Shown: positions 1 through 64,000 of the stretch, one piece after another
Layout of the letters: each line of letters opens with the position of its first letter
Numbering within the stretch: the first letter of the stretch is position 1
DNA from: Vicinamibacterales bacterium
Lineage (GTDB): Bacteria > Acidobacteriota > Vicinamibacteria > Vicinamibacterales > UBA8438
Length of the DNA: 64,000 nucleotides
Direction: 5' to 3'
NCBI GenBank assembly: GCA_965200475.1
Contig: CBDAUL010000007.1
Coordinates: forward strand, 242,516-306,515
Position numbers and translations under genes: made by a program
The notes under the pieces: generated by a model
Told to the model about the DNA's origin: nothing
The model's database searches: none
Seen by the model: only the letters and a program-made list of their open reading frames with translations

Positions 1-18467: not shown

Positions 18468-18515
18468 CTCCAGCCTCCTTCCGGTGCACCGGCAGCCGGG
18501 TCGGGAGCCGGCCGC

Positions 18516-19547
18516 TCAGCGGCCGGCGTCGGCCGCGGCGGCCCGCCGCTCCTGCGCCCGCGCGCCGCTGAGGATGTTGCGCACCGCCTGCTGGCCCTCC
18601 TGGCAGGCGTACTCGAGCATGTGATCGGGGGCGCCGGCGCTGGTCAGCGGCAGCGCCACGGTCCAGTCGCGGACGAACGTCCGCGGATCGTCGATGGTGA
18701 CCTCGTACTCGATGGTGTAGGGGTCGACCCGCGTGAAGCGCTCCACCACCCGCAGGTCGGCGCTGTGGGCCACCTGCGAGGGCTCGCCGCGCACGGGGTG
18801 CAGGGGGGTCTGATCCGTGAAGTTCCCCACCTCGACGACGAGCGTGTCGCCTTCCCAGCGGCCCCGCGAGTCGCCCATCCACTGGCGGACGCCGCCGTCG
18901 AGCGCCGGCCGGCCGTCGACCGGGATGATCCGCGCGTCGTGGATCATCTCGTAGAGGATCACCACGTAGCCCGGGATCTGCAGGATCTGGTAGTTGTTGT
19001 TGTAGAAGGTGGGAAACATCGAGCCGGGGATGCTGCGCGTGATGCAGCGGTCCCAGGGGCTCAGGTCCTCCCACGAATCGAACGACATCGCGAGCCGCTC
19101 GCGGTTCACCGTCCCGATGATGTGCCGCTCGCGCGCCTCGGCGGTCAGGGCCGGCACCTGGCCGTCCGGCGGATCGATCACCTGCGACGTGCGATTGGAC
19201 ACCTTGCCCAGGTGCTCGTACCAGTGGTCGGGTCCGGCCGTCGAGCCCTCATTCGACGACACCTCCGCGGCCTGCACCCGCGCGACAGCCTCCGCCTGCG
19301 CGGCCGCGAACTCCTCGTCGGTCAGGAACTGCCGCTCGCCGAACTCGGCCGGCCGCTCGAACGGCGTCGACGTGGTGTTCGACCAGATCCCCTGCAGGTC
19401 CGGGTCGCCCCACGCGGTGCGGGGCGCGGCGTAGGATTCGGCCGGTCCGCCCTGGCCCTGGCCGGCGGCCGGCCTGGGCGCGAGCCACGAGGCCGCGGCC
19501 ACGACGAAAGCGAGAGCAACGACGCGCGCGCCGGTTGCACGGGGCAT
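18516..19547 (-). CDS. secreted protein, paralogue 3 of the PDLQGxW...EYACHEGN family
   Basis: 343 codons counted back from the stop of ORF 18516-20396, with an AAGGAGG RBS. It begins MPRATGARVVALAFVVAAAS. Blocks GDPDLQGIW, PFERP, LTDEEF, QVIDPPDGQVPALT, DRCI, IIPVDGRPA, WEGDTLVVEVGNF and LEYACQEGQQAVRNIL. Confidence 0.8.
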   Translation of the reverse strand: MPRATGARVVALAFVVAAASWLAPRPAAGQGQGGPAESYAAPRTAWGDPDLQGIWSNTTSTPFERPAEFGERQFLTDEEFAAAQAEAVARVQAAEVSSNEGSTAGPDHWYEHLGKVSNRTSQVIDPPDGQVPALTAEARERHIIGTVNRERLAMSFDSWEDLSPWDRCITRSIPGSMFPTFYNNNYQILQIPGYVVILYEMIHDARIIPVDGRPALDGGVRQWMGDSRGRWEGDTLVVEVGNFTDQTPLHPVRGEPSQVAHSADLRVVERFTRVDPYTIEYEVTIDDPRTFVRDWTVALPLTSAGAPDHMLEYACQEGQQAVRNILSGARAQERRAAAADAGR

Positions 19548-19683
19548 CTGATCCTCCTTGGCCTTGGCGACGGAATGGGAAGTGGACCGATTATAGGCCG
19601 GGAGCGGCCTGTGCGCGACGAGTGCAAGGGACGGGCGCGCACTGTCGGTGCACGATCGGTGTGCCGGAGCCAGTGGGCCGTGC

Positions 19684-19712
19684 TTGACGCCCCCCCGTTG
19701 TGCGGATATCGT
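19684..19712 (+). promoter_or_regulatory. candidate sigma70-like promoter TTGACG-N17-TATCGT with a C7 tract in the spacer
   Basis: TTGACG at 19684-19689, spacer CCCCCCCGTTGTGCGGA (C7 = 19690-19696), TATCGT at 19707-19712. This lies 10 nt upstream of the GTG at 19722. Based on motif inspection only. Confidence 0.3.
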
Positions 19713-19721
19713 CTGGCTCCG

Positions 19722-21195
19722 GTGACAGCCGATCACCCATTGACCCTTGAGCTGACCGACTGTGGACCCGTGGCCCGGGCCGGTGTCGAGTTGCGCCCGC
19801 TGACCGTGTTCGTCGGGCCCAGCAACACCGGGAAGTCCTGGCTGGCGACGCTCGCGTACGCGCTGCACCGGTATTTCGGGCGTGGCCGGCGGGGATGGTT
19901 CGGCAGGTTCCGGTTCGAGGAACCGGCCCTTCCCGAAGGCGCGAGCAGAGCTTATCCGCATGGCGGCGCAGTTCGCAGCGCCGGAAGCCCGGAGTGCGGA
20001 GCCAGGGCAGGCTGAGATCGAGCCGACCGCGCCGGTCGAGGCCGCGGTCCGGTCGCATCTCGAACAACAAGCCCGGCCAATCGGTGAGGAAATCGAACGC
20101 TGCTTCGGCGTCGATGGAAGCGATCCACTGGTGCGCAAGGGGACCGTGAAGCGTGCGCGCATCCTGCTTCGACACGCTATCGACGGAATCTCCACGCCTG
20201 TCGTGCACGAGCTGATCTTCGGCGGCGATGAGTGGACGTTTCGGCCGGCTGTTCCCGGCCGATTGCGAATTCGAAGCCAACGCCACCTGCGACTGCTCGC
20301 GGACCTCGTGACCCCGGTACACACGTACGAGGGGGTACGGATCAGCCGGACTTGGGAGGCCATCGGCGCGCTCGCCCAGAACGTCCTGCCGGACACCCAT
20401 CCCGCGTTCTATCTGCCCGCGGACAGGACAGGCTTGATGAACGCCCACAGCACCGTCGTGAGCGCCCTCATCCAGAGCGCGACCATGGCCGGGATTCGCC
20501 GTGCTGATCCAATACCGCCGCTGTCTGGCGTGCGTGGCGACTTCCTGGAGCAACTGGTGGAGATGGTATCCGACCGGCAGAGACGAGTCGGGCGCGGAAG
20601 GGAACATCTTCGCAGACTCGGGAAGGGCATCGAAGACGGCATTCTCGGCGGCGCGGTCAAGGTCGGCGGCCTGCCCGGCGTCACGTATCCGCACTTCACC
20701 TACCGTCCGCGTGGATGGGGTTCCGGCCTGCCGCTGACGCATGCATCCTCGATGGTGTCAGAGCTCGCGCCGGTCGTGCTCTACTTGCGCCATGTCATCG
20801 CCACTGGTGACCTGTTGATTATCGACGAGCCGGAATCACATCTGCATCCCGCCATGCAGGTGGCATTCACCCGACAGATCGCGGCGATCGCCGCGGCCGG
20901 GGTGCGGATCATCCTGACCACGCACAGTGAGTGGGTGCTCGAGGAACTCGGCAACGTCGTTGGGCGATCCGGATTGGCTTACGGAAGCAAGAAAGACTCC
21001 GGCGGCGTGTCCCTGGACGCCAGTCAGGTCGGCGTGTGGCTGTTCGAACCCACGGAGGACGGCGGCGGATCCCGGGTGAACGAGATCGCACTGGACGCCG
21101 ACACCGGTCTCTACCCGTCCGGATTCGACGCCGTCGCGGCGGCTCTGCACAACGACTGGGCGAAGTACGCGGACCCGCGCGGAGACGCGGAGTGA
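19722..21195 (+). pseudogene. AAA_15/AAA_21-type (ABC/OLD-like) ATPase, frameshifted
   Basis: The Walker A motif (VFVGPSNTGKSWLA) is in the frame of ORF 17484-20015. The rest is in the +1 frame of ORF 19882-21195: YLPADRTGLM, Walker B LLIIDEPESHLHP, TTHSEWV, and a DUF3696-like tail (VWLFEPTEDGG..GLYPSGFD). The frame change lies between about 19880 and 19950. GC3 is clearly lower than in flanking genes. Confidence 0.7.
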
Positions 21196-21377
21196 GCGGC
21201 TTTGCGGACGCGGTCCGGACCAGGATCGCCAACCCTTCTTGCCTGGTTGACGGGATCGACAGGGGAGAGTGCGGAGTGTCGTTGGCAGGTGCCCCGCATC
21301 CGCACCTCATCATCGATCTCGACCGTGCCGGGTCTCCTCTGGGAGGGGCGCAGACCAAGTGCGATCTTCTGTTTTGA
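21192..21377 (+). pseudogene. truncated partner ORF, possible PD-(D/E)xK-like nuclease stub
   Basis: GTGA overlap with the ATPase stop. It encodes ..PHLIIDLDRAGSPLGGAQTKCDLLF followed by a stop. Coding-like signal continues in other frames up to about 21550 (..LTPVGRGITFRPVLV..). The region 21200-21650 has lower GC. Confidence 0.3.
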
Positions 21378-21653
21378 CGCCTGTTGGTCGCGGGATCACT
21401 TTCCGACCTGTCCTGGTGTCCAGGCCTTTGCGGAGACAGAAGCAGCTTGAGTTGAGGCAGGCGAGGGTCAGATTCGGAAAACGCCAGGAAAGAGTCCGGC
21501 GCCTTGTTTGTGGAGAACCCTTGACCGCGGTGCTCGAAAGCTCGTGAGCCTTCGTCCGTAGCCGGCTGCAACGTCAGTCGCCCTGCTGTTTCAACGTTCC
21601 CACCATGCAGCCGGGAAAGCACGCCGCCCCAGCGGGAACCCTCCGTGCGCCGC

Positions 21654-22094
21654 TCACGAGGACCCGGGTGGGTCGTCGGGTGCCGGGGCGACGATGAGGC
21701 GGTTCCCGGTCGACGGCGCGTCGTTGCCCTCGATCTGGTTCAACGCCCCGACGATGACACCGAGGCCGTACGCGGCGAATCCGGTGAACAGGAGCAGCAC
21801 GCTGACGACAAACGGATGGCCGGCGTCAGGGGAATGGTGCAACACGCTGCTCAGACTCGTCGCGGGCATCAGTATCACGATGAGAGCGACCACCCAGGGA
21901 CCCCGTCGGCGGGGCGTCATGTCGAACCTTGGCTCCAGACCGGTGTAGAACGACAGCGCAAAGGCGCCGGTGGCCAGCCCGGTCAAGCAGGCCAACCCCC
22001 AATCGATGCTGAACGCACCGAGCGTGACCGACACGATCATGCCGGTCGCCAGGCCGAGAGCTATCGCTCGCCCAGTGAACACTCGTTCCTTCAT
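21654..22094 (-). CDS. hypothetical integral membrane protein (4 TM)
   Basis: Four hydrophobic helices (AIALGLATGMIVSVTLGAF, GLACLTGLATGAFALSFY, WVVALIVILMPATSL, FVVSVLLLFTGFAAYGLGVIVGAL). Confidence 0.55.
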   Translation of the reverse strand: MKERVFTGRAIALGLATGMIVSVTLGAFSIDWGLACLTGLATGAFALSFYTGLEPRFDMTPRRRGPWVVALIVILMPATSLSSVLHHSPDAGHPFVVSVLLLFTGFAAYGLGVIVGALNQIEGNDAPSTGNRLIVAPAPDDPPGSS

Positions 22095-22118
22095 CGGTCG
22101 CCTCCGTGACGTGCGGCG

Positions 22119-23423
22119 CTATGCTGCCCGCAGGAACGCCAGCAGCAGGCGGACGGTTTCCTCCGGCTGCTCCTGCTGCACCCAGTGGCCGGCGCCGTCG
22201 ACGAGGTGCGCGCCGCGGAAGTCGGTGCAGGCGCTCTCCTGCATCCGCTCGAACGCGCCCGGGCGCTGGTAGACGCCCCAGTCGCTCGCGCCGCCGATGA
22301 ACAGCGACGGGATGTCGATGGTGCGGCCGGCGAAGGTCAGCGGCTCGTCCGTGATGACGCCGGAGCGGTACCACTGCAGGCCGCCCTGGAAGCCGTTGCG
22401 CTCGTACTCCGTGCTGTAGACGCGCAGCTCGTCGTCCGGCAGCCAGCGGTTGGCCGCGATCTCGGCGGCGGTCGGCATCTCGAGAGCGACCGTCTCCGCC
22501 ATGCCCATGTCGAGGTCCATGATGTAGTAGGTCGGCATCTGCGCGACCTCGGCGGCCGTCCACGACGCCAGCCGGCGCGGGCGGTTCGCGGTCCAGTCGG
22601 CGCTCTTGTGGTGGTAGTAGGCGCGGAGGAAGGCGTGGACGCCCTGCGGGGCGCGCCACATGTTGGGGTTGGCCTCGCGCGTCCGGTAGTAGCGCTGGTA
22701 GTGCTTGCGCGGGCGGGGCAGGCGCGCCAGCTCCTCGTAGATGTCCGGCTCGGCGGGCGGCGCGGCGCGCGGGTCGTCATCCGCCGTCCCGAACGGGAAC
22801 GTCGGCGTGCCGCCGAACGGGGCGCTCATCAGGGCCACGGCCCGGAACACGTCCGGCCGCGCCACGGCGCACCAGGCGGCGATGGGCGATCCGAAGTCGT
22901 GGCCGATGACCGCGTCCACGGTGCGGTAGCCGAACGCCGACACCAGCGCCAGGGCGTCCCGCACGGCGTTCATCCGGCTGAAGGGCCGCAGGCTGCCGTC
23001 GTAGTCCGCGCTCCAGCCCGTGGTGCGGCCGTAGCCGCGCTGGTCCGGCGCGATGACGTGATAGCCGGCCGCCGCCAGCGGCGCCAGCACGTGCCGCCAA
23101 CTGTAGCCGAGCTCGGGGAAGCCGTGCAGCAGGAGCAGGGCGGGCCGTGCGCCGGACTCGAAGCCGGCCTCCAGCACGTGCATCGTCAGCCCGTTGACGC
23201 CGTGGACGAAGCGCGAGCGGACGCCGGGGGGCAGCCAGGCGGGGTCGTAGGGGCCCACGGACGCGGTCTGCGCGGCGGCCGCGGGCGGGGCCGCCAACGC
23301 TTCCGCCGGCAGCTCCCGCATCACCGCCGCGGATCCGAGAACCGCGCCGACTCCCTGCATCATGCGGCGGCGGGTGACGGCGCCGCGGTCCGCGTGCTCT
23401 GTCGTCTGCGTGCGGGTGGTCAT
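22119..23423 (-). CDS. alpha/beta hydrolase, epoxide-hydrolase-like, Tat signal
   Basis: Tat signal RRRMMQGVGAVLGSAAV. HGFPELGYSWRH (HGxP oxyanion motif), GHDFGSPIAAW (nucleophile elbow), and a C-terminal GAGHWVQQEQPE. Confidence 0.85.
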   Translation of the reverse strand: MTTRTQTTEHADRGAVTRRRMMQGVGAVLGSAAVMRELPAEALAAPPAAAAQTASVGPYDPAWLPPGVRSRFVHGVNGLTMHVLEAGFESGARPALLLLHGFPELGYSWRHVLAPLAAAGYHVIAPDQRGYGRTTGWSADYDGSLRPFSRMNAVRDALALVSAFGYRTVDAVIGHDFGSPIAAWCAVARPDVFRAVALMSAPFGGTPTFPFGTADDDPRAAPPAEPDIYEELARLPRPRKHYQRYYRTREANPNMWRAPQGVHAFLRAYYHHKSADWTANRPRRLASWTAAEVAQMPTYYIMDLDMGMAETVALEMPTAAEIAANRWLPDDELRVYSTEYERNGFQGGLQWYRSGVITDEPLTFAGRTIDIPSLFIGGASDWGVYQRPGAFERMQESACTDFRGAHLVDGAGHWVQQEQPEETVRLLLAFLRAA

Positions 23424-23571
23424 CGCTTCACCTCCGTGCGGCCGCGGCCCGACTGCCGCGGCAGCGGCGCCTCGGCGCGGACCCGGCCGTGCTCCATCTG
23501 TTATACATTCGAGCGCACCTGGAATCCACGTCGATGGAGCGTACCCGCATTCGCCGTACTGGAGGATTCAA

Positions 23572-24792
23572 ATGATCAGGCGCTTGCTGCTGCTCGCCCT
23601 CGGTCTGCTGGTCGCAGCACCGGCGGCCATTGCCCAGGAGGTTCCCGTCACCATTCGCGCCGGCCGGCTCATCGACGGCGCGGGCGGCGTGGACGAGGGC
23701 GTCACCATCACCGTGCAAGGGTCGCGGATCACGGACGTGAGCGCCGGCGCGGGCGCCGTCCGCGCCACCTACGACCTGTCGGCCCTGACCGTGCTGCCGG
23801 GCCTGATCGACACGCACGTCCACCTGACCGCGCACTTCGACGCCGACGGACGCACCCACGACGACCCCGACGAGTCGCCGGCCCGAACGATCCTGCACGC
23901 CGCGGAGAACGCCTACGCCACGCTGATGGCGGGCTTCACCACCGTGCAGAGCCTGGGCAGCCCCCTGGACCGCGACCTGCGCGACGCCATCGCGCGCGGC
24001 ACGCTGCCGGGTCCCCGCGTGCTGACCTCGCTGCGGCCCGTCACCGCCGGCACCGGCTCGCCCACCGCGATCAGGGCCTTCGTGCGCGGGCTGGCGGCCG
24101 ACGGGGCGGACGTGGTCAAGGTCTTCGCCTCGGCGAGCATCCGCGAGGGCGGGGGCCTGGTGATGAGCGCCGAGCAGTTGCGGGCCGTCTGCGGCGAGGC
24201 GGCGGCGCAGGGCCTGCGCACCGTGGTCCATGCCTACGGCACCGACGGCGTGACGGCCACCGTCGAGGCGGGCTGCGGCGGCATCGAGCACGGCAACCGC
24301 TACGACGACGCGACGATCGAGCTGCTGGCCGAGCGCGGCACGTACCTCGATCCGCACGTCGGATCGTTGTGGGCCAACTACTTCGAGCACAGGCCGCGGT
24401 TCATCGGTCTGGGCAACTACACGGAGGAAGGCTTCGCGCTGATGGAGGAGGCGCGGGTCGTCGGCTACGACACCTTCCGCCGCACGCTGGCCCACGGCGG
24501 CGTGCGCGTGGTCTACGGGACCGACGCGGTGGCCGGCGCGCACGGGCGCAACGCCGAGGAGCTCGTCTACCGGGTGCGCGACGGCGGGCAGGATCCGGCG
24601 GACGCGATCGTATCGGCAGCCTCGCTGGCCGCCGAGTCGCTCGGGCTCGCGGACAGGATCGGGACCGTGCGCCCGGGCTACGAGGCCGATCTCATTGCCG
24701 TCGCCGGCAATCCGCTCGACGACATCACGGCGATGCGCGACGTGCGCTTCGTCATGAAGGGCGGCGTCGTCTTCCGGAACGTCGCGCGGTAG
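23572..24792 (+). CDS. metal-dependent amidohydrolase (imidazolonepropionase/Xaa-Pro dipeptidase-like)
   Basis: The ATG at residue 71 of ORF 23362-24792 is preceded by GGAGGA. Signal peptide LLLLALGLLVAAPAAIAQ. Motifs GLIDTHVHL (HxH), VVHAYG and GTDAV. Confidence 0.85.
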   Translation: MIRRLLLLALGLLVAAPAAIAQEVPVTIRAGRLIDGAGGVDEGVTITVQGSRITDVSAGAGAVRATYDLSALTVLPGLIDTHVHLTAHFDADGRTHDDPDESPARTILHAAENAYATLMAGFTTVQSLGSPLDRDLRDAIARGTLPGPRVLTSLRPVTAGTGSPTAIRAFVRGLAADGADVVKVFASASIREGGGLVMSAEQLRAVCGEAAAQGLRTVVHAYGTDGVTATVEAGCGGIEHGNRYDDATIELLAERGTYLDPHVGSLWANYFEHRPRFIGLGNYTEEGFALMEEARVVGYDTFRRTLAHGGVRVVYGTDAVAGAHGRNAEELVYRVRDGGQDPADAIVSAASLAAESLGLADRIGTVRPGYEADLIAVAGNPLDDITAMRDVRFVMKGGVVFRNVAR

Positions 24793-25488
24793 GCATCCGC
24801 GCTACAGCACGCGCCACCAGGGCACGCCGAGCACGCCCTCCGCGATCCACTGCGTATCGCGGCCGCCGTGCAGCAGCAGGGCGCCGGCGAACCGGTCCGG
24901 GTACTCCTCGCGAAACAGGCGCAGGCCGCGGGCGTCCGCCAATCCGGGACTTGCGGCGGCCTTCACCTCGATTGCCAGCAACCGTCCGCCGGCCTCGACG
25001 ACGAAGTCCACCTCGCGATCCGTCGTCGTCCGCCAGAAGAGCACCTCGGGCGCGGGCGCCTGGCCGTCGCGCCACACCAGCAGGTCGAGCAGCACGAGAT
25101 TCTCCAGGTGCTCGCCCGCAACGGCGCTCGCGCCGCTCAGCCAGAGCGCCAGGGCCGGGTCGCTCCAGTAGAGCTTCGGGCTCTTGACCAGGCGCTTGCT
25201 CCGGTTCACCGAGTACGGCGGCAGGCGCACCAGTTGGAAGGACGTTTCCAGCAGGTTGAGATGGCGTTGCACCGTGGTGCGCGGCAACTGGAGGTCGCGG
25301 CCGATGTCGGCCTGGTTGAGCAGACCGCCGAGGCGCTGGCTCGCCGCGCGCATGAGACGGCGAAAATCGACCAGGTTGCCCACCGCGGACAGGGATTGCA
25401 GATCGCGCTCCAGGTAGGTGCGCACGTAGCCGTCGAACCACAGCGACCGGCCGTCGTCGCCGCCGAGCTCCACCGCCGGTGTGGGTAG

Positions 25489-26979
25489 CAGCCCGAGGTA
25501 GAAGTCGGTTCGCCGAGCCCTGCTGTTCAGGCCGCTTGGCGATGAGTAATTGAGCCGACGGGCGCCGGCGGTGTCCATTTGAGGCCCCAGGGACGCGTCA
25601 GACGCCCCCAGTGGTCGATCAGGCGGTCGATCAGGCGGAAAATCGCCGAAAAAGCCCGCCCCTGCAGGCTCCGGGGCGTACCGATGCCGGTCTGGCGCCG
25701 CAGGAGCATCCCGATGTTGCAGGCAGCCGCCTGGATCAGCACCCGCTTGCGGACATTCTCGTGACCGCGCACAAACACCCGACGCATGCCCCCCGTCTCA
25801 TACATGTGCGCGAAAGTACGCTCCACCATCTCGCCCCGGCAGCGTTGCAGGCGACGACCCCGCCGCCCGTGCACACGCCGCCGGTTCGCATACAACGCCT
25901 GCTGCGCAGCACGCTTCGCCGGCGGCGTCTCTCCCGTCTTCTTGTCCTGCCAGACGCGCCGGCCGCGCTCGGGCTCCGATACGTAGCTCCGAACCCCGAC
26001 CTCGCCGAGAGCCACCAGCGTCTCGTCGCTGTGATACCCCTTGTCAGCGACCAGCTCTTCGACCCCTCGACCGTCCGGCTGCACCAACTCCACCTGCTCG
26101 GCCGCCGCGGTCAGCGTCTCCGGCAGCGTGGCCGTATCGCCGTCCGATGCATCCTGCACCGTCACCGACACGATGGCCCCCGTCTCCATGTCGACCCCGT
26201 GCTCGACCTTGTGAGCCAAGTGCGTCCGGCCGTCCTTCATCTTCGCGATCTTCGCGTCCGGGTCCTGCGGCGATTGCCAGTCCTTGTTCGACGTCTTCTT
26301 GTTCTTGCGAGACCGGTCGAACCGAGCCAGATCCGCCCGCGTCGGGGTCTCCACCCCAGACGCCTCCGCCAAGCGCCGAAGGAACGCTTCGTAGCTTTCT
26401 CCCGTGTCCCGCCGCTCGATGCTCCGCATCGCCGCGTTCGCTTCCAGCGTCGTCGCATCGACGCCCACCGTCTTCCCCTTGACCAGACCCGCCGCCGACA
26501 ACTGCTCGAGAACCCACGTGAATACCGCCTCGTGCGTCTCGTCGTCGATCAGACGACGCGTCCGCGACAGCGTCGAGTGGTCCGGCGCCGCCTCGGTCAC
26601 ATCCAGGTCCAGGAACGACCGCAGGCTCAGAGAGTCGGCCACCCGCCACGCAATCCCACGCTCCGAAGACAGACCCTCGAAGTAGCCGATGAACAGCATC
26701 CGGAAATACCGCCCAGGACGCAGGCTCGGCCGCCCCATCCGCGTCGCGTAGAACACCGCGCACAGCCCCTCGACGAACGCGTCGAACCCGGCCTCGTCCA
26801 GAACCCGGTTCAGACGCTCGAAGAACGGATGCCCCGCGTTCGTCGGCAAATCCGCCGTCGTCACCCACAGCGGCGCCCCTGGTCGCGCGGCCGGTTTCTT
26901 GCCCATCGCCATAGCTGTTCAGTCTACGGGCTCGATCGCGCCCAGGCCAGGCCCGTTCCCCGACTTTCACCACGGGCTG
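25489..26979 (-). mobile_element. IS5/IS1182-superfamily insertion sequence, copy 1 (1491 bp)
   Basis: It appears identical to 47896-49386 (offset 22407; every ORF translation is identical in all frames). Imperfect terminal inverted repeats are CAGCCCGAGGTAGAAGTCGG and CAGCCCGTGGTGAAAGTCGG (17/20). Confidence 0.9.
25527..26912 (-). CDS. DDE transposase (DUF772 N-terminal domain, IS5/IS1182 type)
   Basis: 461 aa. Motifs GRPSLRPGRYFRMLFIGYFEGLSSERGIAWRVADSLSLRSFL, PDHSTLSRTRRLI, VGVDATTLEANAA, ADKGYHS and VERTFAHMYETGGMRR. Confidence 0.9.
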   Translation of the reverse strand: MAMGKKPAARPGAPLWVTTADLPTNAGHPFFERLNRVLDEAGFDAFVEGLCAVFYATRMGRPSLRPGRYFRMLFIGYFEGLSSERGIAWRVADSLSLRSFLDLDVTEAAPDHSTLSRTRRLIDDETHEAVFTWVLEQLSAAGLVKGKTVGVDATTLEANAAMRSIERRDTGESYEAFLRRLAEASGVETPTRADLARFDRSRKNKKTSNKDWQSPQDPDAKIAKMKDGRTHLAHKVEHGVDMETGAIVSVTVQDASDGDTATLPETLTAAAEQVELVQPDGRGVEELVADKGYHSDETLVALGEVGVRSYVSEPERGRRVWQDKKTGETPPAKRAAQQALYANRRRVHGRRGRRLQRCRGEMVERTFAHMYETGGMRRVFVRGHENVRKRVLIQAAACNIGMLLRRQTGIGTPRSLQGRAFSAIFRLIDRLIDHWGRLTRPWGLKWTPPAPVGSITHRQAA

Positions 26980-27656
26980 ATAGCCGCTGGTGCGCACCTC
27001 GATGCGCCAGTCGGCGGCAACCTCCTCGTCGGGCGATTCGAAGAGGTCCGGCCACTCGGCAACGCGGGTCGCCAGCAGCCTGGACCAGACGCCCGGCGTT
27101 CCCCGCCCCAGGCGTTCCCGGCGGCTGAGCGGCCACAGGTTCACGTACGCCGCCCGACCCGCCAGCGTCTCGGACACGCGCTGCATGAGCAGCAGGTTCG
27201 CCGAACCGGTCAGCAGGAAGCGGCCGCTGCGGCGCGGCCGGTCCTCGTCCACCGCGCGCTTGACGGCGAGCAGGAGATCGGGCTCGCGTTGCACTTCGTC
27301 GAGGGTCAGCCGTGGCGCGGCGCGGACCAGATCCCGCGGCGCTGCGCGCGCCCGCTCGTGCGTTTCCGGATCGTCGAGGGTGAGATAGAGCCGGTCAGCC
27401 AGGAACGGCTCGGTCCGCGCCAGCGTGCTCTTGCCGGTCTGACGCGCGCCCATCAGCACGACGACGGGGAAGGCTTGCAGGGCCCGCCTCAGGAGGCCGG
27501 CCGCATGGCGTGGCAGGTAGCTGGGATCGACCACGGTGCAGGCAATTATCGCCCGTGCCGTGGGCAATATACAACCCCGGAGCGGCGGCGACCACGGTGC
27601 CGCCGCCGAAGCCGGGCCGCCATTTTCGCTGGCGACCCTGTCGGCCCAACGAACGG

Positions 27657-28169
27657 CTACTCGTAGTAGCGCTTGTACAGCCCGCGCCGGAACAGGAAGC
27701 CGCCCAGCGGGCCGAGCCAGCCCAGGACGTGGTACATGTAGCGGAGGTCGGTCAGCTCGATCAGGTTGCCGTCCGGATCGCGGACGAAGAACAGCGTGTG
27801 GCCGCGGGGCGAGCGCTCCGGCGGGCAGACGCATTCCACGCCCCTGGCGACGAGGTGGTCGTACCAGCGCTGCGTGTTGCGCACGTTGAAGCAGATGTGG
27901 GTCAGGCCGACGCGGTTCCACGGCACCTCGATCGGCGGCTGGCGCGGCTCGAACCCGAATATCTCGATGACCGCGCCGCCCGGGACGCGGATCCACCCGA
28001 TCTTGCACGACGGCGCCTCGGCGTCGACGCCGAAGAAGCCGCGCACCCGCTCGACGGGCGCGTCCGAGACGCCCACCAGCGGGCAGCCGAAGACCTCCCA
28101 GTAGAACTTCACGGCCGCGTTGAAGTCGGACACGGTGATGCCGGTGTGGCTGAACGATCGGACCTTCAC
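27657..28169 (-). CDS. VOC/glyoxalase-family protein
   Basis: A GTG start (GGAGAG RBS) overlaps the GMC stop as GTGA. Motifs SHTGITVSDFNAAVKFYWEVFG and THICFNV..HTLFFVRDPDGNLIEL. Confidence 0.8.
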   Translation of the reverse strand: MKVRSFSHTGITVSDFNAAVKFYWEVFGCPLVGVSDAPVERVRGFFGVDAEAPSCKIGWIRVPGGAVIEIFGFEPRQPPIEVPWNRVGLTHICFNVRNTQRWYDHLVARGVECVCPPERSPRGHTLFFVRDPDGNLIELTDLRYMYHVLGWLGPLGGFLFRRGLYKRYYE

Positions 28170-29692
28170 GGGGCTCTCCTCAAGTCGGTGGCGACGATAT
28201 GGTCGGCGACCCGCAGCGCCTGCGCCGCGATGGTCAGGCCGGGGTTGACGGCGGCCGACGACGGAAAGAAGGACGCGTCGACGACGAACAGGTTCTCGAT
28301 GTCGTGGGCGCGGCACCAGGGATCGAGCACCGACTCGCGCGGGTCGGTGCCGAAGCAGAGCGTGCCGCACTGGTGGGTCGTGTTCTTCTGCTCGTGCGAG
28401 TGGCGCATCACCAGCCAGCAGCCCAGGCGCCGCAGGATGCGCCGCATCTCGGCGACCAGCCGCCGGTGGGCGCCGCGGTTGTCGGGCCGGTAGCGCAGGC
28501 GGATGCGGCCGTCGGGCTCGACGGTGACGCGGTTGTCCGGCCGCGGGAGGTCCTCGGTCAGCGCCAGCCAGTCCACGCCGCGCGCCACCCAGGCGTCGTA
28601 CGCCCACAACGGAATCCAGGGCGCGACGGTCTGCGCCATGACGCCGTGGGTGCGGCCCTGCGACTGGATCTGGCCCAGCGGGTAGGCGGTGTCCGGGCCG
28701 CGCAGGTAGAAGTCGTTGATGGCGACGGTCTTCTGGAACACGGCCCGGTTGCGCCGCAGCGGATGGAAGCCCTGCATCATGGTGGCGAGATGCGCCATGT
28801 AGCGCGCGCCGACCAGCCCGGACGAGTTGGCCAGCCCAAGGGGATGCCTGTCGCTGGCCGAGCGGAGCAGCAGCGCGGCAGAGTTGACCGCGCCGCACGA
28901 GACCGCCACCAGCGGCGCCCGCGCGCGGACGATCTCTCCGTTGCGCTCCACCTCCACCGCCGCAATCCGCCGGCCGGCGGCGTCGGTGAGCAGCCGGCGC
29001 GCCCGCGCGTTGGTCCACAGGGTCACGTTGTCGCGCGCGAGGAGCGGACGGACGCAGCAGCTCTCCGCCTCGCTCTTGGCGTGGCGCTGGCAGGGGAACG
29101 AGTTGCACGTGTTGCAGAGGATGCAGCCGTCTGGCGCTCCCGGCCGCCGCAGGCCCAGCGGCAGGGGCGACGGATGGAGACCCTGCTCGCGCAGCCGCTC
29201 GACCACCTCCGCGATCTCGTCCGCGTGCGGAATCGGCGGGTGGGGGAACGGGCCGCGCGGCGGCTCGGTCGGATCGTGGCCCCGCTCGCCGTGCACCTCG
29301 TACAGCCGCTCGGCGCGGTCGTAGTACGGCGCGAGCGTCTCGTAGTCGATCGGCCAGGCGGGCGAGAGCCCGTCGGCGTGCTCGGTCGCCTCGAAGTCCG
29401 CCTTGCGCAGCCGGTAGAGCACGCTGCCCCAGAACTTGGTGTTGCCGCCCACGCAGTAGTGCGTGTACGGGCGAAACTCCCGGCCGGCGGCGTCCAGCCA
29501 GCGCTCCGTCGTGCGGTAGCGCAGCTCCTTCCACACCGCGGCGGGGTCCCAGTTCTGCGGCTCGCGGGGAACGAAATCGCCGCGTTCGACAATCAGGATG
29601 TGCGCCGCGGTCGGCGCGAGCGCCTGCGCCAGCGTGCCGCCGCCGGCGCCGGAGCCGATGATGATGACGTCGCAGGTGTAGTCGCCAGGCAC
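28166..29692 (-). CDS. GMC family FAD oxidoreductase
   Basis: N-terminal DVIIIGSGAGGGTLAQAL (GxGxxG) and a C-terminal substrate domain (HQCGTLCFG.DP...VLD..CRAHDIENLFVVDASFFPS). Confidence 0.85.
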   Translation of the reverse strand: MPGDYTCDVIIIGSGAGGGTLAQALAPTAAHILIVERGDFVPREPQNWDPAAVWKELRYRTTERWLDAAGREFRPYTHYCVGGNTKFWGSVLYRLRKADFEATEHADGLSPAWPIDYETLAPYYDRAERLYEVHGERGHDPTEPPRGPFPHPPIPHADEIAEVVERLREQGLHPSPLPLGLRRPGAPDGCILCNTCNSFPCQRHAKSEAESCCVRPLLARDNVTLWTNARARRLLTDAAGRRIAAVEVERNGEIVRARAPLVAVSCGAVNSAALLLRSASDRHPLGLANSSGLVGARYMAHLATMMQGFHPLRRNRAVFQKTVAINDFYLRGPDTAYPLGQIQSQGRTHGVMAQTVAPWIPLWAYDAWVARGVDWLALTEDLPRPDNRVTVEPDGRIRLRYRPDNRGAHRRLVAEMRRILRRLGCWLVMRHSHEQKNTTHQCGTLCFGTDPRESVLDPWCRAHDIENLFVVDASFFPSSAAVNPGLTIAAQALRVADHIVATDLRRAP

Positions 29693-29695
29693 GGT

Positions 29696-30673
29696 CTACG
29701 GAGGCGGGGCGCAGATCTGTTCCATGAGGCGCTGGTCCGCCATGGCCGTCTCCAGGCTCATCTCCGGCGTCCGCCCGGTGCGGATCGACGCGGCGAAGTC
29801 GCGGTACATCGCGCGGTAGCCGCGGATGTCGCGCACGCCGGGCCACAGCAGCCGGGGCCGGCCGCGGCCGCGCACCAGCACGAAGGCCCCGTTCGACTCG
29901 AAGGTGATGATGCCGCGCCGGCCGAGCAGTTTCGAGAGACGCAGCCCGCGCAGCAGCGAGGGCACCTCGCGCGAGTAGTAGAGCGTGCCGACCGCGCCGT
30001 TGTCGTAGGTGAAGGCGGCCAGCATGCTCTTGGCGCGCGTGTCCGGACCGCGGCGCGCCGGCCGCGGCCGGTAGCCCCGGGCCGACACTATCGCGGGGCC
30101 GAGGCTGTTGGCCAGATGCAGCCAGTGGATGCCCTCCTCGAAGAAGGCGTCGCCGCCGGCCAGCTCCTCGTCGTTGCGCCAGTCGTCGGCGGCCTTGAGG
30201 CGGTGCGCCAGCGTGTTGAACTGGGCGAACACCATCTCGCCGATGGCCTCCTCGCGCAGCAGGCGGCGCAGGCAAACGGCCAGCGGCTTGTAGTGGTCGT
30301 TCTCGCCGACGAGGACCACGCGTCCGGCGCGGTCCCGGGCGGCGCACACCCGCCGGTAGTCGTCCAGCGCGAGATAGGCCGGCTTCTCGACCAGCACGTG
30401 CTTGCCGGCGTCGAGCGCCCGCAGCGTGAGGTCGAGGTGCCAGCGCGGCGGCACCGCGATGACCACCGCCTCGACGTCCGGGTCGGCGAGGGCGGCCTCG
30501 TAGCCCCCGTAGCTGCGAAACCCGCCGTACCGCCGCCGGAGGGCCTCGGCCCGGTCCCGGTCGCGGCTGGCGTAGCCCGGCAGGATGTCCTGGCGGCAGC
30601 GACGCAGGTGGCGGCTGTGCACCCCCGTGATGAATCCGCACCCCAGATGGACGATCCGCACCGGCGCCGGCAC
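29696..30673 (-). CDS. Gfo/Idh/MocA family NAD(P) oxidoreductase
   Basis: Rossmann start VRIVHLGCGFI and the EKP motif HVLVEKPAY. It lies 4 nt upstream of the GMC gene. Confidence 0.85.
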   Translation of the reverse strand: MPAPVRIVHLGCGFITGVHSRHLRRCRQDILPGYASRDRDRAEALRRRYGGFRSYGGYEAALADPDVEAVVIAVPPRWHLDLTLRALDAGKHVLVEKPAYLALDDYRRVCAARDRAGRVVLVGENDHYKPLAVCLRRLLREEAIGEMVFAQFNTLAHRLKAADDWRNDEELAGGDAFFEEGIHWLHLANSLGPAIVSARGYRPRPARRGPDTRAKSMLAAFTYDNGAVGTLYYSREVPSLLRGLRLSKLLGRRGIITFESNGAFVLVRGRGRPRLLWPGVRDIRGYRAMYRDFAASIRTGRTPEMSLETAMADQRLMEQICAPPP

Positions 30674-30810
30674 GCGTCAATTATCCCCGAGGCTGACCGA
30701 GGAATGGCAGTTGTCCACCGCGAAGAGGAGGGCCCGAGCCGCACGGCGACCGCCGGGGCCCACCCGACGCGCGTTGCCTCCCAACGCCATCTGAACGATA
30801 CTAGGACCCT

Positions 30811-31145
30811 GCGCCGCGTGTCGGCGCAGAGTCCGCAAGCCGCGCACGGCGCGCCTCGGCGGGAGCGGCGCGCGGCTATGGGGTTCCCGCAAGCGGACGC
30901 CGCGGGTTCGGGGCAACGCCCCGTCCGCTTGCAGCGCCGGCGCAGCCGGCGCAAGCCGCGCACGGCGCGCCTCGGGGCGAAGGGGTCCGCGAGCGGATGC
31001 CGGGGGCTCGAGGCATCGCCCCGTCCGATTGCAGCGTCGGCGCAGCCGGCGCAAGGCGCGCACGGCGCGCCTCGGCGGGAGTGGCGCGGGGCTATGGGGT
31101 CCCCGCAAACGGACGCCGGGGGCTTGGGGCGCAGCCCCATCTGAA
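30811..31145 (+). repeat. three tandem copies of a ~100-120-bp GC-rich REP-like intergenic element
   Basis: Units run approximately 30811-30932, 30933-31032 and 31033-31145. Each contains GCGCACGGCGCGCCTCGG and a GGGG(T)CCCCGCAAxCGG .. GGGGCGCAGCCCC hairpin-rich tail ending (C/A)TCTGA or TTGCA. Related single copies lie at 34431, 38711 and 44262. Confidence 0.7.
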
Positions 31146-31170
31146 TTTCGTCACGCAGGGAGGTTTTCAG

Positions 31171-32181
31171 ATGCACAGCCGATATCTCGTGGGGTTGGCG
31201 GCGGCGGTGGCCGTCGTCGTGCTGACGCCGGCGCAGGCGGCCGCGCAGGCGGACGACGCGTCGTGGATGGCGCCGCGGACGCCGTTCGGGCATCCGGACC
31301 TGCAGGGGATCTGGTCGAACAACAGCGCCACCCCGATGCAGCGGCCGGAGATCCTGGCGGAGCGGAGCGAGCTCACCGACGAGGAGCTGGCGCAACTGCA
31401 GCAGACGGTGGCCGAGTTCCGCGACAACGAGCAGGCGGGCGACCTGCTCGGCGACCGGCTGTTCCAGCAGGCGCTCGGCAACTCCACGTACAACGACTTC
31501 GACGTCGTCACGGGCAACTACAACGCGTTCTGGCTGGTGGAGCGGCAGCTCGACAACCGCACGTCGCTCATCGTCGATCCGCCGAACGGCCGCTTCCCGC
31601 CGATGACCCCGGCGGCGCGGCAGCGGGCCGCGGAGCGGCAGGCCTACGTGCGCGATCATCCCTCCGACGGGCCCGAGGACCGGACCCTGGGCGACCGCTG
31701 CCTGCACTTCGGCGCGCCGCGCCTGGGCGCCGGCTACAACAGCTACTTCCACATCCTGCAGACCGCCGATCACGTCACGATCCTGCAGGAGATGGGGCAC
31801 GAGGCGCGCGTCATCCCGCTGGACGGCCGGCCGCACGTCGACGACGACATCCGCCTGTGGAACGGCAACGCCCGCGGCCGTTGGGAGGGCGACACACTGG
31901 TCGTCGAGACGGCCAACTTCTCGCCGCAGGCCCGCTACCAGGGGGGCAGCGAGCATCTCCGGATGGTCGAGCGGTTCACCCGGATTGCCCCCGGCACGAT
32001 CCGGCACGAGGTGACGCTGGACGACCCGACCACCTGGACCCAGCCGTGGACGGTCATGATCTACCTCAGGCAGACCGAGGACCCGCTCTTCGAGTACGCC
32101 TGCCACGAGGGGAACTACGCGATGCCGGGCATCCTCGCCGGCGCGCGCGCGGAAGAGGCGGCAGCGGCAGGCTCCGAGTAG
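31171..32181 (+). CDS. secreted protein, paralogue 4 of the PDLQGxW...EYACHEGN family
   Basis: The ATG at residue 59 of ORF 30997-32181 has a GGGAGG RBS. Signal peptide LVGLAAAVAVVVLTPAQAAAQA. Blocks GHPDLQGIW, MQRP, LTDEEL, SLIVDPPNGRFPPMTP, DRCL, VIPLDGRPH, WEGDTLVVETANF and FEYACHEGNYAMPGIL. Confidence 0.8.
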   Translation: MHSRYLVGLAAAVAVVVLTPAQAAAQADDASWMAPRTPFGHPDLQGIWSNNSATPMQRPEILAERSELTDEELAQLQQTVAEFRDNEQAGDLLGDRLFQQALGNSTYNDFDVVTGNYNAFWLVERQLDNRTSLIVDPPNGRFPPMTPAARQRAAERQAYVRDHPSDGPEDRTLGDRCLHFGAPRLGAGYNSYFHILQTADHVTILQEMGHEARVIPLDGRPHVDDDIRLWNGNARGRWEGDTLVVETANFSPQARYQGGSEHLRMVERFTRIAPGTIRHEVTLDDPTTWTQPWTVMIYLRQTEDPLFEYACHEGNYAMPGILAGARAEEAAAAGSE

Positions 32182-32275
32182 CCCGCCGCCAGCCGTCGGG
32201 GCGGGACGGCCGCTGCCGGCTCCGCTGGCCGTCCAACCCTGGCGGCTGGCCGGCCCTCCGGGAATCCGCGCCGAT

Positions 32276-34369
32276 CTACGGCGCGGATTCCTGCGGCAGC
32301 GCGAGCGCGATCAGCTCCGGCGGCGCGCCGCCGACGGTCAGGGCGATGTACTGCCTGCCGTCCAGCAGGTACGTCATCGGCGCTCCCAGCGCCCCGCTCG
32401 GCAGATCCACCGACGCGAGCTCGGCTCCCGTGGCCTTGTCGTAGGCCACGAAGCGCGGGCCGCCGTCGCTGCCGCCGACCGACAGTGCGAGCATCAGCAG
32501 CGTCTTCGTCACGAGCGGCCCGCTCCGGCCCCAGTCGCCGCCGACCGGCGGCAGGTCCAGGTCGCGCAGCAGCGGGTGGTTTCGAATGCGGTCGCCGTTG
32601 CCGGTCGGAACCATCCAGGCGTGCTCGCCCGTGTTCATGTCGATTGCCGTCATGCGCGTGTACGGCGGCTTGAACAGCGGCAGGCCCTGCGGCATCTGCG
32701 GCAGATCGCGCCCGCCGTTGCCCGCCAGCATCACGTCCTCGGGCGCCCCGTGCGTGAAGCGCAGGTTGCCGCCCTGGCCTTCCGGGCTGTAGAAGCGGAC
32801 CACCGTCGAGTGATTGGTCGACGGCACGTAGAGCAGGCCGGTCTCCGGGTCGACCGCGGCCCCCGACCAGCTCGCCGCGCCGGCGCCGGGCGGCCGGAAC
32901 AGCGTGCCGCGCGTCACGCCTGCCACGGCGCGGTCCGGCGGCGTGAACAGCGGCCCGAGCCGGAACCCGTCCACCGCCTCGATCGCCATGGCCCGAATCT
33001 GGGGCGTGAAGTCGACCAGGTCGTCGATGGTCACGCCCTGGTACTCGAACGGCGCCGGCCGCGTCGGGAACGGCTGCGTGGGCGACGGCACCTCGCCGGG
33101 CATGTTGGTCTCGGTCGGGACGGGACGCTCCTCGATGGGCCAGATCGGCTCGCCCGTGACGCGGTCGAACGCGTAGAGGAAGCCCTGCTTGCTGACCTGC
33201 GCCAGCGCCCTGATCGGGCGCCCGTCGACGACCACGTCGAGCAGGTTGGGGGCGGCGGGGAAGTCGTAGTCCCAGAGCCCGTGGTGCACGGCCTGGAAGT
33301 GCCACACCTTGCGGCCGGTCTCGACGTCCACGCTGACGATGCTCTCGGCGAACAGGTTGTCGCCGAGCCGGTGACCGCCGTAGTAGTCGTTCGTGGGCGT
33401 GCCGGTCGGCAGGTAGACGTAGCCGAGATCGTCATCGCCGCTCAGCATCGACCAGACGTTGGCGTTGCCGGAGTAGCGCCACGAGTCGTTCAGCCAGGTC
33501 TCGACCCCCTCCTCGCCCTCCTGCGGCACCGTGTGGAAGTCCCACTTGTGCTCCCCGGTGCGGACATCCCAGGCGCGGACCCAGCCCGGAACGGCCTCCT
33601 GCATGATGCGCCGGTCGGCGATCGAGGAGCCGTGGATGACGACGTCGCGCACGACCACCGGCGGCGACTGCACCGAGTACAGCATGGCGTTCAGATAGTC
33701 GCGCTCGTTGCGGTCCGCGCGCGGCAGGCCGACGGTGAGGTCGACCCGGCCGCCGTCGCCGAAGCCGGCGCAGGGCAGGCCGGTCTTCGCCTCCGCGCAG
33801 ATGAGATAGCCGTTGCCGGTGCCCCAGAAGATGCGCTGGTCCGTGCCGTCGGTCCAGTAGGCGACGCCCCGTTGCCGCCACGTGACGGTCATGGTCGTGG
33901 TGCCTTCCTCGTAGCTCTTCGGGTTGTGGACCCAGAGCGTCTCGCCGGTGCGGGCATCGATCGCGACCCCCTGCGACAGCGCGGTGTTGAGGTAGAGGAC
34001 ACCGTCGACCATCAGCGGCGTGGCCTGCATCGACGAGATGCGCGGCGTGTTCCCCCGGCGGTACAGGTCCGGGTTCTGCGCCTCGAGGTACTCGACGATG
34101 TTCGGCAGGCTGGATGACCATTCCCCGCCGCCTGCCGTCGAGGTGCTGACGTAGGCGTCGGCCGATTGCCAGCGCCAGGCGACCTCGAGGTCGCCGAAGT
34201 TGTCCGGGTCGATCTGCTCGAGCGGCGAGTACTTCGTGCTGCCCGCGTCCGCGGCGTAGCTGTGCCACTCACCGCCGGTTGCGCCCTGCTGGGCGGCGGC
34301 GGGAGCGACCGCGGCGCCCAAGCCTGCCAGGCAGGCGAGCGCGATGACGATGTAGGAACTGCATCTCAT
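32276..34369 (-). CDS. PQQ-dependent dehydrogenase, soluble glucose/quinate type (paralogue B of 8017-9972)
   Basis: The ATG at residue 27 of ORF 32276-34447 has a GAGGA RBS. Signal peptide IVIALACLAGLGAAVAPAAAQQ. Blocks GGEWHSYAADAGSTKYSPLEQI, AIDARTGETLWVH, LGYVYLPT and HHGLWDYD. Confidence 0.9.
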   Translation of the reverse strand: MRCSSYIVIALACLAGLGAAVAPAAAQQGATGGEWHSYAADAGSTKYSPLEQIDPDNFGDLEVAWRWQSADAYVSTSTAGGGEWSSSLPNIVEYLEAQNPDLYRRGNTPRISSMQATPLMVDGVLYLNTALSQGVAIDARTGETLWVHNPKSYEEGTTTMTVTWRQRGVAYWTDGTDQRIFWGTGNGYLICAEAKTGLPCAGFGDGGRVDLTVGLPRADRNERDYLNAMLYSVQSPPVVVRDVVIHGSSIADRRIMQEAVPGWVRAWDVRTGEHKWDFHTVPQEGEEGVETWLNDSWRYSGNANVWSMLSGDDDLGYVYLPTGTPTNDYYGGHRLGDNLFAESIVSVDVETGRKVWHFQAVHHGLWDYDFPAAPNLLDVVVDGRPIRALAQVSKQGFLYAFDRVTGEPIWPIEERPVPTETNMPGEVPSPTQPFPTRPAPFEYQGVTIDDLVDFTPQIRAMAIEAVDGFRLGPLFTPPDRAVAGVTRGTLFRPPGAGAASWSGAAVDPETGLLYVPSTNHSTVVRFYSPEGQGGNLRFTHGAPEDVMLAGNGGRDLPQMPQGLPLFKPPYTRMTAIDMNTGEHAWMVPTGNGDRIRNHPLLRDLDLPPVGGDWGRSGPLVTKTLLMLALSVGGSDGGPRFVAYDKATGAELASVDLPSGALGAPMTYLLDGRQYIALTVGGAPPELIALALPQESAP

Positions 34370-34430
34370 TGGGAATCCTCGTGAAGAGTGTCGGTTGCGG
34401 CGCCGAAACCGCCGCCCATTGTCACAGAGT

Positions 34431-34553
34431 TGGCGCAACGCCAGCAAGTAGAGCCCAAGGTGCGCACGGCGCGCCTCGGCGGGCGCGGCGCGGGGCTGTG
34501 GGGTCCCCGCAAGCGGCTGACGGGGGCTCGGGGCGCAGCCCCGTCTGATTGAA
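34431..34553 (+). repeat. REP-like element, single full copy
   Basis: ..CAAGGTGCGCACGGCGCGCCTCGGCGGGCGCGGCGCGGGGCTGTGGGGTCCCCGCAAGCGGCTGACGGGGGCTCGGGGCGCAGCCCCGTCTGATTGAAG. It lies between the PQQ dehydrogenase start and the rhodanese stop. Confidence 0.65.
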
Positions 34554-34555
34554 GC

Positions 34556-35107
34556 TCAGGGCGCCGGGGCGTCCGGTGCGAACGCCCACAGCGGCCGGGG
34601 CAGCAGCGCGCCCCAGGCGTCGTCGTAGGGATGGACCTGCGCGACGCGGGCGGCGCCCCGATACACGGGCCGGCCCTCGGCGGCCCAGCGGAAGATGGAT
34701 CCCTCGAGGTTGACCGCGTTCACGTGGCCCATGCCGCGCAGTCGCTCGATCAGCGCCGCCGAGCGGTAGCCGACCGAGCAGTAGACGACGAGGGTGGTCC
34801 CCGGCGCCGCCGCGGCGAGCCGGGTCGCCGCGGCGGCATCCGAACCGACGTGATGCGCGCCCGGCAGATGGCTGACCGCGAACTCTCCGGCAGCGCGGGC
34901 ATCGAGCAGCACGACGCCGGCCGGGTCGGCGGCCAGTCGCTCGGCCAGCTCCCGCGTCGTCAGGCCGGGGACGTCCGGGAATTCGTCCGCGATCATCCGC
35001 TCGACGGCGCTCCAGTCGAGCGCGCGGGGGGCGCAACCCGAGACGGCGAGCAGCAGGGCGAGGCCGGCTGCCGCACGCCACGCCGCGGGTCCCCGCTGCG
35101 CCCTCAC
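34556..35107 (-). CDS. rhodanese-domain lipoprotein (sulfurtransferase-like)
   Basis: 183 codons counted from the stop. The GTG start overlaps the M20D stop (GTGA). Lipobox LLLAVSGC and active-site loop YCSVGYRS. Confidence 0.8.
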   Translation of the reverse strand: MRAQRGPAAWRAAAGLALLLAVSGCAPRALDWSAVERMIADEFPDVPGLTTRELAERLAADPAGVVLLDARAAGEFAVSHLPGAHHVGSDAAAATRLAAAAPGTTLVVYCSVGYRSAALIERLRGMGHVNAVNLEGSIFRWAAEGRPVYRGAARVAQVHPYDDAWGALLPRPLWAFAPDAPAP

Positions 35108-36306
35108 GCCGTCTCCGCCGCGCTCGCACCGCCGGCCGACTTCAGGCCGGTTGCGGCCTCGCGCACGACGCGCTCGTAGAAGCGGGCGCCGACCTTCAGC
35201 GCCTGCTCGTCGACGTCGAAGCGCGGGCTGTGAAGGGGGATGTACTCGCCGTCGGAGCCGCGCGTGCCGATGCGGACGTAGCAGCCGGGGATGTCGTGCA
35301 GGTAGTACGAGAAGTCCTCGGCGCCCATGCTCGGATACTCCTGCTCGACGACGGCCTCGGGGCCGACGACGTGCTGCGCCGCGCGGTGCGCGATGGCGGT
35401 CTCGCGGTCGGTGTTGACAACCGGCGGCGACCATTCGCCCATCGTCACCGCGATCTCGGCGTTGTGCAGGTGCGCCAGCGAGTTCGCGATGCGGTGCAGG
35501 CCGTCGACGATTTGCCGGCGCGCCTCGGCGCGCGTGGTGCGGATGGTGCCTTCGAGCACGGCGTCCTCGGCGATGATGTTCGGGGCGCTGCCGGCGCGCA
35601 CCGAGCCGATGGTGACGACCGACGGGAACGCCGGGTTGATCGCGCGGGACACCAGGGTCTGGACGGTGGTGATCAGGATGCCCGCGATGACGACCGCGTC
35701 GATCGCCTCGTGGGGCCGCGCGCCGTGCCCGCCCCGGCCGCGCACGCGTATCGTGAAGCGGTCGGCGCGCGCGGTAATCGTGCCGCGCGAGACCATGATC
35801 TCGCCCAGCTCGTAGTGATGCGTGACGTGGCCCGCGAAGATGGCCTCGGCGCGGGCGAGCAGGCCCGAGCGCATCATGACGAGGGAACCGTTGCCGCGCT
35901 CTTCCGCCGGCTGGAACACGAGCAGGGCGGTGGCGGCCGCCGGGGAGGCGCGCAGCAACGCGGCGGCGCCCAGCAGCATGGCCATGTGGGCGTCGTGTCC
36001 GCAGGCGTGCATCCGGTCCGGCGCCTCGGACGCGAACGCCAGCGCCGTCCGCTCGGCGCAGGGCAGGGCATCCATTTCGGCGCGCAGCGCGACGGTCGGG
36101 CCCTGGCGGTCGGTCCCGGCCAGGCGGCCGACCACGCCGCCGCCGGCCCCGCCGTACTCGTGGGGAATCTCCAGCCGGTCGAGCTCCGCCATGATGACGC
36201 GCGCGGTCTCGACCTCCTCGAACGAGAGCTCCGGGTGCCGGTGGAAGTGGCGGCGAAGATCGACCATGCGTCGAAACGTGTCGTCGGGGAGTGCTGGAAT
36301 CGTCAC
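35104..36306 (-). CDS. M20D-family amidohydrolase (N-acyl-amino-acid/hippurate hydrolase type)
   Basis: 400 codons counted from the stop, with a GTG start and GGAGAG RBS. Motifs LRRHFHRHPELSFEE, ALRAEMDALP, HACGHDAH, FQPAEE and HSPRFDVDE. Confidence 0.85.
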   Translation of the reverse strand: MTIPALPDDTFRRMVDLRRHFHRHPELSFEEVETARVIMAELDRLEIPHEYGGAGGGVVGRLAGTDRQGPTVALRAEMDALPCAERTALAFASEAPDRMHACGHDAHMAMLLGAAALLRASPAAATALLVFQPAEERGNGSLVMMRSGLLARAEAIFAGHVTHHYELGEIMVSRGTITARADRFTIRVRGRGGHGARPHEAIDAVVIAGILITTVQTLVSRAINPAFPSVVTIGSVRAGSAPNIIAEDAVLEGTIRTTRAEARRQIVDGLHRIANSLAHLHNAEIAVTMGEWSPPVVNTDRETAIAHRAAQHVVGPEAVVEQEYPSMGAEDFSYYLHDIPGCYVRIGTRGSDGEYIPLHSPRFDVDEQALKVGARFYERVVREAATGLKSAGGASAAETA

Positions 36307-36362
36307 GTGTTCATTCTCTCCGATCGGTCCCGGCCGCGGACAGCGAGCCGCCGGCGCCGGGA

Positions 36363-37760
36363 CTACAGTCCCAGCAGCCGGGGAAGATCGGCCAGCAGGG
36401 CCTGTTCGGCCTCGGCCTGGGTCTCGCCGAGCGCGATGACGTCCAGCTTGCCGTGCTCGGCCAGCGGGCCGACATTGTAGAAGATGTAGCAGCCGGTCTG
36501 GGTGCCGGCGTCGAAGGCGTGACGGCCCACCCGCTCGAGCACCTCCCCGAAGCCGAGCCCCTGCAGCCGGTCGTGCACGAAGTCCTGCCCGCGGTAGCGC
36601 GGGCGCGGACCGGACACGACCCGGTCGACGAGGTGCATGGGCGTGCTCGTGCCGCCCCAGCGGCCGTTGCACTCGGTGAAGCGGAGGGTGAAATCCGCGT
36701 GCGGGTCGCCGAGCACGAGATGGTCGAACGAGCAGCGTCCGACGTAGCCGAGGGTCTGCAGCGCCGCGGCGACCCGCCGGCCGGCGGCGCCCAGCGCGCG
36801 GTTGACCGCAGCGGGCAGCGTGGAGGGCCGGCTGCCCACGAACAGTTGTCCGGCGCCGGACAGGATCTGCTCGTAGACGCCGTCCAGGCGCGGCTCGCCG
36901 GCGGTCGCCGCCGGAATCCACCACTGCGTGGAGGGCGACGACGTGGCCGTTTCCCAGGCGACGACCAGCACCGGCTCGGGCGCCCGCCACTCCGTGCGGG
37001 CGAGGAACCCGCGCACGACCGCCGCGGTCGTCGCCGGGGCCTGCGCCCGGACCTGCGCTGCATCGAGCACCAGGTTGCCGGTTCCCGACGCGCACCGCGT
37101 TCGCTTCAGGCCCACCCGCGAGCAGCGCGGGGCGAGCTCGCGCAGCAGGTCCACGCAGCCCGGCACGGTGGTCGCCGCACGGGTCTCGGGAATCCAGCCC
37201 GGGCCGAGCACGAGCTCGACCAGCTCGCCGAAGAGCGCCTTGTCGTTCGCTATCCAGGTCACCGGCGGCGGCGGACCCAGCACCGCGACGGGCACCGCGG
37301 CGGCCGCCGCGACGCGCCCCGCGAGCGTCCACACGTCGTCGGTCGCCAGGTACGGATGAATCGTCAGGCCGCCCGCCTCGCGGGCGAAAGCGACGATCCG
37401 GTCGAGCGCAGCGTTCGCGCTGCAGCCGCGAGCCAGAGCGAGGGGCGCCGGCCCGCAGTCGGCGCCGAGCCAGTGCACGGGGCCGAGCCCGAGGCGCTGT
37501 CGGCAGTACGTCTCGTAGTCGGGATCGGGGAGCGTCTCGGTCGCATACAGATCCCCCGCGCGAGCCCGTACCCGCGCCCGGTGCTCGTACTCCTCGACGC
37601 CGGCGATGTCGGTGAGAAACGGAATGCCCGAGACGTCCTCCAGGTGCAGCACGCGCCGGTCTGCGGCCGCCGGGTGCCAGCGCCGGTCGCGGAAGGCTGC
37701 GAGCCGGCTGGCGAGGTTCAAGCGGTCCGCAAAGGCCTGGAGAGCAGCGGCGGCAGCCAA
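36363..37760 (-). CDS. ATP-grasp-like ligase (pre-ATP-grasp + PGM1-type C-terminal domain); family assignment tentative
   Basis: High GC3 throughout. Motifs KRTRCASGTGN, YVGRCSFDH and FTECNGRWGG (E-x-N ATP-grasp signature). The start is uncertain (TTG 37760 or GTG 37652), and the ORF runs open far upstream in the track. Confidence 0.55.
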   Translation of the reverse strand: MAAAAALQAFADRLNLASRLAAFRDRRWHPAAADRRVLHLEDVSGIPFLTDIAGVEEYEHRARVRARAGDLYATETLPDPDYETYCRQRLGLGPVHWLGADCGPAPLALARGCSANAALDRIVAFAREAGGLTIHPYLATDDVWTLAGRVAAAAAVPVAVLGPPPPVTWIANDKALFGELVELVLGPGWIPETRAATTVPGCVDLLRELAPRCSRVGLKRTRCASGTGNLVLDAAQVRAQAPATTAAVVRGFLARTEWRAPEPVLVVAWETATSSPSTQWWIPAATAGEPRLDGVYEQILSGAGQLFVGSRPSTLPAAVNRALGAAGRRVAAALQTLGYVGRCSFDHLVLGDPHADFTLRFTECNGRWGGTSTPMHLVDRVVSGPRPRYRGQDFVHDRLQGLGFGEVLERVGRHAFDAGTQTGCYIFYNVGPLAEHGKLDVIALGETQAEAEQALLADLPRLLGL

Positions 37761-37798
37761 CTGGAAGCCCGTGACGCAGCGGGGAGTTGCTGCGGCAT

Positions 37799-38251
37799 CT
37801 AGCCGCGGCCCTTGAAGCGATGACGCTTGACGGCGATGGCGGCGTCCGTCAGGTGCGTGTCCACGCTGCCGTTGAACACCGCGCCCTCGTCGATGGCCAG
37901 GCGCCGCGCGGCGAGGTGTCCGGCCACGCGGCCGTGCGGCAGAATCTTGAGGCACTCGATCGCCGTGAGGTTGCCCTTGACCATGCCGCGGACCGTGATG
38001 CTCCGCGCGAAGACGTCCGACTCCAGCCGGCCGTGCTCGGCCACCGCGACGCTGTGGTCCGGCGCCGCGATCCTGCCCTCGACGCGCCCCTCGATGACGA
38101 TGTGCGCCGTCGCGCTCAGCTCGCCCCTGACCGTGACATCGCGGCCGATGCTCGTGATGCCGCCCGGGGCATCCAGCTGCAGCCTCAGCGACGGGTCGGT
38201 GGCCAGAAGGTCGCCGACCAGCGCCTCGTCGCTGCGCGCGGGAATCGCCAT
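37799..38251 (-). CDS. bactofilin (DUF583 polymer-forming cytoskeletal protein)
   Basis: Beta-helical repeat core IGRDVTVRGELSATAHIVIEGRVEGRIAAPDHSVAVAEHGRLESDVFARSITVRGMVKGNLTAIECLKILPHGRVAGHLAARRLAIDEGAVFNG. ATG at 38251, with an alternative at 38353. Confidence 0.8.
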   Translation of the reverse strand: MAIPARSDEALVGDLLATDPSLRLQLDAPGGITSIGRDVTVRGELSATAHIVIEGRVEGRIAAPDHSVAVAEHGRLESDVFARSITVRGMVKGNLTAIECLKILPHGRVAGHLAARRLAIDEGAVFNGSVDTHLTDAAIAVKRHRFKGRG

Positions 38252-38710
38252 TGCCGTGTCGTGGAGGTCGTCGGGTTCGTCCGGAGACGTGAAGTCTACT
38301 TGCCGCTGCGACGGCGGCGCAACTCGGCTGGACGCGCGCGCCGCGGCCCGCATCGTCGCGTCGATCGGCCTGCGTCTGCGCTGGGGCGCGGCCGGCCGCG
38401 GCGGAAGGCCGCCCGGCTCGACGGGCTCGTGCGCCGCGGCCCGCGCTGGCGCTCTCGAAGCGTCGTCCCGGCGGGACGCTGATCGCCGCTTCACCGCCAC
38501 GGGACACCGACGACGACGCCGCGCATGCCGTCGCCGACCTGGAGGTCGCCGCGCGGGGCATCCGCGCGGGCGTCGCGGCAGTTGACGCGGACTGCCGCGC
38601 GGCAGCCAGCGACCAGTGGTCCGATCATCAATGACCTCGTGCTCCGCTCGCGCCGGGGCAAGCCCCCGGCGAGTGACACACCAAGCATACGCCACGAACC
38701 CCCCTCCCGT

Positions 38711-38775
38711 CGGCACCGAACGCCACAAGGCGCGCACGGCGCGCCTCGGCGGCAGCGGCGCCGTCCGATCGAAGC
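38711..38775 (+). repeat. REP-like element, short variant (internal deletion)
   Basis: CAAGGCGCGCACGGCGCGCCTCGGCGGCAGCGGCG joined directly to CCGTCCGATCGAAG, i.e. the head and tail of the longer units. Confidence 0.5.
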
Positions 38776-38776
38776 T

Positions 38777-41263
38777 CTAGAAGGCGTACTCCAGCCCGAG
38801 GTACCCGCTGCGCCCGATCTCGGCTATCCGCTGCCGGGTGAACGGGTTGAGCGAGTTCAGGTGGTTGACGTAGAACTCGTCGGTCAGGTTGCGCACCCCG
38901 CCCCGCAACGTCACGCCGGCGGCGAGCTCCAGGCCGATCGACACGTCGACTGTCGTCCACCCGGCGGTCGCCATCTCGAAGCGTGTCGTCGCCACCCGGT
39001 CCTGCGCGGCGGCGCTGGTCACCAGCAGCTCCACCCAGCGGGTCCTGGACGGATTGTGGATATCGAGGGCGTAGTGCTGCTCGAACGGCGGGATGCCGAA
39101 CAGCGGCTCGTCGAACAGCAGGTCCTCGGCGTGCACGAGCGACCAGCCCCCGCGCAGGCTGATCCACGGACCCGCCGCCGATTCGGCGCGCACATCGAAG
39201 CCCGCGAAGCGGGCGGCGTCGGCCTGGACGTAGCGGAACACCCGGGCGGGGCTCAGCGGCAGGCGCCGCGTCAGGTTGGGATCGTGCGCCACGGTGATGT
39301 AGTCGTCGATCGTGCGCCAGAACGCGTCGCCCTGGATCGTCGCCTGCCCGATGTGGAGCGTCGTGCCGGCGCTGAGCTCGATGCTCTTCTCCGGCACGAG
39401 CAGCGGGTTGCCGACGAACTCGGCAGCCGTCTGGAACTTGACGGCCGGGAACCGGTCGGCGTACCGCTCCAGGGCCGACGGGCTGCGGACGGCCCGTCCT
39501 GCGCCCAGCGTGACGAGCCAGCGGTCGGTGACGCGCAGGCTGGCGTTGGCGGCGGCACTGAAGTTCAGGTTGTCCTGCCCGAAGTGGTCGGCCGGCGCCA
39601 GCATCGTCGGGCCGGCGCCGTGGCCGCCCGCGTCGTGGCCGCCGGCCGCATGCCCGCCGCCGTGATCCGCACCGTTGCCATGGCCGCCCATGCCGTGGCT
39701 CGGCGTCCGGGGATGGAAGCGGCCATGCGCCTCGTGCAGCTCGTGGGCCGGGACCGCGTTGTCCGCGAAGAACGCGGTGACGCCTCCGACCCGCGCCTGC
39801 TCGCGGTCGAGGCGCAGCGTCCCGCCGAAGCTGCTGCGGCCCTGGTCGTAGACCACCTGGGCGTAGCCGCCGATGTTGCTCAGCTCGGCGTCCGGCCAGA
39901 CGGGATGCCGGTTGTGGTGGATCTGCCCGGTGTCGCGGTCGCTGATCGTCTGCGTGGCGTTCTGCTGCAGGCGGTACGTGTCGAAACCGAGCTTGTAGCG
40001 CACCGGGCCGGTGGCGAGCGCCGCGTGGAACCGTCCGCCGAGCGTATCCGCGGCGGCCGGCAGGTGGACGTCCAGCGCAAACGGCGGCATCCGGCGCGGA
40101 TCCGCCAGCGCGGTCGGCTTGTCGTCGTTGTTCATCACGTGGCGCTTGTCGTTCACGTAGATCTGCCCCGCGAGCTCGCTGACCAGGCCGGTGGACCGCG
40201 CGTGCGAGAGATCGAGCGCGTGGGACTGCGTCTCGAAGAGGGTGGCGTCGAGGATGCGGCCCGGGTAGTCGATGTCGTTCTGCTTCTGGTAGCCGCCGGT
40301 GTACTCGAGCAGCGTGCTGCCGCCCAGGCGCCCGCCCAGGCTCCAGCGCGTATCGAACGACTCGTAGTCGCCCGCTACCGTCTCGCCGTTGCCGTCGAGG
40401 TAGTCGCTGCCGATCCGCGTGTTGTGCTGAAACGTGAACCGGATCCGGTCGGAGCTGCCGTGCAGGCTCGCCAGTGCGTCGTTGGCGTCGCCGTTCGAGC
40501 CGTAGTTGTAGCCCGCGCGTCCCCCGACCTGGAAGCCCCCGCCCGCGAACGCCGGCTTGAACGTATCGGCCCGAATGGCGCTGAGCGTGCCCGCGCCCCA
40601 GGTCAGCGCGTACGGCCCCCGGACGACGCGCAGCGACTGCAGTGCGTGCGGACTGACGTGGCTCAGCCCCGAGTCCATGCGGGCCGGGCCGGCCGCGAAG
40701 GTCCGGGTCCCGTCGACGAAAACGCCGATCTGCTCGGCGTACAGCCCGCGGACCGACGGATCGAGATTGATGGCGCCGCGCCTGAGCGCGGTCACGCCCG
40801 CATGGTCACGCAACGACTGCGCCAGATCGCGGGCCACGCGACGCTCGATGGCGTCGGCGGCAATCGTCAGCTCCGTCGCCACTTCCGGCATCAGCGCCGA
40901 CACGGTGACTTCCTGCGTGAACGCGCCGACCTCGAGCGTGAGCGAGGTGGAGACGCCGCTCGCCGTCACGGCGATGGGCTCCGTGCGGGTCTCGAACCCG
41001 AGCAGCGCAGCGCTGAGCAGGTAGTCGCCGGGTGTCACGTCCGGCAGCAGGAACCCGCCGGTGCGGTCCGTCGTCGACGAGGCGACGAAGCTGCCGTCGG
41101 CGGTTCGGAGCACGACCGTTGCGCCGGGCAGGGCCAGTTGCTGGGCATCGGTCACCACGCCGGTGACCGGGGCGCCGTCCTGCGCCTGCACGGCAGGTGC
41201 AGGGACGGCAAGCAGAAGAGCGAGCGCGGCCGGGAGCCGCATCCGGACGGTAGTACAACGCAT
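38777..41263 (-). CDS. TonB-dependent receptor with N-terminal carboxypeptidase-regulatory-like domain and a His/Gly-rich loop
   Basis: ATG 41263 with a GGAGGTG RBS. Signal peptide RLPAALALLLAVPAPAVQAQ, CarboxypepD_reg (VTGVVTD..LPGATVVL), plug (DLAQSLRDHAGVT..DPSVRGL), and a C-terminal GYLGLEYAF. The insert reads HELHEAHGRFHPRTPSHGMGGHGNGADHGGGHAAGGHDAGGHGAG. Confidence 0.9.
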   Translation of the reverse strand: MRCTTVRMRLPAALALLLAVPAPAVQAQDGAPVTGVVTDAQQLALPGATVVLRTADGSFVASSTTDRTGGFLLPDVTPGDYLLSAALLGFETRTEPIAVTASGVSTSLTLEVGAFTQEVTVSALMPEVATELTIAADAIERRVARDLAQSLRDHAGVTALRRGAINLDPSVRGLYAEQIGVFVDGTRTFAAGPARMDSGLSHVSPHALQSLRVVRGPYALTWGAGTLSAIRADTFKPAFAGGGFQVGGRAGYNYGSNGDANDALASLHGSSDRIRFTFQHNTRIGSDYLDGNGETVAGDYESFDTRWSLGGRLGGSTLLEYTGGYQKQNDIDYPGRILDATLFETQSHALDLSHARSTGLVSELAGQIYVNDKRHVMNNDDKPTALADPRRMPPFALDVHLPAAADTLGGRFHAALATGPVRYKLGFDTYRLQQNATQTISDRDTGQIHHNRHPVWPDAELSNIGGYAQVVYDQGRSSFGGTLRLDREQARVGGVTAFFADNAVPAHELHEAHGRFHPRTPSHGMGGHGNGADHGGGHAAGGHDAGGHGAGPTMLAPADHFGQDNLNFSAAANASLRVTDRWLVTLGAGRAVRSPSALERYADRFPAVKFQTAAEFVGNPLLVPEKSIELSAGTTLHIGQATIQGDAFWRTIDDYITVAHDPNLTRRLPLSPARVFRYVQADAARFAGFDVRAESAAGPWISLRGGWSLVHAEDLLFDEPLFGIPPFEQHYALDIHNPSRTRWVELLVTSAAAQDRVATTRFEMATAGWTTVDVSIGLELAAGVTLRGGVRNLTDEFYVNHLNSLNPFTRQRIAEIGRSGYLGLEYAF

Positions 41264-41384
41264 TTTCGAACACCTCCGCTCGGTGCCGCACGATCTCGAC
41301 GCGGGCACGCGGCCCGCGGAACCGAGGCGGTCGGCACGCGAGAACCTGGGACAGCGGAAAGGGAACGATCAGGTCGGGGCGGCG

Positions 41385-41771
41385 TCAGGCCCGCGGGGGC
41401 GGCGAGGGAGGTGCGTGGTGGAACGGGGTGACGGGACTGCCGGTTTCCGGCGGCCGCCCGCTCACGTCCGGCGCAGCCGGCGCCGCGGACGACTCCGGCG
41501 TGAAGCCGGTGAGGCTGAGGAGCCCGATGAGCGCGTCGTCGAACGAGTCGCACGTCTGCATCCGGGGACCAGCGGAGGTACCCGGGTGCGCGGCGCGCTT
41601 CAGCGGACAGAAGTCGCCGTGGTCCCTGCCCTCGCAGCAGGGCAGTACGCGGCCGTCGGCGTCGAGCACCGCCTGGCAGCAGAATGCGGCCGGCAGCAAT
41701 GCCAGCGCGGCAAGCTTCCAGGCGACGACGGCGGCTACCGCGCCCGTGCGGAGCGTGCGGACGGAACGCAT
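41385..41771 (-). CDS. small Cys-rich exported protein, DUF2946-like partner of the TonB-dependent receptor
   Basis: N-terminal TM/signal, a Cys cluster (FCCQ..LPCCEGRDHGDFCP), and a tail ..PFHHAPPSPPPRA. It lies 120 nt upstream of the receptor on the same strand. Confidence 0.55.
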   Translation of the reverse strand: MRSVRTLRTGAVAAVVAWKLAALALLPAAFCCQAVLDADGRVLPCCEGRDHGDFCPLKRAAHPGTSAGPRMQTCDSFDDALIGLLSLTGFTPESSAAPAAPDVSGRPPETGSPVTPFHHAPPSPPPRA

Positions 41772-41881
41772 GATGCGACAATCCCATTATAGGCCGTCTC
41801 GACCGCCGGCACGCGGCACGGTCGCATGCCGGCCGGTCCCGGCCGCCATGCCGTCGGACGGCTGCGATAGGATCTGCAGTC

Positions 41882-43783
41882 ATGCCTTCCGTGTACGACG
41901 AGACCTATCGCCGGGCGCAGGACGATCCGGAGGCTTTCTGGGCCGCCGCCGCGGAGCCGCTGTACTGGCACCGCCGCTGGGACACGGTGCGCGACGACAG
42001 CCGGCCGCCGTTTCACCGCTGGTTCGCCGGCGGCGAGCTGAACACCTGCTACAACTGCCTGGACCGCCACGTGGACCGCGGCCGCGGCAAGCAGCTCGCC
42101 CTGGTCTACGACAGCCCGGTCACCGGGACGGTTCGCCGCTTCACGTACGCCGAGCTGCGCGACGCGGTGGCCCGCGTCGCGGGCGCCATTGCGGCCCAGG
42201 GAGTCACGGCGGGCGAGCGGGTGATCATCTACATGCCGATGGTGCCGGAGGCGGTCATCGGGATGCTGGCCTGCGCCCGGATCGGCGCGGTCCACTCCGT
42301 CGTCTTCGGCGGCTTCGCACCCAGGGAGCTGGCGGCCCGCATCGACGATGCCAGACCGAAGCTCGTGCTGTCGGCGTCGTGCGGCATCGAGGTGAACCGG
42401 GTGGTGCCGTACAAGCCGCTGCTCGACGAGGCCATCGCGCTGTCGTCCCACAAGCCGGAGCGGACGCTCATCCTGCAGCGGCCGCAGGCCGAGGCGGCGC
42501 TCGTCGCCGGCCGCGACCTCGACTGGGACGAGACCTGCTCCGCCGCCGAGCCCGCCGAGTGCGTGCCGGTGGCGGCGACCGATCCGCTCTACGTTCTCTA
42601 CACCTCGGGCACCACCGGCGTTCCCAAGGGCGTGGTGCGCGACAACGGGGGCCATGCCGTGGCTCTCCACTGGAGCATGGAGAACGTGTACGGCGTCGGC
42701 GCCGGGGAAGTGTACTGGGCCGCGTCGGACATCGGCTGGGTGGTCGGCCACTCGTACATCGTCTACGGCCCGCTGCTGCGCGGCGCGACGACGATCCTCT
42801 ACGAGGGCAAGCCGGTCGGAACCCCCAATCCGGGCGCGTTCTGGCGCGTGGTCGAGCAGCACGGGGTCAACGTGCTGTTCACCGCGCCGACCGCCTTCCG
42901 GGCGATCAAGAAGGAGGATCCGGACGGATCGTTCATCCGCGAGCACGATCTGTCCGGGTTCCGGACCCTCTTTCTGGCCGGGGAGCGCTGCGATCCCGAC
43001 ACGCTGATCTGGGCCCGGGACCGGCTGGGGGTGCCCGTCATCGATCACTGGTGGCAGACCGAGACAGGCTGGGCCATCGCCGCGAACTGCGTGGGGCTGG
43101 GCGTGCTGCCGGTCAAGCCGGGGTCGCCGACCCGGGCCGTGCCGGGCTTCGACGTCCGGATTCTCGGCGAGGACGGCCGGGAGATGCCCGCCGGCGACAT
43201 CGGCGCCATCGTGCTCAGGCTGCCGCTGCCGCCCGGCTGCCTGCCGACACTGTGGAACAACGACGCCGGCTACGAAGGCTCGTACCTGTCACGCTACCCG
43301 GGGCACTACCTGACCGGCGATGCCGGCTACAAGGACGAGGACGACTACCTCTACATCATGAGCCGCGTGGACGACATCATCAACGTGGCCGGCCATCGCC
43401 TGTCGACCGGCGCGATGGAGGAGGTGCTCGCCTTTCATCCCGACGTCGCCGAGTGCGCCGTCGTCGGGGTCGCCGACGCCATCAAGGGCGAGATCCCGAT
43501 CGGCTTCGTCGTGACGAAGGCCGGCGTCACCCGCGGCGCCGACGATATCGTCCCGGAGCTGGTCGAGCGCGTGCGGGACTCGATCGGTCCGGTCGCCGCC
43601 TTCAAGACGGCCGCCCTCGTGCCGCGCCTCCCGAAGACGCGCTCCGGGAAGATCCTGCGCGGTACGGTGAAAAAGATCGCCGACGGCCAGCCGTACACCA
43701 TGCCGGCGACCATCGACGACCCGACGATCCTCGACGAGATTACCGCGGCGCTGGCGAGACTGGGTTATCCGAAGCAGCCCTGA
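41882..43783 (+). CDS. acyl-CoA synthetase, propionate/acetate-CoA ligase (PrpE/ACSS3-like)
   Basis: N-terminal YRRAQDDPEAFW..WF.GGELNTCYNCLDRH, the AMP-binding motif YTSGTTGVPKG, plus GDAGYKDEDDYLYIMSRVDDIINVAGHRL and PKTRSGKILR. Confidence 0.9.
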   Translation: MPSVYDETYRRAQDDPEAFWAAAAEPLYWHRRWDTVRDDSRPPFHRWFAGGELNTCYNCLDRHVDRGRGKQLALVYDSPVTGTVRRFTYAELRDAVARVAGAIAAQGVTAGERVIIYMPMVPEAVIGMLACARIGAVHSVVFGGFAPRELAARIDDARPKLVLSASCGIEVNRVVPYKPLLDEAIALSSHKPERTLILQRPQAEAALVAGRDLDWDETCSAAEPAECVPVAATDPLYVLYTSGTTGVPKGVVRDNGGHAVALHWSMENVYGVGAGEVYWAASDIGWVVGHSYIVYGPLLRGATTILYEGKPVGTPNPGAFWRVVEQHGVNVLFTAPTAFRAIKKEDPDGSFIREHDLSGFRTLFLAGERCDPDTLIWARDRLGVPVIDHWWQTETGWAIAANCVGLGVLPVKPGSPTRAVPGFDVRILGEDGREMPAGDIGAIVLRLPLPPGCLPTLWNNDAGYEGSYLSRYPGHYLTGDAGYKDEDDYLYIMSRVDDIINVAGHRLSTGAMEEVLAFHPDVAECAVVGVADAIKGEIPIGFVVTKAGVTRGADDIVPELVERVRDSIGPVAAFKTAALVPRLPKTRSGKILRGTVKKIADGQPYTMPATIDDPTILDEITAALARLGYPKQP

Positions 43784-43875
43784 TGGCGGCCGCCGGCGGT
43801 TCGGAAGCGGTTGCCTGGAGGGGGGCGGCAGGCCCCGGCGCTGCCCGGGTCCACGGCGGCGGGAGGCGTTCGGGG

Positions 43876-44199
43876 CTACGCGGCGTCACCGGACACGCGG
43901 CGGCCGGTGATGGCCTCGCGGAGTCCTTCGAGCAAGCCTTCGAGCTTCGCCTGCCCGTGCTCGACGCGGGCCAGGCGTGCTTCGAGCTGCTCGAAGCGGC
44001 GGTCGACCTGCTCGAAGCGGCGGTCGACCTGCTCGAAGCGGTGGTCGACCTGCTCGAAGCGGCGGTCGACCTGCTCGAAGCGGCGGTCAATGCGGGCTTC
44101 GACGCGATCGATGCGCGCGCCGAGGCCGCGCAGGCCGGCCAGTTGCACACCGGCCAGGGCGACGCCGACGGCCAGGATGGCGATCAGCTCCGGCGACAT
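43876..44199 (-). CDS. small membrane-anchored coiled-coil protein with five RFEQVDx heptads
   Basis: The ATG is at residue 73 of ORF 43876-44415. The TM helix LIAILAVGVALAGVQLAGL is followed by RIDRVEARIDRRFEQ(VDRRFEQ)x.. LEARLARVEHGQAKLEGLLEGL. Confidence 0.6.
   Translation of the reverse strand: MSPELIAILAVGVALAGVQLAGLRGLGARIDRVEARIDRRFEQVDRRFEQVDHRFEQVDRRFEQVDRRFEQLEARLARVEHGQAKLEGLLEGLREAITGRRVSGDAA
43987..44091. repeat. 5 x 21-bp near-perfect tandem repeat (in-frame heptad VNTR)
   Basis: CTGCTCGAAGCGGCGGTCGAC repeated five times, with single-base variants. It encodes residues 37-71 of the 43876-44199 protein. Confidence 0.85.
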
Positions 44200-44261
44200 G
44201 GGCCGATTGTATGCCAGCGAGGGCGCCGGCCTGCAGAGGGGACGGCGAGCCACGACACAGC

Positions 44262-44356
44262 CGTCCCAGGCCACGCACGGCGCGGCCCGGCGGCAGCGGC
44301 GCGGGGCGCAAGGGTCCCCGCAAGCGGCCGCCGGGGGCTTGGGGCGCAGCCCCATG
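44262..44356 (+). repeat. REP-like element copy abutting the 3' end of tRNA-Gly
   Basis: ..CACGCACGGCGCGGCCCGGCGGCAGCGGCGCGGGGCGCAAGGGTCCCCGCAAGCGGCCGCCGGGGGCTTGGGGCGCAGCCCCATGCAAG. It ends 6 nt from the tRNA CCA end. Confidence 0.6.
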
Positions 44357-44362
44357 CAAGTA

Positions 44363-44437
<75 letters not shown>

Positions 44438-44450
44438 GCGCCGTTTAAAA

Positions 44451-45653
44451 TCAATAGTTTACAGAAACGCCCCCGCTACTGCCAGCCGTTTCTGCCAGCC
44501 GAATCGCCCGCGAAACCGGGGCCGGCGCCCGATCCGCTCGCTCCAAACGCTCGATCGCTGCCGCGTGCTTCTGCAACTGCGGCGGGGCGTAGATCATCGT
44601 CGTCTCCGGATCGGTGTGCCCGTACAGATCCTGGATGTCCGCCACGTCGGAGCCCGTCCGTCGAAGCCCGGTCGCGAACGAGTGGCGGATCTGATACACG
44701 GTGAACGGCGGACGCCCGGCCTTCCGAGCCGCCCGCGCCAGCGCCTTGTTGGCGCTCGGACAAGACCACCATCCATAAGCGCCACGCGCCATGAAGTCGC
44801 GCGCTGCCGCCAGCCCTTCGCCGACGAGCGGTATCGCTGCCAGCCGTCCTCGCTTGCCGCGGGGGACGACGACGAAGGGTGTCGCCTCGTCGAGGCGGAA
44901 GTCTTCGGGCTGAAGGCGCCCCATCTGCGACGGCCGCATCCCTGTCCAGTGCATCAGCCGCAAGCGTACTACGGTCTTGGACTCCGGCGTCAACTGCGCC
45001 AGCACGTCCGCGATGTGCGAACGTTCGAGCCAGCGGGGCTTCGGCGGCGGCTGCGCGAAGCGGACGAGATCGATCAGCTCGGCCGCTGCGCGCCGCCCGT
45101 AGAGCACCTTCACCAGATTGGTCAGCGCGTTGCGCCGGTGGTTGCAGGCAGATGCCGACAACGTCTCGCGCCACTGGTGGAGTTGGTCGTTGAGCAGCGC
45201 GACGTGCTGCGACAGGGCCAGCGTGCGGAGATGTCCGAAGCGCTGGACCCACAGGCCGATTTGGTGCCGGCGGTCCGAGAAGCCCACAAGTTCGCTGCCT
45301 ACCTGCTGGAGGTAGCGCTCAGCATCATGCGCCAGCGTGTGCCGCTCGCCGGCCGGCAGCGTCCGCAGGCTGGCGCGCAGCTCGTCCCGGCGCGCCCGGA
45401 TCGTCTTGAGCGGCGTGCCAGCCGGGAAGCGGAGTTCGCGCTGGATGCCGTTGACCTTGACGGTGGCGGCGAGTCCGTGCCGGTCCTTGTAGATGCCCTC
45501 GGCGACGCGGACGCGGCGGCGCGCCGGCTGACTGCCGGTCTTGGCCGTCGGTTTGCGTGACGTCGCGCTCTTGGCAGCGCGCCGTTTCGGCCGGGGGGCT
45601 GGGGACGCCGTCGCCTCCGCGGCGCCAGGCTCGTCGTTGTTGGTCGATCTCAT
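44451..45653 (-). CDS. tyrosine recombinase / phage-type integrase
   Basis: Catalytic blocks MHWTGMRPSQM (Arg), IRHSFATGLRR (HxxR) and LYGHTDPETTMIYA (His..Tyr). The stop lies 13 nt from the 5' end of tRNA-Gly. Confidence 0.9.
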   Translation of the reverse strand: MRSTNNDEPGAAEATASPAPRPKRRAAKSATSRKPTAKTGSQPARRRVRVAEGIYKDRHGLAATVKVNGIQRELRFPAGTPLKTIRARRDELRASLRTLPAGERHTLAHDAERYLQQVGSELVGFSDRRHQIGLWVQRFGHLRTLALSQHVALLNDQLHQWRETLSASACNHRRNALTNLVKVLYGRRAAAELIDLVRFAQPPPKPRWLERSHIADVLAQLTPESKTVVRLRLMHWTGMRPSQMGRLQPEDFRLDEATPFVVVPRGKRGRLAAIPLVGEGLAAARDFMARGAYGWWSCPSANKALARAARKAGRPPFTVYQIRHSFATGLRRTGSDVADIQDLYGHTDPETTMIYAPPQLQKHAAAIERLERADRAPAPVSRAIRLAETAGSSGGVSVNY

Positions 45654-45662
45654 CGGGGTCTC

Positions 45663-46376
45663 CTACACGAAGGTGCGCCCGGTCCACTTGACCTCTCCGA
45701 TCATCGGTGCGTCGGGCGGCCAGGGCCGGGTGGGCCAGATCTGCTTGTCGGGGTTGTCGCTGACGAGCTGCCAGGCGCCGGAGAGGTCCTTGCCGGCCCG
45801 CTTGACGATCAGGCCGTCGTCGGTCCGGACGACATAGATGCGGCCGGCGCGCCGCCGCTGGCGGGCAAGGTTGACGAGGATCGAGGCGCCGTCGGCGAGC
45901 GTGGGTTCCATCGACTCGCCCATGACCCGCAGGACGCGGCACTGGTGTGCGTCGAGGCGGTGTTCCCGGAGCCAGTCGCGCCGGAACTTGAGCCCTCCGA
46001 CGATGCGCTCGTCGTCGACGACGGCCCCGCCGCCGGCGGCGGGCGTGATCGGAGAGACGCCGATGAAGTCGCTGTCGTCGGCGATGCCGGCCTGCGCCTG
46101 CTGGTCTTCGAGGTCCCGGACGCGGGCGGCGGCGGCGGTGAGCTCGCGGGCGAGCTGGTGCGAGGGGGTCTCTTCGTCAGTGAGGCCGATCAGGTAGTCG
46201 ATCGAGACGCCGAGCGTCTGGGCGGCCAGCGAGAGCCTGGGATTGGTGAGGCCGCAGCGGCCCTGCTCGACCTGGGAGATCAGGTGCGAGGAGTTGCCGA
46301 GGCGGATTGCCAGCTGTCCCTGCGAGAGCCCCCTCTCGGTGCGGACCTTGCGGAGGCGCTTGGCGAGCATGGTCAT
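45663..46376 (-). CDS. CI/LexA-like repressor (XRE HTH + S24 peptidase)
   Basis: HTH LSQGQLAIRLGNSSHLISQVEQG, S24 catalytic Ser in GESMEPTL, and Lys in LIVKRAGKD. Confidence 0.9.
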   Translation of the reverse strand: MTMLAKRLRKVRTERGLSQGQLAIRLGNSSHLISQVEQGRCGLTNPRLSLAAQTLGVSIDYLIGLTDEETPSHQLARELTAAAARVRDLEDQQAQAGIADDSDFIGVSPITPAAGGGAVVDDERIVGGLKFRRDWLREHRLDAHQCRVLRVMGESMEPTLADGASILVNLARQRRRAGRIYVVRTDDGLIVKRAGKDLSGAWQLVSDNPDKQIWPTRPWPPDAPMIGEVKWTGRTFV

Positions 46377-46778
46377 GGGGGCATGATAGCAATAATTTAT
46401 CGCCTAGAGAAATACTGTCTGCGACGTCCTTGCGAGCGAGTTCGAGGCCGTTTCACCGGGCCGGAACGGCGTCGGCCACGCGCCGGCCGTGTGACGGGTT
46501 CTGACGTGTTCTGCTCGAAAACCGCCGGTGGTCACTGGTGTGGGGAGCTTCAGAGCCCGGCTGCAGGCGGGATCCAAGGGACTCGTCAGGAGGGCAGCCG
46601 TCCGCGGGGGGGCCGTCACCTTCCGCCCCGAGGGGCTGCGGTCCCGCGGAAGACGCGACCGTCGAGTCGCCGCGACTGCTGCCGTGGCCGCCCGGCGTCG
46701 CGGGCCGCGATCTTGGCGGGGAACGCGGCTGATTTTAGACTTGACGACGTATATACCCTACGCATAGCCTGCGAGGCG
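46377..46778. promoter_or_regulatory. divergent intergenic switch region between the CI-like and Cro/Xis-like genes
   Basis: A 400-bp gap between divergent regulators, with AT-richer patches at both ends (GATAGCAATAATTTATCGCCTAGAGAAATA next to cI; TTGACGACGTATATACCCTACGCATAG next to the rightward gene). Operators are not resolved. Confidence 0.4.
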
Positions 46779-47276
46779 ATGAGGTCGCCGGCGATGCGGG
46801 CAATCCGTGGCCGCCTGGCCGGGCTCGGCCTGACGCAATACGACCTCGCCGCGGCGCTCGGCATGGGGCAGAGCACGTTGAACGCCATCCTCAACGGACG
46901 CTACCCGGCCCCGGAACGGTTTGAGGCGCGGGCGACGGGGGCGCTCGACCGGCTCGAGCGCATCGAGCTGGCGGCGGCCGAGGCGCGCGCGAAGGCGGTC
47001 GAGGAGATGGGCGGCGCCGAGTGCAACGAGTCCGGCGACGAGCCCGTCGACGTGGAGGCGCTGCCGGAGGTGCTGTTCCTCGAGGACATGGCGGCGCTGC
47101 TGCGCTGCTCGCGGTCGACGCTGGAACGGCGAATGAAGGCGCGGACCTTCCCGCTGGCGCCCATCCACGGCGTCGACAAGCGCTTGCGCTGGAGCAAGGC
47201 GGCGGCGCTGCACTGGCTCGCCATGGGCGGCCCGAGCGGCGCGCCGGTCCGGCGGCGGAGGAGGCAAGCGTCATGA
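46779..47276 (+). CDS. double-HTH regulator: Cro/C1-type HTH plus AlpA/excisionase-type HTH
   Basis: LTQYDLAAALGMGQSTLNAILNG (N-terminal) and LFLEDMAALLRCSRSTLERRMKARTFP (C-terminal). The ATG is in frame within ORF 45945-47276. Confidence 0.65.
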   Translation: MRSPAMRAIRGRLAGLGLTQYDLAAALGMGQSTLNAILNGRYPAPERFEARATGALDRLERIELAAAEARAKAVEEMGGAECNESGDEPVDVEALPEVLFLEDMAALLRCSRSTLERRMKARTFPLAPIHGVDKRLRWSKAAALHWLAMGGPSGAPVRRRRRQAS

Positions 47277-47527
47277 GGGACGCGGCTGTCGGCCGACAGC
47301 GGGCGGGGCGGGCTCCGGCCATCGTGCGGCGCACGCCGAAGCGCGCCGACAAGGCGTGGCGGGAAGTGGTCGACCCGGGCACGGGCGGCGCGCTGTTCAT
47401 CTGCCCGGCGTGCTGGCCGGAGGCGGGAGCGTACTGGCGGTCGCGGCCGAACGCTGCGGTGCGGTCCTTCGGTACGCGGCCGGACTGGGCGCAGTGCGCC
47501 GTGTGCGATCCGGACCGGATGTGCTGA
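47273..47527 (+). CDS. small zinc-ribbon-like protein (hypothetical phage protein)
   Basis: ATGA overlap with the upstream gene. Cys pairs CPAC and CAVC. Confidence 0.45.
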   Translation: MRDAAVGRQRAGRAPAIVRRTPKRADKAWREVVDPGTGGALFICPACWPEAGAYWRSRPNAAVRSFGTRPDWAQCAVCDPDRMC

Positions 47528-47895
47528 CGGCGGCGCGAGCGCCGGACAACGGGTTTCAGGATGGCGCGAGGGAGCGGATGGGCCGGCGAGCGTCGAGGGT
47601 TGCCGCCGATCTGGCCGGCCGCGAAAGCCAGGTAGCGATGCCTGCGGACCGACTGCTGCACGCGCGGCTGGGCCACTCGGCGAGGGTGTCGAAGCTGTCG
47701 GACCTGGCGTTCCGGGTGTGGACGACCTACGTGCTGGCGGCGGACGACTTCGGGGTGATGCGGGCGGACGCCGTGGCGTTCCAGGCGGCGCACGACGCGC
47801 TACGTGAACGTCCGGGCGAGGAGGTCGCGACGAGCATCGAGCGGCTGGTCGAGGTGGGCCTGGTGGCGGCGTTCGAGCACCAGGGGGCACGTTAT

Positions 47896-49386
47896 CAGCC
47901 CGAGGTAGAAGTCGGTTCGCCGAGCCCTGCTGTTCAGGCCGCTTGGCGATGAGTAATTGAGCCGACGGGCGCCGGCGGTGTCCATTTGAGGCCCCAGGGA
48001 CGCGTCAGACGCCCCCAGTGGTCGATCAGGCGGTCGATCAGGCGGAAAATCGCCGAAAAAGCCCGCCCCTGCAGGCTCCGGGGCGTACCGATGCCGGTCT
48101 GGCGCCGCAGGAGCATCCCGATGTTGCAGGCAGCCGCCTGGATCAGCACCCGCTTGCGGACATTCTCGTGACCGCGCACAAACACCCGACGCATGCCCCC
48201 CGTCTCATACATGTGCGCGAAAGTACGCTCCACCATCTCGCCCCGGCAGCGTTGCAGGCGACGACCCCGCCGCCCGTGCACACGCCGCCGGTTCGCATAC
48301 AACGCCTGCTGCGCAGCACGCTTCGCCGGCGGCGTCTCTCCCGTCTTCTTGTCCTGCCAGACGCGCCGGCCGCGCTCGGGCTCCGATACGTAGCTCCGAA
48401 CCCCGACCTCGCCGAGAGCCACCAGCGTCTCGTCGCTGTGATACCCCTTGTCAGCGACCAGCTCTTCGACCCCTCGACCGTCCGGCTGCACCAACTCCAC
48501 CTGCTCGGCCGCCGCGGTCAGCGTCTCCGGCAGCGTGGCCGTATCGCCGTCCGATGCATCCTGCACCGTCACCGACACGATGGCCCCCGTCTCCATGTCG
48601 ACCCCGTGCTCGACCTTGTGAGCCAAGTGCGTCCGGCCGTCCTTCATCTTCGCGATCTTCGCGTCCGGGTCCTGCGGCGATTGCCAGTCCTTGTTCGACG
48701 TCTTCTTGTTCTTGCGAGACCGGTCGAACCGAGCCAGATCCGCCCGCGTCGGGGTCTCCACCCCAGACGCCTCCGCCAAGCGCCGAAGGAACGCTTCGTA
48801 GCTTTCTCCCGTGTCCCGCCGCTCGATGCTCCGCATCGCCGCGTTCGCTTCCAGCGTCGTCGCATCGACGCCCACCGTCTTCCCCTTGACCAGACCCGCC
48901 GCCGACAACTGCTCGAGAACCCACGTGAATACCGCCTCGTGCGTCTCGTCGTCGATCAGACGACGCGTCCGCGACAGCGTCGAGTGGTCCGGCGCCGCCT
49001 CGGTCACATCCAGGTCCAGGAACGACCGCAGGCTCAGAGAGTCGGCCACCCGCCACGCAATCCCACGCTCCGAAGACAGACCCTCGAAGTAGCCGATGAA
49101 CAGCATCCGGAAATACCGCCCAGGACGCAGGCTCGGCCGCCCCATCCGCGTCGCGTAGAACACCGCGCACAGCCCCTCGACGAACGCGTCGAACCCGGCC
49201 TCGTCCAGAACCCGGTTCAGACGCTCGAAGAACGGATGCCCCGCGTTCGTCGGCAAATCCGCCGTCGTCACCCACAGCGGCGCCCCTGGTCGCGCGGCCG
49301 GTTTCTTGCCCATCGCCATAGCTGTTCAGTCTACGGGCTCGATCGCGCCCAGGCCAGGCCCGTTCCCCGACTTTCACCACGGGCTG
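47896..49386 (-). mobile_element. IS5/IS1182-superfamily insertion sequence, copy 2 (1491 bp)
   Basis: Identical to 25489-26979 as far as can be compared. Flanks read cgTTAT|IS|ttTTATctg, suggesting a TAT/TTAT target duplication, though the junction is not clean. Confidence 0.9.
47934..49319 (-). CDS. DDE transposase (identical to 25527-26912)
   Basis: The 461-aa translation is identical to copy 1. Confidence 0.9.
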   Translation of the reverse strand: MAMGKKPAARPGAPLWVTTADLPTNAGHPFFERLNRVLDEAGFDAFVEGLCAVFYATRMGRPSLRPGRYFRMLFIGYFEGLSSERGIAWRVADSLSLRSFLDLDVTEAAPDHSTLSRTRRLIDDETHEAVFTWVLEQLSAAGLVKGKTVGVDATTLEANAAMRSIERRDTGESYEAFLRRLAEASGVETPTRADLARFDRSRKNKKTSNKDWQSPQDPDAKIAKMKDGRTHLAHKVEHGVDMETGAIVSVTVQDASDGDTATLPETLTAAAEQVELVQPDGRGVEELVADKGYHSDETLVALGEVGVRSYVSEPERGRRVWQDKKTGETPPAKRAAQQALYANRRRVHGRRGRRLQRCRGEMVERTFAHMYETGGMRRVFVRGHENVRKRVLIQAAACNIGMLLRRQTGIGTPRSLQGRAFSAIFRLIDRLIDHWGRLTRPWGLKWTPPAPVGSITHRQAA

Positions 49387-49533
49387 TTTTATCTGTACCA
49401 GTGGGACTGGCAGGACTTTCAGCGGGTGCGGTTCCCCGCCCGGACGCTGCATCCGCTCCCGGCGGCGGCCGAGGTGAGCGCGAGGACGCACCACCTGTGG
49501 TCGGTCCACCCCGGCGGCGCCCGGGTGCCGGCG

Positions 49534-49773
49534 CTTCCGCAGAACTTCGGCACTGCTTCGGCACCACTTCGGAAGTTGTTCAGAACAACTTCCGGAGAAC
49601 TTCCGCACAACTCCGGAAGCGCGTCGGCGGCGCTTCCGCGCGGCTCTGGCGACAGCGGTGCGCAAGCGCCCGAGGCCCGTGAAACGGGGCCGGATCCGCT
49701 TCCGGAGAACTTCCGAACAACTTCGGAAGTTGTTCGGCACAACTCCCGCACTACTTCCGCAGAACTTCCGTCT
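49534..49773 (+). repeat. iteron / inverted-repeat array (candidate replication origin) inside the replication gene
   Basis: About 12 copies of (A)ACTTCCG(G)/CTTCGGAAG in 240 bp, including the palindromes GGAAGTTGTTC-A-GAACAACTTCC and CCGAACAACTTC-G-GAAGTTGTTCGG. Confidence 0.55.
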
Positions 49774-49943
49774 CACGCACGCGCGTACGAAACGGCTAAC
49801 GGCTTATGGCTAAAGGGAGAGGGGGGTGCGGGGGGAGAGGGACCGCGGCGGCAGGCGAAGGCGTCGCTGCGGGGCCGCGCCGGCGTGGCGCGGTCGACGG
49901 AGTCGCGCGAGGCGTACGACGCCGGCATCAAGCGGGCGAGGCG

Positions 49944-50666
49944 ATGAGCGTGGGGTGCGGACGGTGCGCGGGGACGCCGGGCTGGGAGCCGGTGGAGGTC
50001 GACGGCGTGAGGCGTCTGCGGCGCTGCGGCTGCTGGACGGCGGCGCACGCCGCCCCGCCCTCGGTGCCGCACGAGTTCCGGGAGGCGCGGTGGTCGACGT
50101 GGCGGAAGACGGGGGACAACCGGCACGCGCTCGACGAGGCGCGGGCCTTCGCGCGGGCCGGCGACGGCGGGCGGGACCTGTTCCTGTGCGGGCCGGTGGG
50201 CACCGGCAAGACGCGGCTGGCCTGCACGGTGCTCAACGAGCTGTGGCGCTCGGGGGAGCGGTCGATGGCGTTCGAGCGCGTCCCGATGCTGCTCTATCGG
50301 CTCCAGCCTCGCGGTGCGGCGGCGGAGACGGCCGAGGAGTTCAACCGGCTGGTGGCGGTGAAGCTGCTGGTGCTGGACGACCTGGGGGCGGAGCGGGAGG
50401 CGGCGACGGACTACACGCGGCGGACGCTGCTGATGCTCTACGAGGCGCGGCACGACGCGGGGCGGCGGACGGTGTGGACGTCGAACAAGACGCCGAGCGG
50501 GGTGGGCGCGTTCATGGCGGACGACCGGCTGGCGAGCCGGATCGCGGGGCGCTGCCGGGTGGTCGGGCTGGAGGGGCGCGACTGGCGGCTGGCGGGCCGG
50601 GGCGCGCAGCGCGGGGCGGAGCCCGAGCCCGCCGGAGCGGGACGGGCCGTGGAGCGGACGAGATGA
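49944..50666 (+). CDS. DnaC/IstB-like helicase-loader ATPase
   Basis: Walker A LCGPVGTGKTRLA, Walker B LLVLDDLGAE, and an N-terminal Cys cluster CGRC..CGC. The ATG is residue 47 of ORF 49806-50666. Confidence 0.8.
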   Translation: MSVGCGRCAGTPGWEPVEVDGVRRLRRCGCWTAAHAAPPSVPHEFREARWSTWRKTGDNRHALDEARAFARAGDGGRDLFLCGPVGTGKTRLACTVLNELWRSGERSMAFERVPMLLYRLQPRGAAAETAEEFNRLVAVKLLVLDDLGAEREAATDYTRRTLLMLYEARHDAGRRTVWTSNKTPSGVGAFMADDRLASRIAGRCRVVGLEGRDWRLAGRGAQRGAEPEPAGAGRAVERTR

Positions 50667-50966
50667 CGGGGCTCACGTTGGCGAGGCCGCGGCGCGGGGA
50701 CGGTCGGCGCGGCTGGCAGCCGCGCCGTCTGGCGCGCGGCGGGCACGGCCACGTCACGACCGGCGGCGGGAGCGGCGGGCGTTCGAGGCGCAGGCGGTGG
50801 CGCTGCGCGATCCGGACGGGCGGCGGTTCGATGGGCAGGCGTTCGCGACGCGGCATGCCGTCGGCCTGCCGGAGCGGTGCGGATGGGTGAGGGGGCGGCA
50901 GGCCCGCGGCCCGCGGGGCGGGGAGTTGACGGTGGCCGCGGCGACGCGGGGCGAGCGGCTGCTGGG

Positions 50967-52136
50967 ATGTTCGGGATGGTCAGCGACGAGAGCTGCGTCA
51001 CGATCGGCGGCCGCGACTTCGAGGTCCATCCCGTCGCGGCCATGTTCCCCGAGTTCCCGCCGGAGGAGTACACGAATCTCCGCGATGACATCGAGGCGCA
51101 CGGCGTCCGGATTCCGGTGGTGGTGTGCGGCCGGTGGCTGGTGGACGGCCGCACGAGGCTCCGCGCGTGCCGCGATCTCGGCTTCGAGCCCCCCGTCGAG
51201 GAGCTCGACGACGGGACCGACGTCGTCGAGTGGATCGTGTCGGCGAACGTGCGGCGGCGGCATCTGTCCACGTCGCAGCGGGCGGTGCTCGCCGCGCAGT
51301 TGGCGGACGGGGAGGGGGTGACGCTCGACGATGCGGCGGCGTCGCTGAGCGTGAGCCGGATGTCGGTGGCGCGGGCCCGGGCCGCTCGGGAGATCGAGTC
51401 CGGCAAGGTGCAGGCCGCGCTCCGGGACGGCACCGTGTCGGTGGGGGACTCGTACAGGGTGAGGGGCGTCGATCCCATGCGGCTCGATGCCGCGGTGGAT
51501 GCGGTTCGCGGCGGAGAGGCCGGCTCGCTCGTCCAGGCCCTGGGCCGGGCGGATGAATCCTCGCAGCGGGCGGGGTCGTCGAGCGGCTCGGACGGCGGCG
51601 GGGCGGCGTCGCCGCTGGCCGGGGACTCGGGGGCGGGGCCGGCGTCGCCGCGCAGTTCCGGGGGCGGGGACGAGGCGGGACCGGCTCGTCAACCGGAAGG
51701 GACGGCACATCCCACGGTCGACTGGGAGCCGACCGACGAGCTTCGCGATCGGGCGTCGGCCGCGTGCGGCGGTGCGGTGCCGGTCGGCGGCCGTCGTCTC
51801 GGCCCGCCCGGGCGGTGGCGGGGGCACGTGCTCTGGTGTGCGCCCTCCGGGGAGGCGTCGGGCGTCCCGTTGGCGGCGGCGCTCGAGGGGCAGCAGCTCG
51901 AGAGCGCCATCGTCCTCACGCGCTGCATTCCGGACGAGGCGTGGGCGCAGCGGCTGCTGGGCTCCGGCCGGTTGTCGGTCGTCGCGTTCGGGGCCGGCGG
52001 TAATGGCGCCTGCCGCTGGCTGCGGGGGGATCCGGCGGTCGGCCCGGTGATGCTCTGGGGGTTCGGGGTCGACCGCTCGCTGTTCGCCCGGGCGTTCCGG
52101 GATTTCGGTGCCGTGGTCCTGGTGGACGGGCGCTAA
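50967..52136 (+). CDS. ParB-like nuclease domain protein with an extended C-terminal domain
   Basis: ParB/Srx block HPVAAMFPEFPPEEYTNLRDDIEAHGVRIPVVV..WLVDGRTRLRACRDLG and HTH-like LSVSRMSVARARA. The C-terminal 150 aa are of unclear family. The start was chosen at MFGMVSDES, where GC3 switches into this frame. Confidence 0.7.
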   Translation: MFGMVSDESCVTIGGRDFEVHPVAAMFPEFPPEEYTNLRDDIEAHGVRIPVVVCGRWLVDGRTRLRACRDLGFEPPVEELDDGTDVVEWIVSANVRRRHLSTSQRAVLAAQLADGEGVTLDDAAASLSVSRMSVARARAAREIESGKVQAALRDGTVSVGDSYRVRGVDPMRLDAAVDAVRGGEAGSLVQALGRADESSQRAGSSSGSDGGGAASPLAGDSGAGPASPRSSGGGDEAGPARQPEGTAHPTVDWEPTDELRDRASAACGGAVPVGGRRLGPPGRWRGHVLWCAPSGEASGVPLAAALEGQQLESAIVLTRCIPDEAWAQRLLGSGRLSVVAFGAGGNGACRWLRGDPAVGPVMLWGFGVDRSLFARAFRDFGAVVLVDGR

Positions 52137-52161
52137 TAGACTGCAATGCACCTGCGACATG

Positions 52162-52739
52162 CTACGGACGATTTCTGGCGCCCAGTCTCCACTTGGACCT
52201 CCGGCTCGCGTCCCGTCCGCGTCCTTGCCGGCGCGCTTGACGAGCAGGCCGTCGCAGGTGCGGACGACGTAGATGCCGCCCTCGCCCCGCCGCCGGGCGG
52301 CGTGGTTGACGAGGATCGAACAGCCGTCCACCAAGGTCGGCTCCATCGACTCGCCGAGCACCGGGATGATGCGGCGGTCGTTGGCCGCGAGGCCGTGGCT
52401 TGTGAGCCACGCGCGCCGGAACTTGATGCGGCCGATGACCCGCTCACGGTCGACCTCGGCGCCGCCGCCCGCGGCGGTGGCCACCTCCCGGACGCCGCCA
52501 AGGCGTGCTCGAACAGGATGCTCACGCTCGACGACCTTCTCAAGGACGCCGGCTGGAAACTCACGGACGGATCTTGACGCGGGAGAAGGCGCCGTCGTCG
52601 GTCTGCCCGCCCGGCGCCTGTCGATGCAGCGGCACGGCGGCGGGAGCCCGTCGGAGCGGGCGAACTGGCACGGCGGCGTCGAACGCCGGCGGCGACAGGT
52701 AGCCGAGGGGACCTGAGCTTCCTTGCGCGCCTCACACAT
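52162..52739 (-). pseudogene. truncated second CI/LexA-type S24 peptidase gene (no HTH, frameshifted tail)
   Basis: VATAAGGGAEVDRERVIGRIKFRRAWL..VLGESMEPTLVDGCSILVN..IYVVRTCDGLLVKRAGKD parallels 45663-46376. After KRAGKDADG the homologous W-x-L..N-x-P tail is in another frame and stops at 52162. Confidence 0.5.
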
Positions 52740-52920
52740 TCTGTGAGATAGTTTCCCGGTACATGAATGAACGTGCCCCGACCGGATCTGGAAACACGCC
52801 GGGCTGGCTCCCCAACGTACTGGCACGGGGCCGTGGGTCTGCAAGAGAGGCAGCGGCGGCCGATCCCGCTGTGCAAGGGAACCTTGAGACGATGGGTGAC
52901 ACCGTGTTAGGGATTTTCCC

Positions 52921-52976
52921 GAGCGCCGAGCGCCGAGCGCCGAGCGCCGAGCGCCGAGCGCCGTAAGCCGTAAGCC
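52921..52976. repeat. heptanucleotide microsatellite (GAGCGCC)6(GTAAGCC)2
   Basis: Read directly from the sequence. It is intergenic and followed by a pyrimidine-rich GTCCCT-containing stretch up to about 53060. Confidence 0.85.
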
Positions 52977-53096
52977 GGTACGGCTGGCCCGCCGGACCGT
53001 CCCTCCCGATTCCCCGTTCCTCCCGGTTCGTCCCTGCGTCCCGGTCCCTGTCACCGTTGCGCCTGACCGCGGCGCGTCACGGCACCTAGTGGGTCG

Positions 53097-53375
53097 ATGG
53101 TGCTGTTGAAGCAGACCGTCGCGATCGTTGCGGCACTGCTGCTGGTGCTCGCGTGGGTGGGCTGCACTCTCCAGGAGCCCGCCGCCGGCATGCAGTCGGC
53201 CGATCACGCCGACTGCGACGCCTGTCACTTCCGGCACCTCTCGGTAGTCGAGACCGAACGCACGCCCGCGCCGTCCGAGCTGGATCCCGTCGCCGACGCC
53301 GTCGCCTCCACCCACGCTCACGGCGAGCCGGGCATGGCGCTCGGCATCCACCCCACGCGCGGCCCGCCCGCGTAG
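53097..53375 (+). CDS. small exported Cys/His protein (hypothetical; same style as 41385-41771)
   Basis: Lipobox-like LVLAWVGC, the motif HADCDACHFRH, and a tail GIHPTRGPPA. Confidence 0.45.
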   Translation: MVLLKQTVAIVAALLLVLAWVGCTLQEPAAGMQSADHADCDACHFRHLSVVETERTPAPSELDPVADAVASTHAHGEPGMALGIHPTRGPPA

Positions 53376-53648
53376 CCGTCCTGTCGCACAGCGTCTCGTC
53401 GCCGCGTCGCGCGGCGACGACCGGGAACGCCGCGGCCCCGTCCGCCTCACGGACGCGTCCCGCAAGCCCCGTGACGGCGTCAACGCCGTTCACGGCGCAC
53501 CCGGTCCGCAAGGACCGATGGCTGCGGGCTGCTGGCAGACAGGGCGTGGCCGCGTTGAAACACGAATACGTGCAAGGGCGACGCGTCGGCCCGGGCGGGA
53601 CTCCCGCCGGCCCGCCGCGCCCCGACCGGCCGGATTCCATCGACTGAC

Positions 53649-53691
53649 TTGACAACGGAGCCCTCCGGAGCGTGCCACCGCTCCGGAGGGC
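53649..53691 (+). promoter_or_regulatory. TTGACA hexamer followed by a perfect 13-bp hairpin upstream of the adhesin gene
   Basis: TTGACA at 53649-53654. The hairpin GCCCTCCGGAGCG-tgccac-CGCTCCGGAGGGC spans 53660-53691. No convincing -10 element was found. Confidence 0.25.
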
Positions 53692-53803
53692 AATCGAACG
53701 AGCAGCGACCGTCGAGACGCTCAAGAGCCTGAACAGACGTGCGCCGTCCGACGGCGGGATTCTAGTCGAGACGGCGCACGCGTGCCTACGAAAGGACACG
53801 TCG

Positions 53804-55666
53804 ATGCGCCGTGCGTTCCGCAACCCGGTCGGCAGGGAGTCCCGGCTCGCCGCGCTCGCGGCTGAACCGGCTACCTCGACTCGCCCTGCGCGCCGACTCG
53901 CTCGGCTGCCCGGTCTCGTCCTGCTTGCCGCGGCGCTCGTCCTGTGGGCCGGCTCAGCCTTGGGGCAGACCGTGACCATCACACACACGGGCAGCGCCCC
54001 GCTAAAGGACGGCAAAATACAACTTGTGGAAGGCGGGGCTTCCACGACTTTCCAGGTCTCCCTCAGCGCGGACTTCGTCGCGGATATCAAGGCCAACTAT
54101 CCCCTAGTAACCGCCGCGACGGGAACGCGGTTGGGAATGCAGCTGTGGACATTTCGGTCCTCCTCCAACGTGACCTGGACCACCACGGGCCGCACGTCCT
54201 TCGACCGGACCAATGAATACGACATCAGCCACAGTGGAACGTCCCTCAAGAGTGGCTATGGGCGCACAGCCACATTATTCGGAACTGCAGTATCGGAACG
54301 ACTGCGCTCTTTCATCCCGCTCACCGCGCGTAACACCGACGGCTCAACAGGCAATTGGGCCGCCATAGACAGCTTTCCCGTCAGCTCATTCCCGAACACC
54401 TTTACCATTAAGGCCGAGACGGACAGCGTGTATTTCGAACGGGATGAATCCATAACGGTCAAGGTCGCGGTTTTCGTGCAGGGGGAGAGGGCCCAACCGA
54501 GCTTTACCACTTTTTTTATTTTCAGCGATGAATTGACGTTCGATCTCGTGGATGGCGCGCTTCCCGACCCGACGGGCAAGCCCACGATGCCGGCCAACCT
54601 CACGGCCACCGCGGGCAAGGGCGCGGTCACGCTCACCTGGGATGCCGTTGACACGACCAGCAGCAACACGAACCGGCTGAACGACGCCCAGATCACCAAG
54701 CACCAGGTCCGGCAGTCCACGGACGGCGGCACCAGCTACGGGACGTGGACCGACATCCCCAACAGCGGCTACGGCGGGGTCCACGCCACCACTTACACCA
54801 TCGGGAGCCTGACCGACGGCACGGAATACACCTTCCAGGTGCGTGCGGTGAATGGCTGCACCACGACCGCGGGCTGCGGGGAGAGCGACCCGGCCACCGC
54901 AATCATGGCGACGCCCGACGCCGATGACTTCGCGCCGCCCGCGGGGCTCACGGCCACCGCGGGCAATACCCAGATCACGCTCGACTGGACCGATCCCGAC
55001 GATGCCGCCATTCTGCATTACGAGTACCAGCGGAAGGTGGGCTCCGCCGCCTTCGGGGCCTGGACGCAGCTTTACCCCAGCAGCGCGACCACCACGAGTT
55101 ACCGGTTCACCGGACTGGACAACGGCACGCCCTACAGCTACCGCATCCGGGCGCAGAGGAACGTCGGGGCCGGCCTCGCCTCGAACGCGGTCACGGCCAC
55201 GCCGCGGGGGGGCGCTGCCCGCCGCGCCCGTGCTCACGGCCACCCCGCGCAACGGCGCCGTCACCCTGAGCTGGCCCGACCCTGTCGACGCCAGCGTCAC
55301 GTACGAGTATCAGTACAAGATCGGCGCCGAGGTCTATCCGCCGTGGGAGACCGCACCGCTGCCGCGTACCATCGGCGCCACCCTGCAGATTCCGGTGGGC
55401 GGCCTGACCAACGGCACGCCGCATACCTTCCGTATCCGGGCGGTGAACGCGGACGGCAGTGCGACCTCGAACGAGGCGTCCGCCACGCCCGTAGCCGGCG
55501 TGCCCGCCAAACCCACCGGCCTGAAGACCTGGGTGGGCCCACGCGGCCATCAGAGAGCTCGCTGGCTGGATTGGGACTGGGTCGCGGACCCGAGCATCCT
55601 GCACTACGAGTACACGACGGACGACGGCCGGACCTGGTCCACGCTCGCTTCAGTTCCGCAGAGTAG
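53804..55666 (+). CDS. giant adhesin, 5' reading-frame segment (genuine coding up to the G7 tract at 55206-55212)
   Basis: Starts at MRRAFRNPVG.. with a long signal region ending LLAAALVLWAGSALGQ. A ~200-aa lower-GC N-terminal domain is followed by two FN3 modules (LTATAGKGAVTLTWD.., LTATAGNTQITLDWTD..YSYRIRAQ). After ..VTATPRGG this frame becomes Arg-rich nonsense until its stop at 55666. Confidence 0.8.
   Translation: MRRAFRNPVGRESRLAALAAEPATSTRPARRLARLPGLVLLAAALVLWAGSALGQTVTITHTGSAPLKDGKIQLVEGGASTTFQVSLSADFVADIKANYPLVTAATGTRLGMQLWTFRSSSNVTWTTTGRTSFDRTNEYDISHSGTSLKSGYGRTATLFGTAVSERLRSFIPLTARNTDGSTGNWAAIDSFPVSSFPNTFTIKAETDSVYFERDESITVKVAVFVQGERAQPSFTTFFIFSDELTFDLVDGALPDPTGKPTMPANLTATAGKGAVTLTWDAVDTTSSNTNRLNDAQITKHQVRQSTDGGTSYGTWTDIPNSGYGGVHATTYTIGSLTDGTEYTFQVRAVNGCTTTAGCGESDPATAIMATPDADDFAPPAGLTATAGNTQITLDWTDPDDAAILHYEYQRKVGSAAFGAWTQLYPSSATTTSYRFTGLDNGTPYSYRIRAQRNVGAGLASNAVTATPRGGAARRARAHGHPAQRRRHPELARPCRRQRHVRVSVQDRRRGLSAVGDRTAAAYHRRHPADSGGRPDQRHAAYLPYPGGERGRQCDLERGVRHARSRRARQTHRPEDLGGPTRPSESSLAGLGLGRGPEHPALRVHDGRRPDLVHARFSSAE
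55206..55212 (+). other. G7 homopolymer at the frame junction of the adhesin gene
   Basis: ACGCCGCGGGGGGGCGCTGCCC. Upstream coding is in the frame of ORF 53672 and downstream coding in the frame of ORF 54852. One G more or two fewer would fuse TATPRGG to ALPAAPVLTATPRNGAVTLSW. Confidence 0.8.
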
Positions 55667-58600
55667 ATCTGTGTACAACCTGCCTGCGAACGAATTCCTC
55701 TCCGATGAATACCGCGTTCGCATCCGCGCGGTCAACGCCCTGGGACCGGGCCCGGCCTCCGACCTGGCCGTCGAGACCGATGTGGAAGACCGACGGCCGG
55801 CTGACTACCGGTATGTAGATAGAAACCAGATCTCGCTGGAATGGGACGCGACCACCAAGAAGGCCACCCTGGTCTGGGACGCGCCCATGCCCAGCGACTA
55901 TAGGTGGTGGCATGTCACTTTCTACGACCGCCCCGGATTCCATACCAGCGCTCAGGCGGATGCCTGGGAAACGGATCTGCGCATCGGGACGACCCGGTAC
56001 GAGATTCCTGCGACGTTCAACGGCGGTGACACTATCACCGTATGGATCGTCGGCTGCCCCTTCCGCAGATGCGAAGTACGTCGTCGGTTGCACACCGGTT
56101 TCTTAACCGACTTCGTGGTGGGCGGCCCGAATACGGCCGTCACGGGGTTTTCGGCCACCCCGGGCGACGCGCGCATCGAGCTCGCCTGGGACGCCCCGGC
56201 TGGTGGCGGCATCACCCATTTCGAGTACCAGGTGGCATGGGCACGGAGAGGCATCGGGACCCTCCCGGGGAGCCCCCCGGATCACAACGACATTCCCCCG
56301 GGAGGCAAAACCAGCCACACCGTCACGGTGATCAACAACGCGGAAGGCGTCACGGACGGCTTCCCCCCGGTCAACGGGGAACCCTACGCCTTCCGGCTGC
56401 GTGCCGCGAACGCCAACGGGGGCGGGCCATGGACCGCGTGGACCCAGTATGTCGTGCCGCTGGCCGAAGGGGTGCCGGCGGCCCCGACCGGGATAGTGAT
56501 TCTGACCAGCGGCGCCGGAGGCGACGGCCACGGCCACGGACATGGGGATGTCCCACCCGGGCTGACGACCTGGGACGACCCGCGGGATCCCAGCATCACC
56601 AAGTATCAGACTCGGAACGCTGGGAAGTGGGAGGACATTCCCGGCTCCGACGCGACCACCACCGGCGTAAACGAGAGAATAGACAGTCTCCGAGCGGTCA
56701 ACGCCAACGGCGTAGGGCCGGCGGGGTGGCCCACAACCGTACACTCGCCGGCGCCGGCCCAGCCCACGGGCTTGCTGGCCGCACCCGCAAACGGCCGCGT
56801 GACGCTGACCTGGGACGACCCGGGAAAGGGCGTCTACATCGAGTTCTATCGCTACACCACGGACGGCGGGGAGACGTGGACCCAGATTCCGGCCAGCGAA
56901 TCGACCGTGCAAGGCCAGTTCACCCGCTACACCGTCGGGAGCCTCACCAACGGGAAGGCCTACACCTTCGGGATCCAGGCGGAGAACGACTCGGGCGCCA
57001 GCCCGGTCTCCGCGGCGGTGACCGCCACCCCGCTGGGCGGGGCTCCGGCCAAGCCCACGGGCCTGTCGGCCGCGCCGGGCAACGCCGGGGCGACGCTCAC
57101 CTGGGACAACCCGCACGACGCCAGCATCACCGGGTACCAGGTCAAGCAGGGCGACGAGGACTGGGCCGATATCACGGGCAGCGACGACAGCACGACCAGC
57201 CATACGGTCGGGAGCCTGACCAACGGAACCGCCTACACGTTCCGGATCCGCGCGGTGAACGACCACGACGGCGACAACACGGACGACCCGGGCCCCGCCT
57301 CCGACGCCGTCACCGTCACGCCCGGCGTGCCCACGGCCCCGGCCAGCCTGGTTGCGGCCCCGGGCGACGCCGAGGTGACGCTCACCTGGACGGCGCCGGC
57401 CAGCACCAACGGCAGCGCCGTCATCGGCTACGAGTACACCTCGAACGCCGACGCGGCCACGCCCACCTGGACGGACGTCCCGGACAGCGGCTCGGGCGGC
57501 GCCAACGAAGCCGGGTACACGGTGACCGGCCTGGTCAACAACACCACCTACGCCTTCGCGGTGCGGGCGGAGAACGCCAACGGGCAGGGGGCGGCCACCC
57601 CGACCGTGCGGGCCACGCCCGTGCATCCCGACGCGCCGCAACGACCGGCGGGATTGAGGGCGAATCCGGGTAACCAGGAGGTGCGGCTCACCTGGACGTT
57701 GCCGAGCTTCCATCATCCGGTGACCGCCTACGAGTACCGGCAGAGCACGGACGGGGGCACGACGTGGAGCCCGGACTGGACGGCGATCACCGACAGCGAC
57801 GCCGCTACCACCGAGCATACGCTCACCGACCTCGCCAACGGCACGACCTACACCTTCGAGCTGCGTGCCCTCAAGGACGGCACCGCGGGACCCTCGGCGC
57901 GGGCGCAGGCCACCCCGGGCGGCGCCGCGGCCAACCAGGTGATAGACCGTGGGAGCAGCGGTCAGTTGACCACCCCGGCCGGCGATACATACACGGTCAC
58001 TCAGCTTTCCCTCCCGACCGGGCTCAACTGGCGCATCATCGTGCCCGGCACCACGGAGATCCCCGCCAAGGCCAAGTTCACCGTGCGCTCCCTGCAAGGC
58101 GGCACCCCCGAGACCTCGTCGCGGTACAGATTCACCAGCACAGGCCAGGAAGGCCTGGACATCGTGGTGGACCCGCCCCTCCCCGCCGGGGCGCAGGTCT
58201 GCCTGGAGCCCACCCCGCTGCTCCGCCAGGAAGCTGGCGGCCGGCCGCTTCGGGTGCTGCGCTACGACGGCACGCGCTGGACGCCGCTGCCCACCACCAC
58301 CGACGGCGGCATGGTCTGCGGCACGACCCCGGCTTTCTCCGCCTTCGTCCTGGGCTACGAGGCCGCCGGCCCCAGCGGCGCTGGTGGGGGGGAGCGGGAC
58401 ACGCCGCGAGGGACGAACGCCGCGCCCGAGGCGGCCGAGTCGCTTGCGCCGCGGACCGTGCCGGCAGGCACGACGAGCGAGCCGCTCGACCTGACGCCGT
58501 ACTTCGACGACCCCGACGGCGACCGGCTCACCTTCGCGGCGGTGTCGGAGGACGCCGGCGTCGCCATCGCCGACCTGCCGCGGGGCAGCAACTGGCTGAC

Positions 58601-61304
58601 GCTCCGCGGCGTGGCGGCAGGCGAAGCCGTCATCGTCGTGACGGCCCGCGACCCCGGCGGCGAGCGGGTCAGCCAGTCCCTCACGGTGACGGTGCGGACG
58701 ATAGCCGCGCCCGAGGTGGCGCAGCCGCTGCCGCCGCGGACCCTGCTGGCCGGCGAGACGAGCGAGCCGCTGGAGCTGACCCCGCACTTCCGTGACCCCG
58801 ACGACGACCCGCTCACTTTCGCGGCGGTGTCGTACGACGCCGGCGTGCTCGAGGCCGAGGTGGCCGAGGGCGGCAGCCGGCTGACCCTCCGCGCCGTGGC
58901 GGCGGGCGCAGCCGTCGTCATCGTGACGGCCACCGACCCCGACGGCGAGCAGGCCAGCCAGCCCATGACGGTGACGGTGCGGACGAACGGCGCGCCCGAG
59001 GCCGCGGAGCCGCTGCCGCCGCAGACCCTGCTGGCGGAGACGACGAGCGAGCCGCTGGACCTGACGCCGTACTTCCACGACCCCGACGGCGACCCGCTCA
59101 CCTACGCGGCGGCGTCGGACAACGCCGACGTCGCCGTCGCCGAGGTGGCCGAGGGCGGCAGCGAGCTGACCCTCTGCGCCGTGGCAGTGGGCGAAGCCTC
59201 CATCGTGGTGACGGCCCGCGACCCCTACGACGCGGAGGCCAGCCAGCCACTGACGCTCACCGTGCGGACCAACGCCGCGCCCGAGGTGGCCGAGCCGCTC
59301 CTGGCGCAGACCCTGCTGGTCGGCACGGCGAGCGAGCCGCTCGACCTGACGCCGTATTTCCACGACCCCGACGGCGACCCGCTCACCTACGCGGCCGTGT
59401 CGGACAACGCCGGCGTCGCCGTCGCCGAGGTGGCCGAGGGCGGCAGCGAGCTGACCCTCCGCGCCGTGGCGGCGGGCGAGGCCGTCGTCGTCGTGACGGC
59501 CACCGACCCGTTCGACGCGGAGGCCAGCCAGCCGCTGACGCTCACCGTGCGGACCAACGCCGCGCCCGAGGTGGCCCAGCCGCTGCCGGCGCAGACCGTG
59601 CTGGCCGGCACGGCGAGCGAGCCGCTCGACCTGACGCCGTACTTCGACGACCCCGACGGCGACCCGCTCACCTACGCGGCGGTGTCGTCGAACCCCGAGG
59701 TGGCGACCGCCGGCGTGGCGGGCGACCTGCTCACGCTCACCGGCGTGGGGGCGGGCGCCGTGGTGGTGACGGTCACGGCCCGCGACCCCCACGGCGGCGA
59801 GGTCGGCCAGACGGTCACGGTGACGGTCACGGCGGCCGACCCGGCCTGGGTGAAGGCGTGGGCGGCGCGGTTCGGACGCACGGTGTCCGGGCACGTGCTC
59901 GACGGCGTGCAGGAGCGGCTCCGCGCAGTGCCGCAGCCCGGTTTCCAGGCCACCCTCGGGGGCCATCAGCTCGGCGGCATCAGCGAGGAGGCGGCGCAAG
60001 AATTCGGCAACTGGCAGCTCGGCGGCCGCGCGGCGTTCCAGCGCGAGCTCGAGCTGCTCGCCGGCTGGACCGACGACGAGCAGCAGATGGGCAACGGCGG
60101 TCCGCAGCAGGGGTCGACGGCCCGCGACCTGTTCACTTCGTCGGCCTTCTCGCTGACGGTCGGCAACGCGGAGGAAGGCGGCGGCGGCGGCTTCGGGGCG
60201 GTGTGGGGACGGGGCGCCGTGTCGCACTTCGGCGGACAGGACGGCGCGCTGTCGCTCGACGGCGAGGTGGCGACCGGCATGGTGGGGATCGACTGGGTGT
60301 CGAGGCGCTGGCGCACCGGGCTGGCCCTGGCCATGAGCCGCGGCAGCGGCGGCTACAGCGCGGGGGTCCACAGCGGCGAGATCGAGTCGAAGCTGACGGG
60401 CCTGTTCCCCTGGGTGGGCTACGACGTGACCGACCGCATATCGGTCTGGGCGGCCGCGGGCTACGGCGCCGGCGTGCTGACCCTGACGCCGGAGAACGAA
60501 GACGCGCTGACGGCCGAGCTCGGGTTGAGCATGGTGGCGGCCGGGGCCCGCAGCGAGCTGCTGACGCTGCGGCAACTGGGCGGCGTCATGCTGGCGCTGG
60601 AGACCGATACGCGCCTGACGCGCACCACCACCGGCGCCATCGCCGGCCTCGAGGCCACCGAGGCGAGCGTCTGGCAGCGGCGCCTGGGGCTGGAGGGGTC
60701 GCGCCCCCTCGCGCTGGGCGGGCGGCTGTCGCTCAGGCCAAGCGTCGAGGTGGGGCTGCGCTACGACGGCGGGGACGCCGAGACCGGCGCCGGCATGGAC
60801 GTGGGCGCGGGCCTCGGCTTCGCCGACTCGGGGACCGGGCTGGCCGTGGACGTGCACGTGCGGACGCTGCTGGTGCACGAGGCCGAAGGGTTCTCCGAGC
60901 GGGGCATGGCGCTGTCGGTGAGCTACGACCCGACGCCGTCGACGCCGCTGGGCGTCACCGCGCGGGTGGCGCCGTCGTGGGGCGGGCAGGCGCAGAGCGG
61001 GGTCGCGGCGCTGTGGGGCCGCGAGACGATGGCGGGCATGGCGCACGGCGGCGCCGCGCAGGGCTACCGGCTCAACGGCGAGGTCGGCTACGGCCTGCGG
61101 GTGGGCAGCCGCTTCGTGGGGACCCCGCGGGCCGGCTTCTCCACCTCGGAGCACAGCCGGGACTACCGGGTCGGCTACGGCCTCGGGGTGCTCGAGACGG
61201 GCGGCCTGCTCGTCGAGGTGGGCGTCGACGCGCTGCGCAGCGAGAGCCCGCTGGCGGGCGGGGCCAGCAACGCGCTGCGCGGCCAGGCTTCGCTGGGCTG
61301 GTGA
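55206..61304 (+). CDS. giant adhesin, 3' reading-frame segment: FN3 array, cadherin-like repeats, autotransporter beta-barrel
   Basis: About 9 further FN3 modules run to about 57925 (xLxAxPGxxxVTLTWxxP..I.GY.Y...DGG.TW..I....TT.YTVTGL.NGT.YTF.VRA.N). An unassigned ~160-aa domain follows. Five 93-95-aa repeats with DPDGDPLTY span 58416-59834. A linker plus barrel spans 59836-61301 (..FGAVWGRGAVSHFGG..GLALAMSRG..VGLRYDGGD..) and ends GQASLGW. Confidence 0.85.
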   Translation, partial: GGALPAAPVLTATPRNGAVTLSWPDPVDASVTYEYQYKIGAEVYPPWETAPLPRTIGATLQIPVGGLTNGTPHTFRIRAVNADGSATSNEASATPVAGVPAKPTGLKTWVGPRGHQRARWLDWDWVADPSILHYEYTTDDGRTWSTLASVPQSRSVYNLPANEFLSDEYRVRIRAVNALGPGPASDLAVETDVEDRRPADYRYVDRNQISLEWDATTKKATLVWDAPMPSDYRWWHVTFYDRPGFHTSAQADAWETDLRIGTTRYEIPATFNGGDTITVWIVGCPFRRCEVRRRLHTGFLTDFVVGGPNTAVTGFSATPGDARIELAWDAPAGGGITHFEYQVAWARRGIGTLPGSPPDHNDIPPGGKTSHTVTVINNAEGVTDGFPPVNGEPYAFRLRAANANGGGPWTAWTQYVVPLAEGVPAAPTGIVILTSGAGGDGHGHGHGDVPPGLTTWDDPRDPSITKYQTRNAGKWEDIPGSDATTTGVNERIDSLRAVNANGVGPAGWPTTVHSPAPAQPTGLLAAPANGRVTLTWDDPGKGVYIEFYRYTTDGGETWTQIPASESTVQGQFTRYTVGSLTNGKAYTFGIQAENDSGASPVSAAVTATPLGGAPAKPTGLSAAPGNAGATLTWDNPHDASITGYQVKQGDEDWADITGSDDSTTSHTVGSLTNGTAYTFRIRAVNDHDGDNTDDPGPASDAVTVTPGVPTAPASLVAAPGDAEVTLTWTAPASTNGSAVIGYEYTSNADAATPTWTDVPDSGSGGANEAGYTVTGLVNNTTYAFAVRAENANGQGAATPTVRATPVHPDAPQRPAGLRANPGNQEVRLTWTLPSFHHPVTAYEYRQSTDGGTTWSPDWTAITDSDAATTEHTLTDLANGTTYTFELRALKDGTAGPSARAQATPGGAAANQVIDRGSSGQLTTPAGDTYTVTQLSLPTGLNWRIIVPGTTEIPAKAKFTVRSLQGGTPETSSRYRFTSTGQEGLDIVVDPPLPAGAQVCLEPTPLLRQEAGGRPLRVLRYDGTRWTPLPTTTDGGMVCGTTPAFSAFVLGYEAAGPSGAGGGERDTPRGTNAAPEAAESLAPRTVPAGTTSEPLDLTPYFDDPDGDRLTFAAVSEDAGVAIADLPRGSNWLTLRGVAAGEAVIVVTARDPGGERVSQSLTVTVRTIAAPEVAQPLPPRTLLAGETSEPLELTPHFRDPDDDPLTFAAVSYDAGVLEAEVAEGGSRLTLRAVAAGAAVVIVTATDPDGEQASQPMTVTVRTNGAPEAAEPLPPQTLLAETTSEPLDLTPYFHDPDGDPLTYAAASDNADVAVAEVAEGGSELTLCAVAVGEASIVVTARDPYDAEASQPLTLTVRTNAAPEVAEPLLAQTLLVGTASEPLDLTPYFHDPDGDPLTYAAVSDNAGVAVAEVAEGGSELTLRAVAAGEAVVVVTATDPFDAEASQPLTLTVRTNAAPEVAQPLPAQTVLAGTASEPLDLTPYFDDPDGDPLTYAAVSSNPEVATAGVAGDLLTLTGVGAGAVVVTVTARDPHGGEVGQTVTVTVTAADPAWVKAWAARFGRTVSGHVLDGVQERLRAVPQPGFQATLGGHQLGGISEEAAQEFGNWQLGGRAAFQRELELLAGWTDDEQQMGNGGPQQGSTARDLFTSSAFSLTVGNAEEGGGGGFGAVWGRGAVSHFGGQDGALSLDGEVATGMVGIDWVSRRWRTGLALAMSRGSGGYSAGVHSGEIESKLTGLFPWVGYDVTDRISVWAAAGYGAGVLTLTPENEDALTAELGLSMVAAGARSELLTLRQLGGVMLALETDTRLTRTTTGAIAGLEATEASVWQRRLGLEGSRPLALGGRLSLRPSVEVGLRYDGGDAETGAGMDVGAGLGFADSGTGLAVDVHVRTLLVHEAEGFSERGMALSVSYDPTPSTPLGVTARVAPSWGGQAQSGVAALWGRETMAGMAHGGAAQGYRLNGEVGYGLRVGSRFVGTPRAGFSTSEHSRDYRVGYGLGVLETGGLLVEVGVDALRSESPLAGGASNALRGQASLGW
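58416..59834 (+). repeat. five tandem 285-bp (95-aa) cadherin/dystroglycan-like repeats within the adhesin
   Basis: The units start NAAPEAAES, IAAPEVAQP, NGAPEAAEP, NAAPEVAEP and NAAPEVAQP. Each contains SEPLDLTPYF(D/H)DPDGDPLT(F/Y)AAVS and ..VVTA(R/T)DP..LT(L/V)TVRT. Units 3 and 4 are the most similar (about 80% aa identity). Confidence 0.85.
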
Positions 61305-61312
61305 GACGAGGT

Positions 61313-61349
61313 GTCGAGCACGCGGCGACTGAACCTGCTCGTGCTCGAC
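61313..61349 (+). terminator. 10-bp stem hairpin 9 nt after the adhesin stop
   Basis: GTCGAGCACG-17 nt-CGTGCTCGAC. The loop is large and there is no U-tract, so it is weak as an intrinsic terminator. Confidence 0.3.
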
Positions 61350-61787
61350 CTTGAGGGCGCATGCACGGTGCAGTCAATAGAATCAATGGTTTAGAGAGAG
61401 ACAGTGTGACTGCGGGTGTGCCGCCAGGTGTGACGCCCCCGTGATCCGTCACGTTCGATGCCGTTGCACCGGAAGGCGACCCCATCGTCTTCGTGATCGG
61501 ACAGGTGCTCTCGGTGTGATCACACAACGGGTCTGATCACAACAACTCCAGCTGCGGTTCTTCTTCCTGTCGATCTGTCTTTCCATCTTCCCTCGTCGAC
61601 CTGCTCGATCTCCCGTTCGTCGCCCCGCTTGCCCGTCTCCCTCTGTCTGTCTCTCCGTTGAGCTGCTTTCGTGCCGGGAGTCTCGTTCCGCACGGACGGA
61701 CCGACATGGGACCAACAGGTGCGCGACGTTTCGCCGCCGGGTCGCGTCGGACCCTCGCCGCCCGGAGCCCGGCCGTCCGAAGCGGGC

Positions 61788-61816
61788 TTGACATCGCTTC
61801 CGCCGGCGCCTACGAT
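61788..61816 (+). promoter_or_regulatory. sigma70-like promoter TTGACA-N17-TACGAT
   Basis: TTGACA at 61788-61793, an exact 17-nt spacer, and TACGAT at 61811-61816. It lies about 165 nt upstream of the strong AAGGAGG RBS of the 61984 ORF. Confidence 0.45.
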
Positions 61817-61983
61817 GATCTTCTGAATGAACGGCCATTCATATGGCGGCGGGACCCGTGTCCCCCGCACGACCGGCCGCCGGGGGAACGGTGAACGGAC
61901 GGGCATTCGACCGGCGGGAAGGCGCGGTCTTGGGAACCCGCGCTGGAGCTTCAAGGTCCGTTTGGTGAACAAGGAGGTCGGAC

Positions 61984-62229
61984 ATGTTCAGTCACTTTCT
62001 CGCGGCGTTCGTGGCCTGCTGCGTGCTCGTCGCCGGAACGCCGTCGATACAGGATTCGACCGTGCCGGAGGTGGGTGTCGACTGGGGAGCCTTCTCCATG
62101 GCCGGGGCCGATACGGACTCGGCCTCGGGTCCGCTCGACTGGCTCTGGGACCTGGTGGCGGCCATCGCCTCGGCCGTGGTCGCGGTCCTCGACGCATGGT
62201 GCATCGAACCGGGACACTGGGCCTGCTAG
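61984..62229 (+). CDS. 81-aa hydrophobic Cys-containing small protein (hypothetical exported peptide)
   Basis: AAGGAGG lies 6 nt before the ATG. An N-terminal signal-like FLAAFVACCVLVAG, an acidic middle, an amphipathic LWDLVAAIASAVVAVLDAW, and a tail WCIEPGHWAC. Confidence 0.5.
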   Translation: MFSHFLAAFVACCVLVAGTPSIQDSTVPEVGVDWGAFSMAGADTDSASGPLDWLWDLVAAIASAVVAVLDAWCIEPGHWAC

Positions 62230-62256
62230 TCTAGGGCGCCGGGGGCGGGCGACGCC

Positions 62257-62301
62257 CGCGAGATTGCCCGGGCTCGGCGTTCGAGTCCGGGCAATCTCGC
62301 G
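62257..62301 (+). terminator. 15-bp perfect stem hairpin downstream of the small ORF
   Basis: CGCGAGATTGCCCGG-15 nt-CCGGGCAATCTCGCG, with an inner CTCG/CGAG pairing and no U-tract. Confidence 0.4.
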
Positions 62302-62453
62302 GACCGGCGTCGACTCGTCGGCGCTCGGACGGTCGAGGCGCCGCGCGGGCGCTGGCGCGCCGGCTTCATCGTTATAATCGGTCGAGTGCACGCCAGCCCG
62401 TGCGGACTCGACATTGCGTGGGCTCCGGCCCACCGTGGAAAGAATGAAAGCTC

Positions 62454-63095
62454 ATGCACCAACCTGCGGCAGTCGTGACGCTGGCGCCAGGACGGCCACC
62501 CGCTGGGCGACAGGGCGGCGTCGGCGACAAACGGGCCGCCATCCTGAGAGCAGCGACGACGGTTTTCGCGCGGCGCGGGTTCTTCAACGCCCAGGTCGCC
62601 GATGTGGCCCGGGAGGCGGGCGTCGCCGCGGGCACCGTCTATCTCTACTTCCGGAGCAAGGACGACCTGTTGATCTCGATCTTCGAGGAGTCGATGAGCA
62701 AAGCGATCGAAGAGACGAAGCTGGCCCTCGACGGCGTCCGCGACCCGGTCGAACGCCTGCGCGTGCTCGCCCGCGGGCATCTCGGCCGACTCGGCAGGCA
62801 GCGCGAGTTGGCAATCGTCTTCCAGGTGGAGCTGCGGCATTCGATGAAGTTCATGGAACGTTTCTCGGCCACGCAGCAGCTCCGAACGTACCTCGATCAC
62901 CTGCGGGACGCTGTGTCCGCCGGGCAGGAGGCCGGCCTGTTTCGCGCCGACCTCAACGCCACGCTGACGGCCAAGGCCATCTTCGGCGCGCTCGACGAGA
63001 TGGTGACCAACTGGGTGCTGAGCAGCCGGGCCCACACACTGGTCGACGAGGCGGACCCGGTCATCGATCTGTTCGTCAACGGAATGAGGGCGTAG
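62454..63095 (+). CDS. TetR/AcrR family transcriptional regulator (FadR/YsiA-like)
   Basis: HTH RAAILRAATTVFARRGFFNAQVADVAREAGVAAGTVYLYFRSKDDL. Confidence 0.9.
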   Translation: MHQPAAVVTLAPGRPPAGRQGGVGDKRAAILRAATTVFARRGFFNAQVADVAREAGVAAGTVYLYFRSKDDLLISIFEESMSKAIEETKLALDGVRDPVERLRVLARGHLGRLGRQRELAIVFQVELRHSMKFMERFSATQQLRTYLDHLRDAVSAGQEAGLFRADLNATLTAKAIFGALDEMVTNWVLSSRAHTLVDEADPVIDLFVNGMRA

Positions 63096-63561
63096 CCGAC
63101 GATCGCCACCTCATGAAGCGGCCCTTGCCCACGTGGTGGGCGGGGCTGTCGAGCGGAGTTGCGCGCGCAGCGATCTGTTCGACCGGCGGCGCGAACTGAT
63201 GGACCGCTGGGCCGCGTTCGTGACCGACGCGGTAACGGGTTGTTCGAGGCTCCCCTGGTCGTGTCGCCAAGCGGGTCGGGCGGGTGGGCGGCGAGAGCCT
63301 CCCGCCCGCGGGCGTGGTGCGGTCTTCCCCGTGGGCGTTGATTCTCCGGGTGATGCGCGAGCGGCGGCGTGGGCGGGTCGAGCGCGTTGACGGAACCCGG
63401 CGTTCGTCCTGGCGGGCGACCCCCGCTCGGTGAGCATCGCCACCGCCTCGCGCGGCGTCAGCCTCCTTCTCCGCCGCCTCGTCGAGCAGGTTGTCGAGCG
63501 GGTCTCCGGCTCGCCGTCAGCGCGCCTTGCCGGCCGCGCCGGGGGGACTGCACTTCGCTCG

Positions 63562-64000
63562 TCATCGGTCTCCCTCCTCGAAACTGCGGACGTAGCGCGA
63601 GACGGTCCATGCCGCGATACCGAGGGCCTTGCCGATCTTCTTGAAGCTGAGGCCCTGGTGGCGGAGCTCGAAGATGCGCGCGACGGTGTCGACCGGGAGC
63701 GGCGGGCGAAAGAAGCCGCGCCGGCTCGACACCCGGCCCGGGCGTCTGAGCGTTACCCGGTCCGCCGGCAGCGGCGTCGCGCGCGGATCGTCGACGTCGG
63801 GGGCGTACTTGGCCAGGTCCTTCCAGTCGAGGCGCGCCCGCTGCGGCCCCTCGGGCATGAACTCGTCGAGGTCCTGGTCGAGGGCGCCGTCGCTGCCCTG
63901 CCAGACCACCTCGCCCTCGGCCGGTGCGCCGGGGGCGGCTGCCGGCAGCGAGGTCAGCTCGGGCTCGGGCCCGCCGCAGACGACCGACACGCCGGTGACG
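63562..64000 (-). CDS. HTH-domain protein, probably 5'-truncated by the window end
   Basis: Very high GC3. A C-terminal resolvase/Hin-type HTH (GLSFKKIGKALGIAAWTVSRYV). The frame is still open at the window edge. Confidence 0.5.
   Translation of the reverse strand, partial: VTGVSVVCGGPEPELTSLPAAAPGAPAEGEVVWQGSDGALDQDLDEFMPEGPQRARLDWKDLAKYAPDVDDPRATPLPADRVTLRRPGRVSSRRGFFRPPLPVDTVARIFELRHQGLSFKKIGKALGIAAWTVSRYVRSFEEGDR

Follow-up and report, generated by a model that had tools for sequence, protein, structure and literature searches.

A giant surface protein with FN3 and Big_9 beads on a probable autotransporter-like barrel, out of frame in the assembly of a Vicinamibacterales bacterium

The window, which is the whole 64-kb stretch of DNA analyzed here, carries two overlapping open reading frames on its forward strand that together describe a long chain of beads ending in a membrane domain, and the locus therefore raises the questions of whether these frames encode one protein and how that protein would reach the cell surface. 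Among characterized classical autotransporters, the exported passenger is almost always a beta-helix, and passengers of Ig-like beads are known chiefly from the inverse (type Ve) class. The two frames probably make up one gene of a high-GC Gram-negative bacterium, and its product would be a giant surface protein of about 2,500 aa, anchored in the outer membrane on a type V (autotransporter-like) plan. From its N-terminus, this protein comprises an extended signal peptide, an orphan domain, FN3 modules, a beta-sandwich, and five Big_9 repeats, after which a helix and a linker lead into a beta-domain. This order, including an outer-membrane beta-domain at the C-terminus, is as described in an earlier reading made from the sequence only. 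The features of the gene are as follows.

53804-61304, + strand: adhesin gene, in two frames, 7.5 kb, one gene
53804..53965, + strand: start codon with the extended signal region, residues 1-54 (read from the translation)
53966..54586, + strand: orphan N-terminal domain (residues 55-261, 207 aa, lower GC)
54587..57914, + strand: FN3 array (residues 262-1370; nine clear modules, one degenerate, one doubtful)
55206-55212, + strand: G7 homopolymer with a +1 frameshift, dividing the gene into the frames 53672..55666 and 54852..61304
56520-56539, + strand: (GGCCAC)3.3 microsatellite found by TRF, coding for GHGHGH in the degenerate FN3 module
57915..58364, + strand: beta-sandwich of ~150 aa (residues 1371-1520; AlphaFold pLDDT 81)
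58411..59843, + strand: five tandem 95-aa Big_9 / tandem-95 repeats with DPDGDPLTY motifs (TRF, self-BLAST, Pfam, and a repeat HMM)
59841..59924, + strand: alpha-helix of 28 residues predicted by AlphaFold (pLDDT ~90; motif AWAARFGRTVSGHVLDGVQERL; C-terminal-domain residues 5-32)
59925..60143, + strand: Gly-rich linker, predicted to be disordered (C-terminal-domain residues 33-105, pLDDT <50)
60144..60926, + strand: core of the barrel, collinear with the autotransporter beta-domain and spanning C-terminal-domain residues 106-366 (AlphaFold and Foldseek)
60927..61304, + strand: family-specific C-terminal extension of ~125 aa that alignments A1 and A3 show to be conserved, then the stop codon

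Deletion of one G from the G7 run produced an ORF of 2,499 aa that starts at the ATG at 53804, in agreement with the length of about 2,500 aa proposed earlier for the rejoined frames. An intact ortholog, P0125, has 2,495 aa and an architecture identical to that of the frame-corrected protein. At the site of the run, 37 nt in the window corresponded to 36 nt in two orthologous genes, whose peptides across the site were TATPRGAPPAAP and TATPRAAPPAAP; the tract itself was G7 in the window and G4 and G3 in the orthologs. Because the orthologs are one base shorter and read continuously through this site, the two frames are, judged from the aligned sequences, a single gene carrying a +1 insertion. 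The opposite finding, that the frames belong to separate genes, had been named as one that would overturn the reading, and it was contradicted by the continuous protein that the orthologs encode. The break falls after the second FN3 module, and the product as written in the assembly would be without its membrane anchor. Programmed frameshifting was ruled out, as a slippery motif was absent and the site differed in the orthologs.

Two explanations of the extra G were held to be equally plausible, each falling slightly short of an even chance. In the first, the base is genuine and the gene is a recent pseudogene with a stop at 55666, encoding a secreted fragment of ~620 aa without an anchor, while the adhesin is being lost from the lineage. 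Conserved neighboring genes showed no frame-breaking indels relative to L002, so the assembly is not error-prone in general. In L002 the ortholog is itself broken: an IS has inserted into it, and rve/DDE transposase genes lie between P0277, which is the N-terminal piece, and the remainder. The locus in the window is also rich in IS, with IS, TetR, and HTH genes next to the adhesin, and it contains two scars of another copy of the translocator.

6792..6909, - strand: translocator scar of the helix region (119 nt, 92% identical to 59879-59997)
7589..7649, - strand: translocator scar of one barrel strand (61 nt, 92% identical to 60486-60546)

Fragments of the translocator had been proposed at 6.8-7.65 kb, and these are present; they do not amount to a second translocator, being just the two scars of 119 nt and 61 nt, which are out of order and not collinear. 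Loss of the gene is opposed by the 2,030 codons beyond the shift, which are still open, and by the position of the break in a homopolymer, where assembly errors cluster. In addition, dN/dS relative to the ortholog was equal on both sides of the shift (0.62 upstream and 0.66 downstream) and only 0.14 in the barrel, and therefore any inactivation would be very recent.

In the second explanation, on which we place the same weight, the extra G is a homopolymer error of sequencing or assembly, and the organism itself carries an intact, functional gene. The difference is a single base in a G7 run, its removal restores residue-for-residue agreement with the orthologs, and the rest of the ORF is intact with an anchor under purifying selection. 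However, the conserved neighbors that were compared show no further frameshifts, and only four runs of at least seven G or C occur in the 64-kb window, one of which, at 58386, lies in the same adhesin gene with the frame undisturbed. A third explanation, that the run is a phase-variation switch toggled by slipped-strand mispairing between G6 (ON) and G7 (OFF), was considered very improbable. Homopolymer-switched contingency loci are known in Neisseria and Campylobacter, and the run does lie inside an ORF that encodes a surface protein, with the assembly carrying the OFF length, but the tract is short and is not a conserved homopolymer among the orthologs.

At the N-terminus, a charged lead of ~30 aa is followed by the hydrophobic core LPGLVLLAAALVLWAGSALG and then Q (ALG followed by Q), from which a Sec signal peptide of the extended type, in an N-terminal region of 54 residues, was read by eye. 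The long signal region noted earlier was thus borne out, and it is kept in the ortholog P0125 with 81% identity; the ESPR motif was absent from it. The domain of ~200 aa and low GC that had been proposed to come next was also recovered, with a GC content of 0.58 at 54000-54499 and about 0.70 in the flanks. This orphan domain had zero matches in Pfam or NCBIfam at E=10, a database search with it returned only four matches, and a local jackhmmer search confined it to the close subfamily of the protein. It is likely the distal tip of the stalk.

The FN3 array was identified by the Pfam fn3 model (PF00041) with an E-value of 2.7e-60 and 201 bits, against a gathering cut-off of 25, in six tandem stretches. 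A module HMM was then trained on the nine clear modules, so that its recovery of those nine is by construction. With this HMM, the degenerate module at residues 922-973 was supported (iE 1.4e-8), while a doubtful one at residues 681-740 was non-significant (iE 0.12). The array that the sequence-only reading had described is therefore present, although its count of ~11 modules was slightly high. The GDGHGHGHGD insert placed in the degenerate module is indeed there, encoded by the microsatellite, and P0125 does not have it. Relative to the ortholog, dN/dS in the FN3 modules ranged from 0.54 to 0.90.

Between the FN3 array and the repeats, a domain of ~160 aa had been left unassigned. The domain exists, at ~150 aa, and its AlphaFold model gave weak matches to ZU5/GAIN-like folds. 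The best Foldseek match was the ZU5 domain of ankyrin (E 1.9e-3, TMq 0.47), and further matches included the GAIN domains of BAI2, BAI3, and CD97 as well as NLRP1. There was no Pfam or NCBIfam match at E=10 and no sequence match in the PDB, where the profile of this domain (A5) found chance-level matches only. In alignments, a Ser within xFS-xFVLGY, located between the last two strands, was invariant, as were two Cys; the residue at position -2 relative to this Ser varied among A, D, N, G, and S, and no His was conserved. The dN/dS of the domain relative to the ortholog was 1.1.

Five repeats of 95 aa with DPDGDPLTY motifs had been expected next. TRF detected a 285-bp period at 58411-59687, repeated 4.5 times, and the sequence of the fifth copy, which has diverged further than the others, extends to ~59827. 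The Pfam family Big_9 matched in five stretches (E 2.6e-23, 83.2 bits, cut-off 23.6), which accords with that number. Cadherin_4 also matched (31.5 bits, cut-off 25.1), while Cadherin_5 scored 25.7 bits, slightly under its cut-off of 26.5, and the NCBIfam tandem-95 model NF012211 scored 51.6 bits, under its whole-protein cut-off of 90. With their DxDxD-type motifs, the repeats are readily classed by sequence as Big_9, tandem-95, or bacterial cadherin-like domains. Their dN/dS relative to the ortholog was 0.43.

The translation confirmed a C-terminal domain of ~480 aa with the RGQASLGW end described earlier. In full, the protein ends in ALRGQASLGW, and the final W is nearly invariant across the family; together with the alternating hydrophobic residues, this aromatic end looks like an outer-membrane beta-signal. 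An AlphaFold model of the C-terminal 491 aa had a pLDDT of 71.6 overall and of 80-95 over 12 long strands at residues 121-366. The extension, which comprises a nearly invariant Pro-rich stretch, five to six further predicted amphipathic strands, and the terminal W, was modeled with a pLDDT below 50 at residues 366-413 and of 69-82 in the strands. Altogether, the predicted secondary structure contained about 18 strand segments rather than 12. In the model, the helix and the first barrel strand are ~70 residues apart, separated by a stretch that is predicted to be disordered. The Gly-rich linker is 97% identical to that of the ortholog, and cross-phylum tblastn matches mostly start at query residues 3-10, so that the helix is included in them. 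The dN/dS of the helix plus linker was 0.19, and the low values of the barrel and helix beside the higher ones of the passenger therefore fit a constrained membrane anchor with an exposed, fast-evolving passenger.

Whether this domain is an autotransporter barrel was addressed by sequence and by structure. By sequence, the C-terminal 491 aa matched nothing in Pfam, including the autotransporter family PF03797, or in NCBIfam, even at E=10. The domain also had zero sequence matches to solved structures, and the family profile found no autotransporter in the PDB; profiles of the whole barrel domain (A1), the core (A4), and the extension (A3) returned only chance-level PDB matches such as beta-lactamase, PMS1, and G-beta, as did that of the middle domain. 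An hhalign comparison of the family profiles with the barrel of E. coli Ag43 gave a probability of ~1%, against a template that was a single sequence and too weak. A mean-field DCA of 298 barrel sequences, with a Meff of only ~106, gave an adjacent-strand signal barely above background, and at this depth the S1-S12 and S1-S18 scores, which bear on 12 versus 16-18 strands, were alike.

By structure, in a Foldseek search with the AlphaFold model, each of the top 11 PDB matches was either a type Va barrel or an autotransporter that includes one, with E-values from 7.8e-9 to 4e-6 and a TMt of 0.53-0.70 in barrel-only entries. These included NalP (E 7.8e-9, TMt 0.64), BrkA (TMt up to 0.70), EspP, Hbp, EstA, AaaA, and AIDA-I, while barrels of 16, 18, and 22 strands fared far worse (TMt 0.2-0.3). 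The model thus predicts a beta-barrel fold like those of solved translocator domains. Additionally, PF03797 matched the cores of two homologs: one scored 45.7 bits over positions 1-223 of the 255-position profile and the other 43.5 bits over positions 1-207, against a cut-off of 26. The PF03797-matching homologs are 52-56% identical to the window protein over the first ~250 barrel residues. Matches to PF03797 were found in three of 24 diverse homolog cores, two of them above the gathering cut-off, and in two of 52 family members. Because the domain in the window misses PF03797 while its close homologs match, the homology is transitive rather than direct. Over its first ~250 residues, the beta-domain is a divergent homolog of that of autotransporters.

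A C-terminal 480 aa without matches to autotransporter models had been named as a finding that would refute the earlier reading, and this is what Pfam and NCBIfam gave for the C-terminus itself. The claim of an autotransporter barrel was supported in part and indirectly, by the fold and by the PF03797 matches of homologs. It held for the first ~250 aa of the proposed ~480-aa autotransporter domain; the conserved extension of ~125 aa is without an autotransporter counterpart. None of the extensions of 25 members matched Pfam at E=10 or PDB sequences, and an hhalign test for a hairpin duplication, in which the extension was compared with the core, was non-significant (probability 2%, E 0.022). 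As had been suggested, no beta-helix was present in the passenger, where all Pfam matches were to fn3, Big_9, or beta-sandwich families related to these; the beta-helical passenger with an autochaperone that marks type Va is thus absent.

An unlikely alternative is that the C-terminal domain is a mere anchor or a different barrel of 16-18 strands, and that the passenger surfaces otherwise or stays periplasmic. The ~18 strand segments of the AlphaFold model, the extension that autotransporters do not share, the ~70-aa linker between helix and barrel, and the failure of the domain to match PF03797 would all agree with it. Nevertheless, the top fold matches were 12-strand autotransporter barrels, with a TMt of 0.6-0.7 that larger barrels did not approach, and the homolog cores were collinear with PF03797. 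A signal peptide, a long passenger, a helix, and a C-terminal barrel also make up the layout of an autotransporter, and no adjacent dedicated secretion genes were seen in the window, L001, or L002.

The barrel belongs to a large family, the profile of which matched some 8,900 clusters formed at 50% identity, and the gene in the window is an ordinary member of it that is out of frame in the assembly. In nearly all of the full-length matches listed, the barrel was at the extreme C-terminus, and most of these proteins had 1,000-4,000 aa. The passengers of the family are mostly Calx-beta, and FN3 occurred in 27 of 98 surveyed barrel ORFs. The architecture, which had been called unusual, is so in comparison with characterized autotransporters but is common within its own family. 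By tblastn, relatives of the barrel were found in MAGs of Vicinamibacterales, Longimicrobiales, Latescibacterota, Binatia, Entotheonella, and Alphaproteobacteria, which we take to be a typical sponge-microbiome set. We infer a sponge origin for the window as well. In the part of the literature covered, on autotransporters with Calx-beta, FN3, or sponge proteins, no such architecture was described.

Under the preferred reading of a type V-like surface protein, the protein would be exported through Sec, and its C-terminal barrel would be inserted by BAM. The helix and the linker would then thread the barrel pore, with the passenger exiting C-terminus first, and the Big_9, FN3, and other beads would fold sequentially outside the cell, which would drive export. 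The outcome would be a stalk that displays the fast-evolving N-terminal domain for adhesion; from the usual lengths of such domains, the stalk would measure ~60-70 nm. The family, though large, was missed by Pfam and NCBIfam models in the window protein, and it places chains of Calx-beta, FN3, and cadherin-like domains on a classically oriented barrel that is prolonged at its C-terminus by an additional conserved piece. Should this barrel truly export bead passengers, the range of type V cargo and barrel designs would be wider, and the 'eukaryotic-like' proteins with FN3 and cadherin domains that have been tallied in host-associated metagenomes would have a concrete route of surface display. 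Annotation pipelines would also gain a domain that they currently miss.

Bead-on-string stalks of FN3 and cadherin-like domains are typical of T1SS adhesins, and the assembly shows two ORFs, but the readings as a giant T1SS-secreted repeat adhesin like LapA or SiiE and as two separate genes were rejected as having next to no chance, since the protein begins with a signal peptide and ends in a membrane barrel, the Pfam search found no RTX repeats, no T1SS genes lie near the adhesin gene, and the orthologs have one continuous protein. The window protein resembles adhesins of the LapA, SiiE, and MpIBP type in its very long rod-like stalk of Ig-like and cadherin-like domains with a distinct tip domain, and in DxDxD-type motifs that resemble Ca-binding sites. 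It differs from them in having a Sec signal peptide as well as a membrane barrel of its own, and in lacking a C-terminal T1SS signal and adjacent ABC, MFP, and TolC genes.

Similarity to sponge-symbiont proteins was seen in the combination of FN3, cadherin-like, and Ig-like domains with a signal peptide. [quoted passage not shown] Unlike the present analysis, those two papers gave domain counts and described no autotransporter-like anchor.

The middle domain can be compared with the ZU5/GAIN(GPS)/FIIND superfamily, to which its best fold matches (ankyrin ZU5, adhesion-GPCR GAIN, and NLRP1) belong. It has a Ser and a hydrophobic strand (FS-AFVLGY) in the turn preceding the last strand, and families of this superfamily cleave at the same turn, between HL and T or between SF and S. 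In contrast, the E-values were 2e-3 or worse, the TMq was below 0.5, and there was neither a conserved His at position -2 nor sequence support. By analogy, the module could self-cleave at the FS site with the FN3 arm held non-covalently, and such cleavage could give a force-sensitive release point as in adhesion GPCRs. ZU5-like autopeptidase domains have been recorded in large bacterial surface proteins (PMC3482391).

Inverse autotransporters (type Ve), such as intimin and invasin, share the passenger of tandem Ig-like beads, and in those proteins the folding of one bead after another at the cell exterior is considered to power export. However, the type Ve barrel is N-terminal with a C-terminal passenger, which is the opposite orientation to that found here, and the window protein had no homology signal to type Ve barrels and neither LysM nor Big_1 domains.

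The protein also resembles type Va autotransporters such as NalP, EspP, Hbp, BrkA, and AIDA-I, which have the same succession of a signal peptide, a passenger, an alpha-helix, and a barrel with an aromatic end; type Va barrels were the best Foldseek matches, and family cores span nearly the full PF03797. The window protein departs from them in falling below PF03797 detection, in carrying FN3, Big_9, and beta-sandwich beads in place of a beta-helix and autochaperone, in the disordered gap predicted between helix and barrel, and in the conserved extension, with its five to six predicted strands, beyond the classical barrel end. Rather tentatively, the family may represent an undescribed type V subclass, in which an autotransporter-derived 12-strand core was enlarged or capped by the ~125-aa extension and joined to a helix on a long linker, specialized for Ig-like beads (Calx-beta, FN3, and Big_9) and spread laterally over at least six phyla, probably in association with sponges, with a GAIN/ZU5-like module that could be self-cleaving added in the subfamily of the protein described here.

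On its sequence, 53804-61304 reads as one gene, not two. Two long overlapping ORFs were read on the forward strand of the window (53672..55666 and 54852..61304), and in translation the FN3-like sequence passes from one frame to the other at ...NAVTATPRGG / ALPAAPVLTATP..., within a run of seven Gs (55206-55212). With one G deleted, a single ORF stays open for 2,499 codons, from an ATG at 53804 to a stop at 61302-61304. This ORF and the intact orthologue P0125 (2,495 aa), encoded on the 510-kb metagenomic contig L001, bear out the sequence-only reading of two frames as one gene of about 2,500 aa. P0125 shares a 90% cluster with the closest C-terminal homologue and is the same as the window protein in N-terminus (MRRAF.NPVGR...), domain order, and C-terminus. 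The frame-corrected protein included the following parts:

Residues 1-54: extended signal region, read from sequence
Residues 55-261 (window 53966-54586, + strand): lower-GC N-terminal domain, GC 0.58 vs about 0.70
Residues 262-1370: FN3 array, Pfam fn3 E 2.7e-60
Residues 905-914: GHGHGH insert inside the degenerate FN3 module, encoded by a (GGCCAC)3.3 microsatellite (56520-56539)
Residues 1371-1520 (window 57915-58364): 'unassigned' middle domain, from AlphaFold and Foldseek
Residues 1545-2013: five 95-aa repeats, 285-bp period, Big_9 E 2.6e-23 in five stretches
Residues 2009-2499: translocator region, from AlphaFold, Foldseek, and PF03797 matches of homologues
Domain residues 5-32 of the translocator region: 28-residue helix, AlphaFold pLDDT about 90
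Domain residues 39-105: low-confidence linker in the AlphaFold model, followed by long antiparallel strands

Fold matches, together with collinear matches of homologous cores to PF03797, show that the barrel region opens with ~250 residues that are homologous to, and collinear with, the autotransporter beta-domain, though divergent from it. By sequence, the window C-terminal domain had no Pfam or NCBIfam match at E=10, a 52-sequence family profile found no autotransporter among PDB sequences, and hhalign of the family against the E. coli Ag43 barrel was not significant. The domain was modelled by AlphaFold with the family alignment as input (mean pLDDT 71.6), and the best eleven Foldseek matches in PDB were all type Va autotransporters (NalP, EspP, Hbp, EstA, BrkA, the BAM-EspP complex, and AaaA), with AIDA-I at rank 15. 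The autotransporter matches reached an E-value of 7.8e-9 and, across some 260 contiguous columns, target-normalised TM-scores of 0.53-0.70, against 0.2-0.35 for barrels of 14, 16, 18, and 22 strands. For the PF03797 test, the domain was split into a core of twelve leading strands (domain residues 116-368) and its last 128 residues. Three of 24 diverse family cores matched the model. Two, with 56% and 52% identity to the window core, scored 45.7 and 43.5 bits (cut-off 26) and covered profile positions 1-223 and 1-207 of 255, while the third covered 7-240. The last 128 residues matched nothing in Pfam in any of 25 family members, and DCA on 298 barrel sequences was uninformative on 12 versus 16-18 strands (Meff about 106). 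The C-terminal autotransporter barrel claimed from the sequence is thus supported indirectly, by fold and by homologues, but not by a model match of the window's own domain.

The junction of the autotransporter-like core and the C-terminal extension is a nearly invariant Pro-rich stretch (SYxPTPSTPLG..APSWGG..ALW..ETM; pLDDT below 50), after which the extension continues with five or six amphipathic strands and a terminal W. The window version, SYDPTPSTPLG..APSWGG..ALWGRETMAG (60915-61037), is nearly invariant throughout the barrel family. Alignment of the extension (window 61011-61193) with the core (about 60600-60795) by hhalign gave a non-significant pairing (E 0.022) with the common pattern DALW...RL..E...G.P..G, a hint that the extension may have arisen by internal hairpin duplication.

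The C-terminal domain had over 1,000 word-index matches, mostly unnamed and mostly with Calx-beta (PF03160) passengers. A HMMER scan of 1.84 billion cluster representatives returned 8,939 matches at E<=1e-3 (4,306 at E<=1e-30). Among the full-length matches listed, nearly all had the barrel at the extreme C-terminus, and most were of 1,000-4,000 aa. Among GTDB species representatives, the closest relatives were Vicinamibacterales MAGs (up to 60% identity); the others were MAGs of Longimicrobiales, Latescibacterota, Binatia, Entotheonella, Thermodesulfobacteriota, Alphaproteobacteria, and Gammaproteobacteria. As a set, these taxa look like a marine-sponge microbiome. FN3 and cadherin proteins have been reported as enriched and laterally transferred in sponge microbiomes (PMC10947273), and both were also reported in Poribacteria (PMC3909097).

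At least one FN3 module occurred in 27 of 98 barrel-bearing ORFs from 81 fetched loci, and arrays of 9-11 modules were found in Longimicrobiales (two loci), Micropepsaceae, and locus L003, which also has 12 Big_9 repeats. FN3 plus barrel is therefore a recurrent theme of the family and not a peculiarity of the window, so that the architecture, previously called unusual, is so by comparison with characterised autotransporters but common within its own family. Only about eight proteins combined the full set of N-terminal domain, FN3, middle domain, and Big_9. Genes of the family are multi-copy and often lie in clusters; two or three of them fall within 17 kb of each other in many genomes, nine of the fetched loci among them. 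The window protein, an ordinary, out-of-frame member, stands for a large family missed by the curated models searched.

In the passenger, the lower-GC N-terminal domain, FN3 array, GDGHGHGHGD insert, and five 95-aa repeats expected from the sequence were all found. Of the roughly eleven FN3 modules proposed, nine were clear and one was degenerate (922-973), but the eleventh (681-740) was not significant. The N-terminal domain had no Pfam or NCBIfam match at E=10 and only four matches among 5.8 billion proteins, each a fragment from a close relative; stretches of it (FTIKAETDSVYFERDESITVKV) look Calx-beta-like by eye, and no model matches them. The GHGHGH insert is missing from both orthologues, including P0125, and its microsatellite is probably a recent slippage expansion. 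The 95-aa repeats also matched Cadherin_4 above its cut-off, and tandem-95 NF012211 under its whole-protein cut-off.

The middle domain was modelled as an all-beta sandwich (pLDDT 81), with weak fold matches, the best in the PDB being ankyrin ZU5 (E 1.9e-3, TMq 0.47), adhesion-GPCR GAIN domains (BAI2, BAI3, and CD97), and NLRP1. In ZU5, FIIND, and GAIN domains, self-cleavage takes place in the turn that precedes the last strand (HFS, SF|S, HL|T). Eight homologues share the motif x-[FML]-S-x-F-[VA]-L-G-Y (window: FS-AFVLGY), whose invariant Ser falls in the turn linking the final two strands; no conserved His was present two residues ahead of it, and Pfam and PDB sequence searches gave no support for a ZU5/GAIN reading. 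ZU5-type autopeptidase domains have been noted in large bacterial surface proteins (PMC3482391). A ZU5/GAIN-like domain with a self-cleavage Ser may be regarded as a lead from the model, not a finding.

Amino-acid identity to P0125 was 98% in the barrel, 97% in the linker, 94% in the helix, 85-92% in the Big_9 repeats, and 48-61% in the central FN3 modules. The most diverged segment was 55500-56750 (FN3 modules 4-7; dS 0.44, dN/dS 0.90), while barrel dS was 0.07. Across the protein, dN/dS was 0.14 in the barrel, 0.19 in helix plus linker, 0.43 in Big_9, 0.54-0.90 in FN3, and 1.1 in the middle domain, which is the pattern expected of a constrained anchor and an exposed, fast-evolving passenger. 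Synonymous divergence varied from 0.07 to 0.44 across the gene, which suggests a recombination mosaic.

Whether the frameshift is real or an artefact stands at about even odds. An artefact fits a one-base change in a homopolymer with the rest of the 7.5-kb ORF intact. The span across the break is 37 nt in the window and 36 nt in both L001 (TATPRGAPPAAP) and L002, the contig with the second orthologue (TATPRAAPPAAP), and the window minus one G reads TATPRGALPAAP. A real frameshift is favoured by conserved neighbouring genes free of frame-breaking indels, by a locus rich in mobile elements (HTH_38 among them), by two scars of another translocator copy, and by the L002 orthologue, which is disrupted too: an insertion sequence (L002 8129-10000) separates a 153-aa N-terminal fragment (P0277) from the remaining 2,289 codons, with rve/HTH_21 transposase genes between. 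As dN/dS was alike upstream (0.62) and downstream (0.66), the frameshift, if real, would be recent. With only G4 and G3 at the site in the orthologues, the homopolymer is not conserved. Phase variation is given a small probability. Features of the surrounding locus were:

3904-5874 (- strand): DUF222 + HNH endonuclease gene, 656 aa, sharing an inserted segment with the scars
6792-6909 (119 nt) and 7589-7649 (61 nt) (- strand): translocator scars, about 92% identical
25486-26979 and 47893-49386: two 1.49-kb copies of an IS element (DUF772 + DDE_Tnp_1 transposase, 462 aa), 99.93% identical
49806-50663: IstB-like gene just upstream of the adhesin

The translocator fragments noticed earlier at 6.8-7.65 kb are present, but as short scars in non-collinear order; they sit in a ~5-kb stretch missing from the orthologous region of L002. 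Additionally, PQQ-repeat genes that flank the adhesin in L002 are inverted in the window and some 42 kb distant from it (1993-11253 vs 53021-61322), which implies that a large segment was inverted or rearranged, with a breakpoint close to 53.0 kb.

The domain order, barrel-core homology, predicted helix, and selection gradient are established, and steps drawn from known type V secretion would run as follows. The protein would be exported by Sec, its barrel inserted with BAM, and the helix and linker threaded, with the passenger emerging C-to-N, driven by beta-sandwich beads folding in sequence; Ca2+ at the Big_9 DPDGD motifs would probably stabilise these beads. Going by typical domain lengths, the resulting stalk would measure roughly 60-70 nm, and it would carry the orphan N-terminal domain, likely the binding module, at its tip.

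The window protein is partly supported as a distant relative of the classical autotransporters that functions as they do, the direct model search with its own domain having failed. It departs from the classical system in barrel length, linker, and passenger type: its helix is about 70 residues away from strand 1, its passenger is without a beta-helix, and its C-terminal domain runs on for ~125 conserved residues where classical barrels end.
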